A stretch of 64,000 bases of DNA from an uncultured Gemmatimonadales bacterium (lineage in GTDB: Bacteria > Gemmatimonadota > Gemmatimonadetes > Gemmatimonadales > GWC2-71-9). Below the pieces are notes generated by a model that was not told the DNA's origin, ran no database searches, and worked only from the letters and a program-made list of their open reading frames with translations. The stretch covers positions 41,344-105,343 of the forward strand of contig CAWJMT010000001.1 in assembly GCA_963844035.1 (NCBI GenBank), written 5' to 3'. The translations under genes were made by a program, and so were the position numbers. Shown here piece by piece: positions 1 to 64,000 of this stretch; positions within the stretch are counted from its first letter, which is position 1; each line of letters opens with the position of its first letter.

Positions 1-1030
1 CTACGACCAGCAATTCGCTCAGCTGCTGACCGCGCTCGGCACCGTGAGCCCGGTGATCGAGCCCGCCGAGCTGGGGCGGGTGTTCGTGGGGATGGACGGG
101 CTGGAGGGACTGTACGGTCCGCCGGAAAAACAGGTGGAAGCGATACGAGTGCGGATTGCGGAATTCGGAATGCGGAATCGAAGTGCAGGCATCGATTCCG
201 CATTCGACATTCCGCACTCCGCACTCCGTGTAGGGCTGGGGAAAGGGAAAGTTCGTTTCCTGGGTCGCTGCCACTCGCGCGCGACCTGGACATGCCGTCA
301 TCGTCCGCCCGGGGGAAGAGGTAGACGTTTCTCGCCGCTCAACCCCTCGCCGTGCTGCCGCTCGATCCCGACACGCATCGCCGGCTGCGCCAGCTCGGTC
401 TGAGAACGCTCGCCGACCTGAAGGCGTTGCCTGAGGCGGCGGTCATCGCGCAGTTCGGCCGCGCCGGCCGCAGGCTGTGGCAGCTGGCGGCGGGAGTGCT
501 CGCCGAGCCGGTCGTGGGACGCGAGGTACCCGAGCCCATCGTCGCGGCCCTCACCTTCTTCTCTCCGGTCTCCGACCTGGAAATGCTGACGCAGTCGCTG
601 GTGCAGCTGATCGAGCGCGCACTCAAGCATCCGCGTCGCTCAGGGTGGCGCGTGCGGCAGGTGCGCGTGCGCGCCGCGCTCGAGCACGGGACATCGTGGA
701 TGATCGATGCCGTGCTCAAGGACCCGTCAGCGGATCCGAGTCGCATCCTCGCACCGCTCGATACCCGGCTGGACGTCGGCGCCGCCCACGAAAGCCGTCG
801 AGCGGCTCACGGTCGAGTTCTGCTCCTTCGCTCCGGGGACCACTGCGCTGCAGCTCTTCGCGCGCGATGCGAACGCGGCCGCGCGAGCCGGCAGGCAGCG
901 CGCACTGCGGTACGCCGTTCAGGAGATCAAGCTCCGGCTGCGGCGGTCACCGCTCTATCACATCATCGAGGTGCAGCCATGGTCGCGCATTCCCGAACGC
1001 CGCTACGCGTTGATCGACTACGAGCCCTGA
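1..1030 (+). CDS. imuB: ImuB-like Y-family polymerase homologue (5' truncated by window; apparent frameshifts near 250-350 and 775)
   Basis: Joined ORFs 44..403, 352.. and 707..1030: 'RLRQLGLRTLADLKALPEAAVIAQFG' thumb/HhH-like segment; C-terminus 'QPWSRIPERRYALIDYEP'; lies upstream of dnaE2. Confidence 0.75.
147..226. repeat. 7-nt-periodic inverted repeat inside imuB
   Basis: Arms 147-181 and 192-226 are complementary at 31/35 positions with a 10-nt loop; unit resembles TGCGGAA; ORF 44..403 reads through it. Confidence 0.85.
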
Positions 1031-1272
1031 ATGCGCCGGAAACGGTGGAGGTCGACGTTGACGCATCGGGAGTACCACGGCGGTCAGGCGGTCAAAAAAC
1101 AACAGCGGCGGTCAGGCGGTCGAGAACATTCTCGATGTGTGGCGAATCGACGATGAATGGTGGCGGCTGCGGATCTCACGTCTCTACTACGACGTCATGC
1201 TGGAAGGCGGTGGGCACGTTGTCCTGTTCAAAGATCTTGTCGCGGGTGATTGGTTCGTCCAGAAAGCCTTAA
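979..1272 (+). CDS. Small DUF6504-like protein resembling the ImuB C-terminal WW domain (frameshifted)
   Basis: ATG 979 'MVAHSRTPLRVDRLRALNAPETVEV' then, in another frame, 'WRIDDEWWRLRISRLYYDVMLEGG..VLFKDL..GDWF'. Confidence 0.65.
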   Translation: MVAHSRTPLRVDRLRALNAPETVEVDVDASGVPRRSGGQKTTAAVRRSRTFSMCGESTMNGGGCGSHVSTTTSCWKAVGTLSCSKILSRVIGSSRKP

Positions 1273-1285
1273 CTGACCGCCTACG

Positions 1286-4200
1286 CTGTACGCCGAACTC
1301 CACTGCCACTCGGCATTCTCGTTTCTCGATGGCGCCTCACTGCCCGAGCAGCTCGCGCTCACGGCCGCGAACCTAGGGGTTGCGAGCGTCGCCCTCACCG
1401 ACCACAACGGCGTGTACGGCTCGATGGCGTTCGCTCAGGAAGCGAAGCAGCTCGGTATCCAGGCGATCACCGGCGCCGAGGTGACGCTGCTCGACGGCTC
1501 GCACGTCACGTTGCTCGCGGAGACGCCACGCGGGTACGCGAATCTCTGCCGGCTGCTCACCGAAGCCCATCTTGGCCGGGCCGACCGCCTCGATCCGCGG
1601 CTCGACTTCGCGTCGCTCGAAGCCCGCCACGAGGGGTTGATCATTCTCTCCGGCTGCCGCAACGGCCTTCTCCCCCGCACGCTCGAGCGCGACGGAATAG
1701 CTGCCGCGCGCCGGCTCGCCGAGCGCTGCCGCGCGGTGTTCGGTCCCGAGCAATTTTTTGTCGAGCTGCAACGAAATCTGGTGCGTGGGGATCGCGCGTT
1801 GACCCGCGCGCTGAGTGATCTCGCTTCTGACTTACGACTTAGCGTCGTAGCGTCTGGCAACGTCCACTACCACCAGCGCGACCGACACCGGCTGCACGAC
1901 GTGTTGGTCGCGATCCGTCATCGCACCACGCTCGACGGCTCGCACGCCGTGCGGCGTCCCAACAGCGAGTTCTTCCTGCATCCGCCTGAAGATGTCGCTA
2001 CGATGTTTGCTGACTGTCCCGATGCTGTCGCTAATACTTTGACCATCGCCGAGCGCTGTAAGCGCCTTCGACCTGACACGCGATCTCGGCTATCACTTCC
2101 CTGACTTCCGCGGCGCGGTCGATCGCACCGCCCCCCGGGCGCTCGCCGAGCTGTGCCGCGCGCGGCTCGATGAGCGCTACCCGGCGGACTCCGGTCACCG
2201 CGACGAAGCGGAGCGGCGGCTCGCGGAAGAGCTGCGGCTGATCGCGCATCACGGGTTGTGTGGGTTCTTCCTGGTCTACCACGACCTCTTCGATCTGGCG
2301 CGGGAAGTCGCCGCCGACGTGCGGCGCGGCTCGCGCCGCGCGGCGGGAGGGTTGCTCCCGGGCCGGGGACGCGGCTCGTCGGTATCGTCGATCGTCTGCT
2401 ACCTGCTCGGCCTCTCGCACGTCGATCCCGTCGCTACGCGCCTCTTCTTCGGCCGCTTCCTGAACGAGTCGCTCGCGTCGGTGCCGGACATCGACCTCGA
2501 TTTCCCCCGCGAGATCCGCGAAGAGCTGATCCGGCGCGTGTACAAACGCTACGGAGACGAGCACGTCGGACTCGTGTGCTCGTTCCCGACCTATCGCCTG
2601 CGCTCGGCGGTCCGGGAGATCGGCAAGGCGCTGGATCTGCCCCTGGGAGAGATCGAGCAGGTGGCAAAACTGGCGGACAGGCGGTCTGGCGGTCTGGCGG
2701 ATGAACTGGATCAGCTCCCGGGGTTCGCCGGCAGGAAAAACGCTCCCTGTGGAAGGAGTTGTGCGAGCTCGCCGAGGAGATCGCCGGATTGCCCCGTCAC
2801 GTGTCGCAGCACGTCGGCGGAATGGTGATCTCGAGCCGGCCGCTCGTGGAGCTCGTGCCGCTCGAGCGCGCCGCGATGGAAGACCGTGTCGTCTGCCAGT
2901 GGGACAAAGATTCCTGCGACGATGCGCGCTTCATCAAGATCGACTTCCTGGCGCTCGGGATGCTGTCGCTGGTGGAGGAGTGCGTCGAGCGGATCGCGGT
3001 GCGGGAGGGCACGCCGCCCGATCTCTCGCGCATCGACTTCAACGATCGAGCGGTCTACGACCGTATCTGCAAGGGCGACACGGTCGGGCTGTTCCAGATC
3101 GAGAGCCGTGCACAGATCCAGATGCTCCGCCGCAGCCGCCCGCGCAATCTCGAGGACCTCGCGGTCGAAGTCGCAATCGTGCGGCCCGGGCCAATCGTCG
3201 GCGGAGCGGTGAACCCGTACGTGCGGCGCCGCGAGGAGCAGCGCCGCGCCGTAGCGGAGGGCCGACCCTACGAGCCGCCGCTGGACCATCCGCTGCTGAA
3301 GGACGCGTTGACCGAGACGCTCGGCGTGATCCTCTATCAGGATCAGGTGCTCCAGGTCTGCCAGGCGCTCGCCGGGTTCAGCTCCGGGCAGGCCGAGGCG
3401 TTGCGTCGCGCGATGAGTCGCCGGCGCAGCCGCGAGCTGATGGCGGGCTTCTGGGTCGAGTTCAGGGATGGCGCCGCCGCTCGCGGCGTCCCGGAGCCGG
3501 TTGCCGAGCGCGTGTTCACGCACGTCATCGCTTTCTCCGAGTTCGGCTTTCCCAAGTCGCACGCGGCAGCGTTCGGTCTCCTCGCCTATCAATCGGCGTG
3601 GCTGCGGCACTACCACCCCGCGGAGTACTACACGGCGCTCTTCAACAATCAGCCGATGGGGTTCTACTCGCTGGATGCGCTGGGACGGGATGCCAAGCGG
3701 AACGGGATCACGATCCGTCTCCCCGACGTGAACGTGAGCGACATCTGGTGCTCAGTGGAAGCCGATGCGGTGCGGATCGGGCTCGGCTTCATCCGCGATT
3801 GGAGCGAAGCCACGGCCACGGCGGTCACCGCCGAGCGCGAGCGGAATGGTCCGTTCCGGAGCCTGGGCGACTTCGTTCGACGCGCGCCCCCGGAGCTCAA
3901 GCGCACGGCGATCGAGAACCTCGTGTGGGTCGGCGGGTGTGACGGATTTGGCCTCACGCGGCGCGAGCTGCTCTGGCAGGTGGGCCTGTTCCTCCCTCCC
4001 AAGGCCGAGCACGGCGACGAGGCGCGCGGGCGGCGCCAGCTCGAGCTGCCGCTCGATCATCCGCACGAGCACCTGCGCTTCGGAGGGTTGGAAGCAAACG
4101 AGCGGATGCTCGCCGAGTACGCCGTGCTCGGGTTTGCCGCGAGTGGCCACCCGCTTGCCCTGATGCGCCAGGCCCTGCCGCCGGACGTGGTGCAAAGCGA

Positions 4201-4594
4201 CCGGCTTGCCGGCCTCGCCCACCGGTCACGGGTCGAGGTGGCAGGCCTCGTGGTCGCCCGTCAGCGGCCGGAGACGGCGAAAGGGGTCGTCTTCGTGCTG
4301 CTCGAGGACGAGGCGGGAATGGTCAACGTCATCGTACGACCGGAGGTCTACGAGCGCGATCGCGTCGCCGTGCGCGGGGAGCCGTTTCTCTGGATCTCGG
4401 GCAGGTTGGCGAAGGATGACGGAGCGCTGAACGTGCTGGCGGAGGAGGTGACGGGGGCTGCAATGCGGAATGCGGAAGTGGGACGGGGAATGGGTAAGCC
4501 ACCTCAGGATTCCGCACTCCGCACTCCGAATTCCCCATTCTCGTTTCTCAAGACCATGCGCTCCGTCGCGCCGGAATCGAAGGACTGGGGGTGA
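1286..4594 (+). CDS. dnaE2: Error-prone DNA polymerase DnaE2/ImuC (start approximate; frameshifts near 2060 and 2745)
   Basis: PHP 'YAELHCHSAFSFLDGAS', 'GRGSSVSSIVCY', 'VPDIDLDF', 'PRHVSQHVGG', 'FGFPKSHA', OB-fold 'RQRPETAKGV', C-terminal 'PESKDWG'. Confidence 0.92.
4462..4540. repeat. Degenerate 7-nt-periodic palindrome inside the dnaE2 3' end
   Basis: aatgcggaatgcggaa ... attccgcactccgcactccgaattcc; same unit family as 147-226. Confidence 0.7.
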
Positions 4595-4636
4595 TCGAGG
4601 CTGGCGCGCGCGGCGGCCGGTGACAATGTTAGCGCC

Positions 4637-5611
4637 ATGCCGCGCTCCCTCACGCCGTTGGTGCGATGGGCCATTTCGCTCTCCCTTGCCGTCGCGTGCG
4701 GTCACTCGAAAGCACCCGAGCCCGCCCCCGTGGCGCCCGCGCAGCCCGCGCCGCCCCCGCCCGCGAAGATCGAGCTGCACGCCATGCGGGTGAATGGCAC
4801 CGTGCTGTCCTACCGGCTCGCCGGCGACCAGGGGACGCCCGTCGTCTTCGTGCATGGCAGCTACGGCGACATGAACGACTGGAACACGCAGATCAACGCC
4901 TTCGCCCGCACGCACCGGGTGCTCGCGTACAGCCGGCGCTACCACCCGCCCAACCCGCCGCAGAACGACGGCCAGGTGTACTCCCCGCAGTTGCACGCCG
5001 ACGACCTCGCGGCCCTGCTCGCGGTGCTCGGGCACAGTCCCGCGCACATCGTCGGCGCGGGCTACGGAGCCTACGTCGCGCTCGCCCTGGCCATCGAGCA
5101 TCCCGAGCTGGTCCGCACCCTCGTGCTCGGAGAGCCGCCGGCGCTTCCGTTTCTCCTGCGCTCGCCCGCGGGCGACTCGCTACGGCGCGCCCTCATCGCC
5201 ACCACCCTCGACCCGGCGCGCGCCGCATTCGCCCGCGGCGACTCGGTGGGCGCGCTCCGCCTGTTCGTGGACGGCATGGCCGACCGCCGGGGCTACTTTC
5301 GACAACCTCCCCCCGGCGATCCGCGCACGGCTCATCGCCCACTGCGTTCGAAATGCGGCGCGAGCTGCTCGCCGACCGCCAGCAATACCTGCCCGCACTC
5401 GAGTGCCCCGACCTCGAGACAACTGGCGATGCCGGTGCTGTTGCTCCAGGGAGAACGCAGCCCGCGGATGTTCCACGTGATCACGGCCGAGTTGGACCGC
5501 TGTCTCCAAAGCGACACCGTCATCACGATTCCGGGGGCCGGCCACGCCATCAACGAGTCGAATCCGGTCGTGTTCAATCAGACGGTGCTGCAGTATCTGG
5601 CGACGCATTAG
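4637..5611 (+). CDS. Alpha/beta hydrolase-fold lipoprotein (local compensating frameshifts near 5290-5420)
   Basis: Lipobox-like 'LAVAC', 'PVVFVHGS', nucleophile elbow 'GAGYG', 'IPGAGH'. Confidence 0.8.
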   Translation: MPRSLTPLVRWAISLSLAVACGHSKAPEPAPVAPAQPAPPPPAKIELHAMRVNGTVLSYRLAGDQGTPVVFVHGSYGDMNDWNTQINAFARTHRVLAYSRRYHPPNPPQNDGQVYSPQLHADDLAALLAVLGHSPAHIVGAGYGAYVALALAIEHPELVRTLVLGEPPALPFLLRSPAGDSLRRALIATTLDPARAAFARGDSVGALRLFVDGMADRRGYFRQPPPGDPRTAHRPLRSKCGASCSPTASNTCPHSSAPTSRQLAMPVLLLQGERSPRMFHVITAELDRCLQSDTVITIPGAGHAINESNPVVFNQTVLQYLATH

Positions 5612-5695
5612 CCCCCGTGCGCGGCTGAAGCCGCGGCTCGGCACCTACCGCTAAAGCGGTCGTCGCCCGTTCACGGGCAGGGCCGAGCCGCGAGT

Positions 5696-6607
5696 TCACT
5701 CGCGCTCGGGGCCACCCATCCGATCCTCCCATTCGTCGATTGACCGCGGCCAGTCGTCCTTGAGCAGCCGTGACAGCGACCGGTCGGCGAACACCTTCCC
5801 GCCCGTCTGGCACGTGGCGCAGTAGTTCATTTCGTTCTCCGCATAGCGAACCCGCTGCACCGGCGAGCCGCACACGGGACATGGCTTGCGGTAGCGGCCG
5901 TGTACGGCCATCCCCTCGTGGAACGCGGTAACCTTGTCCGGAAATCCCTTCCCTGCTTCGGCGCGTAGCCTCTCGATCCACGCGGTGAGCGTGGCCCGCG
6001 TGGCCCCGTGCAGCCGATCGAGCTCCGCGTCGCTGGCGGTGGCCGTGAGGGTGAAGGGGGACAGTTTCGCGGCGTGGAGGATCTCGTCCGAATAGGCGTT
6101 GCCGATTCCGGAGACGAGGCGTGGGTCGGTGAGGGCGCGTTTCAGCGTGTGGTTTTCGCGGCGCAACGCCGCGCGAAACGTGGCCGCGTCGACCTCCAGG
6201 ACCTCCAGCCCGCCCCGTTCGTGCTCGGCCAAACCAGCCTCGCCACGCGCCACATACAGGGCTGCTCGCCGGCGCGTCCCCGCCTCAGTGAACAGCAGCG
6301 TGCCGGTCGGAAAATCGAATGCCGCGAGCCCGATCCGGCCGGGGATCGCCGCCCGGGGACGTTTCCAGCGCAGCCTGCCCGCGATCATGAGGTGGATGAC
6401 CAGGTAGAGATCGGACTCGAGCCCGATCACGATCCGTTTCCCGAGACGGCGTAGTCCCGTCACCTTCCGTCCCGCGGCGTCGGCCACTGGCGGATCCACG
6501 CTGCGCAGCACGAAGGGACTCCCGATGCGCACGGCCTCGAGCCGCTGACCCAGGACGTGTGACCGCAATGCGTCCAGGTAGACAACGATGTCGGGCAGCT
6601 CGGGCAT
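5696..6607 (-). CDS. Fpg/Nei family DNA glycosylase/AP lyase
   Basis: N-terminal MPELPD, 'HLMIAG', H2TH 'GIGNAYSDEIL', zinc finger CPVC..CATC. Confidence 0.9.
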   Translation of the reverse strand: MPELPDIVVYLDALRSHVLGQRLEAVRIGSPFVLRSVDPPVADAAGRKVTGLRRLGKRIVIGLESDLYLVIHLMIAGRLRWKRPRAAIPGRIGLAAFDFPTGTLLFTEAGTRRRAALYVARGEAGLAEHERGGLEVLEVDAATFRAALRRENHTLKRALTDPRLVSGIGNAYSDEILHAAKLSPFTLTATASDAELDRLHGATRATLTAWIERLRAEAGKGFPDKVTAFHEGMAVHGRYRKPCPVCGSPVQRVRYAENEMNYCATCQTGGKVFADRSLSRLLKDDWPRSIDEWEDRMGGPERE

Positions 6608-6715
6608 TCCGGAAACCTACCCCTTCACTCGGGTGTTACGACCCGTCAGCTTATCTCGTCCCACTGCTGGAACCCGAACCGGGGCGCGCGCCTTTAGAGG
6701 TACCAACAGCCCGGA

Positions 6716-7273
6716 GTGACCCCCATGACTCAACATGAAGTAGCGACCCTCGCCGGCGGATGCTTCTGGTGCCTCGAGGCTGCCTTCTCCGAGCTACGGG
6801 GCGTGGAACGCGTTCAGTCGGGCTATGCGGGGGGTTCCGTCGCGAACCCGTCGTACGAAGCGGTCTGCACCGGCAAGACCGGACATGCCGAGGTCGTGCA
6901 AATCACCTTCGATCCGCAGCTGATCTCTTTCAGCGACCTATTGCACGTGTTCTTCACGATCCACGATCCCACCACGCTGAACCAGCAGGGGGGCGACGTG
7001 GGCACGCAGTACCGCTCAGCGGTCTACTACCATTCGCCGGCCCAGAAGGCCGAGACCGAGCGGGTGATTCGGGAGCTCACAGCCGAGAAGGTGTGGGACG
7101 ATCCGATCGTCACCGAGATCAAGCCACTGGAAACGTTCTATCCCGCGGAGGAGTACCACCGCGACTACTATCGCCGCAATCCCAATCAGGGGTATTGCCG
7201 CGCCGTCATCGCACCCAAGGTCGCTAAGGTGCGCAAGGCGTACTTCGACCGACTGAAGCAACCGACGCCATGA
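6716..7273 (+). CDS. msrA: Peptide-methionine (S)-S-oxide reductase
   Basis: GGCFWC, 'TGHAEVV', 'HDPT', 'GTQYRS', 'AEEYH'. Confidence 0.96.
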
Positions 7274-7294
7274 GCCCATGGTCGAGCATGGACG

Positions 7295-7456
7295 AAACTC
7301 GACGCCGTGGTGTCCGGCCAATTCCGAATCACTCTGAATGGTCACGCGGTCGTGCTGGAAGCGGGAGACTGTATTGCGGTGCCGCGTGGTGCGCCCCACT
7401 CGGCCGCGGTCGTGGGTGACGAGGACGTCGTCAGCCTGGACGCGACTCGCGGCTGA
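7295..7456 (+). pseudogene. 5'-truncated cupin-domain gene remnant
   Basis: Reads 'KLDAVVSGQFRITLNGHAVVLEAGDCIAVPRGAPHSAAVVGDEDVVSLDATRG*' (cupin motif-2-like GD-x4-P-x-G-x2-H) with no in-frame start or N-terminal half. Confidence 0.6.
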
Positions 7457-7565
7457 CCCGCGCGGGTTCCGAGGTAGGCTCCCGCCAGATCGGCAGTACC
7501 CCCTCTTTGGATGGATTGCGGCACCGCAGGGTGCCGCGGTTGCTTTCGCCAAAGGGGAGGTGTCG

Positions 7566-8573
7566 ATGGAAATGACTGTTCAGGAAATAGAGCGAAGAAA
7601 CGCCGCCACGTGGCGGACCCGCCTGGCCCCGTACGTCGTACCAAATCTGAAGCGCAGCATCGTCGAGCTCGTGACCGGCACGGTTCTGTTCGCTGGCGCC
7701 TGGATCTTGATGTACGCCAGTCTTGCAGTGAGCTACTGGGTGACCCTGGCCCTGGCGGTGCCGACCGCGTTTCTGCTCATCCGGCTATTCATCATCCAGC
7801 ACGACTGCGGGCACGGCTCGTTCTTCCGCTCGAGCCGCACGGCGGAGGTCGTTGGGTCGATCCTCGGGGTGTTTACCCTGACGCCGTATCACTTCTGGCG
7901 GAAATCCCACGCGATACATCACGCGACCAATGGGAACCTCGAGCGCCGCGGATTCGGCGACATCAAGACGCTGACCGTGGACGAGTACTCCGCGCTCTCA
8001 CGCTGGCCGCGGTTCTGGTACCGCGTGTACCGCCACCCCGCCGTACTGTTCGGCATCGGGGCGGTGCTGCAGTTCTTCGTGATGTACCGTCTTCCCGGCA
8101 CGGTCCCGAAGACCTGGACACGTGCGCGGCTCAGCATCCTGTGGACCGACGTCGGGCTGGCGGCTGTGATCGTACTCATGGGCAGTCTGATCGGCTTCCG
8201 GGCGCTCCTGCTCGTGCACCTGCCGGTGGCGCTCCTGTCCGCGACGATCGGCGTGTTCCTCTTTTACGTCCAGCACCAATTCGAGCCGACGTATTGGGAG
8301 AACAACGCAAACTGGGTGTACGACGACGCCGCGCTGCTCGGGAGCTCGTACTACCAACTCCCGAAACTGTTGCAATGGGCCACCGGGAACATCGGCCTCC
8401 ATCACATCCACCACCTCAACGCACTCATCCCGAACTACCGCCTGCAAGCCGCGATGGACCGTTATCCTGAATTGCGACAGGTGGCAACGCTGACCATGAA
8501 AGAGAGCTTCCGGTGTGTGCGGCTGGTGTTGTGGGACGAGCGGGCGAAAAAGCTGGTGCCGTTTCCGCGTTAG
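7566..8573 (+). CDS. Membrane fatty acid desaturase (Des/DesA type)
   Basis: His boxes HDCGH, HAIHH, HHIHH; hydrophobic segments; SD GGGGAGG before ATG 7566. Confidence 0.9.
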   Translation: MEMTVQEIERRNAATWRTRLAPYVVPNLKRSIVELVTGTVLFAGAWILMYASLAVSYWVTLALAVPTAFLLIRLFIIQHDCGHGSFFRSSRTAEVVGSILGVFTLTPYHFWRKSHAIHHATNGNLERRGFGDIKTLTVDEYSALSRWPRFWYRVYRHPAVLFGIGAVLQFFVMYRLPGTVPKTWTRARLSILWTDVGLAAVIVLMGSLIGFRALLLVHLPVALLSATIGVFLFYVQHQFEPTYWENNANWVYDDAALLGSSYYQLPKLLQWATGNIGLHHIHHLNALIPNYRLQAAMDRYPELRQVATLTMKESFRCVRLVLWDERAKKLVPFPR

Positions 8574-11500
8574 GCGCCTGCCCGGCTCTTTCCGAGATAG
8601 GTGCGAACGAGTGGGGCCGCCCGCCGGCGTATCAGCACCGCTTTGAGCTGCTCGGCTTCCTCGGGCGCTACTTCGATCAAGAATCTCTCGCGCTTCCCTT
8701 CCCCCTCCTTCACCGCAACCGGAATGCCGTCGCGATAGAGAATCCGGTTGGTCGCCACGGCGGCCACGGTGTCGCCGGGCGTGATGATGCCGGCGAGATT
8801 GAGCGGGTCTGCCCCGCTCAATGCTACGACCTCACCACGGGCCTCGTCGCGGCGCACCGCGCGCAGTAGCCCGACCGCTTCAGTGAGCGCGTACTGCTCG
8901 CCCGAGAATCCGCCCACGAAACGCCCACCCCGAATTTCGCCGCGCGCCTCGAGCCGGCGATACGCGCGCAGGATGTCACGCCAGGGTGCCAGCAGGGATT
9001 CACGCGCGACCAGCCGGCGGAACACGACGCCGTAGCGCCGCAGCAGCTGCCAGGCGACCGCCTCGGCGAGCTGCTCGTCGGACAAGAGGGAGCCGCGCCG
9101 CACTCGGGACCAACGGCCGGCGGTCTCGATCCCGAACGGCGCTGACCGGCCGCGGCGCCCGAACCCGCCGATCGGACGCCGCCGTTGCGACGGCACCAGG
9201 AGCGCGCGCAATCCGGCGAAGCTGTCCGACGTCACGAGCCCCCACGCCACCAGCTCGCCGAGGCCCTTTTCGACTTCGGTCCGCAACAGCCCGGTGGCGT
9301 TCACGAGGTCGCCAAAGAACGACGCGCCGCGCTGGTCCAGCGTATCCAGCACCGCGCGCCCCGAATGCGACAGTGGCAGCGCCGTTGCGTCGGGCTGAGC
9401 CGAGAGGGCCCGCCAGATGTCGCCCCGCTCGCGCTTGAAGAGCGCCGTGGGCGTCGCGCGAATCGGCCCCGACTTGTGCCCCTGCGACGGCGGGGCGGCC
9501 GACAACCGACCCCAGGCGACCGCTCCCGACAGGCACAGACCGTCCAACCACAGGGGATCGTAGTCCTCGAGGCGGGCCGGCAGCACGTCCGTTTCCCAGG
9601 CCCCCGCTGGTACTTCGTACCCATCGAGCAGCTCGAGCACCGCGGTCAGGCCGTCGGGTCCCTCCGCGCGGGCGCCCGGGGCCACGCGCTGCCAGCGGAA
9701 CAAGAAACGCATGAAGTCTGCCGCCGAGACCGGCTCGATCTCCTGACGCAGACGATCGAGGGTGTAGCGATGCACGCGGGCGAGCAGCCGCCGCTCGCAC
9801 CATTCCAACTCGCTGCGCCCGGGTGTGAACCGCCCGCGCAGCACGAACCCTTCGTGCTCCAATGCGCCGAGTGCGAAGTCGATGTCGCCGGTCGCCACGC
9901 CCAGCGAGGCGGCGAGCTCCGCGGCGGTGGTGGGTCCCACCGCTTCGAGGCGGCCGCGAACCAGCTCACGCAGCCCGTCTTCACGCGTCCACACCTTCGC
10001 CCGATCGTGCGCCGGCGCTACAAGGAGCGACTCGGTGCGGGTACTCGGGAACACGGCCTCGATCAACGGCAGCCGCTCGGCCGCGACCCACAGCCGCGGC
10101 TCGTGCGTCAGGACTCCCGCGCGGCCGGCGCGTGACGAGCGCTTGGAAGTACCCATCCCACTTCCCCCTTCCCCCTTCCCCCTCGGTCACCGCTCCCACG
10201 ATCAGTAGTGCGTCGTGCAGCTCATCAGCGCTCCGAGGATCCGGCCACGCCTCGTCCTTGACCCGATCGATCGCCGCCTGGTCGAGTCTCCCGAATTCCT
10301 CCGCCGTCTTGGTATCGAGCCCGCGCCGCGTAATCACCGCCTGCGTGCGCCGCTCCTCGAGCGGCGCGTCATCCAGGAACGCATAGGGCTTGGCGTTCAA
10401 CACTTCGTGAGCGAGGGGCGAGGGCTCGGGGGTGTCGCGCGCGATCAATTGGAAATCGCCGGCGGTCATCGCCTCGAGCACGCGCTTCAACCCGGGGAAG
10501 TCCATCGCCTCGAGGAGACAGTCCTCAATCGTCTGCTTCACCAATGGATGGTCCGGGATCTCACGATCGCCGACGAGGTTCTCGGGGCACGCCAGCTGGT
10601 CGGGGAACACCGCCGCCACGAGATCTTCGGCGTCCATCCGCTGCAGCGGCGTGGGCACTTTCTTCCCACCGCGCGAGCGAAGCACGGCGAGCGCCCGGGT
10701 CGCGTTCCAGCGCCAGCGGGTGCCGAACATGGGCGCGTCCAGCATCGCCTGCACGAGCAGGTGCTCTGCCGTCTCGGGCCTCAGATACTGGAACACGTCG
10801 GCCAGCGGGAAGCTGTGCTGGGCGCCGAGCGACAGCACGATCGCATCCTCGGTGGCCGCCGCCTGCAGCTCGAAGTTGAAGCTGCGGCAGAAGCGCTTGC
10901 GCAACGCCAGGCCCCACGCGCGGTTGATCCGGCTGCCGAACGGAGCGTGCAGGACGAGCTGCATGCCCCCCGCTTCATCGAAGAAGCGCTCCAACACCAG
11001 CGTCCGCTGGGTGGGGATGACGCCCAGAATCCGCTGCGACGCCGCGAGATATTCGACGATCTGACGGGCCGCCTCTTCGGCCACGCCCACGTCGGTGACG
11101 AGCCAGGCGATCGCACCGGCGGGATCGCTCAGGCGGTCGGCGATGTCTTGCCGCAGGCGCGACACCTCTTCTGACAGCTCGGCGGTGCGCGACGGGGCCT
11201 CGCCGAGCCAGAAGGGGATCGACGGCGGCTGGCCCTGCGCGTCAGCGACCCGCACCTGGCCCGACTCCACCTTGCGAATGAGATACGAGCTGTTGCCGAG
11301 CTGGAAGATGTCGCCCGGTGTACTCTCGATCGCGAAGTCCTCGTTGAGGGTGCCCACGAACGTCTCAGTGGGCTCGAGGATCACGCGGTAGTCGCCGATG
11401 TCGGGAATCGCGCCCCCGGATGTGAGCGCAGCCAGGCGCGCCCCCCGCCGGCCGCGCAGTCTCCCGTTGACGCCGTCGAAATGCACGTAGGCGCCGCGCC

Positions 11501-12884
11501 GACCCCGCCGGGTGGTGAACCCGTCGGACAGCATGCGCACCACGTCGTCGAAATCCTTGCGGGAGAGGTCGCGGTACGGGTACGCGCCCCGCACCAGGTC
11601 GAACAGCGCCTCCTCACTCCAATCGTCGCAGGCCGTGGCGGCCACCACCTGCTGCGCCAGGATGTCGAGCGGCCGGTCGGGGATGATCAACCGGTCGAGC
11701 AGCTGGCCGCGCGCGGCCCGCACCAGCGCGGCGCACTCGATCAGTTCGTCTCTCGACAGAGGGAAGAGGCGGCCCTTGGGAATGGCACCCAAGTGATGGC
11801 CGGAACGCCCCACGCGCTGCAGCAGCGTCGATATCGACCGCGTCGAGCCGATCTGACAGACTAAGTCGACGGTGCCGATGTCGATCCCCAGCTCGAGCGA
11901 GGCCGTGGCGACGAGCGCCTTGAGCTTGCCTTCCTTGAGCCGGGTCTCCGCATCGAGCCGCTTCTCTTTCGACAGGCTGCCGTGGTGCGACGTCACGTGC
12001 TCGGCCCCGATGCGCTCCGACAGGTGCATGGTCACCCGCTCGGCGAGCCGGCGCGTATTCACGAACACGAGCGTGGTCCGGTGCTCGGCGATCAGCCGGG
12101 CCAGCCGTTCGTACAGCTCGTCCCACACCTCTCCCGCCATCACGGCTTCGAGCGGTGACGAGGGGATCTCGATCGCCAAATCGCGCGCGCGCGCGTGTCC
12201 GGAATCGATGATCGCCGGTTCCGGACGGCGGGAACCAGCGAGGAAACGCCCGATCTCTTCGATCGGCCGCTGGGTGGCGGACAAACCGATCCGCTGCAGC
12301 GGATGCCCGGTGAGTGCGGCGAGCCGCTCCAGCGAGAGCGCGAGATGGCTCCCGCGCTTGTCCCGGGCCACGGCGTGAATCTCGTCCACGATCACCGTGC
12401 GCACGGTGCGCAGTATCTCGCGCGCGCGCTCGGATGTGAGAACCAGGAAGAGGGACTCGGGCGTCGTGACCAGGATGTGCGGCGGGCGCCGCACCATCGC
12501 CTGGCGCTCCGCCCCCGGCGTGTCGCCGGTACGCACCAAGGTGCGAAGGTCTACGTCGGGGAGGCACAGCTCCGCGAGGGTCGCTCGAATCCCGGCGAGC
12601 GGCTCGGCGAGGTTCTTCTGAACGTCGTTCGACAGGGCCTTGAGCGGTGAGACGTACAGCACCTGCACTTCGTCACGCAGCGTGCCGTCCAACCCCTGGC
12701 GCAACAATGAATCGATGGCGGCGAGGAAGGCGGCGAAGGTCTTGCCGGACCCCGTGGGCGCCGCGATGAGCGCATCGCGGCCCGATTGGATGACGGGCCA
12801 GGCGCGGCGCTGCGGCTCGGTCGGGTCGGGGAATCGCGCCTGGAACCACTGCGCGACGGCAGGGTGAAAACCGGACAGCGGCAT
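8570..12884 (-). CDS. lhr: Long-form Lhr family SF2 helicase (frameshift near 10130)
   Basis: 'APTGSGKT', '[11 protein letters not shown]', 'TTPESL', DEIH, 'SATQRP', 'SLELGID', 'QRVGRSGH'; C-terminal '[25 protein letters not shown]'. Confidence 0.9.
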
Positions 12885-12897
12885 CGCTCGAATACTA

Positions 12898-14100
12898 CTA
12901 CACGCCCGTCTCCAGGGGCACGCCGCGGGTCGCGGCGATTCGCTCGATCGTCTCGCCGATCTTGTTGTTGGGGGTCGACGCGCCGGCCGTGACGCCAATC
13001 GTGATCTGCCCCGGGGGCAGCCAGGCAGCGAGCTCTGCCTCGTCATGCGTGCCCGCTGGGCGGTACCGGACTGTGCCGGCCTCGGAGTCAATGCAGGCGG
13101 CGTCTTCGATATGGTACGTGGGGACGCGCTGCGCGCAGATCGCGGCCAGGTGGGCGGTGTTGCTCGAATTGTAACCGCCGATCACCACCATCAGGTCCAA
13201 CGGTTGGGCAATCAGCTTCAGGACGGCGTCCTGGCGGTCCTGCGTGGCCGAGCAGATCGTGTCGAAGGTACGGAAATGCTCGGCGAGGGCGGCTTGGCCA
13301 TACCGCGCGACCATACTCTTGCGCACCTCGCCGGCGATGGCGAGCGACTCACCGGACAGCATCGTGGTCTGGTTCGCGACCCCCACGCGCACCAGATCCC
13401 GCTCGGGATCGAAACCCGGCGACAGCTTGTCCGCGAACCGCTCGAGAAGCTCCTTCGCGCCGCCCCGGCCCTCCACGTACGCACACACGACGTGCGCCTC
13501 GTCCATGTCACGCACGACGAGGTACCGTCCGGCCGGGTACTTGGTGACCTGGCTGGCGGTCGCCTTCGTCTCCTCGTGGTAGAACTTTCCGTGGATGAGG
13601 GCGGTGAAACCGTCACGTGCGTATGACTCGACCCGCTTCCAGACGTTCAGGACCGACCCGCAGGTGGTGTCCACGAGCACGCAACCGATGGCGCGCAGCC
13701 GGTCCAAGTCCTGGACGGTGACCCCGAACGCGGGAAGAATCACAACGTCGCCCGGCGTCACCACTCCGAAATCGAAATCGGTGCCTTCCGGATGATGGAG
13801 GCATTCCACCCCCATGTCGTGGAGCTTCGCGTTCACGTGCGGGTTGTGGATGATCTCCCCGACCAGGAAGATGCGTTGCGTGGGGAACTTGGTGCGGGTC
13901 TCGTAGGCGTATTCTACGGCCCGGTCCACGCCGTAGCAGAAGCCGAATTCGCCGGCCAGTTTGAACGTCAGGTCGCCGGCGACGAGGGCATATCCGCGCC
14001 CGCGAATCTGGTCTACGAGGCGGCTGTGGTAGTCGGCCGCGAGCGCGCCTTCGATGACGCCCTTGAGGCCAAATCCCCGGCGGAAATAGGTCTGTTCCAC
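12898..14100 (-). CDS. ispH: 4-hydroxy-3-methylbut-2-enyl diphosphate reductase
   Basis: 'FGFCYGV', 'EIIHNP', 'DTTC', 'NQTTM', '[11 protein letters not shown]', 'SSNT', 'TAGASTP'. Confidence 0.93.
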
Positions 14101-14138
14101 GGGTGGCAATCTAACCGCAAGCCCGGCCCTGCGGGCCC

Positions 14139-14636
14139 TTAGGACGCGAGCTGCACGTGGCAGGAGAGGGTATCGGGCGCCACCGGAACCGCGTCGAACG
14201 TGGCGTCGAGCAGCACGCGCTGGCCGACCACGGGGTCGAGCCCCGACCCTCGAACCCGTACGTCCTTCCGGCCGGTCCCCGCGGAGACGGTCACCTCACC
14301 GCTGTCGAGCGTCACGCCGCGCTCGGCATTCGTGCGGGTGACAAACCGCACCGCCGCCATGGCACCGCGCCGCGTCGTGGAGTCGCCGCGCGCCAGCATT
14401 CGATAGGTCCCCCCCACCACCGTGTCGCCGGAGCGTATCCAGAGCAGGACGCCGCTTCCGCGTATTGCGCCCTCCACGACGACGCCGCGCCCTTCGCCAC
14501 AGGAGTGCGCCGATGCGTCGCTCGAGAATTGGAGCGTGTCGTGCGTCTGCAGGATGACCTGGGCGCTGAGACGGCCGGGCGTTGGGGCCCGGCAGCTGCA
14601 TGCGATCAGGAGAACAAAAGGGAGGAAGGCTCTCAG
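14139..14636 (-). CDS. Hypothetical lipoprotein (start uncertain)
   Basis: Frame of ORF 14139..14477 stays open upstream to 'LRAFLPFVLLIAC', a signal peptide/lipobox-like stretch; no ATG in frame. Confidence 0.5.
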   Translation of the reverse strand: MRAFLPFVLLIACSCRAPTPGRLSAQVILQTHDTLQFSSDASAHSCGEGRGVVVEGAIRGSGVLLWIRSGDTVVGGTYRMLARGDSTTRRGAMAAVRFVTRTNAERGVTLDSGEVTVSAGTGRKDVRVRGSGLDPVVGQRVLLDATFDAVPVAPDTLSCHVQLAS

Positions 14637-14693
14637 GTCAAAAAAGCTAGGTCATGACCTTGTGAGCCGCCAGGACGCGCTACGGAAACGGAG

Positions 14694-15165
14694 CTAGGAG
14701 TGCGAGCCGCCCGACCGCCCATTCCCGGGCCGGAGGCCATACGCCCTCAACCGACGCCACAGGGTCGTGCGACTGATTCCCAGACGACGCGCGGTTTCGG
14801 CGAGCCTGCCGTGCGTGCCCTGCAGGGTGTCGACGATCGCCTGACGTTCGCGGTCGGCCAACGTGCGGGGCTGGTCGGCGCCGGCAGGGAGGAAGACCAC
14901 CTCTCCCAGACTCGACGTCCCGGCGCGGAGCGGAGAGACTCGTCCTCCGAGCGCCACCAGACGAGGCCGGAGCGAGTCCGCCCGCTGCGTCGTCCAGTCT
15001 CCATCGAGGCCCACCGACTCGCCGTGCCAGCCCGTTGGCGTAAACGACGCGACCGTGGGTGTCGAACACGACGATCCCGCTCCCCAACGATTCCATCACC
15101 GCCTGGCCAAGAGGCGGTAGCGATGCCGGGGGGGGCAGCGTAGAGGTCTTTTCTCGTGAAGGCAT
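14694..15165 (-). CDS. Small PAS-like + Fis-type HTH protein (frameshift near 15015)
   Basis: 'GIVVFDTHGRVVYAN' PAS start; C-terminal 'TLADRERQAIVDTL..GRLAETARRLGISRTTLWRRL'. Confidence 0.75.
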
Positions 15166-15277
15166 TTGTGCTGTTGAGATACTCTGATTGAGGTACAAGG
15201 TTTCACTCCCGGCCAGGGTAGCCTACACGCCTATACGTAGGAGACCCGGGAAACGCTGGTGGCGTCACGCCCCCAGG

Positions 15278-17834
15278 TCATCGGCGGCGGTGGCGACGGG
15301 CGCCCTGGACGAGGCGCTTCCTTTCCCCCTGAGACAACCCGCTCAGCTGGCGCTGGAGGTCCTCGAGGGTCTCGGCACGTATCGCCTCCCGCTTGCCCCG
15401 CAGCACCGTAAAGCGCAACGGCCGGTCGAACGCTGGGAGGTCACGGCTGCGCAGGCGGCGCGCCTGCCCCTCCTTGAGCCGTAGGCGGACCACTCCCCGC
15501 CCTTTTTCCACTTCGTACTCGACCGGAATGCGATCGCCCAGCAGGTGGAGCGACGACGCCATCGCCTCGAGCTGGGCGCGCTCGGGGGCCGGGATATCCA
15601 CCTCCACGTCCAGCGCGAAGCGCGCGTTGATGAACGCGTCCCAGGAGCCCACATGGCGGATTTGCTCGGCGAGCTTGGCGGCGAGCCCCTCGGGCGCCGC
15701 GGCGGCCAGCTGCCCGCCCGAGCGGCGCCAGTAGAACCCGTAGCGCTCGAGGGCGCGGCGTACGCGCCCCTGGTCGGGGTGCGGGGTGGTACCGGCGAGC
15801 AGCGCCTCGACCAAAGCCGCCCGGGCCGCCGAGGCGAGATCCGCCGGAAACGGGTCCGGCAACGGTTCCGCGTCGCGCTCGAGCAAAAAGCCGAAGTAGC
15901 TGAGGCGCCGCACCGCGACCAGACCGCTCCGCCGGCGGAGGCGCTCGAACGCGACTTCGGGCGCCCCACGTCGCGCGTACTTCCGGATCGCACGTTCGGG
16001 CACCTGCGTCCCCTCGATGCTGCCGCGCGGATTGCCGAACCGGTCGGCGAAGTAGCGCAGATTCCCGGCGACCGCGCCCCAGCTCCCACAGACCGAGCCT
16101 TTGCTGACCCGGGCTTCACGACCATCGGCCGTTTCCTCGTCGATCACGAGATCGAAGGGCATCACGCGGGCGAGGAGATCGGCAAACGCCGCGCGAACCC
16201 GCTCGTCGGCGTACGGCAGCTTCTCGGGCAGGGGCAGCTCCAGCTGCCGGTAGACCGACGCCATGCCCAGCGCCACGTCCTCGATCACTTTCACCAGGAC
16301 GCCGCGCGCCTCCGCCCACGCATCGATGGTGTCCCGGAACAGGTGGCGCGGCAGGCCGTAGACCTCCCCCAGATAGCCGTGTTTGTTGACAGCCTCTGCG
16401 TGGACGTTGTAGGCCGTGAGGTGATCACTGCCCGCGACAATCAGCCCTGCAAGGTCGCGCTCTTCCCGGGTCATGCGATGCAGCGAATCCACGTTGGCGG
16501 CAACGGCGACTACCGGGAGGAGCGACGCCTCGGCGTGATACAGCATTTCCCCCCACGGCCGCTCGACCGGCATGGCCTCAACGTCGCGTCCGTAGCGGGT
16601 GAGGCGCCCGTTCTCGATCAGGCCGCGGTCGCTGAGGAGCTGGACCGCTTCCCGATACGCGCGCCGGTCGAGCGGGACGGGAAGATCGAGCGCCTGCGCA
16701 TCCACCCCGATCGCGGCGCAGGTGATCGCCACGCGTTCGGCGTCGCCCGCAAGCTGAAATTCGGGAGGGGTCGGCTGGAGCTGCTGAAAATACCAGATCG
16801 CGATCGCTGAGGATGTGCACTTGCCCCGCTGCGACCCGGCCGTGCACCCGGCCCGCCATCTGCAACAGCTCATTGGCGCCGAGATACAGCCGGGTGAGCA
16901 CATTGCGCCCCCGCTCCACCACGTTCGTGTACCGGGCATCGTAGATCACGACCGTATCCAGGCCATGGATGTTCAGCGCTGACTGGCCGGCGGCGGTCAT
17001 GGCAAGCAGGAACGGGCGTCGCGTCGTGCCGTCGAGAAAGGGCCGGATCACCCGGATCGGCTCCCCCCCGTGGTAGAAGGCGGTCGCGAGCGAGGGCCAC
17101 CGGCTCCCGAGCTCACGCGCGATTTGCTCCACCTCCGCGCGGGTGGGAACGAACACCGCCACACCGCGGCGCTCCGCAATCATGCGCTTCACGAAGCGCT
17201 CATTCAGGAACTCGAGGGGCCGCTGCGCAACGACCTGCACGTCCGCCGCCTTCGCGGGATCGAACGCCTTGGTTTCCAGGACTTCGGCCGAATCGAGGTA
17301 GCGGGCGTAGAACGCCGGATCGACGGTGGCGGAGAGCCAGATGAAGCGACACCCGACCCGCTTTCCGAGGGCCAGGCACAGCTCGAGCTCGGCGGAGGTT
17401 TGATGGATCTCGTCCACGACGAGGCTGTCGCGCGTGGTGATCAGGCCATCCTCGAACCAGCGCCGCGCAATGCCGGTCGTAATGATGACAACATTCCACG
17501 TCGGGGTCTCGGGAGTCGCTTCGCGCTCGCGATTCACCACGCCCACCTTCAGCGGGGCGCGAAGGATCGTCTCGGCCATGACGCGGACGGCCAGGGTCTT
17601 CCCCGTTCCGGTCCCGGCGACGATCCCGAAACCGCGCCCGGACCCCGCGAGCCGCCGAATGTCGCCGCCGTGTTCACGCTCGAGCAGGGTCTCGATCCGG
17701 AGCCCCATCGCCAGCTCGATTGTCTCGCACGCGGCACGCGTGGGCGCAATGACGATCACCCGACCGGTAGGGGGCTCGGCCGCGAGGAACGCCTGGGGAT
17801 CGGGAGGGAGAAAATGATCGCGAATTACGTGCAC
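15278..17834 (-). CDS. DEAH-box helicase, HrpB-like (frameshift near 16790)
   Basis: 'AGTGTGKT', 'VVDEIH', 'WLSAT', 'LQMAGRVHGR', 'GRLTRYGR' winged-helix segment. Confidence 0.8.
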
Positions 17835-17848
17835 GGCAGAATAGAAGA

Positions 17849-17878
17849 GGGCCGCGCGGGAAAACGCAAACGCGGCCC
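17849..17878 (-). terminator. Possible terminator hairpin after the Rdx gene
   Basis: 8-bp stem gggccgcg/cgcggccc, followed by UCUUCUAUUCU on the minus strand. Confidence 0.35.
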
Positions 17879-17911
17879 GGTGAGCGGTGCTTCAGACGAC
17901 CGATGGAGGAG

Positions 17912-18148
17912 TCAGCCCGGGGGCCGCGCCTGCGCGATGAGCTTCAACACTTCGCCGGGCTCGGCATGCCGCCCCAGCGCCTGCTTGGAAAACAGCTTCT
18001 TCCCGTCTACCTCGACGTCGAACACGCCCCCCGCCCCCTGGATGAGCCGCGCCTCGGCCTGTGGGTAGGCCTTGCGGATCTCGGCCGCCAGCGCGGCGGC
18101 TCGGGGTTCGTAGTTGCAAACGAGGCAGTACTCGATCATTACGCGCAT
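17912..18148 (-). CDS. SelW/SelT/SelH (Rdx) family protein, Cys form
   Basis: '[13 protein letters not shown]', '[18 protein letters not shown]'. Confidence 0.85.
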
Positions 18149-18174
18149 AGAATGTGTGCGGAAAATACTCGCGC

Positions 18175-18203
18175 TTGACACCCCGCGCCACACGCCCGAG
18201 CTT
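18175..18203 (+). promoter_or_regulatory. Putative sigma-70 promoter of the MCP-like gene
   Basis: TTGACA at 18175-18180, 17-nt spacer, weak -10 GAGCTT; ATG at 18228. Confidence 0.4.
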
Positions 18204-18227
18204 GCGCGTCATCCGCACCCGACCGGC

Positions 18228-20345
18228 ATGAGTCCTCTTCTCCGCCTGCGCCTCGACCGGGCAGCCATCGTGCAGACGCTCGTCGCGCTGGGCGCCATCG
18301 CGGCCATCGTCGCCGCAGTGGTTGCGCTCGCCACGGGCCGCGGCGTCTTGGCCCCCGGCATGGAAGTGCTGGCCCTGGTCGGCGTCGGCGCACTCGTCCG
18401 CCGCTACGGCATCGGCCTCCCGGGCCACGGGTTCGCGTCCTACTTGCCGGGCGTAGCGGCGTACGCGGTTCTCGATCGTGGCTGGCACCTCGCGGTCATC
18501 GCCGCACCACTCGCGATGGTCGTCGGAGACGTGGTGCTGCGACGCCTGCCCCTTCAAGCTGCCCTCGGGGGCGCCGCGCACGTAGCCGCCGGAACCGCGA
18601 TCGCCGGCCTCCTCTACCGCTGGCTCGGCGGGACGACGGGGAGTGACGCGTTGTCGGCGGCGAATCTCGGACACCTCGTTGCGTTCCTGGCGGCGCTCCC
18701 CCTGCTCGTGAACGGCACGTTCTATCTCGAGCTCGGTTTGCGGCGGGCGGTCGTGCGCGCGCACGCGGCCCTCACGGCACGTTGGGAGACCGCCGTGTGC
18801 GCGGTCGCGGGCGCGCTGGCCACGGGATGGGTCGCGCTCACACATGCGTCCGTGGGGCCGGGCATCGCCACGACGCTCGGCGCGCTGCTCACCGCCGCCA
18901 CGGCGGCGTCGTTGTACGTGCTGCGGCGCGCGGTGCGTGCAGACGAGCTCTATCTGGTTCAAGAGCTGTCGCAGGCCGTCACCGGCGGTATCAGCCTCAC
19001 CCGCAGTGTGAGCCGCATCCACCAGCTCACGCGCCGGCTGGTTCCGTGGGAGCAGATGGGATTCGCTCGCTATGACCCTCGCACGAACGAGATGGAGACC
19101 CTGTCCGACACGGCCGCCACCGGAGACCGCGCAGGCCGTCGGATCGATGCTGGGGTGGGGCTGATCGGTGAAGCGATAAGCTCGGGACAGCCGCTGGTGG
19201 CCGAAGTGAGGCCGAATGATCCGCTCCTGGCCTCGAACCACGAAGTGCCCGGATGCGCGGTGCTGGTGCCGTTGCGGCACGCCGGCCACCTGGTGGGGCT
19301 TTGGAGCGTGCGCCATTCCGATCCAACCATGTACCGCGAGTCCGACAGAGACATGCTCGCCCTCCTGGGGCCACAGCTCGCGCTCATGCTCGCCGTCGAA
19401 GGCTCGATCCAGCCGGTCGTCGGTGCGTCGGAGCGGACGACCGCCTACATCAAGACACTGACGGCAACCATGCAACAGATCCAAACCTCCAGCCAGGAGG
19501 TCACGGCCGCGGCGCAGCGCGCCAGCCACGGAGCTGCCCAGGCGACCCGGCTGGTCGGTGCCGCCGCCGGTGAATCCACCGCGCTGAAGCAGAGCGCCGC
19601 CGAGTTGGCGACCGCGGGCGAAGCCACCCGCAGCGCGGGCGCGCAGATGGAACAGACCGCGAGTAAGGTGCGGCTCGAGACTCAGGGGGCCGTACGCCAG
19701 CTCACAGGGCTCGGCAGCACCGCCGAGGAAAGTGCCAGCGAGGTGCGCCGGCTGCAGCAAGTCGCCGAGGAGGTAGAGCGGTTCTCCGAGACCATCGGGT
19801 TCATCGCGAACCAGACCAACCTGCTGGCCCTCAACGCAACGATCGAGGCCGCTCGGGCCGGCGTGCACGGGCGCGGGTTCGCCGTGGTTGCCGACGAGGT
19901 GCACAAGCTGGCGGAACAGAGTGGGCGCGAGGCGCGCAACGTGGGGAAATCCGCTCAGGATACGCGCCGCGCCCTCGACCGCGCGGTCCAGCTGCTCGAG
20001 CGGATCCGCGGCGACCTCGCAGACGTCGTGCGCGGGTCCTCCGCCTGGGTGCTGGACCTCGACCGCATCGCGGAGGGAGCCTCGGGTACGGCACGGGCGG
20101 GCAAGCGGGTGGCGGAGGTCGCGCGTGTCATCGCCGACCTGTCGGGCCGCATCTCTCAAACCCTCGAGCAAGCCAAGGAGGGCGCCGTCGCATCGACCCG
20201 CGAGACCGAACCTGTCGCCGCCGCCGCCGGTCACCAGGTCACGGCGATCGACAATCTCGCCCGCGGCGCCAATGAGCTCAGCATCCTCGCGGGCCACCTC
20301 GCCGAAGCGGTACGCCTGGTGCAGGGGGAGAACGGGCATCAGTAG
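18228..20345 (+). CDS. Multi-pass membrane sensor + GAF + methyl-accepting chemotaxis signalling domain
   Basis: Hydrophobic N-terminal ~230 aa; GAF-like '[18 protein letters not shown]'; '[33 protein letters not shown]'. Confidence 0.85.
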
Positions 20346-20482
20346 GGTCGCCCCTGCCGCTTAGGCACGGGTTGGCATGTCGGTGATCAAGCGCACGGAC
20401 TTCGGGGGCCCCCGGCGGCACTGTGTCGCCCCGGCCGGGGGCACGGGGTTTCTCCCCTCGCCTCGCGCCCGTTGGAGGATAG

Positions 20483-22058
20483 ATGCGCGCAACCCTCATG
20501 GTCGCACTGGCGACGCTCGCTGGAGCCGGGAGTCTTCGGGCACAGCACGGCTCTGCTTACGAGTTCGGGTTCTTCGGCTCTTATACGCACTACGATCCTG
20601 CCTTCGGCTTGCCGGAACGATTTGGGGGTGGCATTCGATTCGGATATCTGTTCGGCGACGTCGTGCAAGTTGAAGCTGACGTCGTGTTCCCATCCGAGTA
20701 TACGGTGGGGAGCAGCAAGGTTGACCCGCTCATCGGCGGCGCCAGCCTCATCGTGAATGTGCTCCACAGCCAGCGCAATATCCTCTACGTGTCGGCAGGT
20801 TACTCGCGGCTCGAGTTCGGCAACACCAATCCATATGAGTTCTCCGACAACGGAGCGCATGCCGCCGTGGGCGACCGCATTTTCTTCAGTCGCAACATGG
20901 CGCTGCGCCTGGAGGCACGCGGGATCTACACGCCGAACACGCAATCGAACTTCGGCAAGGAGTCGGTGACGCACTTCGTGGGCACGGTCGGCCTTTCGAT
21001 CTTCGCGCCCAGCCGTAAGGCTGCTAAGGCGCCGCCGCCTGCGCCCGCACCCGCACCCGCTGCCGCACCGCTGCCGACGCCACCGCTGCTCATGATGGAC
21101 TCCGATCAGGACGGCGTCCTGGAGAAGGACGACAGTCTGTCCCAACACGCCGCTCGGGGCCAAGGTGGACACGCGGGGCTGCTCGCTCGACGCCGATCGC
21201 GACGGGGTCCCCGACGGGATCGACCGCTGTCCCGACACGCCCAGCGGCGCGATCGTCGATGTCACCGGGTGCGCGGGCGATGCGGACCACGACGGCGTGG
21301 TGGAAGGCATCGACCGGTGCCCCAACACACCGGCGGGCGCCACGGTCGACGCCACGGGGTGTTCGGGCGATGCGGACCACGATGGCGTCTCGGATGGACT
21401 CGACAAATGCCCCGACACGCCGCCGGGGGCGCTGGTCGATGCAACGGGTTGCTCGACGGATTCGGACGCGGACGGCGTGGGCGACGGCACCGATAAGTGC
21501 CCCAACACGCCCAAGGGCACGCCGGTGGACGGCGTGGGATGCCCCCACGGGCCTGACTCCGACGGGGACGGCGTGTCCGACACCGCCGACAAGTGCCCGG
21601 GAACGCCGAAGGGCGTGCCGGTCGATGAGACCGGGTGCATGATCTTGTTCGAGCGGGCAGCGCCCGCTGTGGTCGTGCCGGGGGCGGCGGCGGTGGTCGC
21701 CGCTCGTCCCGCGCCGCGTGCGACCCTTGTCCTGAAGGGAGTGAATTTCCAGAGCGGCAAGTCGATCCTTACGCCGAGCTCGTACACGGTGCTCGATCAG
21801 GTTGCGGCGTCTTTGCGCGCGAATCCTGACATTCGAATCGAGATCGCCGGGTATACCGACAACACCGGCTCGGCCGCGATCAATGTGCGGTTGTCGCAGG
21901 AGCGTGCCGCCGCGGTACGCAGCTATCTCGCGCGCAAGGGTGTGCCCCCGACCCGCACCATCGCGCGCGGGTACGGCCCGAGGAACCCGATCGCCGCAAA
22001 CTCCACTTCGGCGGGTCGCGCGCAGAACCGGCGCGTCGAGCTCCACAAACTCCCGTAG
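20483..22058 (+). CDS. OmpA family outer-membrane protein with TSP3-type repeats (frameshift near 21135)
   Basis: Signal peptide, beta-barrel-like N-terminus, Pro/Ala linker, repeats, OmpA-C 'IEIAGYTDNTG..N..LSQERA..GRAQNRRVE'. Confidence 0.9.
21098..21638 (+). repeat. Six ~90-bp coding repeats (DxDxDGVxDxxDxCPxTPxGxxVDxxGC)
   Basis: Tandem Ca-binding TSP3-like units in the OmpA gene. Confidence 0.85.
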
Positions 22059-22059
22059 C

Positions 22060-24449
22060 ATGCCTGCGTGGCGCCCTTGGCCCCGCTGCCTGCTCCTCCT
22101 GATCGCGGGGGGACTGTGCGGCGCACCCCTCGCCGCGCAGCGTCCCCCAAAGAAGGCGGCGCCCCCGAAACGGCGCCCCCGCGACGGCGACGCCTCCCGC
22201 TCCCCCTCCGATTCCCACGCCACGCTCAGTGCTCGGCTTCGAGCCGGGTGACGATCGCAAGCTCGCCGACTGGTCGCTCCTGGTGCGCTACTACCAGGCA
22301 CTCGCGAAGGCGAGCGACCGGGTTGACTACCGCGAGCTGGGCAAGACCACTCTGGGGGCACCGTTCGTCGCGCTGGTGATCTCGAGCCCTCGAAACCTGC
22401 GGCAACTCGACACCTACCGGCGCCTGAACGCCGGGCTCGCCGACCCGCGGACCCTGCGCACCAGTGCGGACGGGACGCGTGCGTTGCGCGAGGGCAAGGC
22501 GGTCGTACTCATCACCTCCGGGATCCATTCCGACGAGGTGGGCGGCCACCTCACTCCGGCAGTGCTCGCCTACCGCCTCGCGACCGACACGAGCGCGGGG
22601 ACACGCAGGATCCTCGACGATGTGATTCTCTTCTTGCTCCCGTCGCTCAATCCCGACGGCGTGACGATCGTGTCGCGCTGGTATGAACGCACACTGGGCA
22701 CGCCGGGCGAGGGGACCCGGCCGCCGGAGCTGTATCACCCCTACACGGGTCACGACAACAATCGCGACTGGTACGCGTTCACCCAGGTCGAAACACAGTT
22801 GACGGTGGACTCGATCTACAACGTGTGGCATCCCCAGCTCGTGCTCGACCTGCACCAGCAGCTGAGTGACGGCTCACGGCTCTTCTTGCCGCCCTACCTG
22901 GATCCGATCGAGCCGAACGTCGATCCGCTGCTCGTGGACGGCGCCAACGCACTCGGCACCGCAATCGCGTGGGAGCTCACCGGCCAGGGCAAAACCGGCA
23001 TCGCGGTCAACGCCACCTTCGACGCGTGGACGCCCTCACGCGCCTTCGAACACTACCACGGCGGCGTCCGCATCCTCGCCGAGGCAGCGGGGGCGAATCT
23101 GGCGACGCCGGTCGAGGTCCCCTTCGATGAGCTCGCCGCCCGCGCGCGCGGCTTCAACCCGCGGGAGCGCTCCTGGAACTTCGCCGCGCCATGGCCCGGC
23201 GGCCGTTGGTCGCTGCGGGACATCGTCTCGTACCAGACCGACGCCGCGTATGCGCTGCTCGACAACGCCTCGCGCTACCGCGATCGCTGGCTCGCCAATT
23301 TTCTCGCGATAGGGTCGCGTGCCACGCGCGGGTGGAAGGGGTGGCCATATGCGTACGTGATCCCGCGACAGCGCCAGGACAGCATCGCGCTGGCGACAAT
23401 GCTCGGCATCCTGCACCGCGGACAGGTCGATATCCGCACGACGCTGCAGCCGTTCACGCTCGGCAGCCAGCGGTACGGTACCGGGACCTACGTGGTGGTC
23501 CTGCGACAGCCATACGCCGCGTTCGCGAAGGCGTTGCTCGAGCCTCAGCGCTACCCCGACCGCCGCGTCTATCCCGGTGGCCCACCGCAGCCGCCGTACG
23601 ACGTCACGGCGCACACCCTGCCGATGCTCATGGGGGTCACCGTAGCGGTGGCCCAGGACTCGTTGCGCAGCGCCGTTGTCGGGGCCGGTGGATCCGCCGC
23701 ACGCGACTCCCGGATATCCCGGGTTCGGCGGGGCCGATGCGCCCCGAGTGGCCTTGTACCGCTCGTACGTGGAATCAATGGACGAGGGCTGGACCCGTTG
23801 GGTGTTCGACACCTGGAAGATTCCTTACACGTCACTCGTGGACTCCGTCGTGCGAGCAGGCAAGCTGAAGGAAAAATTCGACGCGATCGTCCTTCCCGAC
23901 CAGGCCGCGCGCGATCTGCTCGACGGCCTCCCGACCCACGTGTACCCCGCGCCGTACGCCGGGGGGATCGGAAAGGACGGGGTTCGCGAGCTGCGCGAGT
24001 TCGTGGAGCAGGGCGGGACGCTCGTCGCGCTCAACAACGCCACCCGGTTCGCCGTCGAGCAGCTGCTCCTCCCGGTCCGCAACGTGCTCGAGGGCGTACC
24101 GGACGACGAGTTCTATGCCCCGGGCGGAATCTTCCGGCTCGAGCTCGACACCAGCCATCCAGTGGCGCGCGGAATGCCTGAGCAGAGCGTGGCGTGGTTT
24201 GAAGACGGCCCGGCGTTCGACGTGCTGGACTCCACCGTGGTCAGGGTGATCGGCCGCTATCCGACGGACCCCGACAAGGTGCTCCGCTCAGGGTGGGTAC
24301 TGAAACCCGCACGAGTGGCGGGACGGGCCGCCCTGCTCGAGGTGCACCTGGGCCAGGGGCGAGTGATCCTGTTCGGCTTCAGACCGCAGTATCGGGGTCA
24401 GAGCCTGGCCACATATCCGTTGTTGTTCAACAGCTTACAGCCGCATTGA
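22060..24449 (+). CDS. M14 family zinc carboxypeptidase with C-terminal GATase-like domain (frameshifts near 22200 and 23670)
   Basis: Signal peptide, 'GIHSDE', 'NPDG', 'HDNNRD', 'DLHQ', 'SMDEGWTRWVFD', 'FGFRPQYR'. Confidence 0.85.
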
Positions 24450-24519
24450 AGGCTCACCGAAGGTTGGTGACGGGGGTCTCTTGCCCCTTTTCCGTCCGTC
24501 TCCTATCGTAGCCCCCCCT

Positions 24520-25791
24520 ATGCAGATGCTCCGGCAGGCGGGCGTCCTCTTGCTCTGGGCCGCGCTCTTCGTGAGTCGCGGCCTTTTTGCTCAGCGTGCC
24601 GACAGCGCGTTGCCCGTGGCCGCGCGCGCGGACGAAGCGCGCGTGATGTTGCGACCCATGGAGTGGCGCTACGTCCAGCCGACGCTTCCGCTCCTCTTGC
24701 CGACGACGTCAGAGGTGAAGGCCCTGTACGTGAATGCGTGGGCGTTCAGCTCCCCCAAGCTGTGGCAGCTCGTTCGCCTCGCGGATCAGACCGAGGTCAA
24801 CGCGTTCGTCATCGACGTCAAGGACGACACCGGGTGCCTGCTGTACGCGTCGGATGTACCGGTCGCGACGGAGATCGGAGCAAGCCGCTGCGCCCACACA
24901 CGGGACGCGCGGGCGCGGATCGACACCCTGCTCGCGCACGGCATCTACCCGATCGCCAGAATCGTCGTCGCGAAGGATCCACTGCTCGCGGAACGCAAGC
25001 CTGCGTGGTCCGTCCACCTCGCCGACGGCACGCTGTGGCGGGACCGGATCGGGAGCGCGTGGGTGGATGCGTACAACGCTGGCGTCTGGACCTACGCTGC
25101 TGACCTGGCGCGGGAAGCGCTCGGGATGGGGTTCGTGGAAGTGCAGTTTGACTACGTCCGGTTCCCCGACGAGCCGCGCGAACGCCTCGCAACCGCGATT
25201 TTCCCGGCGCGCCGTCGCGGTGATACGCCGCGGTCAGCGGTGCGGAGCCACATTCAGCTCGTCAAATCATTGGTCGGACCGCTCGGCGCACCGATCACGT
25301 TCGACATCTTCGGGCTCACGGCGTCAGCGACCGACGACATGGGGATCGGCCAGGTGTGGGAGGACTTCATCTCCGTGGCCGACGTCGTCCTACCCATGAT
25401 CTACCCGAGTCACTACCAGCGGGGCGCGTATGGGTACGCCTGGCCGAACGGTCAGCCGTACAAGATCGTTCGGAAGGCACTCGAGGAAGCGATTGGGCGC
25501 ACGCGCGGACCGCAGGCCGCCGAGATCCGGCCCTATCTCCAGGCGTTCACGCTCGGCCGGCGCCTGCCGCGTTATACGCCGTTCGAGATTCGTGAGCAGA
25601 TTCGCGCAACCGAAGAGCTTGGCATCATGTCGTGGGTGCTGTGGAACCCGCGCAGTGTGTACCAACGGCAATCGCTGCGGCCGTACGAGACCGGCAGCCG
25701 AGGGGTCGGCGGAGATGGCAACCGGGACGGAGTGAGCGGCGCGGCGGTCAGGCGGGAACGGCGTCGATCCTGCCGCTGTCCCACACGGTGA
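24520..25791 (+). CDS. Putative glycoside hydrolase (DUF4015-like); 3' end uncertain
   Basis: 'NAFVIDVKDD', 'YPIARIVVAKD', 'EVQFDYVRFPD', 'PMIYPSHY', 'RPYLQAF', 'WNP'. Confidence 0.8.
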   Translation: MQMLRQAGVLLLWAALFVSRGLFAQRADSALPVAARADEARVMLRPMEWRYVQPTLPLLLPTTSEVKALYVNAWAFSSPKLWQLVRLADQTEVNAFVIDVKDDTGCLLYASDVPVATEIGASRCAHTRDARARIDTLLAHGIYPIARIVVAKDPLLAERKPAWSVHLADGTLWRDRIGSAWVDAYNAGVWTYAADLAREALGMGFVEVQFDYVRFPDEPRERLATAIFPARRRGDTPRSAVRSHIQLVKSLVGPLGAPITFDIFGLTASATDDMGIGQVWEDFISVADVVLPMIYPSHYQRGAYGYAWPNGQPYKIVRKALEEAIGRTRGPQAAEIRPYLQAFTLGRRLPRYTPFEIREQIRATEELGIMSWVLWNPRSVYQRQSLRPYETGSRGVGGDGNRDGVSGAAVRRERRRSCRCPTR

Positions 25792-27772
25792 CGTAGCCGG
25801 CGATCGCAGATGCAGCGACGGTGTAGGGATTGCCGAGATAGAGTTGACCGGGTCCAGAGCGTCCGGGGAAGTTGCGATTGATCGCGCTGATCGTCACTTC
25901 CTCCCGAGTCGTAGAGACGCCGGGACCCGCGTTGATGCAGGCACCGCAGGATGGCTCGAGAAACGTCGCGCCCACCTCCCGAAACAGATCCAGGTATCCC
26001 CGCTCCTCGCAGTAGCGCTTCACGTCTTGAGACCCGCACTGGATGTAGAACCGCACCCAGGGCGCCACACGCGCGCCCCGCGCCGCCGCCTCGCGCAGCA
26101 CCTCGGCGTACATGTCCATGTCCTCTCGTTTGCCGGCGGTGCACGAGCCGGCGTACGCGATGTCCACACGGATCGGCCCGGCGGCGTCCTCGACCGCGAT
26201 CCCGTTTCCGGGATCTCCCGGGAGAGCGAGCATCGGGCGAACGCTCGCGGCGTCGATTTCGATGACCGTGCTGTACTGCGCGTCGGGGTCACTCGTCCAG
26301 CCTGCGCAGGATGCTTCAGCTAACTCACGGGGCATACCTCGGGCGGCGACCAGATACTCCACCGTCCGCTGGTCGGGTGCGACGTACCCGCTGAACCCCC
26401 CAACTTCAGCGGTCATGTTGGTCATCGTGGCTCGCTCATCGACGGACAGCATTGCGACAGCATCGCCACAGTATTCGATCAGCTTGCCGATGGCGCGGCC
26501 ACTTTTCACGTACGGATGGCGCAGGATCTCGAGCATGAAGTCCTTGGCCGTGACGTTGGCGGGCTTGGATCCGCGAATCACCACCTTCACCGTTTCCGGA
26601 ACGGTGAGGCGCACGTCTTTTGTGATCCAGGAGTTGAAGATCGCGGTCGTCCCGACGCCGAACGCCACGCAGCCTAGCGCCCCGGCGTGGGGTGTATGCG
26701 AGTCGCTGCCGATGATCACCTGACCCGGCTGGGCATGCGCCTCGAGAATTTTGGAATGACAGATCGCCTCGGCGCCGTGCCGCCGGGAGCGCAGCTCGCC
26801 GTACAGCTTGATCCCCTGCCGCTCGGCAAAGGTCCGCTGCTTCTTTTCGAGCTCGAGCGCGATGTCCAGCAAGCCCTCCTTCACGCGCTCCGGCGTCATC
26901 GCCTCCGGGAGGAAGGTGAGGTGATCGCGGAACATGAGGATCGAGTCCGGGTCGGCCACACGCGCGTCCGGCCCCACGAGCTGCTCGAAGAAGATCGCCG
27001 CCATCGGCGTCACGTACTCGTGACTGAATCGGATGTCGGTCAGGACAAAGCCTTCGTCCCCGGGCCGCACTGCGGGGACACCGAACGCCCCTGCCGCCGG
27101 ATCCGCCACCCAGTGCCGCGCCAGAATCTTCTCCCCCAGGGTCATCGGTCGCGGCGGTGTGCCAGGGAGCGACACGGTGGTCAGACCCTGAAGTCGGGCC
27201 ACGTTGTAGTTGAACAGGCCGCCGTACTCGACGATGCCGCGCGTGATCTCGCCCTCGCCCCGCGTGAACACCGCCAGCGGAATTTCCTCGTGACGCCGTA
27301 CACGCTCGAGGATGGAGAAATCCGTCGTGGTGAGGATGCCGAGGTTCTGACAGTTTTCGCGATAGATGCGCTCGAGGTTTTCGGCGATGACGAGCCGGAT
27401 GCCGGCGCACTGCTCCGCGTAGGGGGATTGCTCGCGGGACGACCCCTTGCCGCGTCGCTTCCCGCTGACCGAAACAGCGAAACCGCCGCGACGCACGCTG
27501 CCGCGGCCGATCGGGAACTGATCGCGACACTTGAGGCCGATGTAGGGAAACTCGCCCAGCGTCTCGTCGTAGTAGTAGCAGACGTAGGCGGGCGTGATCT
27601 CGTCGGTGGAGATGTCGTCGCGCAGCTTGGCGGCGGCCGTCCACTCGAGGTCTTGGCCGTCGAGTTGGCGCCGCACCAGGTCGGGATCTTCGGTCAGGAA
27701 CAGGACTCGGCCGGCGAAGCGCACACGATCCGGCCGCTTGTGCACCGCTCGGGAGCGCAACACGTCGAGCAT
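25748..27772 (-). CDS. Aconitase-family hydratase, fused small (swivel, N-terminal) and large subunits
   Basis: N-terminal 'DDISTDEITP', 'GKGSSREQ', 'RIYREN'; C-terminal 'GSDSHT', 'GSCT', 'PSCGAC', 'NRNFPGRSG'. Confidence 0.85.
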   Translation of the reverse strand: MLDVLRSRAVHKRPDRVRFAGRVLFLTEDPDLVRRQLDGQDLEWTAAAKLRDDISTDEITPAYVCYYYDETLGEFPYIGLKCRDQFPIGRGSVRRGGFAVSVSGKRRGKGSSREQSPYAEQCAGIRLVIAENLERIYRENCQNLGILTTTDFSILERVRRHEEIPLAVFTRGEGEITRGIVEYGGLFNYNVARLQGLTTVSLPGTPPRPMTLGEKILARHWVADPAAGAFGVPAVRPGDEGFVLTDIRFSHEYVTPMAAIFFEQLVGPDARVADPDSILMFRDHLTFLPEAMTPERVKEGLLDIALELEKKQRTFAERQGIKLYGELRSRRHGAEAICHSKILEAHAQPGQVIIGSDSHTPHAGALGCVAFGVGTTAIFNSWITKDVRLTVPETVKVVIRGSKPANVTAKDFMLEILRHPYVKSGRAIGKLIEYCGDAVAMLSVDERATMTNMTAEVGGFSGYVAPDQRTVEYLVAARGMPRELAEASCAGWTSDPDAQYSTVIEIDAASVRPMLALPGDPGNGIAVEDAAGPIRVDIAYAGSCTAGKREDMDMYAEVLREAAARGARVAPWVRFYIQCGSQDVKRYCEERGYLDLFREVGATFLEPSCGACINAGPGVSTTREEVTISAINRNFPGRSGPGQLYLGNPYTVAASAIAGYVTVWDSGRIDAVPA

Positions 27773-27863
27773 GGGCGAAAGATGACCCCTTGCTGAAGCG
27801 CGAGCAAGCCGATTTTCTTGTGGGGCAATGACGAGACTGCGCGCAACGAATGAACGACGCTGG

Positions 27864-29498
27864 ATGCCGATCGCGTCCTGGCTGCTCGCGGCGACGCTCG
27901 TGGTCGCGTGCGCGCCACACCCGCCGTCACCCGCTCCGACCGCGCCGGCCCCCGCGGCGATGCTGCCCGCAGTGAACACGGGCGCGATGGACGCGCACCT
28001 CAAGTATCTCGCCGACGACTTGCTCGAAGGACGCGCGCCGGCCACCCGCGGCGGCGAGCTCGCGGCCCGCTACATCGCGGCGCAGTTCGAGGCCAGCGGG
28101 TTGCGTCCGGCCGGACCGGACGGCTCGTACTACCAGCCCGTCACGTTGATCGGGATGATGGCGCAACCGACGTTCGCCTGGGGCGTGGGTAAGGCGAGCG
28201 AGACGCTGCGATACCGCGACGACTTCGTCGCGTGGGCGGGGCGTGCCGATCCGCACGTCGCCGCGGACGGCGACGTCGTGTTCGTCGGGTACGGCGTGCG
28301 CGCCCCCGAGTGGAACTGGGATGACTACAAGGGCACCGACGTCCGCGGGAAGGTGCTGCTCATGCTCGTGAACGACCCGGGACTGGAGGACACGAGTGTG
28401 TTCCACGGCCGGGGGCTCACGTACTACGGCCGCTGGACCTACAAGCTGGAAGAGGCCGCGCGACGTGGCGCTGTGGGCGTGGTGCTCATCCACACGACCC
28501 GCAGCGCGACCTACCCGTGGGAGGTCGTGCGGGGCTCGTGGTCGGTTGAGCAGTTTACGCTGGACGGTCCCACCACTCCGCAGCTCGCATTCGCGTCGTG
28601 GGTCACGAGCGCCGCGGCTGCACGCGCCCTGGGTACGGCAGGGTGGAACCTCGATTCGCTTACACGCGCCGCAGCACGCCGCGATTTCACGCCGCTCGCT
28701 ACGCGTCTGCACATCGCGGTGACGGTCACGAGTGCGGTGCGGCGCGTTCATTCCGCCAACGTGGTCGCGAAGGTCGAGGGCAGCGACTCGGGCGTGGCCG
28801 GCGACGTCGTCCTGGTCACCGCCCACTACGACCACAAGGGCATCGGACCCGCGAGCGAGGGAGATTCGATCTACAACGGCGCCGAAGACAACGCCTCGGG
28901 CGTCGCAGCGATGCTGGCCGCGGCACAGGCGATCGCGCACCTGAGCCCCCCTCCCAAGCGCAGCGTGTTGTTCATCGCCACCACGGCTGAGGAGTCGGGC
29001 CTGTTGGGGAGCGAATCGTACGTGCGCGCTCCGATCGTGCCGCTCGCCCGAACAGCCGCCGTGGTGAACATCGACGGCGCAAACGTGCGCGGATTGACGC
29101 GCGATATCGCCGCGCTGGGCGCGGACCGCTCTGATTTGGGCAGCGTGTTCGCCGCTGCCGCCGCGGCGGAGGCGCTCAAGGCCACCGGCGACCCCGATCC
29201 ATCCAAAGGCTCATTTTTTCGCTCCGACCACTTTCCTTTTGCTCGCGCCGGCGTGCCCTCCATCTCGATCGAGTCGGGAGTCGATTTCGTGGGACGCCCG
29301 GCGGGTTGGGGAGAGCAGCAGGCGCGCCGCTTCAACGAAGAGCGCTATCACCGGCCAAGTGATCAATACGATCCGACGTTCACGTACGAGGGGATGGCAC
29401 AGCAGGTCCGTGTGCTGATGCGAATCGCGCTCGCGGTAGCGAACGCCGCGGACACTCCACGCTGGCTGCCCACGGCCGAGTTTCAACGGTCTCGCTAG
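27864..29498 (+). CDS. M28 family peptidase with PA domain, lipoprotein
   Basis: 'LVVAC', 'TAHYDH', 'NGAEDNASG', 'AEESGLLGS', 'FFRSDH', 'YHRPSD'. Confidence 0.9.
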   Translation: MPIASWLLAATLVVACAPHPPSPAPTAPAPAAMLPAVNTGAMDAHLKYLADDLLEGRAPATRGGELAARYIAAQFEASGLRPAGPDGSYYQPVTLIGMMAQPTFAWGVGKASETLRYRDDFVAWAGRADPHVAADGDVVFVGYGVRAPEWNWDDYKGTDVRGKVLLMLVNDPGLEDTSVFHGRGLTYYGRWTYKLEEAARRGAVGVVLIHTTRSATYPWEVVRGSWSVEQFTLDGPTTPQLAFASWVTSAAAARALGTAGWNLDSLTRAAARRDFTPLATRLHIAVTVTSAVRRVHSANVVAKVEGSDSGVAGDVVLVTAHYDHKGIGPASEGDSIYNGAEDNASGVAAMLAAAQAIAHLSPPPKRSVLFIATTAEESGLLGSESYVRAPIVPLARTAAVVNIDGANVRGLTRDIAALGADRSDLGSVFAAAAAAEALKATGDPDPSKGSFFRSDHFPFARAGVPSISIESGVDFVGRPAGWGEQQARRFNEERYHRPSDQYDPTFTYEGMAQQVRVLMRIALAVANAADTPRWLPTAEFQRSR

Positions 29499-29650
29499 GC
29501 CATCGGCCACCTGCTGTGCAAATATCTGCAGTCAGCGCCCACGTCCTAACTCGCTGTCGGGAAATGTGATAGGCGCCTCCGTCTTTGTAGCGATTGCCTC
29601 GCCGGGCTGTCAAAGGTAACTTAGCGCCCGTTTTCCCCTGCCAGTTTGCA

Positions 29651-30786
29651 GTGCCCCCGATAGCGGAGCTTGGCACCTGGAACTCCCGACATCGCACCGG
29701 CTGCCTTGGGCCTGGTTGCAAGAGGCCGCAAGCCCGCCGATCCAGTACCGAGCGTATGCGGAAGTTGTCCCGGAGGGCCAGAGGGACCCCGCCCAGCTCG
29801 AGGCGCTCCGTGCCGCCGTGATCAGCTACAAGCCCAGCCTTGCTGTGGCGCGACGGCAAAAGGACACGGGGCTGTGGGGGGGCAACCTGCTTGCCCCCGG
29901 TCCGATCAAGGCGCTGGGGATCGCCGAGGCAGGAACGGTTTTTCAATACCTCAGGCTGATCGAGCACGGGTTGCCCGCCGATCAGCGTCCGTTCCGTCTT
30001 GCCGACCGCCTGCTGTTTCGGCTGCTGTCGCGCGACGAGGATCCGAGCTTGCTGGTGGAATATCATCGGGCCGCCAAGGGCGATCCCGGACTCGCGTTGT
30101 GGGCCCGTTCCATGAGTCGTCAGGCGGCGACCGCGGCGTTGGCTCGTGCCGGAAGCCACGCCGAGGATCCCAGGCTGCGTGGAGCGGGACATAAGATCGC
30201 GAGCGACATCTCCCAGTACTTACGCAGCGAAATCGCCACCAAGCCGTTCAAGAAGGCCCAGGGGAAGACGGTGCTCGAGCCCGCCGCGTATCCGCCAACC
30301 ATTTTTGCGGTGGAGATGCTTGCCTTTCTGCCGGCCGTGCAACGGGAGCGCTCAGGCTTCATCGAGCGCCTGGGGCAATACTTTGCGACGCCGGCGCCCC
30401 GTCGGGCGTTCTTCATTCAAGCAGGCACCAAGCTGCTCAAGCCGATGTTCGAGCTGCTCGGCGACCCGCTGCGCGCCGACGCGCAGGGCCGGGTGACCGA
30501 CGTGCCGTTCGCGCTGTATTGGCTCGAGTTGCTGGCCCGCCTCGGGCTCGTCCGGCAGCTGCCGAGCGCGAACCGGACTCTCGCCCGCCTGTTCCATGAG
30601 TGTGACGACCAAGGGGTGTGGTCTCCCCGAAACCTTCGGACGATGCCCAAATCGTCGAATCCGCTGACGACGCACTTTTTCCCGCTCGAGGGCCCCGGAA
30701 AGAGCCCAGCGCAACGGCAGACGGACGCTACGTTCCGGCTCGGGCTGATCGCCCGGATCATGGGCATCCCGATCGAGGTGGTTTAG
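29651..30786 (+). CDS. Hypothetical protein, possibly prenyltransferase/cyclase-like alpha-toroid (5' frameshift)
   Basis: ORF 29716..30786; 'WLQEAASPPIQYR', QW-like 'RQKDTGLWG' and 'CDDQGVW'. Confidence 0.55.
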
Positions 30787-30804
30787 CTAGCATCGGCATT
30801 CCAA

Positions 30805-30828
30805 GAGTAGTAGTATTAGCTACTACTC
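30805..30828. promoter_or_regulatory. Palindromic operator abutting the TrmB-family start codon
   Basis: GAGTAGTAG-N6-CTACTACTC perfect 9-bp inverted repeat; overlaps TAGTAT (-10-like); ATG at 30829. Confidence 0.7.
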
Positions 30829-31494
30829 ATGATCACACCTGATCTCACCCCGTTCGGCTTCACGCAAACCGAGTCGCGGCTGTACGCAACCCTGCTTCAT
30901 CTTGGGCCTGCCACCGGCTATGCGGTGGCCCGCACGGCGCAGCTCGCTCGTGCAAACGCGTACGGCGCTCTCGAGGGACTGGTTGCCCGCGGCGGAGCGA
31001 CCAAGACCCCCGGCCGTCCGGCCCGCTATCGCCCCGCCGACCCGGCGTCCCTCCTGGCCCGGCTTGCAGCGGAGCAGGGCGAGGCCATTGAGCGCTTGAG
31101 CCGCGCGCTCCAGGACGTGCGGCGTCCGAGCGAGCCGGAAACCCGGTCCGTGGATGGTGGGAGGCCGCTCGCCAACGTGGTGCTGCAGGCGGTCGCCCGG
31201 GCGGAGCGTCGCGTAGAGGGCGTGGTCGCAGCGGCGCTGTTTCGCGCCACCTTGCCGGCTTGGCGTCGCGCCGTAGAGCGGACGACACTGGAGCTTAGGA
31301 TCGCCGGTGCCGTGCCACCTGAGGCCGCAACCTTTCCAGTCGCGACGGCTCCGGAGGGCTTCCCAACCCTGCTCCTGATCGACGACCAGCAGACGATCGC
31401 CGCAACCGGCGACGACGCCGAGCACCTCGGCATATGGAGCTCGCATCCCGCCGTCGCAGCCATCGCCCGCGCCGCACTCAGCAGCCTTTCATGA
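30829..31494 (+). CDS. TrmB family transcriptional regulator
   Basis: 'FGFTQTESRLYATLL..GPATGYAVAR..LARANAYGALEGL..PARYRPADP'. Confidence 0.85.
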   Translation: MITPDLTPFGFTQTESRLYATLLHLGPATGYAVARTAQLARANAYGALEGLVARGGATKTPGRPARYRPADPASLLARLAAEQGEAIERLSRALQDVRRPSEPETRSVDGGRPLANVVLQAVARAERRVEGVVAAALFRATLPAWRRAVERTTLELRIAGAVPPEAATFPVATAPEGFPTLLLIDDQQTIAATGDDAEHLGIWSSHPAVAAIARAALSSLS

Positions 31495-32447
31495 CCGCAC
31501 GGCCTGTACTTGTTCTTTTGCTGCTTTGCGCGTGCAGGGCAATGCCCGTGCCTACGGCCGCTCGTTACCCGGCAGGCACACCCTTCGTGGCGCGCTACAT
31601 CCGAGTCGACGGGACCAACATCCGCTACATCGACTCGGGCCGTGGCACCCCCGTGATTTTCCTCCACGGCCTCGGCGCGTCGATATACGCGTGGCGCAGC
31701 ACTGCCCCAGCCGTCGAGGCTGCGGGTTTCCGCGTGCTGGCGTTCGACAATCGTGGCGCGGGGTTCTCGGAGAAACCGGCGCACGGCTATGGCAACGCGG
31801 ACTACGTGCGCCTGCTGATCGCCTTCATGGATTCCCTGCACCTGCCCGACGCGGTCCTGGTCGGGCATTCGATGGGCGGCGCGATCGCCGCTGAGTGCGC
31901 CATTCTGCATCCGGGCCGAGTGCGCGGCATGGTCCTCCTCGACGCGGCAGGGTTTGGCGTGCGGCAGCCATTGGGGCTGCGCATCGTCCGCTGGCCCGTC
32001 GTGGGGGCGATCGCCTCGGGGCTCAGGAGCCGATGGATCACCGAGCGCCTGCTCCGGTCCACGTTCGCCGATCCACGCCGCGTGCAACGCGAGGACGTGG
32101 ACCAGTACTACGCTCCAGTGGCGGAACCAGACTTCGGCCGTGCGCTCCGCGGGATGTTGCGCGAGTTCCGGTTCGACGCGCTGCCGGGACGGCTGGCAAG
32201 CGTCCAGGTCCCGACGCTCGTCCTGTGGGGGGAGCGAGACGAATGGATCCCCCCGATTGTGGGGCGTGCATTGGCTGCAGAGCTGCCCCGGGTTGCCTAC
32301 CTGGCAGTGCCCAACGCCGGCCACGCCTTACCCGAGGAAGCCCCACACGAGGTGAATCGTCTTCTTGTCGGTTTCCTGAAGAATGGGGTCCCTGCCCCCC
32401 CACCCGACCTGGCCGCTCGACGTTCTAGTCCGAACGGCAGATACTAG
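31491..32447 (+). CDS. Alpha/beta hydrolase
   Basis: 'FLHGLG', GHSMGG, 'WGERD', 'AGH'; ATGA overlap with the TrmB gene. Confidence 0.9.
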   Translation: MTARPVLVLLLLCACRAMPVPTAARYPAGTPFVARYIRVDGTNIRYIDSGRGTPVIFLHGLGASIYAWRSTAPAVEAAGFRVLAFDNRGAGFSEKPAHGYGNADYVRLLIAFMDSLHLPDAVLVGHSMGGAIAAECAILHPGRVRGMVLLDAAGFGVRQPLGLRIVRWPVVGAIASGLRSRWITERLLRSTFADPRRVQREDVDQYYAPVAEPDFGRALRGMLREFRFDALPGRLASVQVPTLVLWGERDEWIPPIVGRALAAELPRVAYLAVPNAGHALPEEAPHEVNRLLVGFLKNGVPAPPPDLAARRSSPNGRY

Positions 32448-32470
32448 CCGCGAGATTGCTTTCGGAGTAC

Positions 32471-32498
32471 GTTTCTTCAACCAGACGGTTGAGGAAAC
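32471..32498. promoter_or_regulatory. TetR-type operator over the ribosome-binding site
   Basis: gtttcttcaacc-agac-ggttgaggaaac (11/12 complementary), 5 nt before GTG 32504. Confidence 0.7.
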
Positions 32499-32503
32499 TA
32501 CCA

Positions 32504-33097
32504 GTGCCGCCCAAGTTGAACAACACCAGAGCATTAGCGATCGTGGCCGCGGCTCGCGAGGAGTTTTCTAAGCGGGGATTCGATGGTGCGCGGGTGGAGC
32601 GGATCGCCCGCCGGGCGCGGGTCAACAAGCAGCTCGTATTCTACTACTACCACTCCAAACGGGGGCTATTTCAGGCGGTCGTGTCCAATGCGGCCCGCAG
32701 CTTGGAGGAGGCGCTGGCGCGGGTCAGCGTCGGGGAGGGTCGGCCCGTGGTACGGCTGCGGGCGGCACTCGACGCCCAATTCGAGTTTCTCGTACGCAAT
32801 CCTGACACGGTCACGCTCCTGATGCAGGCGGGACGATCCGAATCCCGGCCGTTCGCGCCTGCGATCGGCCGTCTGGTGGTCCTCCTGGCAGAGGGGCAGG
32901 GCCTGGGCGAGGTGCGGGATGATCTCGATCCGCACCTCGCAGCTGCTCAGGCGTTGGTGCTCATGATTGCATACCTGGGGCTCGAAGCCCTCATCGCGAC
33001 GAGCGCCCGCCCGTTGGGAAGCGACGAGCCGGCGCTCGCTCAGCGCTGGAAGGACGCCGCGCTGCGGCTCGTGCTTGAGGGAGTGACAGTGCGCTAG
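32504..33097 (+). CDS. TetR/AcrR family regulator
   Basis: '[44 protein letters not shown]'. Confidence 0.9.
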
Positions 33098-35525
33098 TTC
33101 TTCGAGACCATCCGGGGCTCGACTGGAGCCAGGGGGTCGTCGAACAGGAGTTGCCCGGCTTCAAAGCGGGCACCACGCAGCGCGAGTGAGAATACCTCGC
33201 CCAGCTCCTCCACCAGATGGATGGTGAGCGCCTTCCGGACATCCTCGGGCAGGTCCTCGAGGTCGGCGGCGTTCTCCTTGGGCAGAATGATTTCGTGGAG
33301 CCCCGCCCGCACCGCGCCCAGAACCTTTTCTTTGACGCCGCCGATCGGCAGCACGCGGCCGCGGAGCGTCGTCTCACCGGTCATGGCGACGTCGTGCCGC
33401 GCCGGGCGCTTGGAGAGCGCCGAGACGAGAGCCGTGGCCATCGTCACACCTGCGGAGGGTCCATCCTTCGGAATTGCGCCTGCCGGCACGTGGATGTGCA
33501 CGTCGGTGCCGTTCAGCACGTCCTGCGCGATGCCGAGCTGCTCGGCGTGAGACTTCGCGTAGGTGAGCGCCGCACGAGCGGACTCCTTCATGACGTCGCC
33601 CGAGCTGGCCCGTGAGCACCAGGTCGCCTTTGCCACGCATGACGCTGGCCTCGACGAACATGATGTCGCCGCCGACCGGTGTGTAGTACATGCCGGTGGC
33701 GACGCCGATCTGGTCCTCGTGCGCCATGCGCTCGGGGTGCACCTTGGGCCGACCGATCAGGTCGTGCACGTGTCTCCGCCTCGACGACCACGCGCTCGAC
33801 CTCGCCCGCGGCGATCTGCCGGGCGACTTTGCGACCGAGCTTGCCGATTTCCCGCTCCAGCTGGCGCACGCCCGCCTCGCGAGTGTAGCTCGTGATCAAC
33901 TCGCTCAGCGCCTCGTCGGGCAACGTGAGCTGCTCGGAGGTGAGGCCGTTCTCCCGCACCTGGCGCGGTACGAGGTACCGCTTGGCGATCTCGAGCTTCT
34001 CGCGCTCCGTGTAGCCCGCGAAGCTCACCGTCTCCAGCCGGTCGAGCAGCGGGGCCGGGATGGCCTGCAGGAAGTTCGACGTCGCGACGAACAGCACTTC
34101 GGACAGGTCGAACGGCACGCCGATGTAGTGGTCGGTGAATGAGTCGTTCTGCGCCGGATCGAGCACTTCGAGCAGTGCCGCGGCCGGATCGCCCTGGAAC
34201 GAGACGCCGAGCTTGTCCAGCTCATCCAGCAGGAACACGGGGTTCTTCGCGCCCGCCTGTTTCATTCCCTGGATGATCCGGCCCGGCATCGCGCCCACAT
34301 AGGTGCGCCGATGGCCACGGATGTCCGCCTCGTCGCGCGCTCCGCCGAGGGAGATCCGGACGTATGGCCGGCCCATGGCGCGCGCGATCGACTTGGCGAT
34401 TGACGTCTTACCGACGCCCGGCGGGCCGACGAAGAGCAGGATGTGCCCTTTGGGCTGTTTGTCGTCCTCATTGCCCGGGGCCGCGCTGGCGACTTCCTTC
34501 TGGCGCAACTGGCGGACCGCGAGGAATTCGAGGACCTGGTCCTTGACCTCCGACAGTCCGAAGTGGTCCTGCTCGAGAATCTCCGCGGCGCGCTTCAGGT
34601 CGAGCGATTCCTCCACCCGTTTGTCCCACGGCAACTCCGCCATGGTCTCGAGGTAGGTCCGAATGACCTGTGCCTCCATGGAATCCCGGCTCGCCCGCTC
34701 CAGCCGGGAGAGCTCGCGATCCACTTCCTTGCGAGCGGCCTCAGGGAGCTGAATGGCGAGGAAGCGCTTGCGCAAATCCTCTACCTCGGTCGCCTCGTCT
34801 TCTTCGCCCAGCTCCTTGCGGATCGCCTTCATTTGCTCGCGCAGCAACATCTCACGCTGCCGCTCGCCCAGCTCCTCCTGCACCTGAGACTTGATCTCCT
34901 CCTGCGCGTCGGCCACGCCGATCTGGCGTTGCACGTGCACCAGCACGCGCCGCAACCGGTCTTCCACCGAGAGTGTCTCGAGCAACGCCTGCCGGTCGAC
35001 CGGCTTGACGTCGAGATATCCCGCCACGAGGTCGGCAAAGCGGCCGGCGTCGGTCACGCCGTCGAGCACCTGCTTCACCACGTCTTCGGGAAGACCCGAC
35101 TTCTGCCCCAGCTCCGCGGCCCGTTGCCGCGTCTCGCGGTACAGCGCCACAAACGCCGCGTCCTCCGCGTTCAGCGGCGGAAGCTCCTCTGATTCGCGGA
35201 TGTCGGCTTCGAGATGCCCCTCGACTTCGCGATATTGGATGACCGCACCCCGCACGTCGCCGTGCAGCGACAGCTGCACGCCGTTCGAGCCACGTTGCAC
35301 CTGGCCGATACGCGCCACCGTTCCGATACGGTGCAGCCCCGCGGGGGACACAGCGTCAACGTTCTCCCGCTGCATCACTGCGAAGATGCGACGGGACGGG
35401 CTCTTCAGGGCGGTTTCAATGGCGTGCAGGGTGGCAGGACGCCCCGCCCCGATCGGGGCGGTGACTCCGGGGAACAGCACGATGTCCCGGAGGGGCAGCA
35501 CGGGTAAGGTCATTTTCTCGCTCAT
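33094..35525 (-). CDS. lon: ATP-dependent Lon protease (frameshifts near 33770 and 33605)
   Basis: 'LPVLPLRD', 'GPPGVGKTS', '[13 protein letters not shown]', 'PKDGPSAG', 'IGGVKEK'. Confidence 0.95.
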
Positions 35526-35575
35526 CAGCGCGCTCGCAGATCTGAGGAATGGATGCACGTGCGTGTGCCCGGAAC

Positions 35576-35592
35576 AGCATCACCCGTGCCAA
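35576..35592 (-). promoter_or_regulatory. Sigma-54 (-24/-12) promoter-like motif upstream of lon
   Basis: Minus strand TTGGCACGGGTGATGCT = GG-N10-GC, about 50 nt upstream of the lon ATG. Confidence 0.6.
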
Positions 35593-35754
35593 GAGAAACC
35601 CCAGTATAGAAGGTGTCGTTCCCATCGTCATCACCGCCAATTGGGCAGCGGCTGCCGTTCGGGCCGGGGAGGCGGGCGACGTCCGGTACAACTGGCAGTT
35701 GCCGCCAACCTGGTCGACGACTACATCTATGCGTCGAAGTCCCTCTGGAGCGCC

Positions 35755-37593
35755 ATGCACGAGGCTGACAAAGCGCTCGCCGCCCGTTTGACCGAGGCGC
35801 TTGGCGGCTCCTACACGATCGAAGGAGAGATCGGTCGTGGGGGCATGGGCGTGGTGTACGGCGCCCGTGACGAGCGATTGAAGCGCAAGGTTGCGATCAA
35901 GGTGCTTCCCCCCGAGCTGGGCTTCCGCGAGGAGATCCGCACGCGCTTCCTCCGGGAGGCGGAGACCGCGGCCCGCCTGAATCATCCGCACATCGTGCCG
36001 ATCCACTCGGTGGGCGAGAGTCCCGATCGCCTCGTGTACTTCGTGATGGCGTTCATCGATGGCGAACCGCTCTCAGCCAAGCTCAAGCGCAGGGGTCGGC
36101 TCCCGCCCGAGGAGGCGCGGCGCATTCTGATCGAGACGGCCGATGCGCTGGGGGCTGCACACGCGCTCGGAATCATTCATCGAGACGTGAAACCCGACAA
36201 CATCCTGCTCGAAGGAAGTCGCGGGCGGGTTGTCGTCACTGATTTCGGCATCGCGAAGGCCCTGTCGTCCACGACGGGCGGGGCCACTCTGACGGCGACC
36301 GGCGTCGCAATCGGCACGCCGCACTTCATGAGCCCCGAACAGGCCGCGGGCGACCGCGAGATCGATGGTCGCTCGGATCTGTACAGCCTCGGCGTCGTCG
36401 CGTATCAGATGCTGGCCGGCGAGCTCCCGTTTCACGCACCAACGGTGCCCGGGATATTGATGAAGCAGATAACTGAGCGCGCACCGCTGCTCACGGATAA
36501 GCGTCCCGACTGCCCGGAAGATCTTACCGCCGCAGTGATGCGATGCCTGGAGAAGGACCCGGAGGAGCGCTGGCCGACGGCCGACGCGTTGCGTCGGGCG
36601 CTTGAGTCCCGGAGCGCGACGTTGTCGCGGCCCCCTGCTGTTGCGGCTGCCTCCTCCCGGGCCCAGCGAGCCCCGGCAGCCGCGGCGCCGTTGAGCCGCC
36701 ACGACGCACGACAGGCCAGGCGACTGGAGCGCCTGGAGCGACGGCAGCGGCGTCATCAGGTCCCTGCCACCGGTGAGCCCGTCATCGTGCAAGACGCGCG
36801 TGCCAGTTTCGTGCGGTGGGCGTCGGCCAGCGGTTCGTTGCTCGTGTTGGATATCGTCACGGGCAGTCACTTCCCAACCTGGTCGCCGATCGTTGCAGGC
36901 GTCACAGCGGCGGTTTCCCTGGTGCCGAAATCCGTGCAGCTCTGGCAGGCCGGATACTCCTGGCGCGATGTGCTCAATCGGCCACCCGCAGCGGACGCAG
37001 TCGAAGCGCGGGTCAGACCGGGCAGCAACCAACGGCGGGAGCTGCCCGCTCCAACCGCCGACGAGTTCGGAAGCCAGCAAGCGGTGGTGCAGCAGGCGCG
37101 CAGCGACCGGCTGGCGATTCTCAAGGCGCTCGAGAAGCTCCCTGCCTCGGAGCGGAACCTGCTCCCCGACGTTCAGGCCACCGCTGATGCCCTGCTCAAA
37201 CGCACGGAGGAGCTCGCGCGCGTGCTGCACGCGATGAGCGCCGACGTGGAGGAAGGGGCCGTCACGCGACTCGACGCGAAAATCGCGGTCGCCGAAGCCG
37301 GGGCCCCGGCGCCGGAGCGCGATCGCCAGCTCGGTCTACTCCAGCGGCAGCGGCAGGCGCTGATGAGCCTGCGATCTCAGCGGCGCGAGGTGGTACAGCA
37401 GCTCGAGTCGTGCGGGCTAGCGATGCAAAACGTGCGGTTCGACCTGTTGCGGCTGAAGGCGGCGGGCGTGGCCGCGGTGCTCGGTGATCTCACGCAGGCC
37501 ACGCAGCAGGCCCGGGCGCTTTCGCGCGACGTGGACCACGTGATCGCTGCGGCCGAGGAGATTCGCGAGGCGCTCGGCGGGACGCCGCCCTAG
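35755..37593 (+). CDS. Hanks-type Ser/Thr protein kinase with membrane segments and a helical C-terminus
   Basis: '[10 protein letters not shown]', 'VAIK', 'HRDVKPDN', 'DFG', '[10 protein letters not shown]'; SD GGAG before ATG 35755. Confidence 0.92.
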
Positions 37594-39711
37594 TACTGCG
37601 TGCAGCTCGCGCAGGGCCTGCGCGAGATCATCCACCTGGGGCAGAATAAAGTCTTCCAGATCGGGCGCGTACGCCACGAAGGTGTCCGTCGAGGCGACGC
37701 GCCGGACAGGAGCGTCAAGCCACGGAAACGCCTCGTCGGCGATCCGCGCGGCGATCTCCGCCCCATATCCCCACGAGAGCGAATCTTCGTACGCCACCAG
37801 CACGCGACTGGTCTTGCGCACCGACGTCATGATCGTGTCCCAGTCGACGGGCGACAGCGTGCGGAGATCGATCACTTCGACGCTCACCCCGTCTTTTTGC
37901 TCCACCTCCCGCGCCGCCACCAGGGTCCGCTGGACCACCGCCCCGTAGGTGACAACGGTTATGGCGGTGCCAGGCTTCACGACCTTGGCCTTCCCGAACG
38001 GGATCATGAAGTTCGGGCCGGGATTGGCCGACTTGTTGTACGTCTGGCGGTAGAGGTGCTTGTGCTCGAGGAACAGGACCGGATCGTCGCAGCGAATCGC
38101 CGTGCGCAGCAATCCGTTCGCATCGAGTGCCGTGGACGGGCACACCACCCGGAGGCCGGGGATAGCGGTGAACAGCACCGCACCGGTCTGCGAATGATAG
38201 ATCGATCCGCCCTTGAGATAGCCGCCGTAGGTGCTACGGACTACCACCGGACAGCTGAAGGTGTTGTTGGAACGCCAGCGCAGGGTGGCGAGCTCGCTGC
38301 GCATCTGGTGGTACCCAGGCCAGATGTAGTCGAAGAATTGGATCTCCACGACGGGCTTGAACCCACGGATCGACATGCCGATCGCCCGGCCGATGATGCT
38401 CGCCTCGGCGAGGGGGGTGTTGTACACCCGGTCGCCGCCGAACTCGCGCTGCAATCCCCATGTGACCTTGAAGACGCCGCCCTTCCCCTTCACCTCGTCG
38501 AGGTTCCGCTCCCGGCTGAGATCGGCCACGTCCTCACCGAACACGACGATGCGCGGATCGCGGGCCATCTCGTCCCGAAGGCACCCATTCAACAGGTCAA
38601 CCATGGTCGTCGGGTCGCCACTGAGCTCGGGCGCGTCCTCGGTGTCGAATGCGCGTGAGGTCGGATCGACGGTGGGAGAATAGACATAGTGGAGCGCGGT
38701 CTCGGGCTTGGGCTGAGGAGACGCAAGCGCCAGGTCGACCGCGACGAGGATTTCGTCTTCTACCTCGCGTTTGATGGCATCGAGCTCGGCCTCGGTGGCA
38801 AGCCCCTCCGCCAAAAGCAGAGCCGGGAAGGTGACCACGCAATCGCGCTTGGCCTCGTGCTCCCGCTCACGGGGGGGCTTGTACAGCACCTCGTCGTCCG
38901 AGAGGGAGTGTGAGTAGGGGCGGGTGACATGGGCGTGGACCAGGGCCGGACCCTTGCGCTGCCGGCAATGCGCCGCCGCCCGCACCAGGACGTCGTAGGA
39001 GGCCAAGGGATCACACCCATCTACCTCCTCCAGGAAAAGGTCCGGGAAACCGCTCACGAGCTTGGAGATCGACCCACCGGCGGTCTGCACTTCGACGGGG
39101 ACGGAGATCGCGTAGCCGTTGTCCTCGATCAGGAACAGGAGCGGCAACCGACCGTTGCTCGCGGCATTGAGCGCCTCCCAGAATTCACCTTCGCTGGTCG
39201 ATCCCTCGCCGCCGGAGCAATAGACGATCTCGTCGCCGTGGATCGGCTTGTCAGTGATCGCCTCGATGCGCCCGTAGGCCAGAGACGCCTCCGCACTTCC
39301 CACGGCGTGGAGAAACTGGGAGCCCGTGGGACTCGACTGATTGACGATGTGCAGGGCCTGATTGCCCCAATGCGACGGCATCTGCCGGCCGCCCCCGCTG
39401 GGATCGTCGGCCGCCCCGACGGCGGCCAGCAGCATCTCGGTCGGGGTCACGCCGAGTGCCAGGCAGAGGGCGCGGTCCCGATAGTAGGGATAGAACCAGT
39501 CATACGAGGGGCGCAGGACCTTCGCGGCGGCCGCCGACACAGCTTCGTGGCCGGCGCCCGAGATTTGGAAGAACGTCTTGTTCTGGCGCTTGAGCTGGAT
39601 TTCCCGGTCATCCATGCGGCGTGAGAGCAGGATGATCCGGTACATCGCCAGGAGTTCGGGCTTCGAAAGGGCTTTGGCCGCTTTGGGCTGGGGTCGGGTG
39701 CGGGTGACCAT
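37590..39711 (-). CDS. 2-oxoacid dehydrogenase E1, fused alpha/beta (3' frameshift; true stop probably near 37590)
   Basis: 'GAGHEA', 'YYRDR', TPP motif '[11 protein letters not shown]', 'HSLSDD', 'EIQFFDY', 'FLEHKHLY'. Confidence 0.92.
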
Positions 39712-39816
39712 CGCGACGGGAAAGATAGCTTACTTCGCCGCACCTGACGCGCGTGGCCGCGCGACGGCGCGCCGTCCATATTCCGGGCCGACCCCACACC
39801 ACGCGGGAGACCGCTC

Positions 39817-40299
39817 GTGAACGACGCAGCGAAACAAACAGTACTCCGTTCCTTCCCCTACGGCCTGCACGCCGTCACCGTGGCGCACGGCGGCGAGGAA
39901 CACGGCATGACCGCCAACTGGGTGACACAGGCCTCGTTTACGCCGCCGATGGTGGCCGTGGCAGTCGAGAATTCGTCGCGCACCATGGGCCTGATACGCG
40001 ATGCCCGGCACTTCGTCCTCAACGTCCTCCAGGAGGGCCAGCGTGAATCAGCCGGCAAGCTGGCGCGCTCCTCGGTGAGCGCGCCGCACAAGCTGAAGGG
40101 GATCAAGACAAAGCCCGCTCCCCGGTGGGGCGGGCCGGTTCTCGCGGATGCGCTGGGGTGGCTCGAGTGCCGTCTGGTCGCAACGCTGCCCGCGGGAGAC
40201 CACACCCTGGTGCTCGGCGAAGTGGTCGAGGCAGGGGTCGAGCGCGAGGGCGCTCACGTCCTCACCCCGGAGCAAGCCGGGTTGTCCTACGGCGGCTAG
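39817..40299 (+). CDS. Flavin reductase family protein
   Basis: 'GMTANWVTQASFTPP', 'GDHTLVLGEV'. Confidence 0.9.
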   Translation: MNDAAKQTVLRSFPYGLHAVTVAHGGEEHGMTANWVTQASFTPPMVAVAVENSSRTMGLIRDARHFVLNVLQEGQRESAGKLARSSVSAPHKLKGIKTKPAPRWGGPVLADALGWLECRLVATLPAGDHTLVLGEVVEAGVEREGAHVLTPEQAGLSYGG

Positions 40300-40303
40300 G
40301 TCC

Positions 40304-40573
40304 TCAGCGCAGCCTGGTGATGCGGCGCAGACTCTCGAGGGTGGCGAGAGGATCGGGCGCCGGATGCTCGCCGGGCCGCCCGGCGGGCGCGGGGAGTGCA
40401 GTGAGGGTATCGCGGATGTCGAGCAGGACTTCGAGCAGGAGCTGTTCGCGCTGGTAAGCCGCATCGAGATCCAACATCCGCTTGTCGTCGCCCGCCTGCT
40501 TGGCACGCTCGTAGGCCTCCCGATAGATCGACTCCAGGTTGGCGAAGATGCGCTCGCGGGGGCGGACGGTCAT
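40304..40573 (-). CDS. Small helical hypothetical protein
   Basis: 89 aa, ATGA-coupled to the DUF1015 gene, '[16 protein letters not shown]'. Confidence 0.7.
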
Positions 40574-41819
40574 GGGGCGGACGCAGGACCAAGTCCGCTC
40601 GGCACCTTGGGCACAAAGTACGTGGACTTGGGCGGCATGACCCCTCCCGAGTCGGCGACGGCGAACACCTGCTCAACGCGGGTCGGGTTGACGAATACTG
40701 CCGCCGCGGCTCCACCGTGCGGACGGCGGCGAACGCCGCGTGGGCGTCCGCGGAATAGCCGAGGGCGGGCGTCGTCGTGCCCGCACCGAGAATCGCCCGC
40801 ACCACGAGCGCCTCCACGCGCGCAATGTCGAGCGCGCGCACGGCGGGGGTCTTACCGAGCTCGGGCACAGCATCGAGGTCGGCATCGGGCTTCAAGACGA
40901 GGCTCAGGTCCTGTTCCCCCGGGAACGTCACCAGGCAGGCGGTGCGCTCCCGACCTAGCTCCGCCAACCGTTCGATCCTGTCGGCGCACGGGGCCACGCG
41001 ACCGACATCGAAGAACTGACGCCATGCGACGATCAACTTCGCCGGGTCCGGACTGGCTCCGAAGATGATGCGGTGCGTCGGCAGGATCGTGAGCCCGGGG
41101 TCGGTGGCGGGAACGACCAGCGCCAGGACGCGATCTGCCGTCGGATGCGCCCGGGCGTAGGCGACAGCCGTCTCATAGCGGTGGTGACCGTCCGCGATGT
41201 ACAGCGGCCCGCGGCTCGCTAGGCCCGCGAGCTGCTGGGCGGCGGCACCGGCCACTACCCATAGCTGGATGTCGACTCCATCCAGCTCGGCGCGCACCTC
41301 CGGTGGGCCCGCCGCCACCCGGTGGAGCGCCTGCTCGAGGGCCCGGTCGGCGTCGGGCGCAAGCAGAAAGATCGATTCCAGGCTCGTGCGCGTCGCTTCG
41401 AGCAGCGCCAGGCGATCGGCCTTGGGAGCGGCGTGGGTCCGCTCGTGGGGACGCACCCGGCCGGCCGTGAATGGCTCGGCCGCGACGCCTGCGAACATCC
41501 CCAGGCGCGTGCGCCGTTCGCCGGTGGGAAGGGCGTACCCCTGCGCGACGACGTACACGCTGTCTGCGGCGTCCCGCCGAAGCACGCCCTCGCGTCGCCA
41601 GGCGTCCAGCAACAGGGCGGCGCGCGCGTAGCGGTCCTCCCCTTCAGGCGCTTCCGGCAGAATCAGGTGCACGATATTGTGGGGGTCCCGCGTCGCGTAA
41701 CGACGGCGGTCCTCCGAAGCGATCACGTCGTAGGGTGGCGCGAGGACAGGGCCGACATTCGTAGCGGCGTAGCGCTCGCCGCGAAACGGCAGGACGAGAG
41801 GCGGCGACTCGGCGTTCAC
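40570..41819 (-). CDS. DUF1015 family protein (3' frameshifts)
   Basis: 'PFRG', 'APPYDVI', 'PHERT', '[11 protein letters not shown]', 'PTHR'; alternate frame gives '[11 protein letters not shown]'. Confidence 0.85.
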
Positions 41820-41836
41820 GCTGAAGGAGGCTCCTG

Positions 41837-42157
41837 GTGTCTTTTCGCGACGCGCAGCAGACGGTCGATCAGTGGATCGGCCAATATAAGGAGGGATACT
41901 TCCCTCCGCTCACCAATCTGGCACGTCTCACGGAGGAGGTGGGTGAGCTCGCCCGCGAGATCAACCATCGTTTCGGCGAGAAGACCAAGAGGAAGGACGA
42001 GCCTGAAGGGTCGCTGGCCATGGAGCTCGCCGACATCCTGTTCGTCGTGATCTGTCTCGCCAACTCCCAGCGCATCGACCTCGATCAGGCGTTCGGAGCA
42101 ATGATGGCGAAAATCAATGCCCGCGACGCGGACCGCTGGACCAAGAAGGAACGGTGA
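41837..42157 (+). CDS. MazG-like nucleotide pyrophosphohydrolase (YpjD type)
   Basis: 'YFPPLTNLARLTEEVGELAREI', 'ELADILFV'. Confidence 0.9.
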   Translation: MSFRDAQQTVDQWIGQYKEGYFPPLTNLARLTEEVGELAREINHRFGEKTKRKDEPEGSLAMELADILFVVICLANSQRIDLDQAFGAMMAKINARDADRWTKKER

Positions 42158-43064
42158 CCTCTTCATAGATTCGCTGGTAAGACGCCAGGCGATCCGGATC
42201 GAAGGCACCATCCTCCGCGGCCTTGCGCACCGCACACCCCGGCTCAGTGAGATGGCGGCAGTTGTCGAACCGGCAGCCGTCGAGGAACGGGCGAAACTCC
42301 GGGAAACACGCGCCCAGGCTTTCCGGGTCGAGTCCCCACGTCCCCACCTCACGCAGCCCCGGCGTATCCACCACGTATCCGCCCCCAGCCCCCGGGGCCC
42401 CGATCACACCCGCGAGCGGTACCAATAGCGCGGCGCGGGTGGTGTGCTTGCCCTTGCCCCACTTCTCATTGACCTCGCCAATCCGGAGGTCCAGTCCTGG
42501 GTGGAACGCGTTGATCAAGCTCGACTTACCGACGCCGGACGGTCCGGTGAGCACGGAAGCCCGCCCGCGCAGCAGGTCCCGGAGAGCTGCCAGGCCCGTC
42601 AGTGCCTTCACGGACGTGGGAAGCACCTGATAGCCCGCCGGACCGAACCGCCGTTCGCAGACGCCGAGGGCCCCCTCGTCCAATTCGACCTTATTGAGGA
42701 CGACAACGGCGGGAATCCCATTCGTCTCCGCGATCACGAGGAAGCGATCGAGCATCCGCAGGTTCGGCTCCGGATCCTTGGCCGCCGCCACGACGATGAC
42801 CTGATCCACGTTCGCAGCGATCGGTTGCGCGCGACGCCCGACCCGTCCGCCGGCCGACGCACGGCGCGCGAGCACCGACTTGCGGGGACGAACGGCGGTG
42901 ATGACGACGTCGTCGTTCGACGGCTCAAATTCGACCACATCGCCTGCGACGACGCGGCCGTCATCCTTGTGCTTGAGCTTGCCGCCCAGGACCGCGGTGA
43001 CTTCGCCGGTATCGGTCTGAACGCGGAACGTCGAACCCGTGCGGGCCAAGATCACGCCGGTCAT
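42114..43064 (-). CDS. rsgA: Ribosome small subunit-dependent GTPase A
   Basis: 'ANVDQ', 'NKVE', 'GPSGVGKSSLIN', 'GKHTT', 'DTPG', 'CRFDNCRHLTEPGC'. Confidence 0.93.
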   Translation of the reverse strand: MTGVILARTGSTFRVQTDTGEVTAVLGGKLKHKDDGRVVAGDVVEFEPSNDDVVITAVRPRKSVLARRASAGGRVGRRAQPIAANVDQVIVVAAAKDPEPNLRMLDRFLVIAETNGIPAVVVLNKVELDEGALGVCERRFGPAGYQVLPTSVKALTGLAALRDLLRGRASVLTGPSGVGKSSLINAFHPGLDLRIGEVNEKWGKGKHTTRAALLVPLAGVIGAPGAGGGYVVDTPGLREVGTWGLDPESLGACFPEFRPFLDGCRFDNCRHLTEPGCAVRKAAEDGAFDPDRLASYQRIYEEVTVPSWSSGPRRGH

Positions 43065-43993
43065 CACCGCCGCAACGATTCCTTCACAAGGCTGCTGAGC
43101 AGGAACGCGATGTTCGCGGGCCGCTCCGCCAGGCGGCGCATCAGATACGGATACCATTGGTCCCCAAACGGGACGTAGACGCGGAGCCGGTACCCTTCGC
43201 GGCGCAGCGCCCGCTGGAGGTCACGCCGTACGCCGAACAGCATCTGGAACTCGAACCGAGTTGTTGGAATGCGCCGGCTGGTGACGAAGGCCTTTGCCCG
43301 AGCAATGATCCGTTCGTCGTGGGTAGCGATCGCGGGATAGTTCCCCCGCTCCAGCAGCTGTTCCATGCAGGTGATGTAGTTGGCGTCCACATCCTTCTTG
43401 TCCGGGAACGCGATGTCCGCCGATTCCTGGTAGGCGCCCTTGCACAACCGGACCCGCGCGCCGAGTGCGATCATGTCCGTGACATCCCGCTCGGTGCGGC
43501 GCAGGTACGACTGGAGCACGACGCCGACGGTATCGCCAAACTCCGGGTGGAATCGGTGTTTGAAAAGTTGGAGCGTGCGCTCGGTGTAGGCCGACCCTTC
43601 CATATCAATGCGGACAAACGACCTCTGCGCCCCGGCGCGGGACACGATCGCGCACACGTGCTCGACGCATTCCTGCTCGCCGATGTCGAGGCCCATCTGC
43701 GTGAGCTTGAGCGACACGTTGGAGTCCGCACCAACGGCTCGGATCCGTTCGAGCGCCTGGATGTAGGTGTCGCGGGCCGTGCGGGCGTCCGCCACGTTCC
43801 GTACTGCCTCGCCAAGCAGGTCAAGGGTCGCCGAGATACCCGCGGCGTTGAGCTCGCGCAGCGCGGTCACCGCACTGTCCACCGTGTCTCCGGCGACAAA
43901 GCGCGAGGCGAGGTGTCGCGCGATGCCGTTGGCGCGGACGAACCGGAACACGCTCGGTTGTTCGCTGAGCCACAGGAGGCCGGCGCGCAGCAC
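43064..43993 (-). CDS. Monofunctional proline dehydrogenase
   Basis: 'RFVAG', 'DLLGE', 'RIDME', 'RLCKGAY', 'ATHD', 'YLMRRLAERP'. Confidence 0.92.
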   Translation of the reverse strand: MLRAGLLWLSEQPSVFRFVRANGIARHLASRFVAGDTVDSAVTALRELNAAGISATLDLLGEAVRNVADARTARDTYIQALERIRAVGADSNVSLKLTQMGLDIGEQECVEHVCAIVSRAGAQRSFVRIDMEGSAYTERTLQLFKHRFHPEFGDTVGVVLQSYLRRTERDVTDMIALGARVRLCKGAYQESADIAFPDKKDVDANYITCMEQLLERGNYPAIATHDERIIARAKAFVTSRRIPTTRFEFQMLFGVRRDLQRALRREGYRLRVYVPFGDQWYPYLMRRLAERPANIAFLLSSLVKESLRR

Positions 43994-44009
43994 TAGGGGC
44001 GGTGGTCGA

Positions 44010-46143
44010 TCACGGATAGAACTTGGCGCCGCGGCGCGCCAGGTCCTGCAGGACTTCCGAGGGCTCAAACCGGGCACCGTGGCGCTCCTGTAGACGTTCC
44101 AACTCGCCGACGAGGCGTGCTGCCCCGAGGTCATCGGCGTGTCGCAGGGGACCACCCCGGAATGGCGGGAACCCGAAGCCGAACAACGCCGCGATATCGC
44201 CGTCCCGGGGCGAGCGCACGACGCCCTCGCCGAACGCCCGGGACGCCTCGTTGAGCATGATCAGGACCAGTCGCTGGATCACCTCGGCGGCGCGGGAGCC
44301 GCCGTTGGGGTGGACGCCGAGCAGGTCGTATACGCTGGTATCCACGCCCTTCTTGGTTCCCCCGGCGTAGCGGTAGAACCCGCGGGCCGCCTTACGGCCG
44401 AGGCGGGCGTCCTGGACGAGTTTTCCAAACGCCGGCGCCGCCGCGAGCCGATCGCCGAACGCCGCGTGCAACACGCCCGAGGCCTTCTCGGCAACGTCCA
44501 ACCCGACCTCGTCGAGCAGCGTGATCGGACCCACGGGGAAGCCCCACGCCACCATGAGCCGGTCCAGCTCATCGATCGCCACGCCCTCGCCGAGCAGGTG
44601 GCCCGCTTCGTTCATGTACGGCGCGAGGATGCGGTTGACCCAGAAGCCCGGGCTGTCGCGCACCACGATGGCGGTCTTCCCCATCCGGCGACCGAACGCG
44701 ACGGCCGTGCTGATGACCTCGGGCGCGGTGCGATCGGCGGGGATGACCTCGAGCAGCGGCATGCGCGCAACCGGCGAGAAGAAATGCATCCCGATCACGC
44801 GCTCGGGCCGCTGGGCTGCTTCGGCGATCCGGCCGATCGGGATCGTGGACGTATTGGACGCGAAGATTGTGGTCGCCGGCGTCACGCCCTCGACCTCGCG
44901 CAACACCTGCTGCTTCACGCCCAAGTCCTCGAACACCGCCTCGATCACGAGCTCGGCGCGGCCAAATGCCGCGTACCCATCGCCACCCGACAGCAGGGCG
45001 ACGAGACGGGTGTGCTCGTACTTGGTGATACGCCGCCGTCGCAGCCGCTCGTCGAGAATCTCCCGCGCGGCGTGCAGGCCCCTGGCGACCTGCGGGAGGG
45101 CGGCGTCCTTCATGCGTACATCCACGCCGGCCTGCCCGGCCGCGGTGCCCGCGATCCCCGCGCCCATGAACCCGGCGCCCACCACCGCGAGCCGGCGGAT
45201 GTCGAGCGGGCGGCGGCGCATTCTCCACCCCGAGATCCTTTTTGAGCTGGGTGGTGGCGAAGAAGATCTGCACGAGCTTGCGCGACACATCGGTGGCCGC
45301 GAGCTGGCCGAATAGCTCGGCCTCACGTTTCAGGCCCTCTGCCATGCCGTGGCGGAACCCGTGCTCTACGGCGTCCAGCGCCGCGAGCGGTGCGGGATAG
45401 TTGCCACGTGTGGTCGCGAGCACCTGACGGCGGGCCTGGCGGAACACGACTTTGCGGCCGAGCGGATTGCCGTCGAGCAACCAGCCGACGATCCCTCCCC
45501 GCCCCGCTCGTCTGGGCTGCCAACCGCCCGCCAGGCGCCGGGCAGCACCGAGCGCGATCTCACGCAGGATCGCGGGCGGCACGAGCTCGTCCACGAGCCC
45601 GAGTCGGAACACCTTGGCGGCGCGCTCGACCTTGCCGGCGAGGATGATGTCCAGTGCCGCCCGCGCGCCGATCAGGCGGGGGAGGCGCTGGCAGCCGCCG
45701 GCGGCGGGCAGGATCCCGAGCTGCACCTCGGGGAGGCCCAGCTGGGTCTTGGGGTGATCGGTGGCGATGCGGTAGGCGCACGCCAGCGCGAACTCGAGTC
45801 CTCCGCCCAGGCACGCGCCATGGATCGCGGCGACGACCGGCTTCGGGAAGCGCGCGACGCGCTCGAGCATGTCCTGGCCACCTGCGGCGAGGCGCTCCGC
45901 CTCGGCGGCGCTCTTGAGCGCGACAAACTCCTCGACATCGGCGCCGGCGATGAAGATGTCGGCTTTACCGGACATGAAGACGACCGCCTTCACTTCCGGG
46001 TCGCGCGCGAGCATCTCGAACGTCGCGAGGAATTCGTCCTTGACCGACTGCGTGATCTTGTTGACGGATTCCCCGGGCAGGTCGAATGTGACCACCGCAA
46101 CGCCGTCGACGTTGTCCCAGGTGAGGGCGGCACCGGCGGTCAT
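44010..46143 (-). CDS. fadJ: Fatty acid oxidation complex alpha subunit (frameshift near 45215)
   Basis: ECH 'GACLGGGLE', 'GLPEVQLG'; HAD 'GAGFMGAGIA', 'ASNTS', 'GMHFFSP'. Confidence 0.88.
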
Positions 46144-47405
46144 CAACGGCGCTCCAGCACCATTGCGAACGCCATTCCCCCCTGAGCGCAGATCGAAACG
46201 AGACCGAGCTCGACGTCGCGGCGCTTCATCTCGTGGGCGAGACTGGTGACCAGACGACCGCCCGTCGCCCCGAACGGGTGACCGATCGCGACCGATCCAC
46301 CCATCACGTTGATGATTCCCTCGTCGATCTTCCATCCCTTCGCCGCGAACCCTTGAAGGTTCGAAAGGACCTGAGCCGCGAAGGCTTCGTGGATCTCGAT
46401 CAGCCCCAGGTCGCTCCACTTGATTTTCGCCCGCTCGAGCGCCTTCGGCACGGCCCAGACCGGCCCCTGCAGCAGCTGCCACCCAGGGTCCACCGCAGCC
46501 ACGGCATAGGACCGGATGAAGGCGAGGGGCGCGTACCCGAGCGTCGTGGCGGTGTCCTCCCCCATCAGCAGCACCGCCGAGGCTCCGTCGGTGAGCGGCG
46601 AGGCGTTCGCGGCGGTGACCGAGCCGTAGCGGCGATCGAACACGGGCTTGAGCTTCGCCATCTGCTCGAGCGAGCTGTCCCGCCGAATGCCGTTGTCCTG
46701 GGTGATCACGGGCTCGCCCAGCCGGGCCGAAAACCACGGCGCGATTTCGGCGGTGAGTCGGCCGTCGTCGGTGGCCTGGGCGGCGAGCTGGTGGCTGCGA
46801 AGCGCCCAACGGTCCTGCGCGTCCCGGCTGATGTGGTTTTCCTTGGCCATCTTCTCAGCCGATTGCCCCATCGATTCACCGGTCGACGGCTCCGCGATGG
46901 CGGGGGAGACGGGAATGAGATCGCGCGGGCGAATCTTGCTGAAGGTCCGGATCCGGGCGCCCAGGGTTTTTGCCTTGCTGGCTTCGACGAGGACGTCGGC
47001 CAACCGCCGGGACGCCAGTATGGGAACATCGGACAGCGATTCCACGCCGCCCGCGATCGCCACGTTGGCGTGTCCGAGGACGATCTGGTCGTGCGCGGCA
47101 GAGATGGCCTGGCCGGCGGACGCGCAGGCGCGGTTGAGCGTGTAGGCGGGGATTTCCTTGGGAAACTGCGGAAGCAGGCTGACTTCGCGCGCCACGTTGG
47201 GCACGAGCGGAGACGGGACGACCTGGCCGAAGACGATCTCGTCAACGGCCCGCCCATCCAGGTTGGTGCGCTCCACCAGCTCGCGCGCCGCGTGCCGGGC
47301 CAGATCCACGCCGCGGACGTCCTTCAGGAGCGTCCCGGCCTTGCAAAACGGCGTGCGATACCCGGCGATCACGGCGACGCTCCGCCGCCCGTTCGTGCGT
47401 CGCAT
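46143..47405 (-). CDS. fadI: 3-ketoacyl-CoA thiolase
   Basis: 'NRACAS', 'HEAFAAQ', 'GHPFGATG', 'CAQGG'; SD GGAAGGAG; coupled to fadJ. Confidence 0.88.
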   Translation of the reverse strand: MRRTNGRRSVAVIAGYRTPFCKAGTLLKDVRGVDLARHAARELVERTNLDGRAVDEIVFGQVVPSPLVPNVAREVSLLPQFPKEIPAYTLNRACASAGQAISAAHDQIVLGHANVAIAGGVESLSDVPILASRRLADVLVEASKAKTLGARIRTFSKIRPRDLIPVSPAIAEPSTGESMGQSAEKMAKENHISRDAQDRWALRSHQLAAQATDDGRLTAEIAPWFSARLGEPVITQDNGIRRDSSLEQMAKLKPVFDRRYGSVTAANASPLTDGASAVLLMGEDTATTLGYAPLAFIRSYAVAAVDPGWQLLQGPVWAVPKALERAKIKWSDLGLIEIHEAFAAQVLSNLQGFAAKGWKIDEGIINVMGGSVAIGHPFGATGGRLVTSLAHEMKRRDVELGLVSICAQGGMAFAMVLERR

Positions 47406-47482
47406 TACATTCTCCTTCCGTCGGGATGGAGCGAAACCTACCATCAGGCCCGCCGCCGGGCCAAGTCGAAGGGCGGTTGCGG

Positions 47483-49168
47483 ATGGAAGCGCCGTTTTCC
47501 CAGGCCTCACGCGCCGCGGCACTCGCGGCCATGTCCGCCGAACCGGTGGACCTGCTCGTGCTCGGCGGCGGCATCACCGGCGCCGGGATCGCGCGCGATG
47601 CGGCCCTGCGCGGCATCCGCACGGCGCTCGTCGACCAGGGCGACTACGGTAGCGCGACGTCGTCGCACTCGTCGCGCCTGATCCACGGCGGTCTCCGGTA
47701 CCTCGAGCAGTTCGACTTCGGACTCGTGTTCGAAGCGTTGCACGAGCGGCGGGTCCTGCTCCGCATCGCGCCCCACCTGGTGCGTCCGCTGCCGTTCTTG
47801 TTTCCGGTGTACCGCGGCGCCCGCGTCCCCGCGTGGAAACTGGAAGCGGGGATGTGGCTGTACGACGCGCTCGCCGGGTTCCACAACGAGCACCTGCACC
47901 GCTGGCTGGGCCGCAAGCGTGTCGCCCGCCTGGAGCCGCGGTTGCGCACCAAGGGCCTCCAGGGTGCGTCGCTGTACTACGACGCGCAGACGGACGATGC
48001 CCGCCTGGTGCTCGCCACCATGCGCAGCGCGGCCCAGGCGGGCGCGCTCGTCGCCAACTACGCGGAGGCGACGAGCCTCCTCAAGTCGGACGGCCACGTG
48101 CGCGGTGCCAGCGTGCGGGACGCCCTCGGGGATCGGACGTACGCCGTGCGGGCGCTGGTGGTCGTGAACGCCACGGGTCCGTGGGTCGATGTCATTCGAC
48201 AGCGCGACGATCCGCAGGCGCGGCCCCTGCTGCGGCTCACGAAAGGCGCCCACGTGGCCGTGCCGCGGGCACGCATCGGCCACACGCACGCAGTCACGCT
48301 GACATCTCCGATCGACGGCCGCGTGATGTTCGTGCTCCCCTGGGGGGACCTGAGCTACATCGGCACGACCGACACCGACGAGGCGGTTGCACCGGACGAG
48401 GTTCGCACCAGCGGAGCCGACGTCGTCTATCTCCTGCGCTCCGTGAACGCGCTGTTCCCCGACGCCCGGCTCGGCCCCAAGGACGTGATCTCCACCTGGG
48501 CGGGATTGCGGCCGATGCTCGCCCCAGCGCATGAACGGTCGGCGTCGCAGGTGTCGCGCGAGCATCGCATCGTCGAGGCGCCGAGCGGACTGGTCACGAT
48601 CGCCGGCGGGAAACTGACCACCTACCGCCGCATGGCGCGAGACATGGTCGATTTGGTGGCGAAGCGGCTTCGCGCGCTCGACGGACGGCCCCTCGCCCCG
48701 CGCGCGGCGACGGATCGGCTGCCGCTGCCGGGCGGCGAAGCTGCTGATCTCGAAGTGCTGGTGGAGTCGCTGCGCGCGCGCGATCTGCCCGAGGGGCATG
48801 CACGGCATCTGGTCCGTCGCTACGGCAGCGAAGCGGCCGCCATCTTGAACCTGGTGGAGCGCGACCGCTCGCTCGGTGAGCAGATCGTCGCCGGACGGCC
48901 GGAGGTCTGGGCAGAAGTCGTACACGCGGTCGAGCGCGAGATGGCCGCGCGTCTTTCGGATGTGCTCATCCGCCGGCTGCACCTGTTCTACGAGGATCCC
49001 GCGCACGGCAACAGCGTGTCCACCGTCGTGGCCGCTCGCATGGGCGACCTGTTGGGTTGGGACAAGACACGACGCGAGGAGGAAGTGACCGACTACACCG
49101 CCCAGGTGAAGCGGTCGCGAGCCTTCTTGAAGGAAACCCCGAGAGTGAGTTCACCGACGACGGGCTAG
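47483..49168 (+). CDS. glpD: FAD-dependent glycerol-3-phosphate dehydrogenase
   Basis: 'GGGITGAG', 'SSRLIHGGLRYL', 'NATGPW', 'GTTD', 'GGKLTTYR'. Confidence 0.9.
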   Translation: MEAPFSQASRAAALAAMSAEPVDLLVLGGGITGAGIARDAALRGIRTALVDQGDYGSATSSHSSRLIHGGLRYLEQFDFGLVFEALHERRVLLRIAPHLVRPLPFLFPVYRGARVPAWKLEAGMWLYDALAGFHNEHLHRWLGRKRVARLEPRLRTKGLQGASLYYDAQTDDARLVLATMRSAAQAGALVANYAEATSLLKSDGHVRGASVRDALGDRTYAVRALVVVNATGPWVDVIRQRDDPQARPLLRLTKGAHVAVPRARIGHTHAVTLTSPIDGRVMFVLPWGDLSYIGTTDTDEAVAPDEVRTSGADVVYLLRSVNALFPDARLGPKDVISTWAGLRPMLAPAHERSASQVSREHRIVEAPSGLVTIAGGKLTTYRRMARDMVDLVAKRLRALDGRPLAPRAATDRLPLPGGEAADLEVLVESLRARDLPEGHARHLVRRYGSEAAAILNLVERDRSLGEQIVAGRPEVWAEVVHAVEREMAARLSDVLIRRLHLFYEDPAHGNSVSTVVAARMGDLLGWDKTRREEEVTDYTAQVKRSRAFLKETPRVSSPTTG

Positions 49169-49202
49169 ACGTGTGGCGTGAGCGCATCAGTGGCGCCCGC
49201 GG

Positions 49203-50201
49203 TCACGCCGACCCGCGCAGCGAGCGAACGTAGTCGTGCAGTACCAGGAATTTCTCGAACAGCACGACGCCTTTCCGCTTGCGGCCGAACTCGGCGAACA
49301 ACTCCCGCAACCGGCCTCGACGGGTGACGTACACCCGGAAGGTCTCGGCGAAATCTTCCTGCGGATGGGTCGCCGCGTATGCCGTCACGTAGTCGGGGAG
49401 CGTCGTGGTGACGCCACGCCGCTCGAAATCCACCCACTTCGAGTCGGCTACGCGGTAGGCCTTCTGCACTTCGCCGAACGCCCGGCGAAACCGGCCGGTA
49501 CGCGTGAGGGACCAGTGATGGAACAGAAACGAGTGCCCCAATTCATGGAGGATGAGGCCGGTGAGCATGTTCCACGAGATCTCGTTCCGGTGCGGCCGCC
49601 GGGTGACGTAGGTTCGCTCGATCTCGATGATCTTGGGGCTACGGTGCGTGACGCCCGACACTCCCGGGCGTAACACCACGCGATAGTTCCAATCCTTCAG
49701 GCGGGAGACCGCGAGCAGGCGCCGCGCGCGCCGCAGCGCTCGCGGCACCAGATCCCGACCCGTCGCGTCCTCCCCGCACCAGGGGCACGCATCCATCCAG
49801 TCATCGACCCCCTTGCTGCAGTGGGGACAGATGTTTTGGAAGGTGTCGTAGACCCATTTTTGCGCCCGCCCGCACCAGGGACAGTGCCGCATCGGGTACA
49901 TCACCCCGCCGCCACACCCCCAGCGGCACCGGCGCTCGTACTTGAACCCTTTGGGCGCTTTGAGCGGCTCGGGGCTCGAGTTCCGGTCGGCGATGTCGCG
50001 GCCGCACCAGGGACAAAATGAAAAGGTGTCCGACACCGCCCAGCGGCAGTAATAGCACTCCGCGCCGGTCACTTGCGGCATATCGCGCCATTCGAGCCGC
50101 CGGGCGCAATCGGGGCAGAACGACCAGAAGCGCTCGAGCTCCGCCCGGCACGTCGGGCAGCGCAGCTCGGGGGTCGGCACTTCGCGCCTACGCCGCGCCA
50201 T
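49203..50201 (-). CDS. Zinc-ribbon repeat + putative zinc metallopeptidase (HExxH)
   Basis: Eight Cys pairs in the N-terminal half; 'ILHELGH'; 'YAATHPQEDFAETF'. Confidence 0.8.
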   Translation of the reverse strand: MARRRREVPTPELRCPTCRAELERFWSFCPDCARRLEWRDMPQVTGAECYYCRWAVSDTFSFCPWCGRDIADRNSSPEPLKAPKGFKYERRCRWGCGGGVMYPMRHCPWCGRAQKWVYDTFQNICPHCSKGVDDWMDACPWCGEDATGRDLVPRALRRARRLLAVSRLKDWNYRVVLRPGVSGVTHRSPKIIEIERTYVTRRPHRNEISWNMLTGLILHELGHSFLFHHWSLTRTGRFRRAFGEVQKAYRVADSKWVDFERRGVTTTLPDYVTAYAATHPQEDFAETFRVYVTRRGRLRELFAEFGRKRKGVVLFEKFLVLHDYVRSLRGSA

Positions 50202-51216
50202 GGTCCCGCTTGAGCGCTTCGTCCAGGATGCGCTGGATCAGGGCGTCGTAGGTCATCCCGGCCTTCTGAGCGGCGTCGGCCATCTCGTTCTCGCGCGCGA
50301 GAAACGGGTTCGGGTTCGCCTCCAGGACGTACACCTGGTTGTCGTGCGTCAACCGCAAGTCAATACGCGCGTAGTCGTGGAGCCAGAGGGCGCGAAACGC
50401 GCGCGTGCAGATGTCGCCGATCGCATCCGTGACGTCGTCCGGCAGACCTTTCGCGAAGACGTTCCGGATCCGCTTGCGCTTGCGGTAGTCCTCGTCCCAC
50501 TTCGCCTTGTACGTCGCGATGTGATGGTCAGCCGTCTCCGGCTCGCCGAACGTCATTTCGACGATCGGGAGCACCTCGAGCTTGGTGTTTCCGATCAGGC
50601 CGACGTACAGCTCCCGGCCCTCGATCAGCTCCTCTACGATCGCACCCTGGGCAAACTTGTCGTGCACGAACTTCACGCGCTCGCTGAGGCTCTCGTCGTC
50701 CTCGACCACGGACGCCTGGGAAATCCCCACCGACGCGTCCTCGAGCAGCGGCTTCACGATCAACGGGAAACGCAGCTCCGACGGCCGCACCGGCTTCTCG
50801 TCCGGCGGGAACTCGGCGAACGCCGGCACGCGGATATCGTGGTAGACGAGAACCTTCTTGCTCAACGCCTTGTTGCGGGCGACGAGCAGCCCGGTGGGCG
50901 ATGAGCCGGTGTAGCGGTGGCCGTGCATTTCGAGCAAGGCGGCGATGGCATACTCATGCTGGGCACTGCTGCGGAACGCCTCACACCCGTTGAACACGAT
51001 CTTGGGCTGGAAGGCGGCCAGGCCGGCGAGCACCGGCCCGAGCTCCCGACCGACTCCGACCATCAGCACCTCGTGGCCCAGCGCCACCAGCGCACGCGCC
51101 ACGTCGTACTCGGCCTCCGCGACCTTCTCGGCCATCTCGCGCTTGTAGTCGCCGTCACCCCAATCAGGGTGCAGCGTGTCGAACACGACGGCGATCTTCA
51201 GCGGCGCGCTCGCCAA
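50188..51216 (-). CDS. D-Ala-D-Ala-ligase-like ATP-grasp protein
   Basis: 'VFNGCE', 'YTGS', 'FPLIVKPLLEDASVGI', 'EELIEGRE', 'YARIDLR', 'LEANPNP'. Confidence 0.85.
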   Translation of the reverse strand: MASAPLKIAVVFDTLHPDWGDGDYKREMAEKVAEAEYDVARALVALGHEVLMVGVGRELGPVLAGLAAFQPKIVFNGCEAFRSSAQHEYAIAALLEMHGHRYTGSSPTGLLVARNKALSKKVLVYHDIRVPAFAEFPPDEKPVRPSELRFPLIVKPLLEDASVGISQASVVEDDESLSERVKFVHDKFAQGAIVEELIEGRELYVGLIGNTKLEVLPIVEMTFGEPETADHHIATYKAKWDEDYRKRKRIRNVFAKGLPDDVTDAIGDICTRAFRALWLHDYARIDLRLTHDNQVYVLEANPNPFLARENEMADAAQKAGMTYDALIQRILDEALKRDHGAA

Positions 51217-51240
51217 GCGGGGATCGGCAGGATGGAGGGC

Positions 51241-52380
51241 TTAGGTGGACCGTCCGCCGGTCGCCGCCACGGCGCGCGCGTCGCGGTCGGCTTTGGCTCG
51301 GCGATACTGCTCGGTGAGCTCCTGCATCATCGCCTCGCGGCGCTGGTACAGGCGCTTGAGCCGCCGCGGCTTGCGGCGCGCCAACGCGTAGGCGGTGAGG
51401 AGGGGGAAGGCCACCGTGTTGTCGAGGTAGCACACCACCGTGCCGGGGAGCTTGTCGGGATCCACTTTGCCCCAGCTCACCGCCTCGGCCGGCGTGGCAC
51501 CCGAGAGGCCCCCGGTATCGGGCCGGGCATCGGTCATCTGGAGAAAGTAATCGTGCCCCGTTTCGCTGATGCCCAGCACTTCCTGAATCTGGGGCTCAGT
51601 CTGCAGGACGAAGTTCTTGGGGCTCCCGCCCCCGATGATCAAGATGCCGCTTTTCCCACCGGACGCCTTCGCCTGATAGACGATGGCGGCGGTCTCGTTC
51701 ACGTCGGCGCTGACGTCGAAGCGCAGCGCGCTGCCGGCCAGGGCCTGCTCCGCGACGTTCATCCCGATCGACGAGTCGCCCGGCGACGAGGTGTAGATCG
51801 GGACGCCGCATTGATGGGCGACGCCCAGCACCGACTTCCGGGTGATGCCGAGGGCCTGCTCGCGCTGCACGATGTACCCGCCGAGCAGGTAGTGGTACTC
51901 CGCTGTGCTCATCGAGCGCTGGAACTCCGGGCGCGCCGAGACTTCGCGGATGTACGCGTCGGTGGACAGCAACACCTCGTAATCGAAAAAGATGTCGTAG
52001 ATCCGCACCACGCCGTGTTCACGCAGCTCAACGTCATCCACGAACGGGGTGCCCTTGTGCATCGACAGCCCGAGCCCGAAGTGTGCGTCGTGGTACAGGT
52101 TCGCCCCCGTCGACACCGCCCAATCGACGAACCCCGCTTCCATCAAAGGGATGATGGTCGACATTCCGAGCCCGGCCGGCGTCATTGCGCCCGTCAGGCT
52201 CATTCCAACGGTCACATCATCTTCGAGCATCCGGGCGGCGAACAGCCGGCATCCCTCGGCCAGGCGCCCGGCGTTGTAGGCCAGGAACGCGTTGTCCACG
52301 AGCTCCGCGATCGTCTCTTTGCCGGTGATCGGACGCGGATCGATCCGCGCGCCGCGGAGGAAGTCAGCCCGCGAGGTCAT
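51241..52380 (-). CDS. speY: Deoxyhypusine-synthase-like protein, SpeY (homospermidine biosynthesis) type
   Basis: 'STGANLYHD', '[21 protein letters not shown]', '[23 protein letters not shown]' with the catalytic Lys retained; SpeY subtype assigned from recall. Confidence 0.8.
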
Positions 52381-52384
52381 GGCG

Positions 52385-53128
52385 TCAGAGATCCCGTGGA
52401 GTGTCGAATGCCCTGCCCCGGCGGTCACGCGCCGCGCTGATGATCGCGACGGCTTCGGCGGGCGAGTCGGTGACGTGGAAGAGGTCGAGGTCCGTGGTCG
52501 AGATCTTGCCTTCACCGGCTACCCGGTCGCGCAACCAGTCGACCATCCCTGACCAATAGTCCCGGCCAAACAAGACCACCGGGAACAGTTTCACTTTTCC
52601 CGTCTGGATCAGCGTCAGCGCCTCAAACATCTCATCGAGGGTGCCGTACCCGCCTGGGAAGACGACGAACGCCATGGCGTACTTCATGAACATCGTCTTG
52701 CGAACGAAGAAGTAGCGGAAGTTGATCGCCCGCTCGACGTAGGCGTTGAGGGCCTGCTCGAACGGCAGCTCGATGTTGCAGCCGATCGAAAGGCCGTTCC
52801 CCTCCTGCGCACCGCGGTTGGCGGCTTCCATGATGCCGGGGCCGCCCCCCGTGATGATAGGGAAACCCTCTAGCGCAAGCAGGCGTCCTGTCTCGACAGC
52901 CTTCTCGTAATAGGCGTCCCCGGGCTCCGTGCGCGCCGATCCGAAGATCGTGACGGCGCTGTGGACGTCCGACAACGTGTCGAACCCTTCCACAAACTCC
53001 CCCATGATCCGCAGCACGCGCCAGGAGTCCGTCTTCGTGAATGCCCGCCGCTCACGGGGGACCTGTGTGAGGAGCCGTTCGTCTTCCGTTACCGGTCCGC
53101 GTTGCGAGCCGCTGGGGCGCTGGGGCAT
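52385..53128 (-). CDS. LOG family (TIGR00730) nucleotide phosphoribohydrolase
   Basis: 'FGSAR', '[14 protein letters not shown]', 'YFFVRK', 'PGGYGTLDE'. Confidence 0.92.
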
Positions 53129-53251
53129 GGTCGTCCCTACTGGAAGACCCGGGAGATTCGGGCGTGGGGGCCGGCGAGGATCATAGGCGGTCAATATACA
53201 GAGGCGGGGCGCGCCGGACACAGCGTCGGGCCGCGTGTAGATTGCATCCCT

Positions 53252-53518
53252 ATGCGGGCTCGTGCAGGGTGGCCGTCGCTCTCGCTGCAGTTGGCGCTGC
53301 GCGCCCTCGTGAATCCACGGCTTGCCCTCGACCTGGTGCGGCTGGCGTGGAGCTTCCGGGCGCGCCACTGGTACCGTCAACCTCCCTTCCTTCCGTTCCC
53401 TCCCAGCGAGTACCTCCGGTGGCGCATGTTCACCGCCTACGGCGACGAGCATGCGGTGCCGCCGCTCGAGGATGTCATCCGTTTCGCCCGATGGCGGCGT
53501 GAGACGATGCGGGTATGA
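53252..53518 (+). CDS. Small hypothetical protein
   Basis: 88 aa 'WYRQPPFLPFPPSEYLRWRMFTAYGD'; ATGA-coupled to queG. Confidence 0.7.
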   Translation: MRARAGWPSLSLQLALRALVNPRLALDLVRLAWSFRARHWYRQPPFLPFPPSEYLRWRMFTAYGDEHAVPPLEDVIRFARWRRETMRV

Positions 53519-54456
53519 CCCCCGAGGCACGGAGCCACGAGATCAAGCAGCGCGCCGCGGGGCTGGGGTTCGACGCCGCCGGGATCGCAACCTTGGAGCG
53601 CAACGCGCATGCGGCCGAGCTCGACCGCTGGCTCGCGGCGGGCTATGCCGGGACCATGACGTACCTGCATCGCCAGGCCGCCAAGCGGAAGGAACCCCAG
53701 CGCATCATGCCGGAGGCGACCGCCGCCGTCGTGACGCTCACGAACTATTTTCATCCCGAGAACGTGTCCCCGGATGCCGGCAGAGTCGCGCAGTATGTCG
53801 GGTCGGAGGACTATCACGACGTGCTCGCCGGGCGTCTCGCGCGGCTTGCCGAGGCGATCCGCGATTCGGGATCCGGCATCCGCACCCGCTGTTACGTGGA
53901 CGCGGGGCCCGTGCCGGAGCGCGAGCTCGCGCAACGCGCCGGTCTCGGGTGGATCGGCAAGAACATGATGCTCATCCACCCGCGGCTTGGATCCTTCACC
54001 TTCATCGGCGTGGTCCTCACCGACGCGGCCGTCGCGCCGGACTTACCGTTCGAGGCCGATCGCTGCGGCTCGTGCCGCCGGTGCCTGGATGCCTGCCCTA
54101 CGGGTGCGTTCCTCGAGCCGCACCTGATGGACGCCCGGCGCTGCATCTCCTATCTCACGATCGAGCACCGGGGCGACTTCACGCCGCCCGAGCAGAGCAT
54201 GGTCTCCGACTGGCTGTTCGGTTGCGACGACTGCCAGGACGTGTGCCCCTGGAACGTGACCTTCGCCCGCCCCGCCCACGACCCCGAGCTCACGCGCCGT
54301 CCCGACCTGGCGAGCCTCGAGCTCGGCGCCCTCGACGCGATGCCACCGCTCGAGTTCGAGCGCCGGTTTGGGACGACGCCGTTCGCGCGGGCCGGTCACT
54401 CGGGGATGCGGCGCAACGCAGCCGCGGTGCGCGCGAATCGGGCTGCCCATGAGTGA
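53515..54456 (+). CDS. queG: tRNA epoxyqueuosine reductase
   Basis: 'DYH', 'VDAGPVPERE', 'GWIGKN', CxxCxxC..CP, 'CISYLTIE', 'FGCDDCQDVCPWN'. Confidence 0.93.
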   Translation: MTPEARSHEIKQRAAGLGFDAAGIATLERNAHAAELDRWLAAGYAGTMTYLHRQAAKRKEPQRIMPEATAAVVTLTNYFHPENVSPDAGRVAQYVGSEDYHDVLAGRLARLAEAIRDSGSGIRTRCYVDAGPVPERELAQRAGLGWIGKNMMLIHPRLGSFTFIGVVLTDAAVAPDLPFEADRCGSCRRCLDACPTGAFLEPHLMDARRCISYLTIEHRGDFTPPEQSMVSDWLFGCDDCQDVCPWNVTFARPAHDPELTRRPDLASLELGALDAMPPLEFERRFGTTPFARAGHSGMRRNAAAVRANRAAHE

Positions 54457-54769
54457 GCCGCTGCCGCTGGCGAGCGACTTCCTCACGGAGCTGCAGCGGC
54501 ACGTGGCCGAGGGGCTCGCGAAAATCGACCCGCACCATCGCCTGCTCGGCCGGCCGGTCGGATACCGCATCATCGCCGGTCAGGCGGTCGAGATCACGTT
54601 CCGTGACGTTCCGGGAATCGCCGAAGCGGAACTGCTCGGCCTCAAGCGACTCATCGGCACCGAGTGCTTCTGCACGGTATCCCCACAGACGGCGGAGAGC
54701 GTGATGGTGCGCCTCGTCGTGCCGCGTCGCCCTGATATCATTTCCGCGAAACGCGCCGCCGCGGGCTAG
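54449..54769 (+). CDS. Hypothetical protein
   Basis: 106-aa ORF overlapping the queG stop, GC3-rich codons. Confidence 0.6.
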   Translation: MSEPLPLASDFLTELQRHVAEGLAKIDPHHRLLGRPVGYRIIAGQAVEITFRDVPGIAEAELLGLKRLIGTECFCTVSPQTAESVMVRLVVPRRPDIISAKRAAAG

Positions 54770-55765
54770 AGGGCGCGCGATTCTCCGGGGGTGAGGAGCC
54801 ACAGGTCCTCCGGCTCGAGCCCCGCGTCCTGCCAGGCCCGGCGCGCCCGCGCCGGCGGTTCGGCCATCGGCTCATCAGTGAGCTTGAAGGTCCCCCAATG
54901 CATCGGCGACCATCACGGCCGGCCGGCCGGGAACGGGAGGGCGACTGCGTTGGAGATCCTGGAACGCCTGAACGGCTTCCTCGGGGTTCATATGGACCGG
55001 TCGCATGAACCAGCGCGGCTCGTAGGCACCGATCGGCAGCAACGCGGCGTGAAATGGCCCGAAGCGATCGCCGATCGCCGCGAACTCCGGGTGGTACCCT
55101 GAGTCCCCCGCGAAGAACAGCTGTCGCGCCGGCGCCGCGAGGCTCCAGCCGCACCACAGGGTGCGGTTGCGATCGCGGAAGCCGCGCGCGCTGAAGTGCT
55201 GGGCCGGCGTGCACCCGAGCGCGAGCGACCCGAGTCGTGTCTCTTCCCACCAATCGAGCTCCAGGACATCGCGTGCGCCGCGCCGACGGAGGAATGGCGC
55301 GACGCCGAGCGGCGCGAGCCAACGAGCACCGGGATGATGCGCTGCCAGGCGGCGCACGGTACTGTCGTCGAGATGGTCGTAGTGGTTGTGGGACACCAGC
55401 ACCAGGTCGATCGGCGGGAGTGCATCAAACGGAATTCCCGGCGGCGTCCAGCGGCGCGGACCGGCGAAGCGGACCGGGGACGCGCGCTCACTCCACATCG
55501 GGTCCGTGAGCACGTGCGAGCCGCCGATCTGGATCAGGAACGTCGAATGGCCGATCCATGTGAGCGCGATTTGATCGACTGTGGCATGCGGGCGCGCGAC
55601 GATCGCGGGGGCGGCCGCAACGATCCGCGGTGCGGGATCGCGAGGGCGCGGCCGCAGCCAGCGATCAACCAGCTGCCATTTGAGGAGACCCCGCAGGCCC
55701 TGGAGTGCCCCGCCGGGCCATGGGTTGCGAAATCCGCCGCGGGGGTCGTGGTGTGGTTTCGTCAC
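54766..55765 (-). CDS. MBL-fold metallohydrolase, NAPE-PLD/RomA-like (frameshift near 54905)
   Basis: 'WIGHST', 'SHNHYDHLD', 'PAQHFS', 'FAGDSG', 'PIGAY'; shifted frame 'HWGTFKLTDEP'. Confidence 0.9.
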
Positions 55766-55784
55766 GCGGCGGCGCGACCGAGAC

Positions 55785-56537
55785 TCACAGACCGGTGGGG
55801 TGGTCGAGAAACGTCCAGGGGAGGCGGAATTTCGCGCTGACGTGCTCGGCGAGCGCCTTCACTCCCACCGTCTCGGTCGCGTAGTGCCCGGCGTAGAACA
55901 CGTTCAGCTTCAACTCTTCGGCGTCAAAGTAGGTGTGGTGCGCACCCTCGCCCGTGATGAAGGTGTCGAGTCCGGCTAGGCATGCGTCCGCGATCATCGA
56001 GCCCCCCGCACCGGTGATGATGCCGACACGACGCACGCCCGACGGTCCGAACGGCATCAGCCGCGGGACGGGACCCAGCACCGCGGCGATCCGGTCCCGC
56101 AACGTGTCCCGGTCGATCGTCAGCTCCCCCCACACGCCGATCGGCACGCCTTCGTGCATCCCGAACTCGCCGCGCACGGCGATGTCCAGCGCCCGGGCCA
56201 GCACGGCATTGTTGCCGACGTCCGGATGGCGATCGAGCGGCAGGTGGGCACTGTAGAGCGCGATGTTGTTGCGCACGAGCCCGGCCACGCGGCGTTGCCT
56301 GGGGCCAACCAGCGGTCGCAGGCCGGACCAGAACAGCCCATGATGGACCAGCAGCAGATCCGCCCCCTGGGCCGCCGCGAGCTGCACGGTGGCCTCGCAC
56401 AGGTCGACCGCGGCCGCGATGCGAGTCACCTCCCCCGCATTCTCGACCTGCAGTCCGTTCAAGGCGTTGGCGTAGTCCGGCACCTCCCGGATGCGGAGAT
56501 AGGCATCCAGGTAGCTCACGAGTTCAGCGAGTCGCAC
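55785..56537 (-). CDS. Nif3-like dinuclear metal centre protein
   Basis: 'NGLQV', 'VHHGLFW', 'HLPLD', 'ITGE', 'GHYATE'. Confidence 0.93.
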   Translation of the reverse strand: MRLAELVSYLDAYLRIREVPDYANALNGLQVENAGEVTRIAAAVDLCEATVQLAAAQGADLLLVHHGLFWSGLRPLVGPRQRRVAGLVRNNIALYSAHLPLDRHPDVGNNAVLARALDIAVRGEFGMHEGVPIGVWGELTIDRDTLRDRIAAVLGPVPRLMPFGPSGVRRVGIITGAGGSMIADACLAGLDTFITGEGAHHTYFDAEELKLNVFYAGHYATETVGVKALAEHVSAKFRLPWTFLDHPTGL

Positions 56538-56716
56538 CAGGATCTCCTATGGACAGCATTGAGACAGCATCAAGGCATGCTGATGACATCAACCGGACGC
56601 GCTCGCGAGATTCCCACACGGGCATGGCTCGTAACGTAATGATTTGCTTGATGATAGAGAATCCACATGACTGAAACGTCGCCATGTGGATAATTCCGGC
56701 GCGGGTGGCGCCGTTG

Positions 56717-57134
56717 CTAGTACGACCCGGCCGGGGTGGCGACGGCCGGCTTCGGCGGCTCGGGGAGCCCGGCATCCTCACCCATGCGCACGACGCCGTT
56801 GATCTCCCCGCCTTCATGGATCAGCAGCCGGCGGCTGGCGATGTCCCCGTGCACGACGCTGGTGGCCTGAATCTCGACGCGCTCCTCCGCGACCACGGTG
56901 CCCGCGCACCTCACCGCCGATAATCGCTTCGCGGGTGACAACGTCGCCCTCGACCTCGCCCCCTTTGGCGACGAGGACCTGCCGGCCCGCGCGCACCGTG
57001 CCGACGACGGTGCCTTCGATCTTCACGACGCCGTCCGCCGTGATGTCGCCCACCACCCGCATGCCGGGGCCGATGATCGACAGCGCACCCTGCGATTCGG
57101 CGCCGTTCTGTCCCTTTTCGGTGAAGATGGCCAT
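56717..57134 (-). CDS. Bactofilin (polymer-forming cytoskeletal protein; frameshift near 56905)
   Basis: 'SIIGPGMRVVGDI..GVVKIEG..G.V.GDV', 'VHGDI..L.IHEGG..NG'. Confidence 0.88.
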
Positions 57135-57135
57135 G

Positions 57136-58087
57136 TCAATTCTCCCGTTTCACCATCGTGAGCGGATCGACCGGTTTCCCATCGAGTCGAATTTCGAAAT
57201 GCAGGTGCGGCGCGGTCGAGTGTCCCGAGCTCCCGGAGAGTGCGATCACCTGCCCCGCCTGCACCGAATCACCCTCTCGCACCAGCAGCCGCGACGCGTG
57301 GCCATACAGCGTCTCATAGTGCCCAGGATGTTGCAAGAGCACAAACAGCCCAAACGCGGAATCGGTCCCCGCCTTCTCCACCACGGCACCCCCCGCCGCG
57401 CGCACGGGCGTCCCCAGGGGCACTGCAATATCGATCCCGGAGTGCGATTCCGCCGGGTCGCCGGGTTTCACTTCGCCGCGCGTCACGAACCCCGCCGCGT
57501 CCAGCGGCCAGCGCAGGGACGTTGACGATTCCGGCGCCTTGCGTGGCGGAGGACAGTCCCAGTCCCTGCCGGGCCGACGTCGGTGCCGGTGCCGGTGCCG
57601 GTGCCGGTGCTGGAGTCGGTCGGTGCCCGAGTCGGTGCCGGCGCCGGAGTCGGTGTCGGGCCGGTGCCGGGGCACGGAGTCGAGGTCGAAGGCGGAACAG
57701 GAGCCGCGGCGGGAATGCTCGCCCGCAGCGCCACGGCGCGCATCATGTCCGCCTCGGGCTTCGGCGCCGCAGGCGCCGCGCCCGCGCGGCGCGCCGAGCA
57801 GCTGCCGCAGCTCCTGATAGTTCGCCTCCGCCCGGCTCAGCGCCTGCGCGAGCTGCTTGGACGCGACCATTCTCCTGGCGCAGACGCGCGACTTCGCGTT
57901 CCAGTCCCGGTACGCGCGCGGCCGCGTAGGTCAGCGGCTCCGCGAACGCGAAGAACAACACTACCAGCAGAGCGACCGTGACGGCACTCCACTTCCCTGC
58001 CTCGAACGACCAGAGCGGCAGGTGATACTTCTTCGTGCTGGGATCGCCGTCGATGTGGACGACGATCGTGACGCCGCGCGGCTTCAT
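57136..58087 (-). CDS. M23 family metallopeptidase with TM, coiled coil and Pro/Thr-rich linker (frameshifted)
   Basis: N-terminal TM; 'HSGIDI', 'YGH', 'SGSSGHSTAPHLHFEI'; ATGA overlap with parB. Confidence 0.85.
57581..57681. repeat. Hexamer (CGGTGC-type) low-complexity coding repeat in the M23 linker
   Basis: cggtgccggtgccggtgccggtgccggtgc and variants. Confidence 0.7.
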
Positions 58088-58968
58088 CCGTCGAACGGCG
58101 CGCCCAGTACGAGCTCGAGCAGGCGAGCCAGATCGTCGTTGGAGTAGAACGCGATGTGGATCTGCCCCTTCCCTTTCGCTCGCAGCGTGACGCGCACGTC
58201 GGTCCCGAGGCGGCGACGCAGCGCGTCTTCGACGCGGCGCACCTCGGGCGCCTGACCGACGCCGCGTTTGAGACGCGGACGGCGGACGGGTGCGCGCCCG
58301 CCCCGCACGCGATCCTCGATCTCGCGCACCGAAAAGCCCTGCGCCACCGCTTCCCGCGCGAGCATGCGCGCAGCGCGCGGGTCCTCGACCGCCAGCAACG
58401 CGCGGGCGTGCCCCACCGACAGGTGACCCTCGTGCAGCATCGTGAGCACGGCGGCGGGCAGCTTGAGGAGTCGGAGCGCGTTCGCCACCGTGGATCGGTC
58501 GCGCCCGACGGCGTCCGCGACGTCCTGTTGCGCCAGACTGAATTCCGCGAGCAGCCGCTCATAGCCGCGCGCTTCGTCCACGGGCGACAAGTCGTCTCGC
58601 TGCAGGTTTTCGATGAGGGCGAGCGTCAGGGCGGTGCGATCGTCGACTTCCCGCTTGACGGCGGGGATGCGCTCCCAGCCGAGCGCCTGGCACGCCCGCA
58701 GCCTCCGCTCGCCGGCGATCAGCTCGTATCCGCCACCGCTCGGTCGGACGACGATCGGCTGCAGCAGCCCGGCCTGACGGATGGACGCCTTGAGCTCCTC
58801 GAGTGCAGCGGGGTCGACGTCCTGACGCGGCTGGAACGGATTCGGGCGGATATCGACGACCGCCAACTCGACCAGGCTGCCGTCGCGCTCGGCGTCCTCG
58901 CGGGTGGGGCCGAGCAGGGCCTCGAGCCCCCGGCCGAGCCGGCGGCGTCCAACGGTGACTTCGGTCAT
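58084..58968 (-). CDS. parB: Chromosome partitioning protein ParB
   Basis: 'LGRGLEALL', 'NPFQPR', 'AGERR', 'ENLQR', HTH '[12 protein letters not shown]'. Confidence 0.96.
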
Positions 58969-59788
58969 GCGGGCACCTCGGGCAGCGGTTCAACGGCGGG
59001 CGGGGCAGGGGATTCCGCCCGTTCGACGCGAGCGATCAGCTCCTGCGCCACCGCGAGGTAGCTCCGGGCGCCGACCGACTGGACGTCGTACAGGAGGATC
59101 GGCTTGCCGAAGCTCGGCGCTTCGGCCAGCCGCACGTTGCGCGGAATCGTGATGCTGAACATGCGCGGTCCGAAATACTCCTTCGCCTCCTCCGCCACCT
59201 GCTTGCAGAGGTTGAGCCGCGCGTCGTACATCGTGAGCAGCACTCCATCGATCGCCAACGTGGGATTGAAGTTCCGTTGGACGAGCTTGATCGTGTTGAG
59301 CAGCTGCGAGAGGCCTTCGAGCGCGTAGTACTCGCACTGGATCGGAATGACGACGCTGTCGGCGGCCGTCAGCATGTTCAGGGTGATGAGACCGAGCGAC
59401 GGCGGGCAGTCGATGATCACGTACTGGTACTGCTCGCGGATGTCGCGCAGCGCGCGCCGCATGGCCATCTCGCGCCCTTTGCGATTCACCAGCTCGAGCT
59501 CGGCACCCACCAGGTCCTGCGTGGAGGGAATGAGATCGAGGTAGGGGAAGTGGACGTGCGCGAAGCGCGCGTCCTCGAGCGGCCGGTTCGTCCATGAGCG
59601 CGTCGTACAGCGAGTAGCGAATGCGGTCGCGCTCGATGCCGACGCCGCTCGTCGAGTTCGCCTGGGGATCGGCATCGATGAGCAGCGTCTTCCGCTCCGC
59701 GGTGGCGAGCGAGGCGGCGAGGTTCACGGCGGTGGTCGTCTTGCCGACGCCGCCCTTCTGATTGGCGATCGCGATTACGCGACGACAT
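58965..59788 (-). CDS. parA: ParA/Soj ATPase (frameshifts near 59780 and 59580)
   Basis: '[11 protein letters not shown]', 'DADPQAN', 'DCPPSLG', 'QCEYYALEG', '[13 protein letters not shown]'. Confidence 0.95.
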
Positions 59789-59790
59789 TC

Positions 59791-59817
59791 GTAAGTTATT
59801 GTATTATAATGACTTAC
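59791..59817. promoter_or_regulatory. AT-rich palindrome containing the parA -10 box
   Basis: gtaagttattgta-t-tataatgacttac (11/13 complementary); minus-strand TATAAT at 59803-59808. Confidence 0.6.
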
Positions 59818-59878
59818 ATATGAGTTCTGCATTGCGGATAGAAATATACCGCAGCGGGACCGCGCTTGTAAAGAGGGA

Positions 59879-59894
59879 AGTTTCACGTGAAACA
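59879..59894. promoter_or_regulatory. parS: parS centromere-like site
   Basis: AGTTTCACGTGAAACA, 15/16 match to TGTTTCACGTGAAACA, about 90 bp upstream of parA. Confidence 0.92.
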
Positions 59895-59933
59895 GCGGAG
59901 GCGAGATCCCTTAACCAATTGGATTACGACGTG

Positions 59934-61810
59934 TTACGCAACGGAACGGCGCCGGCGAAACGCCTCGACCACCAAGTTGTGAAGATCGCTCGGGGAAACG
60001 CCAGGAACGCGGGCCGCTTGCGCCAGCGTCGCGGGACGAACGCCGCTGAGTTTCTGTCGCGCCTCGGTCGCCAGACTCTGCAGCTCGAGGTAGGGCAGGT
60101 CGGCGGGCAGCTCGAACGACGCCATCTCGGCCAGGCGGCTGGCCGCCTCGCGCTCGCGCGCGAGGTAGCCCGCGTACTTGATCTCGATCTCCACGGCGGC
60201 GAGCGCGTCGTCGCTCGCGTCCACCGAGATGCCCGCGGCCTCGAGCAGCGCACGCAACGAAACTCCCGGACGCCGCGCGACCGCCGCTACGCGATCGGGC
60301 TCCAGCCAGGCTCGTTCCCGATGCCGCCAGCGCCGGCGCTGCCTGCGCGGGTGTGATCGTCGTTGCCTGCGCCGTCTCGAGCAGCCGCTCTTCAGCGCGC
60401 AGCCGCTGCTCCGCCAGCACGCAGCTCAGCATGCGGTGAGCAGCCCCAGCCGCTCCGCCAGCGGCACGAGCCGGCGCAGCGCGTTGTCCTGGCGCAGCAG
60501 CAAGCGAAACTCGGAGCGCGACGTGAACAGGCGATACGGCTCGTCGACGCCGCGCGTGACGAGGTCGTCCACGAGCACGCCGATGTAGGCGTCGTCCCGT
60601 CCCAGAATCACCGGCTCCTGCACCGCGCAGCCGTCGAACCACGTTGATCCCCGCCACCGCTCCCTGACCCGCCGCCTCTTCGTATCCCGTCGTGCCGTTG
60701 ATCTGACCCGCGAAGAACAGATGCTCGACCGCCTTGGTCTCGAGCCACGGCGTGAGCTGGGTCGGGGGATAGTAGTCGTACTCGATCGCGTAGCCCGGCG
60801 CGCGTCATCGCGGCCCGCTCGAGACCCGGCACCGCGTGCAGCAGCTCGAGCTGCACGGGGACGGGCAGGGACGTGGAGAGCCCGTTCACGTACAGCTCAT
60901 GCGTATCGAGCCCCTCCGGCTCGAGGAACATCTGATGGCGCTCCGCGGCGGGAAACTTGACGATCTTGTCTTCGATGGACGGGCAGTAGCGCGGGCCTCG
61001 CGCGCTGATCGCGCCGCCGTACATCGCCGACTCGTGGATGTGCCGCTGAATGATTTCCTTCACCGCGCGGCCCGGCCCACGTGATCCAACAGGGGAGCTG
61101 GCGCGGCAGCGCGTCCCGATCGAACGATGAGAATCGGTAGTCCCCGCCGTCTCCGTCCTGGCGCTCTACCTTCGACCAATCCACCGTTCGCCCATCGATG
61201 CGCGGCGGCGTGCCCGTCTTGAAGCGCGACACTGTAAGTCCAATCGCTTCAATATGTTGCGCAATTGCTACGGCCGGCTGATCTCCCGCCCGGCCGGCCG
61301 GAATCTCCGTGTCGGTACCGAGGTGAATGCGGCCACGCAGGAACGTGCCAGCCGTGATCACGACGGCGCGAGACGTAAGCCGCCGCCCATCGGCGAGCTC
61401 GACGCCGCCCAGCGTTGCTCCTTCCAGGATCAGACGCGTGACCATGCCCTGCGTCAACTCGAGACCCGGCGACGCTCTTCGAGCAGCGCGCGAACCGCGC
61501 GGCGGTACAGCGTGCGGTCGCATTGAGCGCGGGGTGCCCAGACCGCCGGGCCCTTGGAGCGGTTGAGCATCCGAAACTGGATCATGGCCCGATCAGTCGC
61601 GCGGCCCATGACGCCGCCGAGCGCGTCGACCTCACGCACAACCGTGCCCTTGGCAATGCCGCCGATCGCAGGATTGCAGCTCATCTGACCGATGGTATCG
61701 AGGTTCGACGTGAGGAGCAGAACGCGCGCACCCAGCCGCGCGGCCATGACGGCGGCCTCGGAGCCGGCGTGGCCGGCGCCGACAACGATTACTTCATAGT
61801 CAACAGGCAT
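59934..61810 (-). CDS. mnmG: tRNA uridine-5-carboxymethylaminomethyl synthesis enzyme (several frameshifts)
   Basis: '[12 protein letters not shown]', 'MSCNPAIGG', 'FKTGTPPR', '[11 protein letters not shown]', '[10 protein letters not shown]', '[11 protein letters not shown]', 'IKYAGY'. Confidence 0.95.
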
Positions 61811-61828
61811 GGGGAGGAAACTAGACAA

Positions 61829-61866
61829 CTAGGCGCATAGTCGCATAGACGCGCAGCGGACAACAG
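61829..61866. repeat. Left arm of the inverted repeat around the four-helix-bundle gene
   Basis: ctaggcgcatagtcgcatagacgcgcagcggacaacag; complementary to 62335-62372 at 32/38 positions. Confidence 0.85.
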
Positions 61867-61872
61867 GGGGAG

Positions 61873-62255
61873 TCAACGGGATTGGAGGGCTTCCCCGCGG
61901 TCCCGCTGATCTTCCGCATCAGACCGAACAGCGTCTTGCCCGTCTCGGTCGCGAGCGCTTCGAGTCGCCCGAACTCAGCGGGCCGCAAGTAGCCCGACGT
62001 CGCGCGCGATGGCCAAGGCGGATCTCAACCTCCGCCAATGAGCCCCACGCGATGTCGAGGTAGCGGCGATACTCCCGCGTCCCCTTCCTGGCGCGATCCT
62101 TCCGCGATGTTGAGGGGGATGCTGTACGCAGCTCGTCGTAGCTGGTCGGCGAGCACGCTCTGCTCGCAGTCAGGGAATGCCTGGGCGGCCTTGGAGCACT
62201 CGACCGCGAGTCGCTCCGCGTGCTGCCAGGCCTTGAGCGTGTGATGGATCGGCAT
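61873..62255 (-). CDS. Four helix bundle protein (23S rRNA IVP / bAvd-like; frameshifted; stop near 61873 or at 61821)
   Basis: 'LKAWQ..LA..FP..E...LADQLRRAAYSIPLNIAEG', 'EYRRYLDIAWGSLAEVE', 'IARDVGY', 'KTLFGLMR'. Confidence 0.88.
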
Positions 62256-62334
62256 GGTTCTGCACAATCGCTACGAGGAGCACTGGGGACCCAACCATTC
62301 GCCCGCACTGCGAACCATTCCTACTCACTCACAA

Positions 62335-62372
62335 CTGTTCACCGCTGTGCGTCTATGCGCCTGTGCGTCTAG
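62335..62372. repeat. Right arm of the inverted repeat around the four-helix-bundle gene
   Basis: ctgttcaccgctgtgcgtctatgcgcctgtgcgtctag; 8-nt periodic (ctgtgcgt/ctatgcgc/ctgtgcgt). Confidence 0.85.
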
Positions 62373-62386
62373 CTCTGTGCATTTCC

Positions 62387-63650
62387 TTACGCTTCTTTGA
62401 CCCACCGCACCAGTTCCCTCAGACTGGGCCGCTTTCCCGTCATCAGAATCCCCACGCGGTAGATCCGCGCGGCGACCCACGTGGCGCCGACGATCCCCAC
62501 CGCGAGCAGCACAAGCGATGCCGCGAGCTCCACCGCCGGGAGGTCGCCGGCTGCCCAGCGGACCGGCATGGCGATCGGCGACGTGAAGGAATCAGCGAGA
62601 GCGTCACGGCCAGGACCGACTCAGGATCGTTGAGCAGGGCGAACATGGAGAGGAACGCGACAACGAGCAGGTACACGAATCGGTTGCTGTGCTTGCTGAG
62701 CCTCTTGTTCGCTCGACGACATCGCTCCCACGGCGGCGAACATCGCGGAGTACAGGAAAAAGCCGCCGATGAAGTAGGCGAGGAAGATGAGAACGGTCGC
62801 GCCCGACACATGCGGAATCTGGAACAGGGGCTCCGGCGTATCGAACGCGCTCCACCGCCCTCCGAGCGCCGATCCCACGCCGAGCAGTACCTTCGCGGCA
62901 ATGCCCCACAGCAGGAATTGGAACAGCGACACCGCCCCGACGCCGAGGACCTTGCCGAGCAGCAATTGAAACGGGTGAATCGACGATACCAGTACCTCGA
63001 CGATCCGCGTCGTTTTTTCTTCGAGCACGGAGCTCTTGACGTTCACGCCGTACATCACAATCGCCATGTAGAGGATCACGGCCATGAAGTACGCGAGCGA
63101 GAACGATTGCGCCGCGCTTTCTCCCGTGGCATGCGAACCGGACACCTTGGTGGTGGTAGGGGTGATGCCTTGCCGCGCCCGCGTCAGCACGTCCGGATCG
63201 ACGCCCGCCCGCTCGAGCCGGGCCGCCGTGACGACGGTCGACAGCGTGGTCTCGAGCTCGCGGATATCGCGCAACGACGAGACATTGGACGCCCGGTACT
63301 CCGCGACCCCGCTCGTCACAACGTCCTCCCCCAGGATGAGCACGCCGTCGAGCCGCTTGGCGCCGACTTCGAGCATCAGCGAATCCAGCACGCCCTGGCG
63401 CCCACCCGTACTGGCCCCGGAGCGCGGGGCCGGCGTTCGGGCGGCGGTCACGCGCGCGCCGAAGTCCGCGTCGTGCCGTCCACCACCGCGATCTGCTTGG
63501 TTCCGCCGGACGAGGCGAGGATGGCCGGCAACAGAAACACCGCGGCGAAGAAAATCGGGCCGAGGAGCGTCGACAACCAGAACCACTTGCGCCGCACGCG
63601 CTCGAGAATTCCCGCCGGACCACGGCCCAGACTTTACGCACGCGCCGCAT
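62387..63650 (-). CDS. ABC-2 type transporter permease (NatB/YhaP-like; frameshifted)
   Basis: 'VWAVVRREF', 'SVLEEKTTRIVEVLVSS', 'LLLGKVLG', 'AARIYRVGILMTGKRP'. Confidence 0.88.
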
Positions 63651-64000
63651 CCTCCCGTTCGGCGCCCTGGGCGGCGGCATCGCGGCCCACCAGGTCGATG
63701 AAGACCTTGTGCAGCGACGGTTCCACGAGCTCAAAGCGCGAGAGCCGCACGCCCGATCGCACCAGCTCTCGCAACAGCTCCTGTGGATCGGCGCCGGACG
63801 CAAGCTCGACTTCAGCGTACTGCCCGTAGTCGTCGACTTTGGACACGAGCCGCCGGTCGGCGAAGATCCGCACGGCGGCTGTATCCGTGCGCCCGTCGAA
63901 GCCGATGGTCAAATGCTGGCCGCCATGCACGCGCTTGATCTCCGCCAGGGGACCGTCCACGAGCTTGCGGCCGTGCGCGACAATGCACAGTTGGTCGCAC
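63634..64000 (-). CDS. ABC transporter ATP-binding protein, C-terminal part (truncated by window)
   Basis: 'CDQLCIV..G..LVDGPLAEIKR', 'RFELVEPSLHKVFIDLV'. Confidence 0.85.
   Translation of the reverse strand, partial: CDQLCIVAHGRKLVDGPLAEIKRVHGGQHLTIGFDGRTDTAAVRIFADRRLVSKVDDYGQYAEVELASGADPQELLRELVRSGVRLSRFELVEPSLHKVFIDLVGRDAAAQGAEREDAARA

Follow-up and report, generated by a model that had tools for sequence, protein, structure and literature searches.

A PF05635 four-helix-bundle gene enclosed by octamer-repeat inverted arms between a permease gene and mnmG of a Gemmatimonadales bacterium: a candidate intervening-sequence-type cassette

The window, a stretch of 64,000 nucleotides from an uncultured Gemmatimonadales bacterium, carries a small gene enclosed by inverted repeats in the spacer between an ABC-2-type permease gene and mnmG, all three genes lying on the - strand. 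The 3' end of the permease gene (62387..62569, stop at 62387-62389) is the upstream neighbour and mnmG (59937..61810, ATG at 61810, in at least five frame pieces in the window contig) the downstream one. The cassette occupies 573 of the 576 bases between permease stop and mnmG start. Read in the sense of the gene, it opens with an upstream arm (62335..62387, - strand) made of an outer AGGAAA, four 8-base units and a non-periodic inner part, CAGCGGTGAACAG. A leader of 79 nt (62256..62334, - strand) runs from this arm to the ATG of MPIHHTLKAW, the start of a four-helix-bundle ORF of the PF05635/TIGR02436 family (61821..62255, - strand), which is spread over three frames in the window contig. The downstream arm (61815..61866, - strand) begins with the inner CTGTTGTCCGCTG, continues with 8-base units (TAG at 61822, 61830, 61838 and 61846 on the + strand) and closes with an outer TTTCCT, leaving 4 nt to the mnmG ATG. 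On the + strand, the outer pair reads AGGAAA (61815-61820) and TTTCCT (62382-62387), the latter sharing one base with the permease stop.

An inverted-repeat search of the window returned the paired part of the arms as 61829-61866 and 62335-62372, each 38 nt long and complementary at 32 of 38 positions (84%), with 468 nt between them. This is the longest inverted repeat of the 64 kb. The units are TAGRCGCA-like and keep an exact 8-base period, with TAG or CAG starts at 61822, 61830, 61838, 61846 and 61854 in the first arm, and CTG or CTA ends at 62347, 62355, 62363 and 62371 in the second. With four to five in-phase units per arm, in convergent and complementary arrays, the arms class with heptamer-type long simple-sequence repeats (units of 5-11 nt). 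The flanks reach a gapped-alignment score of 47, which the best of 1500 random 312-bp intervals from the same genome matched and none exceeded (99th percentile 33). When the sense RNA is folded, the arms close the whole cassette (-280.8 kcal/mol, z -4.6, none of 100 shuffles as good). The arms, their 32/38 complementarity, the outer AGGAAA/TTTCCT pair and the near-complete filling of the gap, all described in the original prediction, were thus reproduced. Base-by-base reading also gave the same count of mismatches as before: three of the six are G-T or T-G on the + strand, which means A-C on the - strand, the sense strand of the gene. The hint given by the G-T mismatches is not supported: these wobble-type mismatches fall on the antisense strand. 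Over 88 cassettes there is no excess of G:U-compatible mismatches on the sense strand (99 vs 108), a comparison of low power because tandem units pair in several registers.

Several familiar element types can be set aside. With no Rfam match across 61400-62800, and with the ABC-2 permease gene and mnmG as flanks, a location in a 23S or 16S rRNA helix is ruled out. As had been noted, the sequence contains no visible transposase, and neither another ORF family nor a target duplication or direct repeat at the cassette ends; an IS or MITE is ruled out by the lack of a transposase gene and of a target-site duplication. A scan of the leader, restricted on the promoter side to sigma-70 consensus sites, found no sigma-70-like promoter or terminator. 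When the leaders of seven orthologues are aligned, conservation is patchy and reveals neither a clear promoter or Shine-Dalgarno sequence nor a core terminus.

The protein is a clear member of its family. A whole-genome profile search located the gene at 56.9 bits. In the window, the first frame piece reaches 58.8 bits with PF05635 (cut-off 33.8), and the intact allele on contig C30 reaches 100.2 bits with TIGR02436 (cut-off 24). PF05635 and TIGR02436 are the only matches, and no nuclease or recombinase fold was found. The motif Q..RR....S...NIAEG is conserved, with invariant Q, R, S, N, E and G in the broad family alignment A1. The nearest solved structure is XCC0516 (2GSC, deposited with five chains; E 4e-18), and an S23p family protein has been described as a pentamer (PMC4990558). 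XCC0516 comes from the same Xanthomonas species as the convergent GGGAATC arrays discussed below.

Relative to a 94%-identical second copy on bin contig C9, single extra bases at 61992, 62024 and 62095 split the ORF over three frames. In the window contig, the last frame continues into the 3' arm as far as a TAG stop (61821-61823), whereas the C9 copy is read in one frame up to a TGA corresponding to 61873-61875. In short contigs of relatives from four metagenomic DNA runs, neither 61996 nor 62095 has a counterpart, and the additional base of C9 is present at 61867 and 61886. The three frameshifts in the window contig look like assembly errors. Across the orthologue series, dN/dS is 0.03-0.11 with saturated dS, and the protein is under strong purifying selection.

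This series extends over at least five genera. The cassette sits at the permease-mnmG junction in four other genomes (G081, G071, G050 and G002) and in three versions in the source bin. It is old and vertically inherited at this junction, and gene and arms form one conserved unit. Cognate 5' and 3' arms pair with scores of 54-77, compared with 15-37 for non-cognate combinations; the two arms of each genome co-evolve and stay complementary. Although the protein is retained, the repeat units of the two arms change in step. In one close pair, G071 and G002, the proteins differ little (pN 0.09), yet the arm types differ. In the intact orthologue C30, the arms have decayed and score 17, a background level; the gene can thus survive the loss of a good stem. 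Genomes without the gene also carry gene-free and single-armed arrays at the junction (L049, L051, L048 and L062). The original prediction had considered the cassette possibly mobile and had proposed searching relatives for an empty junction. The one informative 'empty' relative retains an arm remnant, which points to deletion. Recent mobility at this junction is not supported, given the synteny in five genera, the saturated dS and the strong purifying selection.

The layout is not confined to this locus. With an inverted-repeat score of at least 34, above the 99th percentile of the random controls, arms flank 88 of 110 sampled relatives from Gemmatimonadales and many other phyla. These comprise all five independent loci in the source genome, 25 of 29 in a set of 29 Gemmatimonadales genomes, and 58 of 76 from many phyla, the last sample being biased towards one subfamily because it was searched with the narrower alignment A2 instead of A1. 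Periodic arms are present in 74 of the 88 cassettes, mostly with period 7 (n=64), more rarely with period 8 (n=8) or 9 (n=2), and the inner length is narrow (median 442 nt, 5-95% range 375-601). Both expectations raised earlier, that paralogues would have periodic inverted arms and that arm type would follow protein relatedness, were borne out. Protein identity correlates negatively with unit distance (rho -0.30; none of 500 permutations as low), and among pairs at 65-80% protein identity, 73% share a unit, cross-phylum pairs included. This argues for the gene and its arms probably travelling together. The heptamer units share the consensus GGNGTCR (5.17 bits vs 3.0-3.2 in controls). Stop codons are in excess in the units (45 of 72 vs 29.2 expected) because of the GTCA consensus; they were rejected as a general rule, as 23 of 50 distinct units have none. 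We found no literature that describes a general association of PF05635 genes with octamer or heptamer arms, and only the Coxiella 23S rRNA intervening sequence (IVS) paper notes heptamer repeats. New here are the units of eight bases, a series of orthologues whose arms co-evolve, and gene-free hairpins homologous to cassette arms.

These gene-free hairpins occur elsewhere in the genome, as the original prediction had suggested, and at least one is orthologous across genera. The source genome holds about 75-80 gene-free hairpins or mirror arrays of the same design, with unit families that include those of all five cassettes. Hairpins on contigs C17, C37 and C12 share the arm of the window cassette, including the non-periodic inner CAGCGGTGAACAG. 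The hairpin at C12:38062 is orthologous in four genera and, judged by this conservation, is not a recent insertion; the C37 locus has little conserved flank in relatives. Near-identical dispersed copies were not seen among the gene-free hairpins. Their polarity is marked, with the purine/G-rich array first in 65 of 80, and the median is 4.1 units per arm. A palindrome within dnaE2, as reported earlier, is not supported: the one periodic hairpin found near this gene (147..226, no strand assigned; 35-nt arms 89% complementary, 10-nt loop) lies upstream of the dnaE2 ORFs and is built from a different unit family, AATGCGG heptamers.

Array type and cassette arm type agree in all four genomes of clear type (G000 30 vs 17, G002 49 vs 16, G081 16 vs 92, G071 12 vs 20). 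A unit type concerted over the whole genome holds for G000, G002 and G081; it fails for G071 and G063, where the unit type of the C12:38062 hairpin differs from that of their own mnmG-junction arms. In a small sample with related members, long hairpins are rarer in genomes without a PF05635 match (G044, 0 in 400 kb; G011, 0 in 159 kb; G058, 1 in 272 kb; G037, 5 in 239 kb) than in those with one (G049, 20 in 393 kb; G000-C4, 9 in 400 kb; G081, 6 in 400 kb with an N run dropped). Mirror-array pairs detected by TRF numbered 0 in a PF05635-negative and 1 in a PF05635-rich genome; the arms of the G049 hairpins are non-periodic and are missed by TRF.

Our preferred reading, held tentatively and at a little under an even chance, is an IVS-type cassette: a PF05635 gene and its octamer arms, inherited as a unit and transcribed with the operon, whose stem is predicted to be cut by RNase III. 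The gene and its two complementary arms would pass on together between the permease gene and mnmG. The cassette is likely transcribed with this operon, as suggested by the strand shared with both neighbours, the lack of a promoter-like site and the completely filled spacer. In the wider sample, the upstream gene is co-directional with the cassette gene in 40 cases vs 12, by a crude frame heuristic that left 36 uncalled; against co-transcription, 7 of the 35 cassettes with both neighbours called are antisense to both. In the transcript, the arms would fold as a stem of ~40-50 bp, and cutting by RNase III, which we infer from the IVSs of Coxiella, Leptospira and Salmonella, would free the RNA of the small gene, as in 23S rRNA. 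The protein, as a pentameric ring, would act on nucleic acid, probably on its own repeat arms. Against this reading, RNase III processing by itself does not account for the polarity and the narrow size of the gene-free hairpins, and the lack of a G:U excess and the decayed arms of C30 also count against it.

The gene-free hairpins could also reflect a system acting on DNA, similar to REPINs and their RAYT partners, a possibility that we regard as somewhat unlikely. In such a system, the four-helix-bundle protein, encoded by a single-copy gene passed on vertically, would recognise the arms of its own cassette in hairpin or single-stranded DNA form and would keep up or spread the gene-free hairpins. 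This would fit the many arrays with unit families covering all five cassettes, the cassette arm that some of them share down to its non-periodic inner part, the match of array and arm type in the clear-type genomes, the scarcity of long hairpins in the sampled PF05635-negative DNA and the common heptamer consensus. Vertical inheritance under purifying selection likewise matches the behaviour described for REPIN-RAYT systems (10.1101/2022.05.22.493013; PMC3337134). However, no nuclease or recombinase fold is known for the protein, and the one traced hairpin is orthologous in four genera, with near-identical dispersed copies not seen. The discordant hairpins of G071 and G063 and the differing arms of G071 and G002 despite their close proteins also speak against it, as do the small sample of related genomes and the five hairpins of G037, which lacks a PF05635 match. 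Alternatively, the arms may be host palindromes, perhaps terminators, that were made by slippage before the gene arrived and into whose loops it prefers to insert. We consider this quite improbable: gene-free and single-armed arrays are indeed common, even at permease-mnmG junctions without the gene, and heptamer repeats are described as widespread in bacteria independently of any gene (PMC4679880, PMC4692102), but related proteins carry the same unit across phyla and loci, which would be unexpected if the core inserted into arbitrary hairpins. Conserved core termini inside the arms were not seen in the alignment of seven leaders, and the arm-to-gene spacing is narrow.

That the inverted repeat arose by chance or through misassembly is a negligible prospect, despite the many indel errors in the window contig. 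The armed cassette recurs in two other bin contigs, in four other genera and, in part, in contigs of unrelated metagenome runs, its score equals the maximum of the controls, and random controls, orthologues and cross-phylum survey together refute this reading. A broader conjecture, which we think unlikely in full, would see PF05635 proteins and intergenic short-tandem-repeat hairpins as one ancient, vertically persisting replicator resembling RAYTs and REPINs. In it, a pentameric ring would replace the transposase, read ~4-5 tandem units of 7 or 8 nt, homogenise the arms and seed gene-free copies, and the 23S rRNA IVSs would be members that landed in rRNA. If true, this would give one answer to two puzzles, namely the role of the S23p/Avd-like family outside diversity-generating retroelements (DGRs) and the abundance of convergent heptamer-type repeats. 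The orthologue series and the gene-free hairpins with homologous arms make the question testable. It also has practical relevance, since cassettes of this kind interrupt operons, may resemble CRISPR-like repeats next to genes and cause breaks in assemblies.

Compared with known systems, the protein has the homologous four-helix-bundle fold of the DGR accessory protein Avd, and PF05635 is reported as the most common Pfam family beside DGR reverse transcriptases (PMC10053308). A DGR setting like that of Avd was rejected for this spacer: filled by the cassette and only 576 nt long, it could hold neither a reverse transcriptase nor a pair of template and variable repeats, and the neighbours are the permease gene and mnmG. 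The arms resemble the Xanthomonas heptamer repeats, which are tandem, G-rich 7-nt units, about four per array, intergenic and transcribed (PMC4692102). Convergent GGGAATC pairs number 70-75 per Xanthomonas genome (PMC4692102), and heptamer long simple-sequence repeats go back to Mrazek et al. 2007, as described in PMC4679880. These papers name no protein partner, whereas here the arrays enclose a PF05635 gene.

With REPIN-RAYT systems the cassette shares a single-copy gene flanked by inverted repeat copies, gene-free hairpin-forming doublets across the genome, an own repeat family per gene, and vertical inheritance with long persistence (PMC3337134, 10.1101/2022.05.22.493013). It differs in its protein, a four-helix bundle of 120 aa that matches only PF05635 and TIGR02436 and has no HUH/Y1 transposase motifs, in its tandem 7/8-mers instead of REP palindromes, and in that no transposition events were seen.

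The closest likeness in anatomy is to the ORF-bearing IVSs of 23S rRNA. In Coxiella burnetii, a 428-nt S23p IVS in helix 45 has a 28-bp stem that is cut by RNase III, and the cut at the 5' end falls where heptamers are repeated in tandem, in variable number (PMC4990558); an ORF-bearing IVS is also known from Leptospira (Ralph and McClelland 1993, as cited in PMC4990558). The family is the same (S23p is PF05635), and in both cases the ORF is enclosed by a stem of terminal inverted repeats and reads in the direction of the host transcript. The size is 428-444 nt there and 573 nt here (468 nt between the arms), and the units are 7 and 8 nt, respectively. For the Coxiella ORF, decay and a probable lack of translation are described (PMC4990558), whereas strong purifying selection acts on the protein of the present cassette, for which cleavage is a prediction. 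The earlier reading of a stem-bounded cassette thus stands: it has the anatomy of an ORF-bearing 23S rRNA IVS, placed in the spacer of a protein-coding operon instead of an rRNA helix.

The PF05635/TIGR02436 gene in the spacer between mnmG and the ABC-2 permease gene is enclosed by two inverted arms of 38 nt, at 61829-61866 and 62335-62372, which are complementary at 32 of 38 positions. The sequence and a repeat finder returned the same pair at the originally predicted coordinates, and the arms are the longest inverted repeat of the window. A base-by-base comparison of the arm strings also confirmed that three of the six mismatches are G-T or T-G on the + strand; on the - strand, which is that of the gene, these become A-C. 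The arm period is exactly 8, with TAG/CAG starts at 61822, 61830, 61838, 61846, and 61854, and mirror units of the opposite arm ending at 62347, 62355, 62363, and 62371. The outer AGGAAA/TTTCCT pair exists as well, and with it the element spans 61815 to 62387. Of the 576 bases that separate the mnmG ATG (61810) from the permease stop (62387-62389), it occupies 573. In gapped flank-against-flank alignment the cassette has an arm score of 47, while 1500 random 312-bp intervals from the same genome gave a 95th percentile of 29, a 99th percentile of 33 and a maximum of 47. The TAG of the octamer gives stops in all three frames of the upstream arm, on either strand.

The enclosed ORF encodes a four-helix-bundle protein of PF05635 (23S_rRNA_IVP)/TIGR02436, with XCC0516 of Xanthomonas campestris (2GSC) as nearest solved relative (E 4e-18). 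It is spread over three frames, with extra bases at 61992, 62024, and 62095 relative to a 94%-identical copy on contig C9 of the same bin, which lies in one frame. Such a pattern could possibly mark a real, recent pseudogene. However, the bases at 61996 and 62095 are absent from relatives' contigs, which stem from two other metagenome runs, and the window mnmG (59937-61810) aligns in at least five frame pieces to its orthologue on contig C30, an intact 621-aa ORF. The contig therefore contains many single-base indel errors, and because of both observations we read the frameshifts as assembly indels. Among the housekeeping genes of the window contig, mnmG, the ABC-2 permease gene, and a parA-like gene are each split over several frames.

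The bin (G000; 39 contigs, 3.47 Mb, 84% complete) has PF05635 matches in seven places, three of which (C1, the window contig, C9, and C30) are versions of one permease-cassette-mnmG locus. Because the C30 version is well diverged from that on C9 (pS 0.63), the bin is a mixture of related organisms. As predicted for paralogues, all five independent loci have periodic inverted arms built of short tandem units, each locus with its own: TAGRCGCA, AGGCGGGA, AGGCGGTT, and TAAGACGM, all 8-mers, and the 7-mer CAGGTGT. Outside the window, at G000:C4:390163-390718, two TAGRCGCA arrays in direct, not inverted, arrangement flank an apparent tRNA gene with a long variable arm.

Of 24 further genomes of the family in which mnmG was matched, four (G081, G071, G050, and G002) have the permease-cassette-mnmG arrangement. 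The permease gene adjoins mnmG without a PF05635 gene in 13, with junctions of 84-333 nt, an insert of 643 nt that lacks both a PF05635 match and obvious arms occupies the junction of one (G080, locus L044), and in six mnmG has another upstream neighbour. The junction proteins are 68-81% identical to the C30 allele vs about 45% to other paralogues, which identifies them as orthologues. A dN/dS of 0.03-0.11 among pairs with estimable dS, their synonymous sites being saturated, indicates strong purifying selection. The closest mnmG lacking the gene, that of G063, retains an array resembling the 5′ arm of G050 plus a 3′-side fragment, and looks like a deletion remnant. Taken together, orthology, purifying selection, and this remnant show the cassette to be an old vertical resident of the junction that is sometimes lost. 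The original prediction of a possibly mobile cassette thus finds no sign of recent movement here; gene-free junctions do occur in relatives, but the closest one appears to result from loss. The gene-free junctions of other genera (L049, L051, L048, and L062) contain single-armed arrays of unrelated 7/8-mers (GCTTCCC x4, CCTTCTC, AGCTCGC x4, and GGGAGAAC x6).

Under this conserved protein, the 5′ arms of the orthologues are near background in direct similarity (17-43). Cognate 5′ and 3′ arms pair with scores of 54 in G081, 56 in G071, 57 in G050, 77 in G002, 61 in C9, and 47 in the window, whereas pairing with the 3′ arms of other genomes reaches only 15-37. C30 departs from this pattern, with a score of 17 for its own arms although its ORF is intact. 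With this exception, the alignments show the two arms of each cassette to co-evolve. The proposed co-variation of arm and protein was also recovered: across 63 heptamer cassettes, protein identity correlates with unit distance (rho -0.30, 0/500 permutations as low), and units are alike within one change in 73% of pairs at 65-80% protein identity vs 3-9% below 55%. Unit-sharing pairs even cross phyla (Acidimicrobiia/Terriglobia, 75%; Pseudomonadota MAG/Phycisphaerae, 76%). That closely related proteins have like units, even between phyla, speaks against a gene core inserting into arbitrary hairpins, and argues for gene and arms being inherited and transferred as one unit. The proteins of G071 and G002 are almost alike (pN 0.09), but their arm types differ. 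The correlation is no proof that the protein reads its unit, as relatedness alone can yield it.

Similar cassettes are widespread. Arm scores of at least 34, which exceed the 99th percentile of the random controls, were reached at 25 of 29 loci from other genomes of the order (one per genome, picked by best HMM score). The same held for 58 of 76 loci from named public genomes, these being the loci with enough flank among 80 collected via a subfamily alignment, a sample which leans towards the query subfamily. The latter include members of Acidobacteriota, Planctomycetota, Cyanobacteriota, Chloroflexota, Verrucomicrobiota, Bacteroidota, Nitrospirota, Alpha-, Beta- and Gammaproteobacteria, Patescibacteria, and WOR-3. 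With all samples pooled, 88 of 110 loci pass; arms are periodic in 74 of these 88 cassettes (period 7 in 64, 8 in eight, and 9 in two), with medians of 37 nt for the arm and 442 nt for the inter-arm distance (5-95% range 375-601). Heptamer units from many phyla share the consensus GGNGTCR (5.17 bits; 3.0-3.2 ± 0.2-0.3 bits in two shuffling controls), whose complement places a TGA in every frame of the gene's downstream arm. Long arms without periodicity are also found in cassettes from the genome family of G049 (L024, L036, and L037).

Arms occur without the gene too. A TRF-based scan of G000 found 80 inverted pairs of 7/8-mer arrays, with a median of 4.1 units per arm (IQR 3.8-4.4), the G-rich array first in 65, the C-rich in nine, and six equal. 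The loop does not exceed 120 nt in 74 pairs; in the three cassettes caught by the scan it measures 401-520 nt. Their unit families cover all five G000 cassettes and several families without a cassette, the bin being incomplete. The hairpins at C17:1432, C37:167301, and C12:38062 have the arm of the window cassette, including the non-periodic inner CAGCGGTGAACAG / CTGTTCACC, and a short apical hairpin where the cassette has its gene; they are homologous to the cassette arms, so gene-free relatives of the cassette do exist. A periodic palindrome originally placed in dnaE2 is probably the AATGCGG-heptamer one at 147-226 (35-nt arms, 89% complementary, 10-nt loop), which is gene-free but situated immediately upstream of dnaE2, itself frame-broken.

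Set between conserved flanks, the C12:38062-38195 hairpin has orthologues in G063, G081, and G071 and a reduced one in G068 (L275-L280); it has persisted at this site in four genera. The outer ends GGCTAGA...TCTAGATT are kept, while the unit, which has changed jointly in the two arms, is AGACGCA in G000 and G071, AGAGGCA in G063, and AGACGGR in G081. Gene-free hairpins are therefore long-lived too, with all units turning over in concert, and some homogenising process must act on these arrays. Double units of the AGACGCR and AGACGGS types number 30 and 17 in G000, 49 and 16 in G002, 16 and 92 in G081, 12 and 20 in G071, and 7 and 7 in G050, compared with 0-12 in reversed-pattern controls. The dominant type matches that of the junction cassette arms in 4/4 genomes with a clear type, and the type of the traced C12 hairpin disagrees with the cassette in G071 and G063. 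Long hairpins (score 40 or more) were rarer in four PF05635-negative genomes (G044, none in 400 kb; G011, none in 159 kb; G058, one in 272 kb; G037, five in 239 kb) than in three positive ones (G049, 20 in 393 kb; G000-C4, nine in 400 kb; G081, six in 400 kb, one N-run hit dropped), a hint from a small sample of related genomes. The 20 of G049 (contigs C5, C3, and C15; L165-L184) have mostly non-periodic arms of 26-112 nt and form several families, e.g. eight copies with GTCTAGAGTCTG...AAAACC..GTTCA.

How the cassette acts may be read in two ways. Its gene shares the strand of both neighbours, the element fills the spacer, and scans of the locus gave no sigma-70-like promoter, no terminator and no Rfam match. 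In the folded sense RNA the arms close the cassette (z -4.6), and a crude heuristic, which left 36 cassettes uncalled, placed the upstream gene in the same direction as the cassette in 40 cases vs 12. According to a Coxiella study, RNase III cuts within a stem of 28 bp and so excises a homologous 428-nt element from pre-23S rRNA, with variable-number tandem heptamers at the cut (PMC4990558). For these reasons we consider, with moderate confidence, RNase III processing to be the most likely mode: the operon transcript would carry the cassette and RNase III would process it. Three points speak against it and fit better with a partnership in which the PF05635 protein is tied to its repeats: the null wobble test, the intact C30 gene despite decayed arms, and the gene-free hairpins with their polarity and narrow size range.

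Among the literature searched, as far as its accessible text goes, the PF05635 family and heptamer repeats appear together only in that Coxiella study of 23S rRNA intervening sequences (PMC4990558). PF05635 genes wedged into cas operons were described with no mention of repeats (PMC3936711), and convergent pairs of GGGAATC, 70-75 in each Xanthomonas genome, were reported, the available portion of that paper naming no gene (PMC4692102). To these, the window adds octamer units, a series of orthologues whose arms co-evolve while the protein stays conserved, and gene-free hairpins whose homology to cassette arms is demonstrated and which have orthologues of their own in other genera.
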